Part shown: in pieces, positions 1 through 41,359 of the stretch
How positions within the stretch are numbered: position 1 is the stretch's first letter
How the letters are laid out: each line of letters opens with the position of its first letter
NCBI GenBank assembly: GCA_038247045.1
Contig: JBBRVK010000002.1
Location: 1-41,359 of the forward strand
From: Minisyncoccia bacterium
Lineage (GTDB): Bacteria; Patescibacteriota; Minisyncoccia; Phycocordibacterales; UBA9973
DNA: 41,359 nt
Direction: 5' to 3'
Notes under the pieces: model-generated
What the model was told of the DNA's origin: nothing
Databases searched by the model: none
Seen by the model: the letters and a program-made list of their open reading frames with translations, nothing else
Made by a program: the position numbers and the translations under genes

Positions 1-84
1 GATTTGAGGGGCGTGGAGCGTAAGATTATCTTTCATTCTTTTCAAAATAAGTTCGCGCAAAGGATAGGATTTCACCACAATTAA
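1..84 (+). CDS. 3' end of an unidentified ORF entering from the left window edge (partial)
   Basis: Frame 1 is open from nt 1 to TAA at 82-84 (...DLRGVERKIIFHSFQNKFAQRIGFHHN*). The stop lies inside the 75-120 hairpin. No family recognised; too short to judge. Confidence 0.25.
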   Translation, partial: DLRGVERKIIFHSFQNKFAQRIGFHHN

Positions 85-120
85 AAAACCTTCGTTCCGA
101 CGAAGGTTTTTTAATTGTGG
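75..120. terminator. Bidirectional terminator-like hairpin with a 20-bp perfect stem
   Basis: Arms ccacaattaaaaaaccttcg / cgaaggttttttaattgtgg around loop ttccga, with A/T runs within the arms. It lies between convergent transcription units. Confidence 0.6.
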
Positions 121-310
121 AGACGAGCAAGCCATCTGCATGGCTTGCGTGCGGGAATCGAACGACGGAACGATATTTTCTCACCAGAGAAAATACGTGA
201 GTCGGTGACCAGACAAAACTTTTTGACGAAAAAGTTTTAATCGAGGTAGATAAGGCTACTGCCGGTCCCACAATCAAAACTATTTCAATAATGAATAATT
301 ACTATTTTCT

Positions 311-2329
311 TTATTCTAAAACTTCCTGCACTACCCCCTGTACGGTATCTCCTTCTTCTGGAATTATTGGCTTATGTATAAGATTAGTACTTTTGGGCAA
401 TAAAATTCTCTTACCATCTTTTTCCCCATAATATTTTATTGTTACATTCTCTCCACCAAGTAGCGCCACAACCCTATCCCCAGTTTCAGGCTTTATGCTA
501 AATTTACATAAAACTAAATCTCCATCATTAATACCAGCTTTATTCATAGAATCACCTATAGCACGCAAAATAAAATATTTATATCCTATTTTTATTTTAC
601 TTTTCTCAACCATTATTATTTCTTCTATGTTTTCTTCCCCCATAAGAGGTGCTCCACATGGAGCAGAACCTACTAGCTGTATGCCAATCATTTCTCTTAA
701 ATAAGGAGATTTTACCTTTTGCTCAATAAATTCTTTTTTATTTTCTTTAGGCGTTTTATCTAATATTTGATTGAAGTATTCTCGTAAATTTTCATCCACA
801 ATATAAACATAGGTTCCTTTTATTCCACGAGTAAGTAATGTTTTATAAATATTTATAACATATCTTTCTAATTCACTAGGATCAGAAACACCATTACGTC
901 CATTTGTATCAAAGTATTTTTCTCTATCTACACAAAACTTTTTTATCATAGTATCATAATAAAATTCTGGACCAATGATTACACCAACGTAATTAAGATC
1001 ATAACCTTGCACTGTATGAATACAACCAACTTCATTAATTGCATTCGGTGAATTAACCCAGTCTTGAGCAGTAGAATTCCAGATCAATTTTAAACCATTT
1101 ATTTCAATATCATGTTTTTGAGTAGATTTACTTCCTGGTTTTGTATGCCATGGCCAAGCATAACCAGCAACAACACGAGAAAGCTTATGTTTTTTATCCT
1201 TTGTTTTTATCTCATTAACCATTTTTTCTATATTATCAAAAAGTCTGAAGTCGTAGTTTGAAAAATTTGTAACACTAGGTGTTTTTAAGTCAAAAATATC
1301 TTCTATAAAATTTATAAAATCATCACCAGCTTCCACTCGCATTTGAGTACTAAGCTGATAATACTTTGGTTTCAAATTTTTAAAATCACTTGATCTAATG
1401 TCTGCAGGTTTAACACTTTGATTCTCATCATAAAAAAATATCTGGTGTTTAGATGAATTCATAATCCAATCAAGTTGTGTTGCTTCTTTATCTAATCCTA
1501 ATGTCTTGTTTACATTATCATAAGCTTCATAACCCATGATACCTTTTCTTCTCTGCAGTCTGTGTGATTCGTCCACAATTAAAACATCGTATTTATCTTT
1601 TATGACATCATTCGGTCCGATTACCATATTTGATTTTAATCCTTTAATTTTTGAAAATACTCTGCTTATTGTCTTACGTAGATTAGACATGGGCACAACC
1701 AGCCCAATCTTAAGATTTTTAGTTTCTTCTTGTTCTTTTAAATATTTAAAAAGATATGTAGCTAAAATTGTTTTACCTGTTCCGGGTTTACCATTAACGA
1801 TAACTGTATTTGTTAAATTATTTTTTATATCTTTAAAAATCTTTTTAGCAGCAGAAAACTGATCTTCTGTTAATGATTTGTATGGTGAATATTTAAACAA
1901 ATCACTATTTTTCAAATCCTCAAGAGTATTTCTAACAATTCCTTTTTCTCTTAAATCATCCCAAGCAATTTCAAACTTTGTTTTGTATTTAACCCTATCG
2001 TAGTAGTTATGATTTTTTAAACCACCATTACCATTTTGAATAACGTATTTCCCGTCAGCAGAAATATACTGAATTAACCAAGATTCAATATCTAAAGTAG
2101 CTGATTTATTATATTCTTCATCTGTTATTATATGAATATTATTTAATTTCTGCCTTTCTGGATTTTCAAAATGCTGCTTACTTCTATAGTAAGCACTCGT
2201 AGTTTCACCTATATAAATTTCTTCACCGTTTTCAATAATATAAACAACAGGCCAATTTTTACCAAATTTGTAATTTTTTATTTGATCAAATTTATCTTTA
2301 TCAAAAGGAAAAGTTTTTATTTCAGACAT
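311..2329 (-). CDS. GIY-YIG-like / DUF2075-type P-loop (SF1 helicase-like) protein fused to a C-terminal LexA/UmuD-type S24 peptidase domain
   Basis: 672-aa ORF. N-terminus VVYIIENGEEIYIGETTSAYYRSKQH...LDIESW is GIY-YIG-like. Walker A VNGKPGTGKT, Walker B VLIVDESHRL, IHTVQGYDLNYVGVIIG. C-terminus LVGSAPCGAPLMG...AIGDSMNKAGINDGDLVL...GDRVVALLGGENVTIKYY...KRILLPKS matches the LexA C-terminal domain motif by motif. Confidence 0.85.
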   Translation of the reverse strand: MSEIKTFPFDKDKFDQIKNYKFGKNWPVVYIIENGEEIYIGETTSAYYRSKQHFENPERQKLNNIHIITDEEYNKSATLDIESWLIQYISADGKYVIQNGNGGLKNHNYYDRVKYKTKFEIAWDDLREKGIVRNTLEDLKNSDLFKYSPYKSLTEDQFSAAKKIFKDIKNNLTNTVIVNGKPGTGKTILATYLFKYLKEQEETKNLKIGLVVPMSNLRKTISRVFSKIKGLKSNMVIGPNDVIKDKYDVLIVDESHRLQRRKGIMGYEAYDNVNKTLGLDKEATQLDWIMNSSKHQIFFYDENQSVKPADIRSSDFKNLKPKYYQLSTQMRVEAGDDFINFIEDIFDLKTPSVTNFSNYDFRLFDNIEKMVNEIKTKDKKHKLSRVVAGYAWPWHTKPGSKSTQKHDIEINGLKLIWNSTAQDWVNSPNAINEVGCIHTVQGYDLNYVGVIIGPEFYYDTMIKKFCVDREKYFDTNGRNGVSDPSELERYVINIYKTLLTRGIKGTYVYIVDENLREYFNQILDKTPKENKKEFIEQKVKSPYLREMIGIQLVGSAPCGAPLMGEENIEEIIMVEKSKIKIGYKYFILRAIGDSMNKAGINDGDLVLCKFSIKPETGDRVVALLGGENVTIKYYGEKDGKRILLPKSTNLIHKPIIPEEGDTVQGVVQEVLE

Positions 2330-2331
2330 AA

Positions 2332-2679
2332 TTATAGTTTATTATATTTTGTGTGCTTCCCCTTTGATTTCTCTATTGGGTATTTTTCAGCATTCTTTCT
2401 CATTTTCTTTTCCGTAGCTTTTATAATATCTATTTTCAAATCATGACTTAAAAGAAGTATCCAATAAAATACATCAGCAAGCTCTTCCCCAATATGCTCT
2501 TTGTGAGTTTTCACATATTCTTCAATTTCTTCCTTTGATTTCCATTGAAAATGCTCTAACACTTCAGATGCTTCAAGTGACAAAGAAATAGCCACATCTT
2601 TAGGATTATGAAACTGTTTCCAGTCTCTTTCGTTTCTAAATTTTAGAATTTTTTTGGTGACTTCCTGAATTTCTGACAT
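2332..2679 (-). CDS. MazG-like nucleoside-triphosphate pyrophosphohydrolase (small all-alpha dimeric type)
   Basis: 115 aa. Carries the metal-binding EXXE / EEXXD motifs (LEASEVLEHFQW ... IGEELADVFYWILLLS). Its stop codon is 2 nt upstream of the ATG of the 311-2329 ORF. Confidence 0.8.
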   Translation of the reverse strand: MSEIQEVTKKILKFRNERDWKQFHNPKDVAISLSLEASEVLEHFQWKSKEEIEEYVKTHKEHIGEELADVFYWILLLSHDLKIDIIKATEKKMRKNAEKYPIEKSKGKHTKYNKL

Positions 2680-2685
2680 GTTTAA

Positions 2686-2714
2686 ATTATCCCATAAAAA
2701 TAAGCTTATTACAA
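2686..2714 (-). promoter_or_regulatory. Putative promoter of the MazG-like/DUF2075-S24 operon
   Basis: Minus strand reads TTGTAA - 17 nt - TGgGATAAT (extended -10). The -10 ends 6 nt before the ATG at 2679, implying a leaderless or near-leaderless mRNA. Confidence 0.35.
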
Positions 2715-2734
2715 ACCAAGACCTCGAATACTTT

Positions 2735-2775
2735 AAATATCACAGATAGGGCCTTAGGCCCTATCTGTGATATTT
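2735..2775. repeat. REP-like perfect palindrome (19-bp stem, 3-nt loop) between divergent promoters
   Basis: aaatatcacagatagggcc tta ggccctatctgtgatattt. The core cagatagggc...gccctatctg recurs at 24214-24244 and 24539-24576. Confidence 0.7.
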
Positions 2776-2804
2776 AATTCTATTTATTTCTACCATTTCT
2801 CATA

Positions 2805-2832
2805 TTGACAAATATTTAATATAATGTATAAT
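2805..2832 (+). promoter_or_regulatory. Sigma70-type promoter for the 473-aa orphan gene
   Basis: TTGACA (2805-2810) - 16 nt - TATAAT (2827-2832). A leader of about 135 nt precedes the ATG at 2969. Confidence 0.5.
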
Positions 2833-2968
2833 AGAAAAAAATTAGTATTAGTTATTTAACAATTTATTAGGAAAAAAGATAGCTTCTAAAAGGAGGTATG
2901 GCTGTCCCCTTGATAAAAATAAGATATTAATCTGAAATTTTTAAACAACTGTAAAAAAACTGCTGAAA

Positions 2969-4390
2969 ATGATAGAAAAGAAAGAAGAAGAAAATGATAA
3001 CTCAGAAGTTATTATTATCGAAAACCCTGAAATAGTTGGTGATGATTATACTGGAGAAATTATCTCTGTGCATACCGGATATGTGTTCATCGGTAACATA
3101 AGGTCTGCATACGCAGCCACTGAGACGAACGGCCATGTTTTTTGCCCCGTTAATCCACAATCAAGTTTTCAACCGGGTGAATTGGTTAAGTTTTCTAAAC
3201 TTAATCCCGACAAAGAACGAGCTGGAAAATTCCGGACCGAAAAAATCCGAAAAATTCAAACAGGACTTGCCATCGATACTCCCGAAGGGAGAATGACGGC
3301 AATCGCAAATTTATCAAAGACGACTTCGCCTTATCATCAGCTAAAGAAACTCATTAATGATAATGATCTTTCAAAAGCCGGTGAAAATAAACCTTTTATT
3401 GAATTCATCCAGCAAATCGGCTGGCTGCTCAACCAAAATGGTGGCTACAACCCTGAGGACATTAACAAACTCGCAGAAAGTTTTGTTGAAAAAACTTTTG
3501 CAATGCTGAAACCTCTTGGGGTTAAATGCTCCATCATGGGAGATGTCGATAAAGCAGGTGAAGAACAGATGATTAATGAGACCATCTCTCTTTATCAAGA
3601 AAATGCCCTACAGGGACAAGCGGAATCTTTGCAAAAAGAATACGCCCAGTTTTTGAAGGTAAGGGAGGCATTTACTTTGATGCACCAAAATGGATTACTT
3701 GACTATAGCTCAGTGATTGATATCAAACACTTGGCTGAATTAACTTTTGCCTTCCCAGTTTGGTTCGTTAGTGCAAAAGAAGGATTGCCGGATTTAGCTA
3801 GAGTTGAAGATCCGTCACCTGATCACGCAATAAGCTTCTTTTCAGACTGTATCGGGTCACGTGAATATGCCTGGTTTTACCAATTGTACAACCGACGGAC
3901 TCGCCCCTTATCCCAATTTAAAGGTAAGGATATCATGCCCCCTTCTATTGTTCGGGTGATGAAACAGGCTAAAGAAATATTTGATTACGTAGCCATTATG
4001 ACTCCATATCACGATGTCGCATCGAAAGAGTGGAGTGACCCTAATTGGCTAAGGAATATCGACCCAATTATGGTCGGATTTCTGAGAGGCTTACCCCACA
4101 TGTTTGTCTTGGGACGTTGGAGTGGTACTGGAATTTTTCCGATGCTGTTGGATTGTATTGCAGACACCGCAAATCATATTACAATCAACAAACATCTGCT
4201 TAAAAATTTTATGTATAACTCTTACTGGTACAAGGGTTTAACAAACGGGATGCTTTCAACAGACAACGACGGTGAATCCGTTTTGAATAAATATGCGGGT
4301 AAGCTTTTACTCGCTTACGAGAGGGGAATATTATTTGGTTTCTTGAGGGGTGAATTAAAAGATAATCCGGGATACAACTATTGGGAATAA
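2969..4390 (+). CDS. Hypothetical protein, GC-rich orphan; N-terminal ~70 aa possibly OB/cold-shock-like
   Basis: Long uninterrupted 473-aa ORF with its own promoter and terminator. GEIISVHTGYVFIG...HVFCPV...PGELVKFS resembles a CSD/S1-like barrel. The rest is unrecognised. Confidence 0.75.
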   Translation: MIEKKEEENDNSEVIIIENPEIVGDDYTGEIISVHTGYVFIGNIRSAYAATETNGHVFCPVNPQSSFQPGELVKFSKLNPDKERAGKFRTEKIRKIQTGLAIDTPEGRMTAIANLSKTTSPYHQLKKLINDNDLSKAGENKPFIEFIQQIGWLLNQNGGYNPEDINKLAESFVEKTFAMLKPLGVKCSIMGDVDKAGEEQMINETISLYQENALQGQAESLQKEYAQFLKVREAFTLMHQNGLLDYSSVIDIKHLAELTFAFPVWFVSAKEGLPDLARVEDPSPDHAISFFSDCIGSREYAWFYQLYNRRTRPLSQFKGKDIMPPSIVRVMKQAKEIFDYVAIMTPYHDVASKEWSDPNWLRNIDPIMVGFLRGLPHMFVLGRWSGTGIFPMLLDCIADTANHITINKHLLKNFMYNSYWYKGLTNGMLSTDNDGESVLNKYAGKLLLAYERGILFGFLRGELKDNPGYNYWE

Positions 4391-4414
4391 TCTTTTCCCA
4401 AAAAAATTAAAACA

Positions 4415-4452
4415 AATAAGCCCTTTGCTAACAGCGAGGGCTTATTATTTTA
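4415..4452 (+). terminator. Intrinsic terminator after the 473-aa gene
   Basis: aataagccct / agggcttatt stem with a 12-nt loop, followed by a T-rich attttat. Confidence 0.6.
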
Positions 4453-4550
4453 TCACAGCCAGCCAATACTTCTCTTTGTATTTGACTTTATAACTCAAAG
4501 TGGTATTGTGGTCCGATAAGTAATGTTCTTTTAAGATTTTAGTTCTGTTG

Positions 4551-4599
4551 TTGAATTATCTTTGTTCCCCTATCCTTTAGAGAGATAAAGATAATTCAA
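4551..4599. promoter_or_regulatory. Inverted repeat upstream of the 141-aa ORF (possible operator or leader hairpin)
   Basis: 13-bp perfect arms ttgaattatcttt / aaagataattcaa separated by 23 nt, ending 27 nt before the ATG at 4627. Confidence 0.35.
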
Positions 4600-4626
4600 T
4601 AATCGTTTAACTAAAATAAATAAAAA

Positions 4627-5052
4627 ATGGAAACTACGGAAAAAAGATTACCAGAAAATGCAACAGAATTACCATCTTTCACGAAAGGTGGAAAAATTTT
4701 AAGCCTTAGAGATATAATTAACAACAAAAAAATTATATCTGTCACCGTAACCTATCTTTCTCAAAAAAGAAAAGTAAAAGCCCCTGGATTTAGAGGATTT
4801 CTAGGAGCGAAAGAAGACTTCCAGGAATTAAAAGAATTAACCATTGAAGACCAAAAAGGTATTTCTTTTAATTTCAAAGACGGAAATGAATTTGCTAAAA
4901 TACGTTTTTACAAAAAAAGAGAATTCGATAAGGTTAAGAACGATGAAGACTATGATTGTAGTACTTTCTGGCGGCAGTATGATTTTTCTAGGGAAATGTC
5001 TTTCCAGATTAATTTTCTCATAAGAAACCTGAAAGACATTGACTGGGTTTAA
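4627..5052 (+). CDS. Hypothetical protein (141 aa)
   Basis: ORF followed by a clean terminator. No recognisable motif, no obvious SD, low GC unlike its upstream neighbour. Confidence 0.55.
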   Translation: METTEKRLPENATELPSFTKGGKILSLRDIINNKKIISVTVTYLSQKRKVKAPGFRGFLGAKEDFQELKELTIEDQKGISFNFKDGNEFAKIRFYKKREFDKVKNDEDYDCSTFWRQYDFSREMSFQINFLIRNLKDIDWV

Positions 5053-5072
5053 AACCGCTAAATAATAAAAGG

Positions 5073-5101
5073 CCTACTAAATAATATTAGTAGGTTTTTT
5101 T
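5073..5101 (+). terminator. Intrinsic terminator
   Basis: cctacta...tagtagg stem followed by a T7 run, 20 nt after the stop at 5052. Confidence 0.7.
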
Positions 5102-5104
5102 AAT

Positions 5105-5136
5105 AAAAAAAACGCCCGGTATCATATGATACCGGG
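5105..5136 (-). terminator. Orphan intrinsic terminator on the minus strand
   Basis: 22-nt perfect palindrome cccggtatcatatgataccggg, followed on the minus strand by T8. No annotated minus-strand ORF lies directly upstream of it. Confidence 0.5.
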
Positions 5137-5317
5137 GTTCCCCAAATAAAATGGGACTAAAATAATATGTAACTAATTTTTTATCTCATGCATCATAGGC
5201 AAGGGGTTTAAAGATTAGCACTCTGGTTAAAAACAAATCTAATTAATATAATTTCAAACATATTTATATTTGTATATATTGGTAAGTGTATAACTTTTTG
5301 TTCATATTTACTTAAAT

Positions 5318-5358
5318 CAAAATTAAAAACCCCACATTAAGTGAGGTTTTTAATTTTG
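5318..5358 (-). terminator. Terminator of the DUF378-like gene
   Basis: caaaattaaaaacc / ggtttttaattttg 14-bp arms, immediately downstream of the stop at 5369. Confidence 0.6.
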
Positions 5359-5368
5359 ATTTACACTA

Positions 5369-5593
5369 TTAATTAGAAGTCTTAGCCCCACTTACGCAGT
5401 GACTACACTCATTTCGATGTGTCATAAGAATGACTAGTGCAGACAAACCAACTAGAATATAAACAAGCCTTGAAACAAGAGCTCCTTGTCCTCCAAAAAT
5501 TAAACCAATGTCCCATTTAAATAAACCCACCAAGAGCCAATTTAATCCTCCAATAATTAAGAGGTAAATAGAAATTACATGTAATGTTTTCAT
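5369..5593 (-). CDS. Small membrane protein, DUF378-like
   Basis: 74 aa with two TM helices. IGGLNWLLVGLF is the signature seen in DUF378 family proteins. Confidence 0.75.
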   Translation of the reverse strand: MKTLHVISIYLLIIGGLNWLLVGLFKWDIGLIFGGQGALVSRLVYILVGLSALVILMTHRNECSHCVSGAKTSN

Positions 5594-5737
5594 CTTTGTT
5601 ATACAAATTATATTAATAATTCGACGTTTAACCTTCTATCTAATTATATCAAACAGTTAAAGTATTTAAAGCTAGTTATCGACATAGAATAAAAACCTAT
5701 TTTATAGACTGGAAAAACCTGCTATTATTAACTATAT

Positions 5738-7123
5738 ATGAAAAACGAGCCTAAACTTACAGTCTCTGGATATAGAGGAATATGGGGAGAAAGTTTAACT
5801 CCCGATATCGTTAGTAATTATATCCGAGCCTTTATTGAATTTGTAAAAGAAAATATTAATAATAATCCAACTATTCTAATTGGTCGTGATGGTAGAGAGA
5901 GTGGACCTGAAATTAAAGAAATAATAATAAAGATTCTTAAAAAAGAGAACATAAATTTTGTCGATGGTGATATTTTACCGACTCCCACCGTTCTCTTTGC
6001 GGTAAAAAAACATAAATACGACAGTGCCATTATCATAACGGCGAGTCATAATCCTCGAGAATACAATGGATTAAAATTTGTCACCAACACCGCCCTATTT
6101 ACGAGTGAAGGTGAAGTAAAAAAAATACAAGACAATTTAAATAAAATTGAAAAAGAAAATATTGAACAAGAAGAAATTTTCAGGGAGAACGACAAAGATA
6201 ATGCTCTTACTAAAAATTTTAATTTTCCCAAAGAACATGCCGACCAGATAATTAAAAATATAGACGTTGAAACGATTAGAACTAAAAAGTGGCGGGTTGG
6301 TGTCGATATGATAAATGCGTCAGCTTGTGTTCTCGACCCATACTTATTTGAGCAATTAGGAGTTGAACTTGTTCCCTTGAATAACATTCCTAATGGTAAT
6401 TTTGGCCATAAACCAGAACCCCTTCGAGAAAACCTAGGCGATATTGCTAACCTGGTAAAAGAAAAAAAATGTAATCTTGGATTTGCTCATGACCCCGACG
6501 CAGATAGACTTGTCATAATAAATGAAAAAGGAGAAGTTATTTTTGAAGAATACACATTAGCTATTGGGGTTGAAGCGATTATGTCTCGAATTGAAAATTT
6601 TGGAATGAGTGTCGTTGTTAATATGTCAACATCACAAATGAGTTCTGATATTGCAAAAAAATATGGCGGAAAATGTTTCCGAAGTAAAGTCGGTGAGGCC
6701 AACGTCGTTGCTAGTATTGAGATAAATAAGGCAATCATTGGCGGTGAAGGTGGTGGTGGAATTATTTATCAAACAATAAACATGGCTCGTGATAGCTTTG
6801 TTAGTCTTGCTCTTATTTTAGAACTACTTGCAAAGAGAAACCAAACAGTCAGTGAGTGTATCGATTCACTTCCAAAATACGAAATGTTTAAAGATAAAAT
6901 ACAAGTTCAAGATGAATTAAGTGAAATATATTCTAAGATGAAGAGTCATTTTAAAGATGGAAAAGTAGATGAGCTCGACGGACTACGACTAGATTTTTCA
7001 GATAGCTCTTGGATACATTTAAGACCTTCAAATACAGAACCGATTATTCGCCTTATTGGAGAAGCTAAAAATAAAGAAAAAATAGAACAACTCTTTGCAG
7101 AAGTGAAAAAAGTAATAACATAA
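5738..7123 (+). CDS. Alpha-D-phosphohexomutase (phosphoglucosamine mutase / PMM-PGM family)
   Basis: 461 aa. Phosphoserine loop TASHNPREYNGLKF, metal loop GFAHDPDADRL, GEGGGG sugar loop. Confidence 0.85.
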   Translation: MKNEPKLTVSGYRGIWGESLTPDIVSNYIRAFIEFVKENINNNPTILIGRDGRESGPEIKEIIIKILKKENINFVDGDILPTPTVLFAVKKHKYDSAIIITASHNPREYNGLKFVTNTALFTSEGEVKKIQDNLNKIEKENIEQEEIFRENDKDNALTKNFNFPKEHADQIIKNIDVETIRTKKWRVGVDMINASACVLDPYLFEQLGVELVPLNNIPNGNFGHKPEPLRENLGDIANLVKEKKCNLGFAHDPDADRLVIINEKGEVIFEEYTLAIGVEAIMSRIENFGMSVVVNMSTSQMSSDIAKKYGGKCFRSKVGEANVVASIEINKAIIGGEGGGGIIYQTINMARDSFVSLALILELLAKRNQTVSECIDSLPKYEMFKDKIQVQDELSEIYSKMKSHFKDGKVDELDGLRLDFSDSSWIHLRPSNTEPIIRLIGEAKNKEKIEQLFAEVKKVIT

Positions 7124-7172
7124 ATTAACGTATAATGGTATTAATACGTTAATATATTAACTAAATATAAAT

Positions 7173-7200
7173 TTGACATTTTATATTTTTCATGTATAAT
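7173..7200 (+). promoter_or_regulatory. Sigma70-type promoter
   Basis: TTGACA - 16 nt - TATAAT. A strong SD (aaaggaggg) lies 9 nt before the ATG at 7237. Confidence 0.55.
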
Positions 7201-7236
7201 ATATAAGAATTTAATAAGAAAGGAGGGTCGGTAGAC

Positions 7237-7533
7237 ATGAAAAATGAAGGGTTAGCAGAATATCTCTTTAGTTTGTACAACAAAAAAGTAGTATTCCCTG
7301 GACTTCTCAAGGAAGTAAAAACGGGAACAAACTATCCAAAAGCGCTGTTGGTTTTAAGAGCAACCCTTTTGTCGGAAAATTATAAAAAGAATCCAGTAAT
7401 AAAAAATTTACGTTCACTGGTTCTAGAAATGTATGAAAAAAATTATGAAATTAAAAAATGGTCAGAAAAAATCGATGACCAAAAAAAAATTTTGTTGATT
7501 TTTAGTTACAAAAAAAGTATTAGGGGGGGGTAA
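7237..7533 (+). CDS. Hypothetical protein (98 aa)
   Basis: Good promoter and SD upstream. The stop lies in the loop of a G/C hairpin terminator. No family recognised. Confidence 0.6.
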   Translation: MKNEGLAEYLFSLYNKKVVFPGLLKEVKTGTNYPKALLVLRATLLSENYKKNPVIKNLRSLVLEMYEKNYEIKKWSEKIDDQKKILLIFSYKKSIRGG

Positions 7534-7550
7534 GCACCCCCTTTTTTTTT
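7523..7550 (+). terminator. Intrinsic terminator (G-run/C-run hairpin plus T9)
   Basis: gggggggg taagca ccccc ttttttttt. Confidence 0.6.
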
Positions 7551-8286
7551 ATTTATATTCATTTAAAATATCTTTTATCTCATCATCTACTTTTCTCAGG
7601 TCGAATTTTTCTATTACAGAGAGCGAAGAATCTCTTCCCCATCCTCCATTGTTATATCTTGACTTATTAATATCATTGCCATTTTTTATTATAGATACGG
7701 CATATAAATATGATGGATTCTTTTTTCTGTATAGTTCCTGATAGTCCTTACTGTAATAAGCCATATATAAATCATCATCTCTATGGTCCTTTTCTGTTCC
7801 ATAAATTACCCACTCTTCATCTCCATTTTTATTTTTTCGAGGCAAGATATCTTCTTTTGAGGCATGATAAGCAATAAAGCGTTCTTGTTTTAAATTATTA
7901 GATATTAATTTTTTAATCATTTGAGACATATCTATATTACCAGCTCTTATTTCTTTTAAGGAATATAAAAAATACTTATTTTTTAATTCAAATGGTGAAG
8001 AAATCAAAGCTAAATATTCTTCTTCTAAAAGATTACTCGATAGTGTTTCAAATTCTAAAATTTCTTCCTCTTTAAAACCTACACTATTCAAAGATTTAAT
8101 AACAGAATCATATACACCAGTGTTTATAATTAAATCAAATATTAATTTTTTCTTTTCTTCAAGATTTGTTTCTTTTTTTATTTCAGAAATATTTTTATTT
8201 TCATAATAATTAGTATTGTGTTTTTTACTCAAAAAAACTCCCTCTTTTTTTGAGGATACTAAATTTTCTTTAAAAGTTTCTTTCAT
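7549..8286 (-). CDS. Hypothetical protein (245 aa)
   Basis: Uninterrupted ORF convergent with 7237-7533. No family recognised. Confidence 0.6.
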   Translation of the reverse strand: MKETFKENLVSSKKEGVFLSKKHNTNYYENKNISEIKKETNLEEKKKLIFDLIINTGVYDSVIKSLNSVGFKEEEILEFETLSSNLLEEEYLALISSPFELKNKYFLYSLKEIRAGNIDMSQMIKKLISNNLKQERFIAYHASKEDILPRKNKNGDEEWVIYGTEKDHRDDDLYMAYYSKDYQELYRKKNPSYLYAVSIIKNGNDINKSRYNNGGWGRDSSLSVIEKFDLRKVDDEIKDILNEYK

Positions 8287-8333
8287 TTTTATATATTACA
8301 CTTTTTACTTTTAAAAGAAAGGTTGTGTTATAT

Positions 8334-9152
8334 CTATATAAAATCTCCTATTTTTGTCCGAATAATCTTAAAAGCTAAAGCTGGAACCCCAAGAGATTTT
8401 CCAAGATTATTTGCAATCCCCCTGACGTAGACACCGCTACCACAAGTAATTTTTAATTTCAAAATTTGATATTCAAAATCAGACTTTCCTTCTAAAATAT
8501 TTTCCCAGCCGGAGATTATTTCTTTCTGTCGAAAATCACCATTAACTTTTAAAATCTTTTCTCTAATACCCAAGAGGAGGTCATTCCCCTTTATTGTTGA
8601 CCAACCAAGATTATCAATACTTTCCACAAATACATCGTGAGTCGGGATCTCTATTTCGGAAAGTTTTTCCTCTCTCGCCCATTGCCAAAGGGGTTTATTC
8701 TTTACAGTTCGCGAAGAATAAGGCGGATACGATTGATTAATTCTTCCAACAAAAGAAGATATGGCTTCTTCTAGAACAGAATCGAGAGAAGTATTTGAGA
8801 TGGTCTGGCCGAGCTTCCCAAAGAATTTGGCGAGGAAATCCGAGGACCTCTCAAATGCTTCTGTCGACGAAGTGGAATTTTGCAAAACTTTTCCCAACAC
8901 ATCATACGTATCAGTCGCAAAACCAAAAAGAACTTCCACTTCATATTCTTTTGGAAGAACCAAGTATTCGTCTTTTTTCAAACATTCATCTCCTACTAAA
9001 ATAATCAAGACCCCTTCAGCCAAAGGATCAAGCCTTCCAGCATAAGTCATCGGCAAAAATTTCAATTCTGGATTATCTTTTTTCAGATTATTAATGCATT
9101 CGAGGGGGGTCTCGCCACATTTTTTGTATACCTTAATAACCTTATCGGACAT
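8334..9152 (-). CDS. truB: tRNA pseudouridine(55) synthase TruB-like
   Basis: 272 aa. Catalytic-Asp motif YAGRLDPLAEGVLIILVG, KEY and FGFATDTYDVLG motifs in TruB order. Confidence 0.8.
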   Translation of the reverse strand: MSDKVIKVYKKCGETPLECINNLKKDNPELKFLPMTYAGRLDPLAEGVLIILVGDECLKKDEYLVLPKEYEVEVLFGFATDTYDVLGKVLQNSTSSTEAFERSSDFLAKFFGKLGQTISNTSLDSVLEEAISSFVGRINQSYPPYSSRTVKNKPLWQWAREEKLSEIEIPTHDVFVESIDNLGWSTIKGNDLLLGIREKILKVNGDFRQKEIISGWENILEGKSDFEYQILKLKITCGSGVYVRGIANNLGKSLGVPALAFKIIRTKIGDFI

Positions 9153-9153
9153 A

Positions 9154-9182
9154 TTGCCATAGTACCATAGATATGCTAGTAT
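9154..9182 (+). promoter_or_regulatory. Promoter of infC-rpmI-rplT
   Basis: TTGCCA - 17 nt - TGcTAGTAT (extended -10). The same TGCTAGTAT element is found at the rpsN and rpsS restart promoters. Confidence 0.5.
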
Positions 9183-9227
9183 TGGGCTTAGGTAGGTAAT
9201 CTATTTTATTTCTATCGGACATACAAA

Positions 9228-9734
9228 TTGAGAGAAAGAATAAACAATCAAATAAGAGCAAATGAGGTTCGTGTAATCTCAAACGAAGGGGTAAACCTTG
9301 GCGTTTTGAGTTTTAAAGATGCCTTTGCTATGGCCAATAAAGAAGGCCTTGATTTAATTGAAATTTCTCCCAATACGAATCCTCCAATAGTAAAGATTGC
9401 AGATTACGGGAAATACAAATATGAGCAAAATAAGAAGCTAAAAAAGGCTAAAGCAGGTGCAAAAATCACTGAAACCAAGGCTGTCCAAATAAAGATAGGT
9501 ACTGGAGACAATGATTTAGCCCTTAAGGCTCGTAAGGCATCAGAATGGTTGAAGGAAGGACATCGTATTAAAGTGGAATTATTCCTCTCTGGACGATCCA
9601 AGTTTATGCCTGAAGCATTCTTAAAAGAAAGACTCAATCGTGTACTTCACCTTATAACAGAGAATTACAAAGTTGCAGAGGATTATAGGAAAGGTCCCAA
9701 AGGTCCAACAATTACAATAGAAAAAGAAAAATAA
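9228..9734 (+). CDS. infC: Translation initiation factor IF-3
   Basis: 168 aa. INNQIRANEVRVISNEG...GLDLIEISPNTNPPIVKIADYGKYKYE. Non-ATG (TTG) start, as is usual for infC. Followed by rpmI and rplT. Confidence 0.9.
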   Translation: MRERINNQIRANEVRVISNEGVNLGVLSFKDAFAMANKEGLDLIEISPNTNPPIVKIADYGKYKYEQNKKLKKAKAGAKITETKAVQIKIGTGDNDLALKARKASEWLKEGHRIKVELFLSGRSKFMPEAFLKERLNRVLHLITENYKVAEDYRKGPKGPTITIEKEK

Positions 9735-9738
9735 TTTT

Positions 9739-9930
9739 ATGAGTATAAAAACAAACAAATCATTAACAAAGCGTTTGAAAGTTACCAAAAATGGTAAAAT
9801 TCTATCTAGAGCTCCTGGTTTCAATCATTTTAATGCTAAGCAATCTCGTACAAAGCAATTAGCTGGTCGCAAGATGAACAAACAAGCGTTCTCAAACAAA
9901 ATTACTAGAACATATTTGCCTAATGCGTAA
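9739..9930 (+). CDS. rpmI: 50S ribosomal protein L35
   Basis: 63 aa, basic. KTNKSLTKRLKVTKNGKILSR. Synteny infC-rpmI-rplT. Confidence 0.9.
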   Translation: MSIKTNKSLTKRLKVTKNGKILSRAPGFNHFNAKQSRTKQLAGRKMNKQAFSNKITRTYLPNA

Positions 9931-9957
9931 ATAATTACAAAATTCTAATTAAAATAT

Positions 9958-10299
9958 ATGACAAGAGTTAAAAGAGGAGTAATAAAAAATAAACACAGAA
10001 AGAATATTCTTAAACAAGCTAAGGGTTTTCGTTTTGGACGTAGTACAAAGAAAGCTCAAGCTAAAGATGCTCTAAGACACTCAGGTAACTATTCTTTTGC
10101 TCACCGCAAAGACAAGAAAGCTGATGCTCGTAGTTTGTGGACAACTCGTATTAATGCTGCCATCCGACCATTCGCAATGTCTTACAGTAAATTTATTGAT
10201 GGACTAAAAAAGAAGAATATTGAAATAGACCGTAAAATATTATCTGAATTAGCAGGAAAGAATCCTGAAACATTTGCAAGAATCGTAAAAAGTATCTAA
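9958..10299 (+). CDS. rplT: 50S ribosomal protein L20
   Basis: 113 aa. MTRVKRGVIKNKHRKNILKQAKGFRFGRS. Confidence 0.92.
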   Translation: MTRVKRGVIKNKHRKNILKQAKGFRFGRSTKKAQAKDALRHSGNYSFAHRKDKKADARSLWTTRINAAIRPFAMSYSKFIDGLKKKNIEIDRKILSELAGKNPETFARIVKSI

Positions 10300-10301
10300 T
10301 T

Positions 10302-10343
10302 AAATTAAAAGACCCTGCTCATTTGAGTAGGGTCTTTTAATTT
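10302..10343. terminator. Bidirectional terminator between rplT and the beta-CASP gene
   Basis: aaattaaaagaccct / agggtcttttaattt 15-bp arms. Confidence 0.7.
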
Positions 10344-10350
10344 ATAAACT

Positions 10351-11721
10351 TTAACAATCTAAGGTAATTTGTTCACCCGATAATGGAGTATAAGCATTCA
10401 CACCAAGGTTATCTGTCAGCTTCTGGGCCAAGAACATGGAAGCTTTTGGTTCACCCATCAATAGGTAAACTTTTTTAACAGTTTTAGCAGTGCTTTCAAC
10501 AAATTCTACAAGATGGTCAGAGTCTTTATGTCCAGAATATCCACTTATCATTTCAACATGGGCTTTTACTGTTACGTCTTCCCCCATTATATGAAGCTTT
10601 TTAACTCCATTTTGAATTGAGCGGCCAAGCGTTCCGACTGATTGATAACCAATAAGTAAGATTGTATTTTGGGCGAATGGAAGATAATTTTTTTCATGAT
10701 GCAAAATTCTTCCCCCATTACTCATTCCACTTCCTGCCATAATAATCTTTGGATCTGGAACACGGAGAATTGCTTTTGATTCTTCGGTATCTTCCGTCAT
10801 TTTTAAACCTATAAAATCAAAGATATCATCTCCCCCGTTTATAATTTTCAAAGCTGTCGGATTAAAATATTTTTCATATTTACCATAGATGGCAGTTAGT
10901 TTAATTGCCAAAGGTGAGTCGAGGAAAATTGGCATTTTAGGAATAGCATTTGCTTCAACAAAAGAATCTATTTCATATAATAATTCTTGTGTTCTCTCAA
11001 GTGAGAAAGTTGGAATAATCAGTGTTCCATTTCTTTCATAATTTTCTTTTATAATTTGTTCTAATTTCTTTTTTCTCTCACCCCGATCTTCATGATTTCG
11101 GTCACCATAAACAGATTCCATAAATAAATAATCTACATCTGTTATCTTGTCCGTATCACGCAATAATGGTGAAGGAGAATTACCAAGATCCCCCGTAAAG
11201 ATAATTTTTTTATCATTATATATAATCTCTAACATTCCTGAACCTAAAATATGTCCAGCATCTTTGAAAGAAAACTGAAATCCATGGTCCACATTTAACT
11301 TCTCTCCATATTCTAATGTTTCCCAGAGACTCATCGCTTTCTTAATATTCTCTGGTGTATAGATTAAAGCTAAACCATGTTCTTCATCGCGAGAAAGAAG
11401 GTGGGCAGTATCAGCAAGCATTATTTCTGTAATCTCTTTCGTTGGAATTGTTGAAATGATTCGTCCATTAAACCCTTCGCTTATAAGCTTTGGAATACGT
11501 CCGATATGATCTATATGTCCGTGAGTAATAAATAAGATATCAATAGTTGAAGCATCATAAGGAAATTTTTCCCAATTTAAATCTTCGGCAAGTTTTTCAC
11601 CTTGGATTAAACCACAATCAACCAAAAACTTTTTTTCATTCCCTTCTATTAAAAAATTGGCACCCGTGACGGTACCAGCCCCAGAACAAAATGTGACTTT
11701 CAGTTTCTTTTCATTTGCCAT
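10351..11721 (-). CDS. MBL-fold beta-CASP ribonuclease (CPSF/RNase J-related)
   Basis: 456 aa. HxHxDH motif ITHGHIDHIGRIP, N-terminal TVTGANFLIEG...FLVDCGLIQG, later D and H motifs in beta-CASP order. Confidence 0.8.
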   Translation of the reverse strand: MANEKKLKVTFCSGAGTVTGANFLIEGNEKKFLVDCGLIQGEKLAEDLNWEKFPYDASTIDILFITHGHIDHIGRIPKLISEGFNGRIISTIPTKEITEIMLADTAHLLSRDEEHGLALIYTPENIKKAMSLWETLEYGEKLNVDHGFQFSFKDAGHILGSGMLEIIYNDKKIIFTGDLGNSPSPLLRDTDKITDVDYLFMESVYGDRNHEDRGERKKKLEQIIKENYERNGTLIIPTFSLERTQELLYEIDSFVEANAIPKMPIFLDSPLAIKLTAIYGKYEKYFNPTALKIINGGDDIFDFIGLKMTEDTEESKAILRVPDPKIIMAGSGMSNGGRILHHEKNYLPFAQNTILLIGYQSVGTLGRSIQNGVKKLHIMGEDVTVKAHVEMISGYSGHKDSDHLVEFVESTAKTVKKVYLLMGEPKASMFLAQKLTDNLGVNAYTPLSGEQITLDC

Positions 11722-11793
11722 ATATGTTTATTATACATGATATAACTAAAAATTGGAATTTTATAAAAAAATAAATATTAATCGCCTATAAAT

Positions 11794-11821
11794 AAAAAAA
11801 ATCCTTACAAAAATGTAAAGA
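11794..11821 (-). terminator. Intrinsic terminator ~245 nt downstream of the HD-domain gene
   Basis: Minus strand tctttaca tttt tgtaagga followed by T8-9. Confidence 0.55.
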
Positions 11822-12065
11822 ATTTCTTTTTAGGACTATCCGAATATATTACCGTAGCATAACGCTAGGTGGGATTAAGAATGTGGCAGATTTGTTAACG
11901 TAATAGTAGACAGCACTGTAACATAACTATATATCCCCTAAAATATTGTTCTAGGTAATACAATTCAAATAACCCTACTTAAACTATACTCGTCTAAAGA
12001 CACCAATGCAAGTCATTTTATAAATAAAGCACACTTTTGACATCATTTCAAAGAAGATTTTTAAT

Positions 12066-12710
12066 TTAAATTTCAAAATTTTTCAGTTTTTCTAAATAAG
12101 GAGCAATTGATTCGTTATTTATATCTTCTGGTTTTATTTTTAAATGTGAAAAAATTTGATTTTCAATTGACCTCATATTTTTCATAAAAAACTCCCTAGC
12201 TTCTTCTGTAAAAACATGAGGATGATGCTCATATCTCTTTTTTGCTTCAAGATTTCTCTCTTCGATTGAAACAACGCAATGAGGAGTAGCTCTATTGTCA
12301 GCATAAATACCTATTTTTTCACCTAAATCAAGACCTTGATTTACTTCTTGAATATACTCAGGCTCAATAACATCAACCAAATGAGCAACATAGTCAGATA
12401 AACCTAAATCTCGAACAATCTTAACACTAGCAGTGTGCTCACTATTGCCATATTTTTCGATACACTCTTCTTTAACTTTTTGCCAATATTCTTGGCCTTC
12501 AGGCTGATTATGTTCTGGAAAATAACTTAAATCAAATTTAATAATATTTGCTATGTCATGGAATAAACAAGCCTTAATGATACTATCTTTATCAACAGGA
12601 GTTTCCAGTGAATCACAAATTTGCCATGCAACAGCTGTTACTCTAAACAGATGGACTGCAAGTATTGGCATGACTTTATATTCTTTATATATATCTATAA
12701 TTTTTCTCAT
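12066..12710 (-). CDS. HD-domain phosphohydrolase
   Basis: 214 aa. H...HD motif (VHLFRV ... CLFHDIANI), later EHHPH. Confidence 0.7.
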   Translation of the reverse strand: MRKIIDIYKEYKVMPILAVHLFRVTAVAWQICDSLETPVDKDSIIKACLFHDIANIIKFDLSYFPEHNQPEGQEYWQKVKEECIEKYGNSEHTASVKIVRDLGLSDYVAHLVDVIEPEYIQEVNQGLDLGEKIGIYADNRATPHCVVSIEERNLEAKKRYEHHPHVFTEEAREFFMKNMRSIENQIFSHLKIKPEDINNESIAPYLEKLKNFEI

Positions 12711-12726
12711 TTTAATATTAAACGGA

Positions 12727-12752
12727 GAAAACCCGCCTCATGGCGGATTTTA
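12727..12752 (-). terminator. Terminator after ndk
   Basis: ccgcc tcat ggcgg core with flanking A/T runs, just downstream of the stop at 12764. Confidence 0.55.
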
Positions 12753-12763
12753 TTCCTGAAAAG

Positions 12764-13279
12764 TTATTTTACTTTTGTTTGAGTAAATTTTTCTTGAACA
12801 GTTGAATAAGTAAATAATTCCCCTTCTGAAAACCAATGTGCTATTTCTGCGGCTGCTTCTTCTGGATCACCTGAAGCATGAACGATATTTGGAATTCCAA
12901 CACCATTTGCATCGGCATGAGAAAAACTCATATGTGAATAATCTCCACGAATAGTACCTGGGGCAGCAGCCTTTGGTTCTGTTGAACCTACCATCTTACG
13001 AATTAAAGAAACAGCTTCTACTCCCTCAAGAACAAAAGCTATGACTGGACCTTCGTTCATCATACTTAATGTCACATCAAAAGCTTTCTGACCACGACGT
13101 GAAATCATTTTGCCAATATTTTCATAGTGATGGAAATAATGATCATAACTTGGAGCAAGCATTTTAGCTCCAACAATCTTAAGTCCTATCTTTTCAAAAC
13201 GAGAAAGAATCTCACCGACGATACCACGCTGTACTGAATCTGGCTTAAAAACTACAAGGGAACGTTCTATTGTTGACAT
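12764..13279 (-). CDS. ndk: Nucleoside diphosphate kinase
   Basis: 171 aa. ERSLVVFKPDSVQRGIVGEILSRFE, active-site NIVHASGD. Confidence 0.9.
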   Translation of the reverse strand: MSTIERSLVVFKPDSVQRGIVGEILSRFEKIGLKIVGAKMLAPSYDHYFHHYENIGKMISRRGQKAFDVTLSMMNEGPVIAFVLEGVEAVSLIRKMVGSTEPKAAAPGTIRGDYSHMSFSHADANGVGIPNIVHASGDPEEAAAEIAHWFSEGELFTYSTVQEKFTQTKVK

Positions 13280-13383
13280 AAATAATATAAATAAATAATC
13301 TAATAAAGTCCTAGTATTATATACCTAAATTCCTATAAAATAAAGACGACCTAACAATCAGTATTATTGGTCACAAAAAGAAT

Positions 13384-13417
13384 AATAGCGTGATTTCTTT
13401 TAAAAAATCACGCTATT
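13384..13417 (-). terminator. Terminator-like hairpin after the 83-aa ORF
   Basis: aatagcgtgatt / aatcacgctatt 12-bp arms with a 10-nt loop. Confidence 0.5.
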
Positions 13418-13426
13418 TATTATAAA

Positions 13427-13678
13427 TTATTTCACTTGACCGCAGACACAAACATATTGGTTAACCATTTCTCCCCCACTCAGACAAACACCTCTAAAAT
13501 AAAATCTGTGTCCATGAACCTCACACTTGTTTTGGATGTTATATATCTCATCCCCAACATCTTTAACCTTAAGCTGAAGAATTTTTAGTTTTTTCCTTAA
13601 AATAGAAACTTTTCTATCTATTCCCGGAAAAGGTTCTTCTTGTGGGTCCTCAAAGAATACATCTTTACTTTTTCCCAT
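13427..13678 (-). CDS. Hypothetical small protein with a Cys/His-rich C-terminus
   Basis: 83 aa. CEVHGHRFYFRGVCLSGG...YVCVCGQVK may bind zinc. Lies downstream of the 907-aa ATPase but after its terminator. Confidence 0.45.
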   Translation of the reverse strand: MGKSKDVFFEDPQEEPFPGIDRKVSILRKKLKILQLKVKDVGDEIYNIQNKCEVHGHRFYFRGVCLSGGEMVNQYVCVCGQVK

Positions 13679-13735
13679 GGCTTTATGTTTTTAGTTTGAG
13701 CTTAATATATCAGATACTGCTATTGATGTCTATTT

Positions 13736-13767
13736 AAAAAACTAAGGAATTAATTCCTTAGTTTTTT
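13736..13767. terminator. Perfectly palindromic terminator
   Basis: aaaaaactaaggaatt aattccttagtttttt. Confidence 0.7.
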
Positions 13768-13774
13768 AACATAT

Positions 13775-16498
13775 TTACTGTCTATATTTTGCCATTATCT
13801 CCTCTTCAATTTCTTCTCGAGGACGGCCATGCTTGAGATATGAAAGTTGTTTAATCTTCTCAACAATCTCCATGTTTCCTTGTGGGGGAGGAAAGGTGGC
13901 GATGTTGAAAGGTTTAGTTGGCTGACCATTGATAAGCATTGAAACATAAGCATTTCTATTATCAATCTTCATAATATCGGCAGCTGTAAATGTTGGCTTA
14001 AATTTACTTTCTAAAAATTGCGCATCTTCAGCTCCAACTCGGAAAACTGCCATCGAGCCAACGTTACCAAAAACTGCATTTTTAATATTATCTTCTAGCT
14101 GAGAAATATATTGATGGGCGACTGTCAGTGACAGACGGTATTTACGAGCTTCAGAAAGAATTGATTCGATAGAATCAGTTGTTACATTTTGGAACTCATC
14201 AATATACAAGAAGAAATCTTCCATTTTTTTACCATACATATCAACACGAGAAAGTGCCGCCATTTGGATTTTATTAACGATTAGAAGACCAATCAAATTC
14301 GCATTCATTTCACCAAGACGACCCTTTGAAAGATTAACCAAAAGAATTTTTTTATTATCCATGATGTCACGGAAATTAAAAACTGATTTTTCTTGCAAAA
14401 CAACAGGACGCATAATGTCATTTGAAATAAAATTATCAAACTTAGAAGTAATATATGGTACGAAGTTTGCGATAGACTGATCTCCTGTTGTCTGTTCGGC
14501 ACTTTTCCAGAATTGAGAAATAATTGGATTTTTACAATGAGAAAGTTTCATATCCCGAAATTCTTTATCTGCAAGAACGCGGCCAATTTCAAGTAGAGTT
14601 GCTCCACTTTCTGGATGTTCCATCACAAGAAAAGCTGAGTTTTTAAAATATTGTTCGAACATCGGACCACCAGAAGTTTTCATGTCAAAAAGTTTATTAA
14701 AAATATTCATCAATTCATTTACGACAAAAGTTTTTTGCTCAGGATATTTTGGATCATACTCAAGCATATTGAGACCCATAGGGCGCGCTGTATAAGCGGG
14801 ATCAAAATATATAACATCATCAATACGTTCCTTTGGTATATAACTTAAAATATCTTGAATATCCGTACCGTGAGGATCAATATAACAAACTCCATGCCCT
14901 GCTAAAATATCTTGAGCAATCATATTTTTCATGATTGTTGTTTTACCAGTTCCGGTCTGACCGATAACATATAGATGACGCATACGGTCTTCATCAGCAA
15001 AATGCACCATCGTTTCTTTTCCTCGATAAATATTTTTACCCAGTGCCACACCACTATTACCCATTTCCATAGGAGCAGGAGCAATACCGGCCTTGGCTTG
15101 TTTAAGTTGTGAAGAAACAACACCATGAGGAAAGTGAAAAATCGTAGCCAACTCTTTTAAGTTAAGTGGCATTTTATAACTATCAGAAAATACTCGATAT
15201 GAAAAATTATGAATTAATTCAGCTAAATCTGTCCCTTTTGGGTGATAAAAATCAAAACCATTTCTATCAGCCTCAGTAAATTGATTAAAAGATGATTCTA
15301 TTTCAGATAATATTTGTTTGGACCGAGTTTCTGTTTCAGCTGAAGAAATAATTCGGATATTTGTCGCCATTATGGTACTTTTTAATTTTTCCGTAATATT
15401 CTCAACTGCCTTATCGTTTACTTTCTTTTCGTCTTTCTTTTTTGAAGCACCAAAAAATAATTCACTAGCAATACTTTTGAATTCTTTCGTAATTTGACGA
15501 GTCATACTGGAAGCCGTGCGAACAGACATGCCGTTTTTAACATCGGAAAGAATAATATGGAATTTCTTGATAATATCTTCATCTTCAGGACAAATAGTAA
15601 ACTGAATAGCGGCACCCTCTCCTTCTTTTTTTAATTTAGTTAGTGCATTAAGAATAATATTCAAAGGGTCATGGTCGATTGCATCATATAATTTAATAGG
15701 AAAAACCTCGCTATGAGATAGTGTTGCATATGAAGCAGAAATATTTCCTCTTTCTGAAAAAATATTATAATCATCAGGAACCTCAGTAACCTTAGCGTCT
15801 AAATGAATTCCCAATAATTGTTTTTCAAATAATTCTGATTTGTGAGAAGGAACAGCAACATAAAAAACAAAACTATCAGAACCTTCTGATAAGGCAATTT
15901 CTAAAGTAAAATGATTTCGATTATAATTCTCTCGTCCTTCACCAACAGAATGCATTCCGGCATAAAATTGCTCCATCGCACTCAATAATTCTTTTAAGCC
16001 TTTTTTATTTACATCATCAGCCGCGTCTGGAAGAGTAATTTCAAAAAGTTTCATATCGAGTGATTTAAATAATGGTGTTCCTTCTCGGAGTCCAGGAATT
16101 TTATGAGTATTATATAGATATTGAACGAGGAAACGATGGAAGTCATCATCCAAATGCGGATTATTCATCTTCGCCACAATTGATAAGGCATTAGAAATAC
16201 CCTTATCTAATAATACAGCGAGGAGCTCCTCCATTTTACTGTCATGATTTTCTGGATGCAATCTTAAAACTAAATCATGAGAAAAATTATCTTTCATGAG
16301 AGCACTTTTATGCATCACATCTTCTGGTTCATATTTTTTATATTCCCCGATAACATCATGAGCTAATAATTCTTTGTTTACTTCCATCCCCTGATCGCTA
16401 AGTGCTTTCTCTTTTTCAGCAATATGAGCACGTAAAAATTCAAGCTCTTCTTGAGGAGTCTTGAATTTGGGGGCGTTATTTAAATTAAAATTCTCCAT
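13775..16498 (-). CDS. Large P-loop ATPase of the TraD/VirD4/TrwB (FtsK-HerA superfamily) type with a ~470-aa uncharacterised N-terminal region
   Basis: 907 aa. Walker A YVIGQTGTGKTT followed by CYIDPHGTD, Walker B FFLYIDEFQNV, then LTVAHQYISQL. No N-terminal TM segments. Confidence 0.8.
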   Translation of the reverse strand: MENFNLNNAPKFKTPQEELEFLRAHIAEKEKALSDQGMEVNKELLAHDVIGEYKKYEPEDVMHKSALMKDNFSHDLVLRLHPENHDSKMEELLAVLLDKGISNALSIVAKMNNPHLDDDFHRFLVQYLYNTHKIPGLREGTPLFKSLDMKLFEITLPDAADDVNKKGLKELLSAMEQFYAGMHSVGEGRENYNRNHFTLEIALSEGSDSFVFYVAVPSHKSELFEKQLLGIHLDAKVTEVPDDYNIFSERGNISASYATLSHSEVFPIKLYDAIDHDPLNIILNALTKLKKEGEGAAIQFTICPEDEDIIKKFHIILSDVKNGMSVRTASSMTRQITKEFKSIASELFFGASKKKDEKKVNDKAVENITEKLKSTIMATNIRIISSAETETRSKQILSEIESSFNQFTEADRNGFDFYHPKGTDLAELIHNFSYRVFSDSYKMPLNLKELATIFHFPHGVVSSQLKQAKAGIAPAPMEMGNSGVALGKNIYRGKETMVHFADEDRMRHLYVIGQTGTGKTTIMKNMIAQDILAGHGVCYIDPHGTDIQDILSYIPKERIDDVIYFDPAYTARPMGLNMLEYDPKYPEQKTFVVNELMNIFNKLFDMKTSGGPMFEQYFKNSAFLVMEHPESGATLLEIGRVLADKEFRDMKLSHCKNPIISQFWKSAEQTTGDQSIANFVPYITSKFDNFISNDIMRPVVLQEKSVFNFRDIMDNKKILLVNLSKGRLGEMNANLIGLLIVNKIQMAALSRVDMYGKKMEDFFLYIDEFQNVTTDSIESILSEARKYRLSLTVAHQYISQLEDNIKNAVFGNVGSMAVFRVGAEDAQFLESKFKPTFTAADIMKIDNRNAYVSMLINGQPTKPFNIATFPPPQGNMEIVEKIKQLSYLKHGRPREEIEEEIMAKYRQ

Positions 16499-16561
16499 TC
16501 CGTTATTATAGCATAATGGAAATACAAAGAGGATAGATTTTACAAAATCATTACAATTTAT

Positions 16562-16593
16562 AAAAAAACCTCAAGCTTGCTTGAGGTTTTTTT
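16562..16593 (-). terminator. Terminator after map
   Basis: aaaaaaacctcaagc ttgc? gcttgaggttttttt palindrome abutting the map stop codon. Confidence 0.65.
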
Positions 16594-16594
16594 A

Positions 16595-17362
16595 TTATAT
16601 TTTCGTTAGAATTTCCGCTTCACCATCTGTAATTAAAATTGTATGCTCAAAGTGGGCAGAACGAGAACCATCAGAAGTCTTAATAGTCCAACCATCAGCC
16701 ATACTAACGATTCCATCTTTCCCGATATTTAACATTGGTTCGATTGCAATAACCATATTTTTTACCAATTTCTGACCTTTCCCTGCCTTACCATAATTTG
16801 GAATATATGGGTCTTCATGTATTTTAACCCCTACTCCGTGCCCAGCAAGTTCTCTCACAATACCATATTTTCGATTAACAAATGATTCAATCGCGTGACC
16901 TATATCACCAACCGTAGCACCTCCATTTGCGGCCCAAATACCGATTTCTAGGGCTTTTTGTGTTGCAGTGAGTAGTTCTTTATCAATCTTAGATATCTTG
17001 CCTACAGGGACAGTAACAGCATGATCGGTAAAAAGTCCCTTGTATTTGATACCAAGGTCAAGAGACACAATATCGCCTTCTTTTAAAATTTTAGATTTTT
17101 TGGGAATTCCATGAACAATCTCATTATTTACAGAAATACAGATTGTGGCAGGAAAAGGACTAGGTGCTCCATCTGGTCTATAATTTAAGAAAGCGGGTTC
17201 TGCCCCAGCCTCTTTTATTAAATCATAGGCGTATTTATCGAGTTCGTGAGTAGAAAGACCAGGGGCCACTTTTTTAGCGGTTTTTTTTAAAACTTGAGCG
17301 AGTATTTTTCCCCCTTCTCGAATAATGTCTATTTGTTCTTTTGTTTTGATTATAATTGCCAT
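16595..17362 (-). CDS. map: Type I methionine aminopeptidase
   Basis: 255 aa. IKTKEQIDIIREGGKI..., metal ligands in DIVSLDLG, ...HGVG..., IAIEPM order. Confidence 0.92.
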   Translation of the reverse strand: MAIIIKTKEQIDIIREGGKILAQVLKKTAKKVAPGLSTHELDKYAYDLIKEAGAEPAFLNYRPDGAPSPFPATICISVNNEIVHGIPKKSKILKEGDIVSLDLGIKYKGLFTDHAVTVPVGKISKIDKELLTATQKALEIGIWAANGGATVGDIGHAIESFVNRKYGIVRELAGHGVGVKIHEDPYIPNYGKAGKGQKLVKNMVIAIEPMLNIGKDGIVSMADGWTIKTSDGSRSAHFEHTILITDGEAEILTKI

Positions 17363-17405
17363 ATAAATTATCTTAGTTCAAAAAGGCCCAAGATGCAAAT
17401 TAAAA

Positions 17406-17444
17406 ATATTACAGCCTCAAAGCTTTGCTTTGAGGCTGTAATAT
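17406..17444 (-). terminator. Terminator (18-bp perfect stem)
   Basis: atattacagcctcaaagc ttt gctttgaggctgtaatat, followed by a T-run on the minus strand. Confidence 0.65.
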
Positions 17445-17446
17445 TT

Positions 17447-17471
17447 AATTCTTAATTCTTAATTCTTAATT
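17447..17471. repeat. Tandem heptamer (aattctt) x 3.5
   Basis: aattctt aattctt aattctt aatt. The last unit overlaps the stop codon of the upstream gene. Confidence 0.8.
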
Positions 17472-18156
17472 ACCTTACCGTTGTTCCAATAAATTTTTTT
17501 CCATCTAAATAATTTTTCAAATTTTCTATATTTCTGCCATTCATAATGACAACTTCTAATTTTGCAGATTCCGCTTCTTCTGCCGCGATTGGATCAAAAG
17601 GTGAACTTAATCCCGGTTGCCACTCTGTTGGTAATAGAGTTCTAAAATCTGGCCAGGTAGAATTTTTTATTGCTTTTGCTTCAGGGAATTTTTTCGGATC
17701 TTTATCGTATACAAAATCAATATTTGATAAATTTAAAACTTTTTTAGCTGAAACACCAAAAGCACAATGAACAGCCGCAAGGTCACTACTATTCCCTGAC
17801 TTCCACCCCCCACCTAAAATAATTGGTTTATCTGTTGGTGGAATATTATCTGGATCCATAATAATATTTTTATAAGCATAATCTCCAAAAGCAATTCGAA
17901 CAAGCTCAGCGTTTAAACGAGTTGTAGCAATCCCCAACCAATCAAGATCCTTCTTGCTTGGGCTCCCCAATGAAGCTGCAATCTTATTGTAATCACGACA
18001 CAACTTACCACCACCGGTGATAATAACAAAACGATAACCATGATCTACGTATGATTTAATTGTGTCAGTAAAATTTTTAATGAAAGAAGTATCAACTTGC
18101 TCTGGAACAATGATAGCTCCTCCTAAAGATATAACTATGTATTCATTATTTATCAT
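17470..18156 (-). CDS. pyrH: Amino-acid-kinase-fold protein, archaeal-type UMP kinase-like
   Basis: 228 aa. VISLGGAIIVPE...RFVIITGGGKLCRDY...ILGGGWKSGNSSD. Inserted between adk and map. Confidence 0.7.
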   Translation of the reverse strand: MINNEYIVISLGGAIIVPEQVDTSFIKNFTDTIKSYVDHGYRFVIITGGGKLCRDYNKIAASLGSPSKKDLDWLGIATTRLNAELVRIAFGDYAYKNIIMDPDNIPPTDKPIILGGGWKSGNSSDLAAVHCAFGVSAKKVLNLSNIDFVYDKDPKKFPEAKAIKNSTWPDFRTLLPTEWQPGLSSPFDPIAAEEAESAKLEVVIMNGRNIENLKNYLDGKKFIGTTVR

Positions 18157-18158
18157 AA

Positions 18159-18761
18159 TTAAATAGATAAACCAATTGATTTGATAATATCTTGATGAAC
18201 TTCTTCAATTGTTTGCTCTCCATTAATTTTATATATAGTATAACCATCTTTATTGTTAAAATACTCCATCGAGGGAATGACATTGTTCACATATTCATCA
18301 AAACGGTTAGCAATAGCCTCGTCAGTATCATCAGACCTAGCACGGAGTTTCATTCTTTTTACAGCTTCTTCTTTGCTTAATTCTATATAAATAATTTTAA
18401 CATCATGATGATTATAGAATTTCATCATATGGTCAAAAGCTTCAGACTGATTAACAGTGCGAGGAAAACCATCAGCAATCAATGTTGAATTTTCTTTAAT
18501 GTTAGAGGCTAGAATATTTGTTAATAAACCAATTGTTAAAAAATCTGGTTGTAAAAATCCCTTCTCGAGATTTATTTTAATAATTTTACTTGTATAATCA
18601 TCTCTGCCAATTATTTTTCTATATTCATTTCCAGGAGAAAGAAATAAAACATCAGATGATGAATCTATTTCTTTTATGTGTTTTTGTAATAATTCAACTT
18701 GTGTCCCCTTACCCGAACCAACTATTCCAAAAAATATAAATGCTTGTGGTTTATTTATCAT
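18159..18761 (-). CDS. adk: Adenylate kinase
   Basis: 200 aa. P-loop FGIVGSGKGTQ, DGFPRT motif. Canonical position after secY. Confidence 0.85.
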   Translation of the reverse strand: MINKPQAFIFFGIVGSGKGTQVELLQKHIKEIDSSSDVLFLSPGNEYRKIIGRDDYTSKIIKINLEKGFLQPDFLTIGLLTNILASNIKENSTLIADGFPRTVNQSEAFDHMMKFYNHHDVKIIYIELSKEEAVKRMKLRARSDDTDEAIANRFDEYVNNVIPSMEYFNNKDGYTIYKINGEQTIEEVHQDIIKSIGLSI

Positions 18762-18795
18762 ATTCTTCTATTATATACTAAAAATGCTCAGACAT

Positions 18796-18823
18796 AAAAA
18801 AAGACCCAAAATAGGTCTTTTTT
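18796..18823 (-). terminator. Terminator-like hairpin after secY
   Basis: aaaaaaagaccc aaaata ggtcttttttt, overlapping the secY stop. Confidence 0.5.
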
Positions 18824-20093
18824 AATACTCTCTCATTGATAATTGTGCTTCTATTTTCTTAATTAAATCCAAAACAACGGAAACGACAATGAGCAAGGCA
18901 GTACCTCCAATAGCAAAAGCAGTTATTCCAGTGATGGCTCTCATAATAAGAGGAAGGACAGCAATAACACCAAGGAATACAGCACCAATGGTCGTTATAC
19001 GTGTTAAAATTTTCTCAACATAATCACGAGTGGCTGGTCCTGGACGAATTCCGGGAATGAAAGCACCATTTTTTTGGAGATTAGTTGCAAGTTGTTCTGG
19101 GTCGAAAGTAACGGCCGTATAGAAATATGTAAATAAGAATACAAACAGGAAATAGAAAATAGAATAAATCCAAGTATTACCAACAAACCACAACAATCCA
19201 CCAGATATAGAATGTAGTATAGGATTGGTCATTCCAGCAAGAGCATTACCAACAAGCTGAGGAAAAAGTAAGATAGAGAGAGCAAAAATTATTGGAATAA
19301 CTCCAGCTTGGTTAACACGCAATGGTAAGTATGTTTGAGTTCCCCCGGCAATATGGTCACCTCTAACTTGTTTAGCATAAGTCACAGGAATAGGTCTCTC
19401 GGCTTCTGTGACAACAACAACTCCAGCAACGATTAGAACACCAACAGCTAAGAATAATATATAAAGTGGTAAACTAGCGATATTGAAAGTGAATAGGAAT
19501 TGTGAGAATTCTTTTGGAATATTTGCCACAATACCAGCGAAGATGATTAAAGAAATTCCATTACCAATTCCAAATTCAGAAATTAATTCACCAATCCACA
19601 TGATTAACATAGAACCAGCTACGATAACAGATAGATTAGCCATCATTCCAAACATAGAGATATCACCTAATATACCTTGTTGTTTTAGTATTATAAGCAA
19701 ACTAAATCCTTGAACAATAGCAAGTGGAACTGTCAGCATACGACTTAGTTGGGTAAATTTTTTACGTCCAACTTCACCATCCTCTTGATACATAGCTTTT
19801 AGTTTTGGTGACATGATCGTCAACAACTGCATGATAATAGAACCTGTAATATAAGGACCAACACCAAGCATCAAAATTGAAAGAGTAGAAAGTCCACCAC
19901 CGGAGAACATATTAAGAACTCCTAAAAATTGATTGTTGTTTATGAAAGTTTGAAGACGAAGTGTATCAATACCAGGAATTGGAATTGCAGAAAGAAGACG
20001 AAAAATAACTAAGGCACCAAGAACAAACAGGACACGAGTTCGTAGTGCCCTGTCCGTAAAAATCATTTTAATCTTGTTCCAGACTGTTTCCAT
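18822..20093 (-). CDS. secY: Preprotein translocase subunit SecY
   Basis: 423 aa, 10 TM-like segments. LGVGPYITGSIIMQLL and GNGISLIIFAGI motifs. Follows rplO. Confidence 0.95.
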   Translation of the reverse strand: METVWNKIKMIFTDRALRTRVLFVLGALVIFRLLSAIPIPGIDTLRLQTFINNNQFLGVLNMFSGGGLSTLSILMLGVGPYITGSIIMQLLTIMSPKLKAMYQEDGEVGRKKFTQLSRMLTVPLAIVQGFSLLIILKQQGILGDISMFGMMANLSVIVAGSMLIMWIGELISEFGIGNGISLIIFAGIVANIPKEFSQFLFTFNIASLPLYILFLAVGVLIVAGVVVVTEAERPIPVTYAKQVRGDHIAGGTQTYLPLRVNQAGVIPIIFALSILLFPQLVGNALAGMTNPILHSISGGLLWFVGNTWIYSIFYFLFVFLFTYFYTAVTFDPEQLATNLQKNGAFIPGIRPGPATRDYVEKILTRITTIGAVFLGVIAVLPLIMRAITGITAFAIGGTALLIVVSVVLDLIKKIEAQLSMREY

Positions 20094-20094
20094 T

Positions 20095-20523
20095 TTATTT
20101 TATACTTCCACCAACTTTTTCAATTTTAGCTTGAGCTGGCTTAGACACGATACAATTTTCAACTACTATTTTTATAGAAATATCTCCATTGCCTAGAATC
20201 TTAACAGATGGAAACTTACCACCAACTCGGCGAATAAGATTTTTTTCAAATAAAGTTGCAGGACTTACTATAGAATTTGGAGTAAAAACATTAAGAGATC
20301 CGACATTTACTGGAGTAGGCTTTGTTTCTGCAGAGTTGAAGCGGTAACCACGAAGCTTAGGAATCTTTTTGATAAAATCACGAATTTCTGGACGACGCTT
20401 GTTACCAGCACGGGCTGTTTGACCCTTACCTCCGCGACCAGATGTTTTACCACGAGTACCACCACGACCAACTAGTCTTGCTTTTTTATTTGGATGTTCT
20501 CTTTTTAATGTGTTTAATTGCAT
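20095..20523 (-). CDS. rplO: 50S ribosomal protein L15
   Basis: 142 aa. LVGRGGTRGKTSGRGGKGQTARAG. Lies between rpsE and secY. Confidence 0.93.
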   Translation of the reverse strand: MQLNTLKREHPNKKARLVGRGGTRGKTSGRGGKGQTARAGNKRRPEIRDFIKKIPKLRGYRFNSAETKPTPVNVGSLNVFTPNSIVSPATLFEKNLIRRVGGKFPSVKILGNGDISIKIVVENCIVSKPAQAKIEKVGGSIK

Positions 20524-20530
20524 AAAATTT

Positions 20531-21211
20531 TTATTTAACTATTTCTTGAGCTGCTTCTTTAACTTCAGCCTTAGCTTCAACTTCTTGCTCTGCTATGAAA
20601 GCAGCAACCTTAGGAAGTGAGGCAGAAGCTTTTAATTGATAAAGGGTCTTATAAGCAACACGAGCATTATTTAATTTATTCTTACTTCCAGAATGAAGCT
20701 TAGCGGTAATATTTTTAAGGCCAGCAAGGATCAACATATCACGAACAGTACTTCCTGCAACTAATCCCTTACCACGGTTTGCCATCATTGTTAGTTTTGA
20801 ACTTGAAAATTTAGCAGATACTTCATGAGGTATAGACATTTCTTTTGTTGTCTTAATCTTGAACATATTTTTCTTTGCTTGACGAAGTGCCTTAGCAATA
20901 GCAATAGCTGTGTCACCTCCCTTTCCTGTTCCAAGACCGATTGAGCCTTTCTTGTCTCCAATAGCAAGAGCTACAGCAAATGTCATACGACGTCCCCCAG
21001 CAACGACACGAGTAACACGACGAATTGAAACCATTTTCTGGTCAAATTCTGGTTTTGGTTTCTCAAAAAATGATCGAGGTTTACGGTCACCTCCCTCACG
21101 CTTGTTGTTATTTCCACGATATCCAGAAGTTACGCCTCGTGGATTAGTAGAAGTAGCACTTCTTGGTGTTGTTGTAGTTGGTGTATGTTGTTTTGGTTTT
21201 GTTGTATCCAT
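20531..21211 (-). CDS. rpsE: 30S ribosomal protein S5 with a ~60-aa low-complexity N-terminal extension
   Basis: 226 aa. Core RRVTRVVAGGRRMTFAVALAIGDKKGSIGLGTGKG. N-terminus is T/P/R/G-rich. Confidence 0.93.
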   Translation of the reverse strand: MDTTKPKQHTPTTTTPRSATSTNPRGVTSGYRGNNNKREGGDRKPRSFFEKPKPEFDQKMVSIRRVTRVVAGGRRMTFAVALAIGDKKGSIGLGTGKGGDTAIAIAKALRQAKKNMFKIKTTKEMSIPHEVSAKFSSSKLTMMANRGKGLVAGSTVRDMLILAGLKNITAKLHSGSKNKLNNARVAYKTLYQLKASASLPKVAAFIAEQEVEAKAEVKEAAQEIVK

Positions 21212-21219
21212 ATATTTTA

Positions 21220-21561
21220 TTAAAATTTAAGGCCTGAAGCACGAGCAGAATCTGCTAACGCTTTAATACGACCAGTATATTTAAATCCATTACGATCAAA
21301 TACGCAAGATTTTATTCCTTTTGCATTTGAAGCTTTTGCAATATTAGCACCAGTTGAAACTGAACGTTCTGTCTTTGTTCCAGTTTTAACCTCTAAATCA
21401 GAAGCTGAAGCTAAAGTCACGCTCTTTGAATCATCTATCATTTGAGCATAGATATAATTATTCGAACGGAAAACAGAAAGGCGAGGACATTCTGAAGTAC
21501 CAAATATCTTTGTGCGAATCTTTTTCTTAAGTCTTAATCTTTTTTCTAATTTTTTGTTCAT
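21220..21561 (-). CDS. rplR: 50S ribosomal protein L18
   Basis: 113 aa. [19 protein letters not shown]...[13 protein letters not shown]. Confidence 0.93.
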
Positions 21562-21591
21562 ATATTTATTTTAATAGTTGCTATTTTTTAA

Positions 21592-22128
21592 TTAAGCAGC
21601 TTTTTTACCTTGCTTACGACGAATAACTTCATCGGAATAACGGAAACCCTTACCTTTATAAGGTTCTGGCTTTTTCATTGATCGAACTGATGCAGTAAAA
21701 GAACCAACTAACTCTTTATCAATACCAATAATGGTAATGTTGTTCTTCTCAGCTGTAACAGTTAATCCTTCTGGAATTACTATTTTTACAGGGTGAGAAA
21801 AACCAAGAGCAAGATTGAAAGATTTTCCAACTACTTCTGATTTAAAACCAACCCCTTCCAATATAAGTTTTTTTGTATATCCCTCATTTACGCCGATAAC
21901 CATATTCTTCACATGAGAAGCATATGTTCCCCATAGTGAATTGATTGATCGGTCTCCTATTTTATTTGGAGTAAAAGTAATTTCGTTTCCAGCGATATTG
22001 ATTGTGACCTGTCCAGGGAAATTTCTTACAAGTGTACCTTTTGGTCCTTTTACTGTAAGTGTCGTGCCAGAGAGATTAACCTCTGTACCTGCGGGAACTA
22101 TAACTGTTTGTTTTCCAATACGTGACAT
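21592..22128 (-). CDS. rplF: 50S ribosomal protein L6
   Basis: 178 aa. MSRIGKQTVIVPAGTEV...PEPYKGKGFRY. Confidence 0.93.
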   Translation of the reverse strand: MSRIGKQTVIVPAGTEVNLSGTTLTVKGPKGTLVRNFPGQVTINIAGNEITFTPNKIGDRSINSLWGTYASHVKNMVIGVNEGYTKKLILEGVGFKSEVVGKSFNLALGFSHPVKIVIPEGLTVTAEKNNITIIGIDKELVGSFTASVRSMKKPEPYKGKGFRYSDEVIRRKQGKKAA

Positions 22129-22142
22129 ATATTTATTTTAAA

Positions 22143-22529
22143 TTACCACATTCTAAACAATACTTCTCCTCCGACCATTTCTTTGCGTGCTTGTTTGTCT
22201 GTCAAAATTCCTTTTGGTGTTGTATAAACAGTCATCCCATAACCACTTCTTGTAGTTCTGATATCCTTAACACCTTTATAGACACGGCATGATGACTTTG
22301 AAACGCGTTCTACTTCTGATATTTTTGGTTTACCGTCAACGTAAGCTATGCCAAGTTCAAGAGTAGGAAAACCTTTTTTCATTTTCTTTGAAACTGAAGC
22401 TAGATAGCCTTCTTTAACTAAACAATCTGCAATTGCGTGTTTTATTTTGGAATATGGAACAACGACGAATTCGTGCTCTGCACGTCCGGCATTTTTTAAC
22501 ATATTCACCATGTTTGCTATTTGATCCAT
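22143..22529 (-). CDS. rpsH: 30S ribosomal protein S8
   Basis: 128 aa. DQIANMVNMLKNA...GGEVLFRMW. Confidence 0.93.
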   Translation of the reverse strand: MDQIANMVNMLKNAGRAEHEFVVVPYSKIKHAIADCLVKEGYLASVSKKMKKGFPTLELGIAYVDGKPKISEVERVSKSSCRVYKGVKDIRTTRSGYGMTVYTTPKGILTDKQARKEMVGGEVLFRMW

Positions 22530-22542
22530 AATTTTATTTGTT

Positions 22543-22599
22543 CCATAGGTCCGACCTAGGGCCTTTAATTTATCTTTTGCCCCTAGGTCGGACCTATGG
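22543..22599 (-). promoter_or_regulatory. Large hairpin (19-bp perfect stem, 19-nt loop) in the rpsN-rpsH intergenic region
   Basis: ccataggtccgacctaggg / ccctaggtcggacctatgg. No U-tract follows on the minus strand, and it ends 13 nt before the rpsH ATG. Confidence 0.6.
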
Positions 22600-22610
22600 G
22601 CCTTATTTAA

Positions 22611-22796
22611 TTACCAACTTGATTTACGTACTCCAGGAAGCATACCTTCGTTTGCTAGTTCACGGAAACAAATACGACATAGACCGAAGTCTCTCATATA
22701 TGCATGACCGCGTGAACAACGAAAACAACGATTTGTTTCTCGTGTACTAAATTTTGACTTTTTTAAATGTCTTACGGTTACTGATGTTTTTGCCAT
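22611..22796 (-). CDS. rpsN: 30S ribosomal protein S14, zinc-binding type Z
   Basis: 61 aa. [23 protein letters not shown] (CxxC...CxxC). Confidence 0.93.
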
Positions 22797-22914
22797 AATT
22801 AATTAGCTTAAGAGTTAATCTCTCCATAAGAATTGATATCTTGTTTATTTTCTTAAACTCTTGGCAATTCCAAGGACTTAAGGAGACAAACAGATCTAAA
22901 ACTCATGTCCCCCT

Positions 22915-22943
22915 ATACTAGCAGATGGGGGGTTGGATGTCAA
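22915..22943 (-). promoter_or_regulatory. Restart promoter for rpsN-rpsH-...-secY
   Basis: Minus strand TTGACA - 17 nt - TGcTAGTAT (extended -10). About 110-nt leader to the rpsN ATG. Confidence 0.5.
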
Positions 22944-22982
22944 CAAAAAAGCTATCAAACAGGATATTCCTTTGTTTGATAG
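22944..22982 (-). terminator. Terminator of the 62-aa gene
   Basis: ctatcaaaca / tgtttgatag 10-bp stem followed by T6 on the minus strand. Sequence-related to the terminator at 23362-23403. Confidence 0.6.
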
Positions 22983-22992
22983 TTTAATAATT

Positions 22993-23181
22993 TTAATTAA
23001 AGAAAAGTAAGTATAAGAATGAACCAATAATAGCCACAAGAAACAATATACCAAGATAGGATACATTTAATTCTTTGTTTACAACCTTCTCTTCTTCTTC
23101 CAAAAGAAGAAGCCTCTTATTGTTGACCTCAATCATTTTGTCAATAATTTCTATTTTTTGATCTATAAAAGAACTGTTCAT
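22993..23181 (-). CDS. Small tail-anchored membrane protein (hypothetical)
   Basis: 62 aa. Coiled-coil-like N-terminus and a C-terminal TM segment GILFLVAIIGSFLYLLFF. Confidence 0.5.
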   Translation of the reverse strand: MNSSFIDQKIEIIDKMIEVNNKRLLLLEEEEKVVNKELNVSYLGILFLVAIIGSFLYLLFFN

Positions 23182-23288
23182 GATTTTAATTTTTAGTGAA
23201 TATTTAAATTGTTAACTGTTTTAAAAGCTCATAAAACCCTTGAAAATCCTCACACCCGGTGTGGGAATTTGAGCACTAAATCCTCAAT

Positions 23289-23361
23289 CCCCTGACCTTA
23301 GTTCGGGGAAACCCTTATAATATAATCCTTCTTCACATAGAACCTAAAGCTCTATCTGAAG
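23289..23361. repeat. Composite hairpin-TATAAT-hairpin element, degenerate copy C
   Basis: cccctgaccttagttcgggg aaacccttataatataatcc ...catagaacctaaagctctatctgaag aligns with copies A and B. Confidence 0.6.
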
Positions 23362-23403
23362 AAAATAAAAACCCACCAAACAGGAAGGTCCTTATTTGGT
23401 AGG
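23362..23403 (-). terminator. Terminator of the 175-aa gene
   Basis: Minus strand cctaccaaa...tttggtggg (one G-U pair) followed by tttttatttt. Confidence 0.55.
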
Positions 23404-23443
23404 TTGCAATTTAATCATTAAAACTTAGGAGATAAAATTTCTC

Positions 23444-23971
23444 CTAACCTTTTAAAAAAGAAACAATAAAGTAAAGAAATATAACCATAGCCCATAGTGC
23501 AATACCAAAGGGCCAAAAAGTTAAACTGATAATTCCAGTCAATATCCCTACTATAAATCTTTCCTCTAAATATTTTTTAATATTTACTATATTTGAATTA
23601 GGATATATTATAGACAAATCATCATCAATTTTTTCTGTATTTACCATTTTCTCATTTATCATTGTTCGGATAACTTCATCTATTTCCGATTCTGTATAAT
23701 AAGTAAATGGTATTATTGAAATATAATTCTTACTCTCACTATGATAATCCGAATTAGAATGAGCAAGCCAGAGAATGGATTGCCTTGGCCAAATTAACAA
23801 GATCGGAATCAAAACCTTCCATGGAATCTTGTCGTTTAAAACCGGGTATTTCTGAGCTATCTTTTTTTTAATTAAAACCCTGAACCAGTAATTGGTTTTT
23901 AAAGTTATAATTCCCCAACCAATAGCTAACCAGCAAAAAGAAATTAATAAAATAATAATCGTTGTTTCCAT
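23444..23971 (-). CDS. Hypothetical integral membrane protein (175 aa)
   Basis: N-terminal TM, a further hydrophobic segment and a C-terminal double TM. No family recognised. Confidence 0.6.
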   Translation of the reverse strand: METTIIILLISFCWLAIGWGIITLKTNYWFRVLIKKKIAQKYPVLNDKIPWKVLIPILLIWPRQSILWLAHSNSDYHSESKNYISIIPFTYYTESEIDEVIRTMINEKMVNTEKIDDDLSIIYPNSNIVNIKKYLEERFIVGILTGIISLTFWPFGIALWAMVIFLYFIVSFLKG

Positions 23972-24006
23972 AATAATATTTGTTATTAAATTAATGAATA
24001 TAAAAA

Positions 24007-24060
24007 TAAATTAGTTTTTTAAATCTCTTTTACACAAAAGGGGCTCAAAAAACTAATTTA
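24007..24060. promoter_or_regulatory. 5'-leader inverted repeat IR-1 (14-bp arms), paralogous to IR-2
   Basis: taaattagtttttt - 26 nt - aaaaaactaattta, between the promoter at 24108-24135 and the ATG at 23971. Confidence 0.55.
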
Positions 24061-24107
24061 GTTTATCATTACAATTAATCACATTTCAAAGGTCTATTTA
24101 CCATCAA

Positions 24108-24135
24108 ATAATATCATTAATAATAAATTTGTCAA
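24108..24135 (-). promoter_or_regulatory. Putative promoter of the 175-aa gene
   Basis: Minus strand TTGACA - 16 nt - TATTAT. Confidence 0.4.
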
Positions 24136-24162
24136 TAGAGTATCTAAAATTAACATCTCTAC

Positions 24163-24244
24163 CCCCTGACCCCGGGTCAGGGGAACCCTTATAATACAAT
24201 CTTTATTGCGATACCCCAGATAGGGCCTAAAGCCCTATCTGGGG
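24163..24244. repeat. Composite hairpin-TATAAT-hairpin element, copy A (82 nt)
   Basis: cccctgaccccgggtcagggg aacccttataatacaatctttattgcgata ccccagatagggcctaaagccctatctgggg. Confidence 0.75.
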
Positions 24245-24291
24245 TGGGTATTTGGAATACTATTTAAATTAGAAACAAAATACCCTATTAT

Positions 24292-24322
24292 AAAAAAATA
24301 ACGTACACCAATATGGTATACG
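24292..24322 (-). terminator. Terminator, duplicated copy 1
   Basis: Minus strand cgtatacc atatt ggtgtacg plus a T-run. Near-identical to 24643-24675. Confidence 0.6.
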
Positions 24323-24349
24323 CTATTAATTATAATTTATTGTAAACAC

Positions 24350-24494
24350 TTATTCCTTATCGGAAATGGCTTCAAGCATTTTTTCAGCAAGTAATGTTGA
24401 CCTAGTTTCATCGAGAACATAATCTTTGCTTCGAAAGATTTTCTCATTTTCTGCAAGAGTAAAATGAAAAGTTTCTCTCTTGTAACAAAATTGT
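24350..24494 (-). pseudogene. 3' fragment (~47 codons) duplicated from the 162-aa gene at 24707-25195
   Basis: Nucleotide alignment with 24707-24854 shows scattered substitutions and one 3-nt indel. It encodes ...FCYKRETFHFTLAENEKIF..DYVLDETRS.LLAEKMLEAI..., has no start codon, and homology stops exactly at repeat copy B. Confidence 0.75.
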
Positions 24495-24576
24495 GACCCC
24501 GGGTCAGGGGAACCCTTATAATATAATCTTTATTGCGACACCACCCAGATAGGGCTTAGGCCCTATCTGGGTGGTG
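24494..24576. repeat. Composite hairpin-TATAAT-hairpin element, copy B
   Basis: tgaccccgggtcagggg aacccttataatataatctttattgcga caccacccagatagggcttaggccctatctgggtggtg. Abuts the truncated gene fragment. Confidence 0.75.
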
Positions 24577-24642
24577 GAAGAAAAAAAAGGGGGAGGCATC
24601 TGGGGCGCTCCAGGAATTTTAAGCAAAATATATATTTTATTC

Positions 24643-24675
24643 AAAAAAAATAACGTACACCAAATATGGTATACG
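24643..24675 (-). terminator. Terminator of the 162-aa gene (duplicated copy 2)
   Basis: Same stem as 24292-24322, followed by T8 on the minus strand. Confidence 0.65.
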
Positions 24676-24706
24676 TTATTCGTTGTTATTTACTTAATTA
24701 GCCCTT

Positions 24707-25195
24707 TTATTCATCCTTAGAGTAAATGGCTTCAAGCATTTTTTCAGCAAGTAATGATGATCTGGTCTCATCGAGAACATAATTTCTGTTTTTAAAGATT
24801 TTCTCATTTTCTGCAAGAGTAAAATGAAAAGTTTCTCTCTTGTAACAAAATTGTCCGATAAAAACCTTTCCCTCTTTGTAGAATTCACAGCCGGCGAAAT
24901 TATACACAGCCTGACCGTTAGGTGGCTTTAATGAATAAATTACTGCCTTTGGATTATTTATCGAAATTGAATCCAGTGCATTGTACAACTGCGATGGGTA
25001 CAAATCAATATAATAATCATGTTGCTCACTAGGAAATAATTCTGGAGAGACCACAACCTCTGATTTAAAGGTCTGGGGCTTAACATCCTTGGAAGTATCT
25101 TTATGACAACCCTTTATTAGAAAAAAGATTAAAAGTAAAAAGGTTGCAACAAAATACATTTGGGCCGTAATAAGTTTTGAATTTGAATTTCTCAT
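24707..25195 (-). CDS. Hypothetical secreted protein or lipoprotein (162 aa)
   Basis: Hydrophobic N-terminus FVATFLLLIFFLIKGC ends in a lipobox-like Cys. An alternative start exists at Met13. Confidence 0.6.
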   Translation of the reverse strand: MRNSNSKLITAQMYFVATFLLLIFFLIKGCHKDTSKDVKPQTFKSEVVVSPELFPSEQHDYYIDLYPSQLYNALDSISINNPKAVIYSLKPPNGQAVYNFAGCEFYKEGKVFIGQFCYKRETFHFTLAENEKIFKNRNYVLDETRSSLLAEKMLEAIYSKDE

Positions 25196-25226
25196 GATTT
25201 GATTTCTATTTTTTAAGTGAATTATA

Positions 25227-25274
25227 TAAATTAGTTTTTTGAAATTCCATAAAGAACCTCAAAAAACTAATTTA
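25227..25274. promoter_or_regulatory. 5'-leader inverted repeat IR-2 (16-bp arms)
   Basis: taaattagttttttga - 16 nt - tcaaaaaactaattta. The arms share 14 nt with IR-1. A TTGACA box lies upstream at 25340-25345 (minus strand). Confidence 0.55.
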
Positions 25275-25381
25275 TATATACCTAAAAATAAGGGTTTTAA
25301 AGAACAAACATCGCTATATGTTATCACTAATATATATATTGTCAATAGCTAGAATTATCTTAATATCCTTATTAATCAATA

Positions 25382-25416
25382 AAAGGGTCTGATTTTCTCC
25401 GAAAATCAGACCCTTT
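25382..25416 (-). terminator. Terminator (15-bp stem) after the 47-aa ORF
   Basis: aaagggtctgatttt ctccg aaaatcagacccttt. Confidence 0.6.
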
Positions 25417-25422
25417 ATATTT

Positions 25423-25566
25423 TTAGTTCCCCTCTTGAGATTTTGGAAGAGGTATATCATCAAAGGAGGGTAAATTCCCTTGATATTCATGAATTATTTC
25501 CTGATTCATGATGTAGGCCTGCTGTTTTTCAGTCAGAACCTGTTCTTCACCTTGGTCGTTTGTCAT
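25423..25566 (-). CDS. Possible small acidic protein (47 aa), below the ORF-track cutoff
   Basis: Hand translation gives MTNDQGEEQVLTEKQQAYIMNQEIIHEYQGNLPSFDDIPLPKSQEGN*. Bracketed by a promoter-like element and a clean terminator. No SD. Confidence 0.3.
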   Translation of the reverse strand: MTNDQGEEQVLTEKQQAYIMNQEIIHEYQGNLPSFDDIPLPKSQEGN

Positions 25567-25587
25567 AATATGTATTATTTTAAAAGG

Positions 25588-25616
25588 ATTATACGACAAA
25601 TCTTATATTTATACAA
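25588..25616 (-). promoter_or_regulatory. Putative promoter for the 47-aa ORF
   Basis: Minus strand TTGTAT - 17 nt - TATAAT. Confidence 0.4.
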
Positions 25617-25619
25617 CAT

Positions 25620-25641
25620 AAAATCCCCTTACGGGGATTTT
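25620..25641 (-). terminator. Terminator directly after rplE
   Basis: aaaatcccc ttac ggggatttt, 13 nt after the rplE stop. Confidence 0.65.
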
Positions 25642-25653
25642 ATTATCTTTAAT

Positions 25654-26193
25654 TTATTTCTTAAATGGTATACCTATAAGTTCGAAAAATTCAGTTGCTT
25701 CAGGTTTTGTCTTTGCAGATGTAACGATTGTTATACCTAAGCCAAAAACATCCTTCAACTCTTCGTCACCTGTTTCCGGGAAAATAGTATGTTCCTTAAT
25801 ACTCATAGTTAGATTACCGATATTATCAACAATCTTTCTTTCGATACCACGAAAGTCTTTTGTTCGAGGAATAGCAACATTTATTAGCTTATCTAAAAAT
25901 CCGTACATACGAGCACCTCGTAGTGTAACTAATACACCGATTGGGTCACCAATTCTAACTTTGAAACTAGCAATTGATTTTTTAGCTCCACGAGTAGCTG
26001 GCTTTTGACCGGTAATTTTAGAAAGTCTATCCATAACAAATTTGTTACGATCTTTATCGCGTTTAAGACCAGAACCAGTACCAACAGCAACTACAATTTT
26101 CACCAAGCGAGGTGAAGCCATTACGTTTTTGTATCCGTACTTTGCCTTCAATAAACTATATGCTTTCTTTTCTTTTTGTTTTACTGTTTCCAT
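25654..26193 (-). CDS. rplE: 50S ribosomal protein L5
   Basis: 179 aa. PRLVKIVVAVGTGSG...NLTMSIKEHTIFPE. Confidence 0.93.
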   Translation of the reverse strand: METVKQKEKKAYSLLKAKYGYKNVMASPRLVKIVVAVGTGSGLKRDKDRNKFVMDRLSKITGQKPATRGAKKSIASFKVRIGDPIGVLVTLRGARMYGFLDKLINVAIPRTKDFRGIERKIVDNIGNLTMSIKEHTIFPETGDEELKDVFGLGITIVTSAKTKPEATEFFELIGIPFKK

Positions 26194-26202
26194 AATTTTT
26201 TA

Positions 26203-26421
26203 TTAATCTTTTTTAGCTACGTTTGATACATGTATAGGCATAGCGATTTCCAAGATTTGACTCTTATCTCCTTGTTTACGAGATTTGTGAGACTTTTTTC
26301 TCATGTTGACACCTTCAACAACAACCTTATTCTCAGTTGGAATTGCTTTTAAAACTTTGCCCTTCTTTCCTTTATTTGAACCGGCAATAACTATTACATT
26401 GTCTCCTTTCTTTATTTTCAT
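26203..26421 (-). CDS. rplX: 50S ribosomal protein L24 (short form)
   Basis: 72 aa. KOW motif MKIKKGDNVIVIAGSNKGKKGKVLK. Confidence 0.9.
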   Translation of the reverse strand: MKIKKGDNVIVIAGSNKGKKGKVLKAIPTENKVVVEGVNMRKKSHKSRKQGDKSQILEIAMPIHVSNVAKKD

Positions 26422-26456
26422 AATATTTAAATTCTTATTTCGTAATTCCTAATTGC

Positions 26457-26828
26457 TTAGATGACTTCTTGTGCTAAGGAAATAATTTTCTGGAAACCCT
26501 TTTCAGCAAGCTCGCGAGGAATTGGTCCAAAGACACGTCCACCCTTTGGATCCTGTTTGTCTTTTTCTAGAATTACTACAGCGTTATCATCAAAACGAAT
26601 ATAAGATCCATCTTTACGGCGATATGCCTTAACAGTACGGACAACAACAGCCTGACAAACATCCTTTTTCTTAACTCCTTTACGTGGTTCTGCTATCTTA
26701 ACTGAAATGATAACCTTATCACCAATACCTGCATAGCGACGTTTTGAAGAGCCAAGTACTTTGAAGACCTTGCCGACTTTTCCGCCAGCATTATCAGTTA
26801 TATTTACTACTGTTCCGTCTTGAATCAT
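26457..26828 (-). CDS. rplN: 50S ribosomal protein L14
   Basis: 123 aa. MIQDGTVVNITDNAGGK...RVFGPIPREL. Confidence 0.95.
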   Translation of the reverse strand: MIQDGTVVNITDNAGGKVGKVFKVLGSSKRRYAGIGDKVIISVKIAEPRKGVKKKDVCQAVVVRTVKAYRRKDGSYIRFDDNAVVILEKDKQDPKGGRVFGPIPRELAEKGFQKIISLAQEVI

Positions 26829-26834
26829 ATATAA

Positions 26835-27080
26835 TTATGCAATTACTTTAAAATGTTTATCCTTTGAGATTGGCTTTGTTTCCTCTATCTCAACGATATC
26901 TCCGACCTTCTTAACATTGTTCTCATCATGAGCTTTGTAGTTTTTGGTTCTCTTAATACGCTTACCGTATTTTTTATGTTCGATAAATCGAGAAACCTCA
27001 ACGACAATAGTCTTATCCATCTTGTCTGAGATGACTACTCCTTTAAGAACTTTATTTGTTTTTATTATTTTTGCTTCCAT
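26835..27080 (-). CDS. rpsQ: 30S ribosomal protein S17
   Basis: 81 aa. [20 protein letters not shown]...[17 protein letters not shown]. Confidence 0.93.
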
Positions 27081-27113
27081 ATTTTTTAAAATTCTATTTG
27101 CTTAAGCAAATGA

Positions 27114-27530
27114 TTATCTAGCTACGATACGAGTTGTTACTGGTAACTTTGTTCCAGCCTTGCGAAGAGCTTCTTTTGCGACAGCATCAGTTACTCCATC
27201 TACTTCAAACAAAACTCTACCTGGTCGAACATCCAAACAATAACCCTGTGGATCTCCTTTTCCTTTTCCCATACCTACTTCTGCAGGTTTAGCTGTAAAA
27301 GGTCTATCAGGGAATACTCTTATCCACATACGTCCAGTCTTGCCAATAGTACGAGATACAACCTTACGAGCTGATTCTAACTGATTTGCACGGACACGTC
27401 CACCACAAGTAGCCTTAAGTCCAAATGAACCAAATGCAACAGTAATACCTCGAGTATCAGGAGTGACTTTCGTCATATCTGTTCTACTTGACTGCCATTT
27501 TCTATATTTTACTTTCTTTGGTGTTAACAT
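27114..27530 (-). CDS. rplP: 50S ribosomal protein L16
   Basis: 138 aa. MLTPKKVKYRKWQ...GMGKGKGDPQGY. Confidence 0.95.
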   Translation of the reverse strand: MLTPKKVKYRKWQSSRTDMTKVTPDTRGITVAFGSFGLKATCGGRVRANQLESARKVVSRTIGKTGRMWIRVFPDRPFTAKPAEVGMGKGKGDPQGYCLDVRPGRVLFEVDGVTDAVAKEALRKAGTKLPVTTRIVAR

Positions 27531-27534
27531 AAAA

Positions 27535-28203
27535 TTATTTTATCTTTTTGATATCATTAAAAACTTCTCCACGGTATATCCAAACTTTAATTCCAATATC
27601 TCCGTATGTCATGTGAGCTTTTTCACGAGCGAAATCAACATCGGCACGGAAAGTCTGTAGAGGAATAGAACCACGCTTGATTTGTTCACTACGAGCAATT
27701 TCAGCGCCACCTAGACGTCCTCCAAGATAAATACGAGCTCCTTTAACTCCACGAGCAGCCATAATTTTTTCAATTGTCTGTTTCATTACGCGACGGAAAG
27801 GAAGACGCTTTTCAAGACCTTCAGCAATCATACATCCGATGATAGCAGCATCAGCATCTGGATTTGCAACTTCAACGATATCAAGCTTGAAATCTTCAGG
27901 AATTAAAACAGTACGTCTTTTCATCATGGAAATTAAATCAGCTTTAAGTTTTGTTGCTCCTTCACCTGAACGGCCGATTATCATACCTGGACGTGATGTG
28001 TAAACCATAACCTTAGTTGCTTTAGCACTTCTATCAATTTCAATTCTTGAAACATAGAAACCACGCAATTTTTTCATTAAAAATTCACGAATAACAACAT
28101 CACTCTTAAGTAAATCTTTGTAATTCTTGTCAGCAAACCAGCGTGATTTCCAATCACGGAGTGTTACTAGTCTATGTGCGTATGGATGGACAACTTTTGA
28201 CAT
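27535..28203 (-). CDS. rpsC: 30S ribosomal protein S3
   Basis: 222 aa. MSKVVHPYAHRL, KH-like IIGRSGEG, GGRLGGAEIARSE. Confidence 0.95.
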   Translation of the reverse strand: MSKVVHPYAHRLVTLRDWKSRWFADKNYKDLLKSDVVIREFLMKKLRGFYVSRIEIDRSAKATKVMVYTSRPGMIIGRSGEGATKLKADLISMMKRRTVLIPEDFKLDIVEVANPDADAAIIGCMIAEGLEKRLPFRRVMKQTIEKIMAARGVKGARIYLGGRLGGAEIARSEQIKRGSIPLQTFRADVDFAREKAHMTYGDIGIKVWIYRGEVFNDIKKIK

Positions 28204-28206
28204 ATA

Positions 28207-28626
28207 TTATTTGGTTTCCTTAACTGCTTTCACAGCTTTGGATTTAACTACTTTTTTAACTTCTTTTACTTCTTTCTTTTCTGCTTTAACTTTTTTGTCA
28301 GAATTTTTTTCAATAAGAGTAAGGACAACGTGACTTGTACGCTTGTTAATACGTGAGGCAGAACCACGGGCTCGTGGCATACTACGCTTCATAACTATGC
28401 CTTTATTAACAGTAACGTTTTCAACGAATAAATCTGCTTCGGAAACACCAGCTTGTTTTGCGTTCGCAACCGCTGAAGCAAGTAGCTTTTCGATAGGATC
28501 AGCTGCACGCTTTGGTAAGCTTCTTAGTTGCGTAAAAGCCTCGAGAACCCTTTTCCCTTTGATTAAGTCTGCTACAAGGCGAACCTTGCGAGGAGACTGT
28601 CTGTAGTTTTTTAAAAATGCTTTCAT
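28207..28626 (-). CDS. rplV: 50S ribosomal protein L22 with a Lys-rich C-terminal tail
   Basis: 139 aa. SPRKVRLVADLIKGKRV...RARGSASRINKRTSHV. Tail KKVKAEKKEVKEVKKVVKSK. Confidence 0.93.
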   Translation of the reverse strand: MKAFLKNYRQSPRKVRLVADLIKGKRVLEAFTQLRSLPKRAADPIEKLLASAVANAKQAGVSEADLFVENVTVNKGIVMKRSMPRARGSASRINKRTSHVVLTLIEKNSDKKVKAEKKEVKEVKKVVKSKAVKAVKETK

Positions 28627-28636
28627 AATAAATTAA

Positions 28637-28987
28637 TTATTTCTTTTTAGTAGTAGAAGCAGTAGCTGCTTTAGCTGATTTAGATGCTGTAATCTCGGCT
28701 TCTTTCTTCTTTGTCTCTAATTCTTTCTGCATCTTACCTCCGTGTCGGACAAATTTTCTAGTTAAAGAGAATTCACCAAGTCTGTGTCCCACCATATCTT
28801 CTCCTACGAGAACTTCTATGTGAGTTTTGCCATTGTGAACTCCAAATACGAAACCTACCATTTCTGGAGAAATAACGCATGCACGTGACCAAGTTTTAAT
28901 AACACCTGTTTCAAGTGGCTTTTTTCCGGCAATTTTTTTCAAAAGCCTTTCGTCTACATATGGTCCTTTTTTAAGTGATCTTGTCAT
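28637..28987 (-). CDS. rpsS: 30S ribosomal protein S19 with a Lys/Ala-rich C-terminal tail
   Basis: [18 protein letters not shown]...[13 protein letters not shown]. The ATG at 28987 is preferred over the TTG at 29008 given by the ORF track. Confidence 0.9.
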
Positions 28988-29025
28988 ATAGAATATAAAC
29001 AAGCTCAAATGAGCTCGTGACTTCT

Positions 29026-29053
29026 ATACTAGCAAATATAAAAATAAAGTCAA
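29026..29053 (-). promoter_or_regulatory. Restart promoter for rpsS-...-rplE
   Basis: Minus strand TTGACT - 16 nt - TGcTAGTAT (extended -10), directly downstream of the 29062-29111 hairpin. Confidence 0.5.
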
Positions 29054-29061
29054 CACTAAAA

Positions 29062-29111
29062 AATTCCCATACCCGGCATGTGGGACTTCTTTCATGCCGG
29101 GTATGGGAATT
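29062..29111 (-). terminator. Hairpin with a 19-bp perfect stem terminating the toxin-antitoxin unit
   Basis: aattcccatacccggcatg / catgccgggtatgggaatt with a 12-nt loop. Abuts the toxin stop codon and is followed by tttta on the minus strand. Confidence 0.6.
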
Positions 29112-29378
29112 CTAGAAGGATTTATAAATATCCTTACGATGTCCAACTGCAAACAAAATTATATCATCTTCAGACAAACGAAAAATTCCACGATAAGCTC
29201 TTGTTATACGAAAAGAATATACACAATCCCCAGAAAAACCCTTTAATTTCTTAGTATGAAGTTGTGGGTAAAATATATTTTTTATTAAAAATTGTTCTTG
29301 TTTCTGTAAAAAGACCTGCTCTTTTTTAGATAAAATAGCAATATTTTTCTTATAATTCTTGGTTTTTAATAACAACAT
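29112..29378 (-). CDS. Type II toxin, RelE/ParE superfamily
   Basis: 88 aa. ...LHTKKLKGFSGDCVYSFRITRAYRGIFRLSEDDIILFAVGHRKDIY fits the RelE/ParE pattern. Located downstream of an RHH antitoxin gene. Confidence 0.75.
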   Translation of the reverse strand: MLLLKTKNYKKNIAILSKKEQVFLQKQEQFLIKNIFYPQLHTKKLKGFSGDCVYSFRITRAYRGIFRLSEDDIILFAVGHRKDIYKSF

Positions 29379-29427
29379 ATTTTTTAAAATTCTTTATATT
29401 TTGTTATAACACAAAGCAAAAACGATT

Positions 29428-29658
29428 TTATTTGAATTCTTTAAAAGATTCTTCATAAGCTGATAAAATTTCTTTTTTATTGAGATAAATATCTAAATTT
29501 TCTGTAGGCATCTTTGATATTGTTATACCTTGGTTTATTACAAATTGTCGAAGTGAAGCGTTTACAACATCGGCAAGTGAAAGCCCCAAGTCTTTAGCCA
29601 AATCTTGTGCTTGTAATTTCAAATCCTTTTTAGTTTTAATTAAAATCGTTGTATCCAT
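29428..29658 (-). CDS. Type II antitoxin, RelB/DinJ-like ribbon-helix-helix
   Basis: MDTTILIKTKKDLKLQAQDLAKDLGLSLADVVNASLRQFV matches the DinJ/RelB N-terminal pattern. The ATG at 29658 is preferred over the TTG at 29664. Confidence 0.75.
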   Translation of the reverse strand: MDTTILIKTKKDLKLQAQDLAKDLGLSLADVVNASLRQFVINQGITISKMPTENLDIYLNKKEILSAYEESFKEFK

Positions 29659-29665
29659 ATACAAA

Positions 29666-29694
29666 AGTATATACTAATGAATATTTAAAGTCAA
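29666..29694 (-). promoter_or_regulatory. Putative TA promoter with an overlapping palindromic operator
   Basis: Minus strand TTGACT - 17 nt - TATACT. The 10-bp perfect palindrome agtatatact (29666-29675) overlaps the -10. The -10 ends 7 nt before the ATG. Confidence 0.4.
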
Positions 29695-29738
29695 CCCGGA
29701 CACCTATATTATAATAAAAACTTAATTAGAAACTAATT

Positions 29739-30131
29739 CTAAAACACGACACTGAGAACTTTCGGTAAAAAGATTATGAGTCCTATGATTCCAGCAACAA
29801 CAACCGCCAAAAGAACAGCCCCAGCGGCCACATCTTTAGTGTCTTTCGCATAAGGATGGTAGTTAGGTGAGGTTAAATCTATATCAATTTCTATTGCTGT
29901 ATTAAAAGCTTCGGCTATTACAACTAAACCAATAGCAAATACAATAATTGCCCATTCAATAGATGATAAATGTAAAATAATTCCTAAATATACAGCCAAA
30001 ATAGCAAAAAAGATATGTACCCATAAATTATGAGTAGTTTTAAGAAGAACACCTAAACCACGGAAGGCATGGGTCGTGCTATTTAGTCTAGCAACCAATG
30101 AAAACCGTTTTTTTTCTGATATTTTGTTCAT
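29739..30131 (-). CDS. dgkA: Diacylglycerol/undecaprenol kinase (prokaryotic DgkA family)
   Basis: 130 aa, 3 TM segments. EAFNTAIE and AKDTKDVAAGAVLL correspond to E. coli DgkA EILNSAIE and AKDMGSAAVLI. Confidence 0.8.
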   Translation of the reverse strand: MNKISEKKRFSLVARLNSTTHAFRGLGVLLKTTHNLWVHIFFAILAVYLGIILHLSSIEWAIIVFAIGLVVIAEAFNTAIEIDIDLTSPNYHPYAKDTKDVAAGAVLLAVVVAGIIGLIIFLPKVLSVVF

Positions 30132-30178
30132 ATATTAATTATACACCAAAAATAAAATCAGGAAATTCTATATGCAAC

Positions 30179-30204
30179 AAAAAATACCCGTAAGGGTATT
30201 TTTT
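30179..30204 (-). terminator. Terminator directly after rplB
   Basis: aaaaaataccc gtaa gggtatttttt, 13 nt after the rplB stop. Confidence 0.65.
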
Positions 30205-30217
30205 GTGATAGAGAATT

Positions 30218-31069
30218 TTATTTTGCGTTTTTTGTCTTACCAACTTTACGTCTTGAGACAATCCACATGTTTGAATATTTCTTTGGTGTACGTGTCTTCT
30301 GTCCTTTTCCTGATGGCTTACCCCACATAGTCTTTGCACGTCGTAATCCTCTTCCTTGACGGCCTTCACCTCCTCCGTGTGGATGGTCTACTGGGTTCAT
30401 GGCTGTACCACGAACTGTTGGACGAATTCCAAGCCAACGAGAACGTCCTGCTTTACCAATATTTTGAAGTTTAAATTCTGAATTTGAAACTTCACCAATA
30501 CAAGCTAAACAATTTTCTGAAACTTTACGAACTTCTGTTGATGGCATTTTGATATTAGTATAACCATTATCATTAGCCACAACTTGTCCGAATGTTCCAG
30601 CTGAACGAGCAAGCTTACCTCCATTCCCTGGTTTGATTTCTACGTTATAGACGAAAGTTCCAACTGGAATTAGTTTAAGTGGTAGACGATTACCAACAGT
30701 AAGAGGAGCTTTTTCACCAACGATAAAACTATCTCCGACTTTCATTGATTTTGGAATAACAACATAACGCTTTTCGCCATCTGCATAACATACAAGACTG
30801 ATGAAAGCATTACGATTTGGATCATATTCGATTGAAGTTATTTTAGCTGGAATATCGTGCTTGTTATACATGAAGTCAACATCACGATAAAGACGCTTAT
30901 GCCCACCACCTTTATGGCGAACAGTAATACGGCCTTGATTGTTACGTCCAACAGATCTTTTAAAACCATGAGTTAAAGACTTTTCAGGCTCACTCTTAGT
31001 TATTACATTGCGATATGTAACTGTTGTCTGGTGACGCTTTGACGGCGTTGTAGGTTTATATGTTTTCAT
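30218..31069 (-). CDS. rplB: 50S ribosomal protein L2
   Basis: MKTYKPTTPSKRH...GGGHKRLYR...HPHGGGEGR. The ATG at 31069 is preferred over the TTG at 31078. Confidence 0.95.
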   Translation of the reverse strand: MKTYKPTTPSKRHQTTVTYRNVITKSEPEKSLTHGFKRSVGRNNQGRITVRHKGGGHKRLYRDVDFMYNKHDIPAKITSIEYDPNRNAFISLVCYADGEKRYVVIPKSMKVGDSFIVGEKAPLTVGNRLPLKLIPVGTFVYNVEIKPGNGGKLARSAGTFGQVVANDNGYTNIKMPSTEVRKVSENCLACIGEVSNSEFKLQNIGKAGRSRWLGIRPTVRGTAMNPVDHPHGGGEGRQGRGLRRAKTMWGKPSGKGQKTRTPKKYSNMWIVSRRKVGKTKNAK

Positions 31070-31070
31070 A

Positions 31071-31403
31071 TTATGCAAATGCTATCTTATCTCCTTTTTT
31101 CAAATATACGACCGCTTTTTTTCCACCTCTTTTGATTGATTTAACTCCACGACGAACAATTACTTTGTCTTGGATTTTTGTCATCGCAACTCTTGTTGGA
31201 GTTACGCCGTAAATCATTTTGATTGCTTTTTTAACTTCGTTTTTAGTTGCAACAGTTGCGACGTTAAAAGTATAAATACTCTTATCGGCACCAATAGCTG
31301 ATTTTTCTGTAATGCGAGGGCCTTTAATCATTGGATGAGTTTTTGCTTTCACAGTACTATCTACAACTTCTTTTGTATTCTTTTTTGTTTTTGTTGTTGC
31401 CAT
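31071..31403 (-). CDS. rplW: 50S ribosomal protein L23
   Basis: 110 aa. ITEKSAIGADKSIYTFNV...IKMIYGVTPTRV. Confidence 0.92.
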   Translation of the reverse strand: MATTKTKKNTKEVVDSTVKAKTHPMIKGPRITEKSAIGADKSIYTFNVATVATKNEVKKAIKMIYGVTPTRVAMTKIQDKVIVRRGVKSIKRGGKKAVVYLKKGDKIAFA

Positions 31404-31404
31404 A

Positions 31405-32073
31405 TTATTTCTTTTCTATTTTACCACCCAAGAAAGCAATACTTTCAGTTGGCTGTGAGATAATAATATATCGGAAAGAAAGCAGATCAACTGGGTTGAT
31501 ATTGCGAACTTCGTCGACTTCGACTGTTTTGATGTTTGCAAAACTCTTCTTGAGTGTTTCTCCTTTTGCAGGAACTGAAATAAATGTATTTGGTTTTTTA
31601 CCACCAACCATTCTTTCAAATCCTTTAATAGTACTCAAGTCATTCATGATTGAAACGGCATCTTTTGTCTTTATTGCTTTAAGATTTAATTCTTCCACAA
31701 AAAGGATTTCGCCCTTTCTTAATTTTTCAGATAGAACAGTATAGAGAGCTTTCGCTTTCATTTTTTTGTTTATCTTTTGTTCATAACTTTTATCATTGCG
31801 AGGTCCATGAGCAACACCACCACCTATCCAAATAGGTGAACGAGTTGAACCATGACGAGCGCGTCCTGTTCCTTTTTGCTTCCAAGGTTTTCTACCACCA
31901 CCACGAACATCTGAACGGTCTTTTGTATGAGCGATTGGAGTACGAGCATTTGCTTGCATCGCAGTTACAACTTGGTGAACCAAGTCACCATTCCAAGGCA
32001 CACCGAAAATTGATTCAGGAAGTTCAAGCTTACCAACAGTTTTACCTTTTTGATTGTATATTTGTGTTTCCAT
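31405..32073 (-). CDS. rplD: 50S ribosomal protein L4
   Basis: 222 aa. RGGGRKPWKQKGTGRARHGSTRSPIW. Confidence 0.95.
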   Translation of the reverse strand: METQIYNQKGKTVGKLELPESIFGVPWNGDLVHQVVTAMQANARTPIAHTKDRSDVRGGGRKPWKQKGTGRARHGSTRSPIWIGGGVAHGPRNDKSYEQKINKKMKAKALYTVLSEKLRKGEILFVEELNLKAIKTKDAVSIMNDLSTIKGFERMVGGKKPNTFISVPAKGETLKKSFANIKTVEVDEVRNINPVDLLSFRYIIISQPTESIAFLGGKIEKK

Positions 32074-32078
32074 ATAGA

Positions 32079-32717
32079 TTATCCGATTATTTCTACGAGC
32101 GTTCCACGTCTTCCTGGAATCGCACCCTTAATAAGCAATTGGTTATTCTCGACATCAACACCAACAATTTCCAAGTTTCGAACTGTAATACGGTCGTTAC
32201 CAGTGCGGCCTCCCATGCGCATTCCCTTTGGAACTTTGTTACGAAGACCTCCACCGATAGAACCTGGTTCACGTTCAGAATGTTTCTGACCGTGAGAACG
32301 TGGTCCTCCATGGAATCCATGACGCTTCACAACGCCTTGAAAACCTTTTCCTTTTGAAATTCCAGAAACAGTAACAACATCACCTTTTGCGAATGCAGAA
32401 ACTGTAATTCTGTCTCCAACTGTCATTTCTTCTATATCTCGAAATTCTCGAAGATGTTTATAGGCTGCTGCTTGAGCAGTTGCTCCTTCTTTACCTTCCA
32501 ATGTGGATGGCTTTACATGTCCAAGATGCGCTTTCGTTGCGCGACTTTCTTTTTGTTCTTCGAAGGCTACTTGCACTGCAACGTAACCATCTGTATCAGG
32601 TGCTTTTATTTGAGTAACTACAAGTGGACCGGCTGAAATAACAGTAGTTGGTACCACTTTGCCATCATCTAGAAAGCACTGCATCATATGCTGTTTTTTA
32701 CCAAGGATAAATTTCAT
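32079..32717 (-). CDS. rplC: 50S ribosomal protein L3
   Basis: 212 aa. GKGFQGVVKRHGFHGGPRSHG. Confidence 0.95.
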   Translation of the reverse strand: MKFILGKKQHMMQCFLDDGKVVPTTVISAGPLVVTQIKAPDTDGYVAVQVAFEEQKESRATKAHLGHVKPSTLEGKEGATAQAAAYKHLREFRDIEEMTVGDRITVSAFAKGDVVTVSGISKGKGFQGVVKRHGFHGGPRSHGQKHSEREPGSIGGGLRNKVPKGMRMGGRTGNDRITVRNLEIVGVDVENNQLLIKGAIPGRRGTLVEIIG

Positions 32718-32730
32718 AAAATTAATTCGA

Positions 32731-33099
32731 TTACATCATTTTCACATCTATATCAACACCTGATGGTAGTGATAAACTTGTGAGCGCTTCGATAGTTTTT
32801 GGGTTAGGATTTAGAATATCGATAACGCGTTTATGGATTCTGATTTCAAACTGTTCACGAGCATTTTTAAACACAAACGATGCTCTATTTACAGTATATT
32901 TTTTGATTTCAGTAGGAAGAGGAATTGGCCCGACGATTTTTGCATCATAGCGAAGAGCAGTATCGATAATTTGCTTGACAGAAGCGTCAAGAATTTTATT
33001 CTCGTAAGCTCTAACTCTGATACGAAGCTGGACAACTACGTCTTCTTTTCCCTTTTTTGTTTTGATTCCACCTACGGGTGGATTTGTCTTTGTTGTCAT
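32731..33099 (-). CDS. rpsJ: 30S ribosomal protein S10 (with a ~20-aa N-terminal extension)
   Basis: 122 aa. LRIRVRAYENKILDASV...FEIRIHKRVIDI. Confidence 0.95.
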   Translation of the reverse strand: MTTKTNPPVGGIKTKKGKEDVVVQLRIRVRAYENKILDASVKQIIDTALRYDAKIVGPIPLPTEIKKYTVNRASFVFKNAREQFEIRIHKRVIDILNPNPKTIEALTSLSLPSGVDIDVKMM

Positions 33100-33129
33100 A
33101 CGTTTGTAATTAAAGAGAACGTGCTAATA

Positions 33130-34329
33130 CTATTTGATGATCTTTGTTACGACACCAGCACCAACTGTTTTACCACCTTCACGGATAGCAAAGTGCATAG
33201 TTTCTTCAAGAGCAACTGGAGTAACAAGTTTAACGATAAGTTTAACTGTATCACCAGGCATTACCATTTCTACTCCAGTTGGAAGCGTAGCTTCACCTGT
33301 AACGTCTGTTGTACGGATGTAAAACTGTGGCTTATAACCAGTAAAGAATGGTGTGTGACGACCGCCTTCTTCTTTTTTCAAAATGTAAACTTCACATTCA
33401 AATTCTGCGTGTGGAGTAACTGTTCCAGGCTTTACAAGAACCTGACCACGAGTTACATCTTCTTTTTTGATACCACGGATAAGAATCCCAGCGTTATCTC
33501 CTGCCATACCTTGTTTAAGATTTTTGTTGAACATTTCAATACCAGTAACTGTTGTTTTGGCAGTATCTTTAATACCAACGATTTCTACGTCTTCACCAAC
33601 ATTGATGATTCCGCGTTCAATCTTACCAGTAACAACTGTTCCACGGCCTTCAATTGAAAAGATATCTTCAATAGGCATTAGGAATGGTTTTGTAACATCA
33701 CGTTCTGGAACTGGAATATATGTATCAAGTGCATTTACAAGTTCCATAATCTTCATAGCGTATGGATCTGTATTGTCAGCAGCTTCAAGAGCCTTTAGAG
33801 CTGAACCACGAATAACAGGAGCTTGTCCATCAAAGCCTTGTTTTACAAGGAGTTCACGAACTTCTTCCTCAACGAGGTCAAGCATGTCAGGATCATCAAC
33901 CATATCGCACTTGTTTAGAAATACGATTATTTTTGGAACGTTAACTTGTTTTGCAAGAAGGATATGCTCACGTGTTTGTGGCATAACTCCATCTGTTGCA
34001 GCAACTACGATAATAGCACCGTCCATTTGGGCAGCACCTGTAATCATGTTCTTAATATAGTCAGCATGTCCTGGTGCATCAATGTGAGCATAGTGACGTG
34101 TTGGTGTCCAATATTCATTATGAGAAAGGGCGATGGTAATACCACGAGCCTTTTCTTCTGGGGCGGAGTCAATTTGATCAACGCCTTTAATTTTAGCACC
34201 GTATTCACCACCTTGGCGTGCTAATATAGCTAAAATAGCCGCAGTTAATGTTGTTTTCCCGTGATCAACGTGACCAATAGTACCAACATTTACGTGTGGC
34301 TTGTCTCTGTTAAATTCTTCTACTGCCAT
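33130..34329 (-). CDS. tuf: Elongation factor Tu
   Basis: 399 aa. [29 protein letters not shown]. Confidence 0.98.
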
Positions 34330-34492
34330 ATGTTTTATTGGTTGATAGACATAACAAAGTATACGAGTAAACTTACTTAATTATATATACCAACATAAAT
34401 TAATAATAAATATACACCACGCCAAAAGCGAGGTAAGCGCAAAAATTGCGATTGACTTTCATCCTACCAAATTGAGAGATAATGTCAACCTC

Positions 34493-34537
34493 AAAACAAA
34501 ACCCCGCCAAGGCATAGCCTTGGCGGGGTTTTGTTTT
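34493..34537. terminator. Terminator with a 20-bp perfect stem between the 1030-aa gene and tuf
   Basis: aaaacaaaaccccgccaagg catag ccttggcggggttttgtttt. Confidence 0.7.
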
Positions 34538-34543
34538 ACCAAT

Positions 34544-37500
34544 TTATAATTCCTTAATTATGGCCTGAATCTTTCCAACCTTAATTTCTAAAGTCTTCGT
34601 GGCATCTCCTCCATCACTATAACAAGTTAACTGATAGATTGTGGTCTTAAGTGGTTTAAGACTAACAGTTCCTGTTATTGCAAGATTGTTCAAATTTATT
34701 GAAAGCGGTGGAACTGAAGTCATAGAACAAGAAGTAGCACTAGTGGCAGTCCACGACAATTTAACCGTTCCTCCAAAATCTATCTTTTGGCTAACTGGAA
34801 TTGCGGTAAAGATTAATGAAGCTGGATCTGGTCGTTGTTTTGAAACGATAGTAAATGGTGCTGACCAAGGAGAATTTAGGCCTTTTACATCTTGAGCAAT
34901 AGCTTTTAAACTATAAGTCCCAACAGGCCAAGAATGAGAAGGAGAAATTGCAGTTTGTCCTGAATTTGTGAAACCTGTCCAATCGTCGGCACTTGGACCA
35001 TTATTGTTCCAATTAATACCATAGCGAACAGTATCTCCATCTGGGTCTGTAGCTTTCAAAGTAAAAGTCTGCAACATATCAGAATAGAAACTAGCATTTC
35101 CTGCTATTGTTGGGGCTACAGGCGGATTATTGTCTGGAATACAAATACCTCCTCCCCAATGGGTTCCAGCTACGCATGAAGCAGTAGCAGAAACTGTGGC
35201 AAGCTGAGTCCCATTATTATAAAGGAAAAAATTTCTAGAACCATTTGATACCGAGTAAAGAGTTCCAGCACTTGAATTAGCAGTAGCAACAGTAATAGAA
35301 GTAGGAGTTGTAATAGAAGAAGTTCCTATTGGATATGAAGTACTCCAAATTAAATTAGTGTTACATGAACTTCCATTTAGAGGAATTGTACAATTTGTAG
35401 CAGTAAGAGTTCCATTTGCAGGAGGATTACAAGTAAAGCTTGGTAATGAGAGGGTGCTACTCCAAGCACCATTAGATTGATTTCTAGTATGAAGATATAT
35501 ACCACTATATGTCTGAGCAGGAGTAATAGCTACATTAGTTGTTGTACCACTTCCTACATCTATATAGAAAGGAGCAGTTGGTCTTACATAACCACCAACA
35601 TATGGAGCTGGAACAACCCAGTTAAGAGTAACAAGATTACCGGAAGCATTACACGAACTTGTAAATGAAGTTGGTGGTGGTGGAATAGTAACAGTCACAG
35701 CATCAGAAGCTGACTGACCGGTTGCATTTGTACAAGACAATGTGTGATTTTTGGTTATTGAACTTGCAGTTCTTGTTTGAGACCCTCCTGATACGGCAAC
35801 AGCGGTTCCATCAAGTGTACAACTTGTTGCATTAGGAACTAGAGCCCAAGAAAGTGTATAAACATCGCCTGAATAAGTTTCCAATGGTCCGTTAGAATTT
35901 GAACCTGACCATGCAGTAACTCTTAAATCAGGTGTTGGGGCGGCAGCATTACTAACACTAAATGATATTGAATGCCAACTATTAGCTGATGGTACCATGT
36001 CTGAATTGTAACAATACGCTGACATTGTATGAGATCCAACAGAAGTTAAGGCTGGGGTATTATATGTTCCTGAGTTATATACACCAGAATAGTCCCATCC
36101 ACCACCTGAACTCCAAGTCCAATCTAATAATAAATGACTGTAATAACCATTACTACAAGAATATGAAATTGTTGCTGGTGTTCCATATGGGACAACATTA
36201 TTTGTTATAGACAATGAAGTTATATTCGAAGCGCATGCAGGAACTGTATATGTCTGAGTGGATGGTCCAGAACAACCAGCTCCGCCGTATGCAGGTGAAG
36301 GGTTTGTACATGTGCGAGTTTGTGTACGAGTTACGGTAGAATATCCACCACATGAATTATCTTGAGCACTCCAAGCGGACCAACCCCCATCTATGGATTT
36401 ATTTGCAGAACAACTAGCTGTTGATCCACCGTATTGACCACTACATGACCATGACCATGGACCAGAGCCTGATACAGATGAAACACTTCCTGTATTACAC
36501 AGACTTGAAGATGGTGCAGAATAATAGTTACCTCCGTTTGATGAACCACAAGAACCATTAACAGGAGCATTACTAACGGTAAAAGTTCCTATTCTAGTCC
36601 AACTATTAGCTGATGGTACCATGTCTGAGTTATAACAATATGCCATTGCATAGTGAGATCCAGGAGTAGTAAGCGCTCCTGTTGTCGTTGGAGACCTAGA
36701 ACTATAATAGCCTGAATCTTGCCAAGCCCATGTATCATCTAAAATAATATGACTATAATATCCATTAGAACAAGCATAATATATATTTGCAAAACCTCCA
36801 TAAGGGACAACATTCGGTGAAACATATAAAGAAGTTATATTCGAAGCGCATGCAGGAACTGTATATGTCTGAGTGGATGGTCCAGAACAACCAGCTCCTC
36901 CGTATGCAGGTGAAGGGTTTGTACATGAACGGGTCTGAGTTTTAGTTTGAGCACTATATGCACAAGTGTTATCTTGAGCACTCCAACCACTCCAGCCACC
37001 ATTTATTGGAGCATTATTAACGCTATAACTAGTATATACCCATCCAACCTGACTCCAATCTGGGTTATAACACATTACTTCTATATCATATGCACCAGGT
37101 GTAGTCTGAGCACCTAAACTAAAAGCAGTAGGATTAAAAGCACCATAAGTACCTCCAAGACTTGACCAATTTCTATAATAATCACAATAATACAAATTAG
37201 TACCTGCAATATTTACATTGGCAGTACTTCCATATGGTACTGGATTTGGTGATACATTAATTGAATTTACTGTTCCACTGATTACATCGTAACCAACAGT
37301 TGTCCAGCCTGTTGCAGTCCAAGGAGCACTATAACAGTTGGCTGTAATTTCATGATGACCTAATGTTTGAGATCCATCTGTAAAACTATGAGAACTTAGG
37401 TAATCGTACCAAAGCCAAGCACCATCTTTTTTCATTTCACAATAGATTGTATTTACAGAAGTAAGACTTATAGATATCGAACTACCAGCATACAAAGTAG

Positions 37501-37636
37501 TTGGTGTAACAGTAAGAGAGGTAATAGCTCCATTAACAGTAACAGTAACACTTCCAGATCCAGTCTCGGCATTTACAAATGTAGGTCCTAATATAGACAA
37601 GATAAGAATGAATAAAAATATTTTTATTGTTTTCAT
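34544..37636 (-). CDS. Large secreted multi-domain surface protein with two TSP1-like modules, Ig-like repeats, a Cys-rich module and a PKD-like domain
   Basis: 1030 aa. Signal peptide MKTIKIFLFILILSILGPTFVNA. Carries GGWSGWSAQDNTC...QTRSCTNPSPAYGGAGCSGPSTQTYTVPAC twice, GSCGSSNGGNYYSAPSSSLCNTG...GPWSWSCSG...SCSA, and KATDPDGDTVRYGINW. Confidence 0.85.
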   Translation of the reverse strand: MKTIKIFLFILILSILGPTFVNAETGSGSVTVTVNGAITSLTVTPTTLYAGSSISISLTSVNTIYCEMKKDGAWLWYDYLSSHSFTDGSQTLGHHEITANCYSAPWTATGWTTVGYDVISGTVNSINVSPNPVPYGSTANVNIAGTNLYYCDYYRNWSSLGGTYGAFNPTAFSLGAQTTPGAYDIEVMCYNPDWSQVGWVYTSYSVNNAPINGGWSGWSAQDNTCAYSAQTKTQTRSCTNPSPAYGGAGCSGPSTQTYTVPACASNITSLYVSPNVVPYGGFANIYYACSNGYYSHIILDDTWAWQDSGYYSSRSPTTTGALTTPGSHYAMAYCYNSDMVPSANSWTRIGTFTVSNAPVNGSCGSSNGGNYYSAPSSSLCNTGSVSSVSGSGPWSWSCSGQYGGSTASCSANKSIDGGWSAWSAQDNSCGGYSTVTRTQTRTCTNPSPAYGGAGCSGPSTQTYTVPACASNITSLSITNNVVPYGTPATISYSCSNGYYSHLLLDWTWSSGGGWDYSGVYNSGTYNTPALTSVGSHTMSAYCYNSDMVPSANSWHSISFSVSNAAAPTPDLRVTAWSGSNSNGPLETYSGDVYTLSWALVPNATSCTLDGTAVAVSGGSQTRTASSITKNHTLSCTNATGQSASDAVTVTIPPPPTSFTSSCNASGNLVTLNWVVPAPYVGGYVRPTAPFYIDVGSGTTTNVAITPAQTYSGIYLHTRNQSNGAWSSTLSLPSFTCNPPANGTLTATNCTIPLNGSSCNTNLIWSTSYPIGTSSITTPTSITVATANSSAGTLYSVSNGSRNFFLYNNGTQLATVSATASCVAGTHWGGGICIPDNNPPVAPTIAGNASFYSDMLQTFTLKATDPDGDTVRYGINWNNNGPSADDWTGFTNSGQTAISPSHSWPVGTYSLKAIAQDVKGLNSPWSAPFTIVSKQRPDPASLIFTAIPVSQKIDFGGTVKLSWTATSATSCSMTSVPPLSINLNNLAITGTVSLKPLKTTIYQLTCYSDGGDATKTLEIKVGKIQAIIKEL
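36216..36312. repeat. Intragenic direct repeat, copy 1 (97 nt)
   Basis: Identical to 36831-36927 except for one base (g at 36284 versus t at 36899). Offset is 615 nt. Confidence 0.9.
36831..36927. repeat. Intragenic direct repeat, copy 2 (97 nt)
   Basis: See 36216-36312. A second 30-nt perfect repeat, ccaactattagctgatggtaccatgtctga, occurs at 35975-36004 and 36599-36628. Confidence 0.9.
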
Positions 37637-37696
37637 ATTAATAAAAAATAATGAGTTAAAAAATAAATGATTATATAGATTATATCACATAAATTA

Positions 37697-37754
37697 AAAT
37701 ACAAAGATAAAAAGCACTGCCGACAAGTCGGCAGTGCTTTTTATCTTTGTATTT
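37697..37754. terminator. 58-nt perfect palindrome (28-bp arms), terminator of the 172-aa gene
   Basis: aaatacaaagataaaaagcactgccgac aa gtcggcagtgctttttatctttgtattt. Its core is shared with 40304-40365. Confidence 0.7.
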
Positions 37755-37805
37755 ATTCTTAGAAAGAGTAACCTTGCATTTCCTATATCTTTATAAAACA
37801 ATATC

Positions 37806-38324
37806 CTAGTGTATAGGGCGACAGATATAACCAGGACCAGCAGGATAACCAGTTCTAGTAGTTGAAATATTTATATAACCAAATGAAGCTGGAGAAGAAT
37901 CAATAACTCTATAGTCATATTCACCATTATCGAGAGCTCCGGCCAAAACTTCACTTGTGCTATAAGTACCACTAATAAAAGGACCTGTTTCAAATACATT
38001 GCTACTCGTACAATGTTTTAACTTATAGTAATAGTAAGTCGGAGATGCTGATCCAGCACATGTAACGTTAAACGTAGTAGTTGCATGTAAATCACTAACA
38101 TAAAAAGACCCAGTTGTGTCACTTCCTCCTCTTCCTCCTGCTTCAGAACAAGAAGAGGCACCTGTAGATGTCCAGCTTATAGTTGAACCACCTCCATAAG
38201 AAACTGTTGTAGGATAAGCAGACACCACAACACTAATTGCTGCACTACAAATATTTGCTGAGATAAAAACAATTCCTAAAACAAACAAAATTTTAAATAA
38301 AGATTTATTAAATATTTTTTTCAT
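37806..38324 (-). CDS. Secreted protein with an Ig-like module (172 aa)
   Basis: Signal peptide MKKIFNKSLFKILFVLGIVFISANICSAA. TISWTSTGASSCSEAG...TFNVTCAG resembles the WT(S/A)...SC...(L/V)(T/S)C modules of the 1030-aa and 311-aa proteins. Confidence 0.7.
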   Translation of the reverse strand: MKKIFNKSLFKILFVLGIVFISANICSAAISVVVSAYPTTVSYGGGSTISWTSTGASSCSEAGGRGGSDTTGSFYVSDLHATTTFNVTCAGSASPTYYYYKLKHCTSSNVFETGPFISGTYSTSEVLAGALDNGEYDYRVIDSSPASFGYINISTTRTGYPAGPGYICRPIH

Positions 38325-38447
38325 GTTATTTTAATATTGATATTATTATACTACTTTAAATTATATCATATATGAATGAATATTTACAATTAAAAAAGGC
38401 CATCCAAATTATATAAAATAATTGAATGGCTTTTTTAAAATTAGCTC

Positions 38448-39131
38448 TTATTTTTTTGCTTTGTAAATATACTTGAAATTGTCCTTATATATCGTGAACG
38501 ATTTCGAAGATACATTTGTAATCTTCCATTTTTCACCCCAATTAAGAGTAGGGGGAGTTGTTGTTTCGTCGACAGACCAAGATCCATCTCCGTTAAAATC
38601 TCCCACTAATACATTAAATCTTCCATTGGGAAGGAATGTTACAATGTCACCTGCTGGTATAACATAATACTTCCACACCAATGTTTGATCTTCGGGGGTT
38701 TTCGGTTCATAAATATAAACCGAATCCTTAACCCAGGAATTCTGCAAAAAAATCCACGATAAAGTTTTTTCAAACGAAACCTCTATTGTATAATTAGAGT
38801 TAACATTTGAAATAAAATAATCTTTACTTGTTAAGGGAGACAGAACTCCATTAACAGTGATAGTTTTCTGAACGAAGCCCGGATCAGCTTCGGCCAAAAT
38901 TTTGACGGACTGACCACTAACCACCTCTGTCGGGCTAGTAATTTTACCACCAACTCCATTCACAACCGAAGTTGCAATGGAAAATTTCTTTGCAACAGGA
39001 GGATCAACTGGATCCAATCCGCCCTTGCAAGAAAACATCATCATGCACCCTACAACCAGTAAAATGCAGAAAAAAATAATTTTTTTCATATCTATTGATT
39101 TTTTTAAAGGTTTACATATTTCAAACTTCAT
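38448..39131 (-). CDS. Putative lipoprotein (227 aa; an alternative start at 39089 gives MKKIIFF...)
   Basis: KKIIFFCILLVVGCMMMFSC is lipobox-like, followed by a beta-rich Ig-like segment. GC content is locally higher than in neighbouring genes. Confidence 0.65.
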   Translation of the reverse strand: MKFEICKPLKKSIDMKKIIFFCILLVVGCMMMFSCKGGLDPVDPPVAKKFSIATSVVNGVGGKITSPTEVVSGQSVKILAEADPGFVQKTITVNGVLSPLTSKDYFISNVNSNYTIEVSFEKTLSWIFLQNSWVKDSVYIYEPKTPEDQTLVWKYYVIPAGDIVTFLPNGRFNVLVGDFNGDGSWSVDETTTPPTLNWGEKWKITNVSSKSFTIYKDNFKYIYKAKK

Positions 39132-39366
39132 ATATATTATCTTACTTTTTTAACTTTTGTCAAGTGTTTATACACTTTCTATTAAATGCCTAATCTACAG
39201 ACTTTTTATATTAAAATGTAATTTAATAAAAAATTATAATTTCATATTTCATTTATATAAGTGTATAATAATATATTATTAATTAAATAGATATGTTATG
39301 TTTCAGTCAATTAAATCGTTATATGCGAATTAGTAGATTTGAAATTTGGCAATTCTTTAAAATGGT

Positions 39367-40041
39367 ATGCAAAGAAATAAAATAATTTTAGCCTTGGCTA
39401 TCGGAACAATACTTTCACCTGTAATAACAATACAAGCGGTGGAGACGACAAGCACTATAAAAGTAAATGCGACAACGCAATCTCAAAATATTATTAAAAA
39501 TCCCACAGCTGATAAGGCAAAGATTGAAGAATTAAGAGCAAGGTTAATGGTAGAAACCAAAATCTTAAAAGAAAATCTTGATATTCAAAAAATAGGAATT
39601 GAAAAATTATTAGCAGAGAGAAAAGGTGAGATCAAAACAAGGCTTGTTTTACAATCTCAAGAAAAAGTTCGAGTTATTTTAGATAATATATTCAATAAGT
39701 TTAATAATCAATTAGGTAAACTTTCAGAGGTTGATATAAAAATATCAGCAAAGATTAATGCACTAGAAAAAACAGGAGTAAATGTAAGTGCTGCAAAAGC
39801 CCAATACGCTCTAGCAAAGGCTTCATTAGATAAGACAAAATCAGAAGTGATGGCAATAAATTTGGCTTTAATGGAACAAGTTACTGTTGATACATCAAAG
39901 GAAACATTTAGAGACCTTGTAAAAAAAGCAGAAGAAAGTATGAAAGCAACAGGAAAAGAATACAATAAAATTGTATCTCTTACTTCTAGTAAGAATATTA
40001 AAGTCGAAGATCAAGTAAACACAAATATTATAAATCAATAA
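39367..40041 (+). CDS. Secreted coiled-coil protein (224 aa)
   Basis: Signal peptide MQRNKIILALAIGTILSPVITIQA, then heptad-like K/E/L-rich sequence. Confidence 0.65.
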   Translation: MQRNKIILALAIGTILSPVITIQAVETTSTIKVNATTQSQNIIKNPTADKAKIEELRARLMVETKILKENLDIQKIGIEKLLAERKGEIKTRLVLQSQEKVRVILDNIFNKFNNQLGKLSEVDIKISAKINALEKTGVNVSAAKAQYALAKASLDKTKSEVMAINLALMEQVTVDTSKETFRDLVKKAEESMKATGKEYNKIVSLTSSKNIKVEDQVNTNIINQ

Positions 40042-40050
40042 TAATCAAAT

Positions 40051-40305
40051 ATGGAACCAACAACCGCAACAAACAATAAATCAAAAATTACTATCATTAT
40101 GATTGTAATATTAATCATAATAGCTGGAGTAATAGTTGTAATATCACGTAAAGGAAAAACAGAAGTAAATCCTATGAATAACGGAGAGGTTCAAAATGGT
40201 ACAGTCTCCGAGTCAGATGATTCCTTAGTCTTAACACAAGAGATTACGGCTGCCACAACATTTGATAATGAAAAAGATTTAAGTGAAATAGATAAGGCTT
40301 TCTAA
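40051..40305 (+). CDS. Small single-pass membrane protein (84 aa)
   Basis: TM segment ITIIMIVILIIIAGVIVVI. Starts 10 nt after the preceding gene. Confidence 0.55.
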   Translation: MEPTTATNNKSKITIIMIVILIIIAGVIVVISRKGKTEVNPMNNGEVQNGTVSESDDSLVLTQEITAATTFDNEKDLSEIDKAF

Positions 40306-40365
40306 TAATACAAATATAAAAAGCACTGCCGACAAGTCGGCAGTGCTTTTTATATTTGTATTATT
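40304..40365. terminator. 62-nt perfect palindrome (30-bp arms) spanning stop codon to stop codon of convergent genes
   Basis: aataatacaaatataaaaagcactgccgac aa gtcggcagtgctttttatatttgtattatt. Confidence 0.7.
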
Positions 40366-41359
40366 ATTGTTCTATATAAATTGGATTAATTTTATCAACT
40401 AAAACCGAAGCTGAATCTGAAATCATCATACCACTTCCTCCTTCACATGAAACGGTAAATTTAATTTCTTTTGTTAGAGATCCAGTTTTATAACTTGAAT
40501 TTATTCCACTGCCACAACTGCCACTTACTCCTTTAACATCAAGCGATGAACAAGAACACGAAACTGCATTTTTAGAAGTCCAACTTACATCAATTCTAGA
40601 ATTATAAGGAACTTTTTCAGAAGGAAGAATAACTTTATTATTTCTTTTTACTTGAATATCTACAGTTGGACATGGAAGATTGGAATAAGGTCTATAATCA
40701 AAAGTTCCATCTGCATCAAGTATACAGTATTTTCCACCAAACAATGGAGATGGATTTGTACACGTTCTAGTCTGAACACCAGATGTTCCACACTGAATTT
40801 GCGACCATGGAGACCACCCACCATCAACAGGATCTTCCGAATAAGGAACACATTTTTTATTTACATTATCCCATATAAAATTCCAATAAGTATTTCCCCA
40901 TTTACCTTTTAACTCTTTCGCTCCAGGAGTATCCATACAAGAATAGTTTATAAAATAATAAATAGGAAGGGAAGCTGCACCAATTGATATTTTATCACGA
41001 CATCTGACTTCATAGGAAGCAAAACCATAAGGACCCAAATTTGGAGTGGAAACTAAAAATGAATCTGTCGTCTGCCACGAAGGTATTTGATAATTGATCC
41101 CGACCCAAGGATCAAAACTATCGCCCTTCTTCATAAGGTAACACTCTGTCCCTGCTTGTGAGGTAGTAGAAGAAGTAAATTTTAAGGGAATATCTTCTGT
41201 CCCGGGGGCTGCATTAATGTTTTTAGGAGGTATCTGATTAATTGAAACAATAACTTGAATACATACATTCTTACTATTATCAAAAACAGAATTAGTCATA
41301 CAAGTTTTACAGTTTGGATAATCTGTGGCACCATTATCACATCGTGGTGGATAAGCACA
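40364..41359 (-). CDS. Secreted Cys-rich protein with one TSP1-like module and an Ig-like module (5' end probably beyond the window)
   Basis: DGGWSPWSQIQCGTSGVQTRTCTNPSPLFGGKYC...LPC. C-terminal VSWTSKNAVSCSCS...FTVSCEG. The frame stays open upstream of Met at 41299 (CAYPPRCDNGATDYPNCKTC) to the window edge. Confidence 0.75.
   Translation of the reverse strand, partial: CAYPPRCDNGATDYPNCKTCMTNSVFDNSKNVCIQVIVSINQIPPKNINAAPGTEDIPLKFTSSTTSQAGTECYLMKKGDSFDPWVGINYQIPSWQTTDSFLVSTPNLGPYGFASYEVRCRDKISIGAASLPIYYFINYSCMDTPGAKELKGKWGNTYWNFIWDNVNKKCVPYSEDPVDGGWSPWSQIQCGTSGVQTRTCTNPSPLFGGKYCILDADGTFDYRPYSNLPCPTVDIQVKRNNKVILPSEKVPYNSRIDVSWTSKNAVSCSCSSLDVKGVSGSCGSGINSSYKTGSLTKEIKFTVSCEGGSGMMISDSASVLVDKINPIYIEQ

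Follow-up and report, generated by a model that had tools for sequence, protein, structure and literature searches.

Can the self-cleavage domain of LexA and UmuD act as a switch on a DNA-processing enzyme rather than on a repressor? Self-cleavage of S24 domains is the textbook mode of RecA-ssDNA control over repressors (LexA and CI) and one polymerase subunit (UmuD). The question is raised by a locus in the window (the whole 41,359-nucleotide stretch of DNA analyzed here), where a sequence-only reading had placed a GIY-YIG-like N-terminus, a DUF2075/Schlafen-type ATPase and a complete S24 domain in one protein, translationally coupled to a MazG-like gene.

Reading frames and domains of the fusion protein

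The window ORF list contains an uninterrupted minus-strand frame at 311..2329, which encodes 672 aa, and a second minus-strand frame at 2332..2679, which encodes a 115-aa MazG. The TAA stop codon of the MazG gene occupies 2332-2334 and is followed by a 2-nt spacer and the ATG of the fusion gene at 2329, in agreement with the single frame and the spacing claimed previously. The position of the locus is likewise correct, although the end assigned to it (2714) lies 35 nt past the MazG ATG at 2679, a trivial discrepancy. The features are as follows.

2332..2679, minus strand: DCTPP1-like MazG, an all-alpha NTP pyrophosphohydrolase of 115 aa and the upstream gene of the cassette (from Pfam and PDB relatives)
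311..2329, minus strand: GIY-YIG / DUF2075 (Schlafen-type SF1B helicase) / Peptidase_S24 fusion of 672 aa, with its stop codon at 311-313
2006..2329, minus strand: GIY-YIG nuclease domain, residues 1-108, with the catalytic set Y30, Y39, R49, H53, E82 and N99
755..1819, minus strand: SF1B helicase / DUF2075 core, residues 171-525, with Walker A at 1769-1792 and Walker B at 1562-1582
692..754, minus strand: flexible linker between the helicase and S24, residues 526-546
314..691, minus strand: LexA/UmuD-type S24 autoprotease domain, residues 547-672
653..658, minus strand: predicted scissile bond Cys558-Gly559, aligned with LexA Ala84-Gly85 and UmuD Cys24-Gly25
548..550, minus strand: Ser594, the predicted nucleophile, in GDSM, aligned with LexA Ser119
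434..436, minus strand: Lys632, the predicted general base, in VTIKYY, aligned with LexA Lys156

All of the motifs quoted in the sequence-only reading are present in the fusion protein, including Cys558-Gly559, Ser594 and Lys632; Walker A (GKPGTGKT), Walker B (LIVDESH) and IHTVQGYD map to residues 180-187, 250-256 and 437-444, respectively. The whole-protein AlphaFold2 model of the 672-aa fusion has a pLDDT of 86.6 and a pTM of 0.72, and its Foldseek matches include SLFN11, RecD2, Upf1, Dna2, Dda and the LexA C-terminal domain. The same full-length architecture recurs in over 120 clusters (90% identity) drawn from NCBI, JGI, ENA and Logan assemblies; the fusion is therefore not an assembly artefact. 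The catalytic residues for all four activities of the cassette are intact.

The proposed three-domain layout is supported by Pfam, by individual residues and by fold, with the GIY-YIG assignment being the weakest part. On the window protein, the Pfam GIY-YIG model scores 18.9 bits, which is below its gathering score of 22.6, and the best profile matches of the N-terminal domain in the PDB (I-TevI, T4 endonuclease II and UvrC) are weak (E 0.015-0.09). The domain is modeled with a pLDDT of 86, and Foldseek ranks two GIY-YIG folds first, those at the N-termini of GRXS16 and UvrC (probability 0.77-0.85, with E values of only 0.1-0.3); for UvrC the TMt is 0.61 and the rmsd 3.7 A. The assignment is propped by these top profile and fold matches, by homologues that score 23-36 bits and thus exceed the threshold, and by the residues Y30, Y39, G41, R49, H53, E82 and N99, which are invariant in alignments of 121 and 26 sequences. 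The catalytic residues follow the spacing Y-9-Y-10-R-4-H-29-E-17-N, which we take to be close to that of UvrC.

The helicase is assigned with far greater significance, since SLFN-g3_helicase/DUF2075 (PF09848) matches residues 175-512 with E=2.9e-69 over profile positions 3-354 of 354. The motifs GKPGTGKT, DESH and HTxQG are all intact and invariant, which places the protein in the DUF2075 / Schlafen group-3 (SF1B) helicases, and the residues G180, G183, T184, K186, T187, D253, E254, Q304, R331, H438, T439, Q441, G442 and R501 are invariant. Among its structural neighbours, which also include RecD2, Upf1, Dna2 and Dda, SLFN11 ranks first.

The self-cleavage domain as an optional module

The C-terminus is placed in the S24 family by both profile and structure searches, and the claim of a complete cleavage site and Ser/Lys pair holds. 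Peptidase_S24 (PF00717) matches residues 552-666 with E=4.6e-17 and 62.2 bits against a cutoff of 23.3, and LexA and UmuD entries of the PDB match the fusion C-terminus with E=5e-10 to 1e-5. In Foldseek, the domain superimposes on the E. coli LexA C-terminal domain with a TM of 0.77-0.81 and an rmsd of 2.5-2.9 A at 32-34% identity, and a HMMER alignment to E. coli LexA sets Cys-Gly on Ala84-Gly85, Ser594 on Ser119 and Lys632 on Lys156. The fusion is not itself a LexA or a UmuD, because the NCBIfam models fit the C-terminal domain alone and fall far under their cutoffs (lexA, TIGR00498, 62.8 bits against 110.95; UmuD, 53.1 against 110); the Pfam profile search of the fusion protein likewise returned no HTH family match that would indicate an N-terminal HTH or winged HTH.

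Among 27 S24-bearing representatives of the family, which diverge to ~40% identity across the remaining protein, the (A/C)-G scissile pair is present in 26, the Ser nucleophile position in all 27 and the Lys base position in 26, and the sole departure from the conserved cleavage apparatus is the protein P0162. The domains fall into three divergent subtypes (APCG, VGCG and AAAG) that share 40-46% identity with one another or lie beyond the reach of tblastn. Because 26 of the 27 sequences keep the scissile bond together with the Ser/Lys dyad, the predicted self-cleavage, and not merely the fold, appears to be under selection. This pattern bears on the reading that S24 only dimerises or scaffolds the protein and never undergoes cleavage, with the Ser, Lys and (A/C)-G as structural leftovers of a recent LexA/UmuD capture. 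S24 C-terminal domains are indeed dimerisation domains, and the fusions look recent and repeatedly exchanged, so that the residues may not have had long enough to decay; however, retention of the site and dyad across three divergent subtypes is not expected of leftovers, and P0162 indicates that decay does happen once constraint is lost. We therefore regard this reading as highly unlikely.

The domain is joined to the helicase by a segment that is disordered in the AlphaFold2 model (residues 526-544, pLDDT <50) and that varies in length and sequence between homologues, and S24-less members of the family stop near it. The predicted cleavage product would be 558 aa in length, and the natural short S24-less forms span 520-590 aa. 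The new C-terminus of this predicted N-terminal product would read AAA or VAA in the Bacteroidota type and ...APC or ...GC in the type found in CPR (candidate phyla radiation, Patescibacteria), the group to which the bacterium of the window belongs.

S24 is present in 19 of the best 150 family clusters at 50% identity (~13%), and S24-bearing and S24-less forms intermingle in no fewer than three regions of the core tree. Closely related pairs illustrate the exchange: the 573-aa protein P0307, which is without S24, shares 88% identity with P0270, a Marivirga protein that bears it (locus L029); the protein of locus L017 (524 aa, also without S24) is 73% identical to the window protein; and in locus L011 the helicase is 85% identical yet the S24 domain only 45%, which denotes a subtype swap. 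S24 is thus an optional plug-in regulatory module that has been repeatedly gained, lost and swapped, and it has been attached repeatedly and interchangeably to the ~545-aa nuclease-helicase in at least three phyla. The fusion is widespread rather than an isolated curiosity, occurring in CPR bacteria and in cultured Bacteroidota, among them Marivirga, Indibacter, Mariniflexile and Flavobacterium.

The MazG partner, the genomic setting and the possible effect of cleavage

The upstream gene product matches Pfam MazG-like (PF12643) with E=1.3e-16, and among solved structures it lies nearest to the pyrophosphatase 4qgp (E=2e-19) and to dCTP pyrophosphatase 1 of mouse and human (RS21-C6; E=8.5e-17). 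In 40 partner MazG proteins, R18, W20, F23, H24, E36, E39, E42, W46, E66, D69, K92, Y100, G107, K111 and Y112 are invariant, and these residues, which include catalytic and substrate residues, are identical in DCTPP1; E36, E39, E42, E66 and D69 among them constitute an ExxE...ExxD metal motif. A MazG gene adjoins the GIY-YIG-DUF2075 gene in 42 of 44 genome loci from CPR, Bacteroidota, Bacillota and Gammaproteobacteria, with an intergenic distance of -4 to +6 nt in 38 of 41 loci, so the adjacency noticed in the window is conserved elsewhere. One CPR locus carries a glyoxalase/bleomycin-resistance-like gene in the place of MazG, with EVE, Smr and LexA genes nearby. The coupling is equally tight in family members without S24; the MazG pairing is therefore a property of the whole GIY-YIG-DUF2075 family, independent of S24, and MazG is no specific companion of the S24 switch. 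Of the module proposed previously, the tight coupling stands and the specific tie to the S24 fusion does not.

Grouped at 50% identity, the MazG and GIY-YIG-DUF2075 cassette falls into hundreds of clusters; it is found in CPR, Bacteroidota, Bacillota and Gammaproteobacteria; it is also plasmid-borne, the pairing being seen on Bacillus cereus-group megaplasmids. Among 150 flanking proteins, a few are of defence or TA type (AbiEii, GmrSD_N, SocA, DUF3800, mad3 and PDC-S23) and most are housekeeping or unrelated proteins; a zeta toxin and HNH proteins are further neighbours of this type in some loci. The CPR copies sit amid housekeeping genes (RF-1, FtsEX, CTP synthase, IMPDH and GluRS) and the Bacteroidota copies amid unrelated genes. 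When the flanks of the family loci are compared, no neighbour family besides MazG recurs at a fixed position, and no consistent defence-island setting was found for the pair across the loci examined. Varying neighbours, disrupted copies (2 of 27 in CPR), plasmid carriage and some TA/defence neighbours mark the cassette as accessory in character.

With regard to the signal, the hosts have an SOS axis: a canonical full-length LexA is encoded 6 kb from the fusion gene in the CPR locus L046, and Bacteroidota possess S24-type SOS regulators (PMC8565304). RecA was not seen in any family locus examined, within the ~14-kb pieces searched.

The reading that we favour, tentatively and somewhat short of calling it probable, is that of an accessory two-gene cassette of Nhi-like design in which a nuclease-helicase is switched by self-cleavage stimulated by RecA-ssDNA filaments (RecA*). 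The MazG gene comes first, and the nuclease-helicase gene is second and translationally coupled. In resting cells, S24 would dimerise and/or restrain the enzyme. RecA* arising from DNA damage or from phage or plasmid replication would then promote cleavage of Cys558-Gly559, catalysed by Ser594 and Lys632, and the freed 558-aa nuclease-helicase, which is approximately the size of the natural S24-less forms, would unwind and cut aberrant or foreign DNA. MazG would hydrolyse non-canonical, probably 5-modified pyrimidine, dNTPs and thereby prevent their (re-)incorporation. The architecture, the intact catalytic residues, the gene pairing and the modularity of S24 are observed; the self-cleavage itself, its RecA* trigger, activation over inactivation, the MazG substrate and a role in defence or genome surveillance are inferred.

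The agreement of the predicted product size with the natural short forms, together with the disordered linker, counts for release of the enzyme. Activation is favored through the design parallel with Nhi, which dimerises and of which the full-length form has little nuclease activity in vitro while a truncated form is active (bioRxiv 10.1101/776245). Against the favored reading, most family members are without S24 and are presumably tolerated, and therefore the core enzyme does not obviously need restraint. The setting among housekeeping or unrelated genes, the lack of RecA in the pieces searched and the absence of a full-length PADLOC model also weigh against it. Inactivation upon cleavage is equally compatible with the data.

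Inactivation is the essence of an alternative in which cleavage is a safety off-switch: an S24-held dimer would be constitutively active on foreign or aberrant DNA, and RecA* cleavage would monomerise it and expose a degron, thereby protecting host gaps, forks and recombination intermediates by the logic of LexA and CI. The well-studied S24 repressors are all inactivated by cleavage, as established for LexA and lambda CI, and GIY-YIG nucleases have one active site, so that a dimer would be needed for double-strand cuts (cf. Eco29kI and Hpy188I). The VAA C-terminus of LexA is a ClpXP degron, and the AAA or VAA end predicted for the Bacteroidota type resembles it, a likeness that would speak for degradation of the enzyme; the CPR-type end, however, is not an obvious degron. 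The S24-less relatives are common, which implies a core enzyme that is tolerated and needs no release step to be active. Dimerisation is also in line with the LexA C-terminal domain being a dimerisation domain (PMC8565304) and with the dimerisation of Nhi, but the results for Nhi point to activation by truncation, not to inactivation, and the requirement of dimerisation for activity is an assumption of this alternative, which we consider somewhat unlikely.

A further possibility is that S24 serves in genome maintenance and not in immunity, bringing the SF1B helicase-nuclease to RecA-ssDNA in the manner of the LexA C-terminal domain and UmuD, which dock on these filaments, with self-cleavage as release or turnover. 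The enzyme would process stalled forks and recombination intermediates or strip RecA like UvrD, PcrA and Srs2, and MazG would sanitise dNTPs for repair synthesis. The GIY-YIG fold is that of UvrC 3'-incision, DCTPP1-type proteins are house-cleaning enzymes, the CPR copies lie amid housekeeping genes, and the locus with the glyoxalase-like gene replacing MazG has EVE, Smr and LexA near it. The structural neighbours SLFN11, RecD2 and Dna2 point in the same direction, as SLFN11 acts at the ssDNA of stressed replication forks (literature summarised in PMC6765204). Nevertheless, the patchy distribution, varied contexts, plasmid carriage and disrupted copies are traits of an accessory rather than a core repair function, strict conservation of the scissile bond would not be needed for docking alone, and most family members have no RecA-docking module at all; an anti-recombination or repair role of this kind is thus unlikely.

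Taken more broadly than the favored RecA*-switched cassette, S24 may be a portable RecA*-sensing 'fuse' on an effector, by which a Schlafen-type nuclease-helicase is switched post-translationally with no transcriptional step and, alongside a DCTPP1-like enzyme by which modified dNTPs are destroyed, forms an immune or surveillance cassette against DNA with non-canonical bases. This extension is possible, on the doubtful side. If it is correct, UmuD would be the sole earlier case of an S24 switch coupled to an enzyme, and the fusion would be a bacterial counterpart of SLFN11 recruitment to ssDNA at stressed forks. If cleavage gates the enzyme, the DNA-damage/ssDNA signal would have a direct, transcription-independent output, and the system would be small enough to lend itself to experiment (RecA, one protein and three point mutants of it). 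Placed on an enzyme rather than a repressor, S24 would represent a conserved wiring to the DNA-damage signal that is undescribed in the literature searched. In any case, the analysis defines a widespread cassette without a name, made up of a DCTPP1-like MazG gene and a GIY-YIG-DUF2075 gene, which ties a Schlafen-type helicase to nucleotide-pool sanitation. It offers a starting point for work on immunity or repair in bacteria and on how Schlafen proteins originated. CPR bacteria have few recognised defence systems, and the cassette is one of few candidates.

Comparison with known systems

The earlier statement that no named system has this architecture agrees with the searches. No full-length PADLOC v2 model matches the family; the Nhi model matches partially with E=1e-16 (profile 173-377 of 470) and AbiO with E=6e-15 (168-375 of 468), and the same partial pattern, in which both models match the helicase core, is obtained with four other family members. 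No paper describing the architecture was found in the literature searched.

The closest design is that of Nhi from Staphylococcus epidermidis (SERP2475), a nuclease-helicase immunity protein with anti-phage activity (Bari et al., bioRxiv 10.1101/776245), and of the 'Nhi-like' protein (Millman et al., bioRxiv 10.1101/2022.05.11.491447), in which an N-terminal nuclease and a DUF2075/SF1B helicase share one polypeptide. The fusion is not an Nhi, since the match is confined to the helicase core and its nuclease is GIY-YIG rather than PD-(D/E)xK; Nhi also has neither S24 nor a MazG partner, and the role of the present protein is a candidate one drawn from its sequence.

With LexA, UmuD and lambda CI (MEROPS S24), the fusion shares the C-terminal fold, the Ser-Lys dyad, the Ala/Cys-Gly bond in a strand-loop-strand and the flexible linker. 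The cargo differs, being a ~545-aa nuclease-helicase here, an HTH or winged HTH in LexA and CI, and a short arm in UmuD.

The eukaryotic Schlafen group III proteins (SLFN11, SLFN14 and others) have a helicase of the same PF09848 family and an N-terminal nuclease, with SLFN11 as the top structural neighbour. Both sides relate to an ssDNA or replication-stress signal, which is RPA-ssDNA for SLFN11 and is predicted to be RecA-ssDNA for the fusion, whereas the SLFN nuclease, a tRNA/RNA endoribonuclease, has another fold, S24 is absent from SLFN proteins and the identity to the fusion is ~12%.

Finally, the partner resembles DCTPP1 / RS21-C6 and the archaeal or bacterial MazG-like house-cleaning NTPases in its full-length alignment, its ExxE...ExxD motif and its aromatic and His substrate pocket; in contrast to them, the MazG here is dedicated to a nuclease-helicase, to which it is translationally coupled.

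Domain architecture of the fusion protein

The ORFs and domains of the cassette are as follows, with residues numbered in the 672-aa product.
2332-2679, minus strand: MazG-like ORF, 115 aa, PF12643 (Pfam E=1.3e-16)
311-2329, minus strand: fusion ORF, 672 aa, starting 2 nt past the TAA stop of the MazG-like ORF
Residues 28-60: GIY-YIG (sub-threshold Pfam match)
Residues 175-512: SLFN-g3_helicase/DUF2075 (Pfam E=2.9e-69)
Residues 552-666: Peptidase_S24 (Pfam E=4.6e-17, exceeding the gathering score)

The sequence-only reading described a nuclease-helicase that carries a LexA/UmuD-type self-cleavage domain and is coupled to a MazG-like gene; its observations are confirmed, and its interpretation is supported in part. 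All of the motifs quoted from the 672-aa protein are found at the positions named, and the sole inaccuracy is the end coordinate, which is 2679 rather than 2714. The fusion is one unbroken ORF with no intervening stop or frameshift, and its layout recurs in the protein database in more than 120 independent clusters (at 90% identity) of full-length proteins that carry both PF09848 and PF00717 and are 67-83% identical to the window protein. The named members of these clusters are CPR/Patescibacteria. Because the clusters come from NCBI, JGI, ENA and Logan assemblies, and the fusion is also present in cultured Bacteroidota, an assembly or frameshift artefact is excluded.

The proposed placement of the C-terminus in the S24 family is upheld by Pfam, by sequence searches of the PDB, in which this domain retrieves LexA and UmuD chains only (E down to 5e-10), and by structural comparison. 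When aligned to E. coli LexA by HMMER, Cys558-Gly559 corresponds to Ala84-Gly85, Ser594 to Ser119 and Lys632 to Lys156. The AlphaFold2 model of the window protein (121 homologues as input; pLDDT 86.6, pTM 0.72) contains a disordered linker at residues 526-544 ahead of the S24 domain, and its C-terminal part matches the E. coli LexA C-terminal domain in Foldseek with a TM of 0.77-0.81, an rmsd of 2.5-2.9 Å and 32-34% identity. By modelled fold and aligned catalytic residues, the window protein ends in a complete autoprotease of the LexA/UmuD type, the cleavage itself being predicted. The window protein is not LexA, as no HTH is present, the NCBIfam lexA model scores far below its cutoff and the match covers the C-terminal domain only; UmuD is likewise excluded by an NCBIfam score far below cutoff and a match confined to that domain.

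The core of the window protein matches the SF1B helicases SLFN11, RecD2, Upf1, Dna2 and Dda in Foldseek, with no variation in Walker A, Walker B or the helicase motifs that follow. Within the N-terminal 108 residues, Y30, Y39/G41, R49, H53, E82 and N99 do not vary, either across 121 sequences or across 26 more divergent ones, and they are spaced as in UvrC and I-TevI. The Pfam GIY-YIG threshold is exceeded by many homologues, the window protein itself lying below it. A family profile compared with the PDB places I-TevI, T4 endonuclease II and UvrC on top (E=0.015-0.09), and a separate model of the N-terminal domain (pLDDT 86) has among its top Foldseek matches, with weak E-values, the N-terminal domain of GRXS16 and the GIY-YIG domain of UvrC. 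The N-terminal domain is very likely a GIY-YIG nuclease. As judged from its residues, the cassette comprises four intact catalytic modules, namely a pyrophosphohydrolase, a very probable GIY-YIG nuclease, an SF1B ATPase and an S24 autoprotease, whose activities are predicted.

Spread of the fusion and turnover of the S24 domain

A scan of GTDB species genomes yielded 44 related loci. Unexpectedly, relatives of 720-740 aa that also end in an S24 domain are found in Bacteroidota (Marivirga, Indibacter, Mariniflexile and a Flavobacteriales MAG) and in a gammaproteobacterial MAG; their S24 domain has diverged further, carries an Ala-Gly site and exceeds the Pfam threshold. A second protein search added more than 100 clusters of this type, among them proteins of cultured Flavobacterium and of MAGs assigned to Sediminibacterium and Saprospiraceae; their RefSeq label is just "DUF2075 domain-containing protein".

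An exhaustive search of 1.84 billion representatives returned 502 clusters at E<1e-30. Among the best 150 of these, 19 carry S24, and those lacking it are mostly 520-600 aa long and end where the linker of the window protein starts. S24-bearing and S24-less members are interleaved in at least three regions of a neighbour-joining tree of the nuclease-helicase core. Close pairs of proteins are told apart by the domain alone: the 573-aa representative P0307, without S24, shares 88% identity with the S24-bearing Marivirga protein, and the 524-aa protein of locus L017, also without S24, shares 73% with that of the window. A second CPR subtype of the domain (SVGCGE...ATIKEY) is present at three loci, L011, L027 and L036 (S24 region about 7580-8020), whose proteins are only 40-46% identical to the window protein in S24 and 63-85% identical in the helicase; in L011, the values are 45% and 85%. 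Subtype and core thus do not follow each other within CPR, and the low S24 identity against a high helicase identity points to domain exchange between otherwise close proteins. S24 is thus, by sequence comparison, an optional and exchangeable module of this nuclease-helicase family.

The domain comes and goes, yet 26 of 27 S24-bearing representatives retain the scissile (A/C)-G bond together with the Ser and the Lys, which argues for selection on the cleavage chemistry, beyond a mere dimerisation fold. A purely structural role of the S24 domain is unlikely because the site and the dyad are conserved.

Two representatives show further variation in domain content: in P0265 the C-terminal place of S24 is taken by a Cro/CI-type HTH_3, which is the complementary half of a CI-like repressor, and P0167 has an additional N-terminal HSDR_N (PD-(D/E)xK) domain before the GIY-YIG domain.

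MazG partner and genomic setting of the cassette

A MazG homologue lies directly upstream in 42 of the 44 loci, and at 38 of 41 loci the spacing between its stop and the helicase ATG falls within -4 to +6 nt. The exceptions are the Erysipelotrichaceae locus L039, without MazG, and the CPR locus L046, in which the gene just ahead of the fusion, in the position of MazG, encodes a glyoxalase/bleomycin-resistance-like protein (7519-7998). The L046 fusion also has EVE and Smr genes no more than 8 kb away. MazG also accompanies S24-less genes, in all such loci of Saccharibacteria, two of three such Erysipelotrichaceae loci and one Bacteroidia locus. The conserved adjacency suggested for the fusion and MazG therefore holds, whereas MazG as a partner of the S24 switch does not, since it pairs with the whole family. 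MazG and helicase show correlated pairwise identities (r=0.62 over all loci, 0.28 inside the CPR clade). The closest solved structures to the MazG partner are an archaeal pyrophosphatase and DCTPP1/RS21-C6, and the invariant residues of 40 partners coincide with the metal ligands and pocket residues of DCTPP1. The partner most likely hydrolyses non-canonical dNTPs, and by its likeness to DCTPP1 the substrates would be 5-modified pyrimidines; removal of such nucleotides fits phage modified-base exclusion and repair hygiene alike.

Bacillus cereus-group megaplasmids carry the same two-gene pair at 33% identity, annotated as "nucleotide pyrophosphohydrolase" and "DUF2075 domain-containing protein", and the copies of this group are flanked by zeta toxin and HNH genes. 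At loci L047 and L049, a recurrent block consists of zeta toxin, HNH endonuclease, one or two hypothetical proteins, nucleotide pyrophosphohydrolase and DUF2075, with an ImmA/IrrE metallopeptidase and a second (d)NTP pyrophosphohydrolase nearby in L047. A more distant DUF2075 homologue on Fructilactobacillus sanfranciscensis plasmid pLS1 (L048) has no annotated MazG in the incomplete PLSDB gene tables; it is flanked by cytosine deaminase and cytosine permease on one side and by HNH endonuclease and DNA adenine methylase on the other, another association with pyrimidine metabolism.

No third gene is conserved in the neighbourhoods of the related loci; TspO/MBR is the next commonest (12 loci), in variable positions. 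CPR copies are surrounded by housekeeping genes and Bacteroidota copies by unrelated genes, and the toxin-antitoxin or defence genes among 150 flanking proteins are AbiEii, GmrSD_N, SocA/Panacea, DUF3800, NYN, mad3 and PDC-S23. A phage-borne gene is excluded, with 0 full-length matches in 50,697 phage records and five relatives in 2.9 million IMG/VR contigs; PHROGs gave domain-level matches only. The fusion ORF is split in 2 of 27 CPR copies, L022 (6001-7984; 237 and 438 aa, with MazG also missing) and L023 (3476-5490; 407 and 283 aa), either as decaying copies or through frameshift errors of MAG assembly. Taken together, the unconserved neighbours, mixed contexts, near-absence from phages and split copies indicate that the cassette is accessory and probably mobile, rather than a core gene or, in all likelihood, a classical resident of defence islands.

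The following features lie next to the cassette in the window.
60-300, minus strand: non-coding region right after the stop of the fusion gene
2737-2773: perfect 17-bp inverted repeat, ATATCACAGATAGGGCC-TAA-GGCCCTATCTGTGATAT, in the intergenic region between divergent genes, some 60 nt ahead of the MazG ATG
2969-4390, plus strand: ORF divergent from the cassette, 473 aa
4627-5052, plus strand: ORF divergent from the cassette, 141 aa

The non-coding region folds with an RNA MFE of -89 kcal/mol (z=-9.05 vs shuffles) into a multi-branch structure closed by a 7-bp stem; it also contains a strong terminator hairpin (about 75-120) and a tRNA-like piece, GTTCGATTCCCGCACGCAAGCCA. A tRNA/tmRNA attachment site is not supported, since neither ARAGORN nor Rfam (even at E<=1) gives a match for this region and none of the other related loci has the tRNA-like 15-mer. 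The region could represent a small RNA that has gone unrecognised, or a remnant. The 17-bp repeat, of which a 15/17 copy lies at 24211-24227, is missing ahead of MazG in other loci and so is unlikely to serve the cassette as an operator. No SOS box or operator conserved in front of MazG was found: the palindrome is unshared, and in many cases the cassette comes straight after a gene of the same orientation. The 473- and 141-aa ORFs have no Pfam, NCBIfam, PADLOC or PHROGs match and no counterpart in the 44 related loci; the former sits in the most GC-rich kilobase thereabouts (0.41 vs 0.27-0.34), which suggests a foreign origin.

Predicted self-cleavage and comparison with known systems

A canonical full-length LexA (37% identical to that of E. 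coli) is encoded at 15816-16382 of the CPR locus L046, 6 kb from the fusion, and S24-type SOS regulators are documented in Bacteroidota (PMC8565304), which makes signalling from activated RecA on ssDNA (RecA*) to S24 domains plausible in these hosts. On DNA damage, or when a phage or plasmid replicates, RecA-ssDNA filaments would form and stimulate a cut at Cys558-Gly559 of the window protein, which would part the dimerising S24 domain from the nuclease-helicase and set a restrained enzyme free. The predicted product of 558 aa is about the size of the natural S24-less short forms. The closest functional analogue is Nhi of Staphylococcus epidermidis, an anti-phage dimer that combines a nuclease with a DUF2075 helicase and whose full-length form is nearly inactive as a nuclease, the truncated form being active. 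The agreement of the product with the short forms and the Nhi precedent favour activation; the scenario as a whole has somewhat less than an even chance. A serious rival is an off-switch in the style of LexA, by which the cut would turn a constitutively active enzyme into an unstable monomer and thereby spare host repair intermediates. The Bacteroidota-type product would end in AAA or VAA, resembling the VAA degron of LexA, which speaks for the off-switch. Recruitment of the enzyme to RecA filaments by S24, for repair or anti-recombination, is a rather improbable further reading.

Membership in Nhi/AbiO is excluded because the nuclease fold differs and the HMM matches are partial, covering the helicase core only. 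By fold and catalytic residues, the S24 domain is a true member of the LexA/CI and UmuD family, yet the window protein is neither a repressor nor UmuD. Its helicase belongs to the same family as Schlafen group III, and a parallel to SLFN11 would arise if the protein is tied to an ssDNA-damage signal. The statement that no named system has this architecture agrees with the full-text searches, which yielded no paper joining DUF2075 with MazG, or relevantly with S24; the only precedent found is a passing remark that DUF2075 can be fused to GIY-YIG (PMC6765204). The parts are known, and their combination, an S24 fuse on an enzyme with a DCTPP1-like partner, is conserved, widespread and undescribed in the literature searched. 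The key claim at stake is the predicted control of an enzyme by RecA*-gated self-cleavage.
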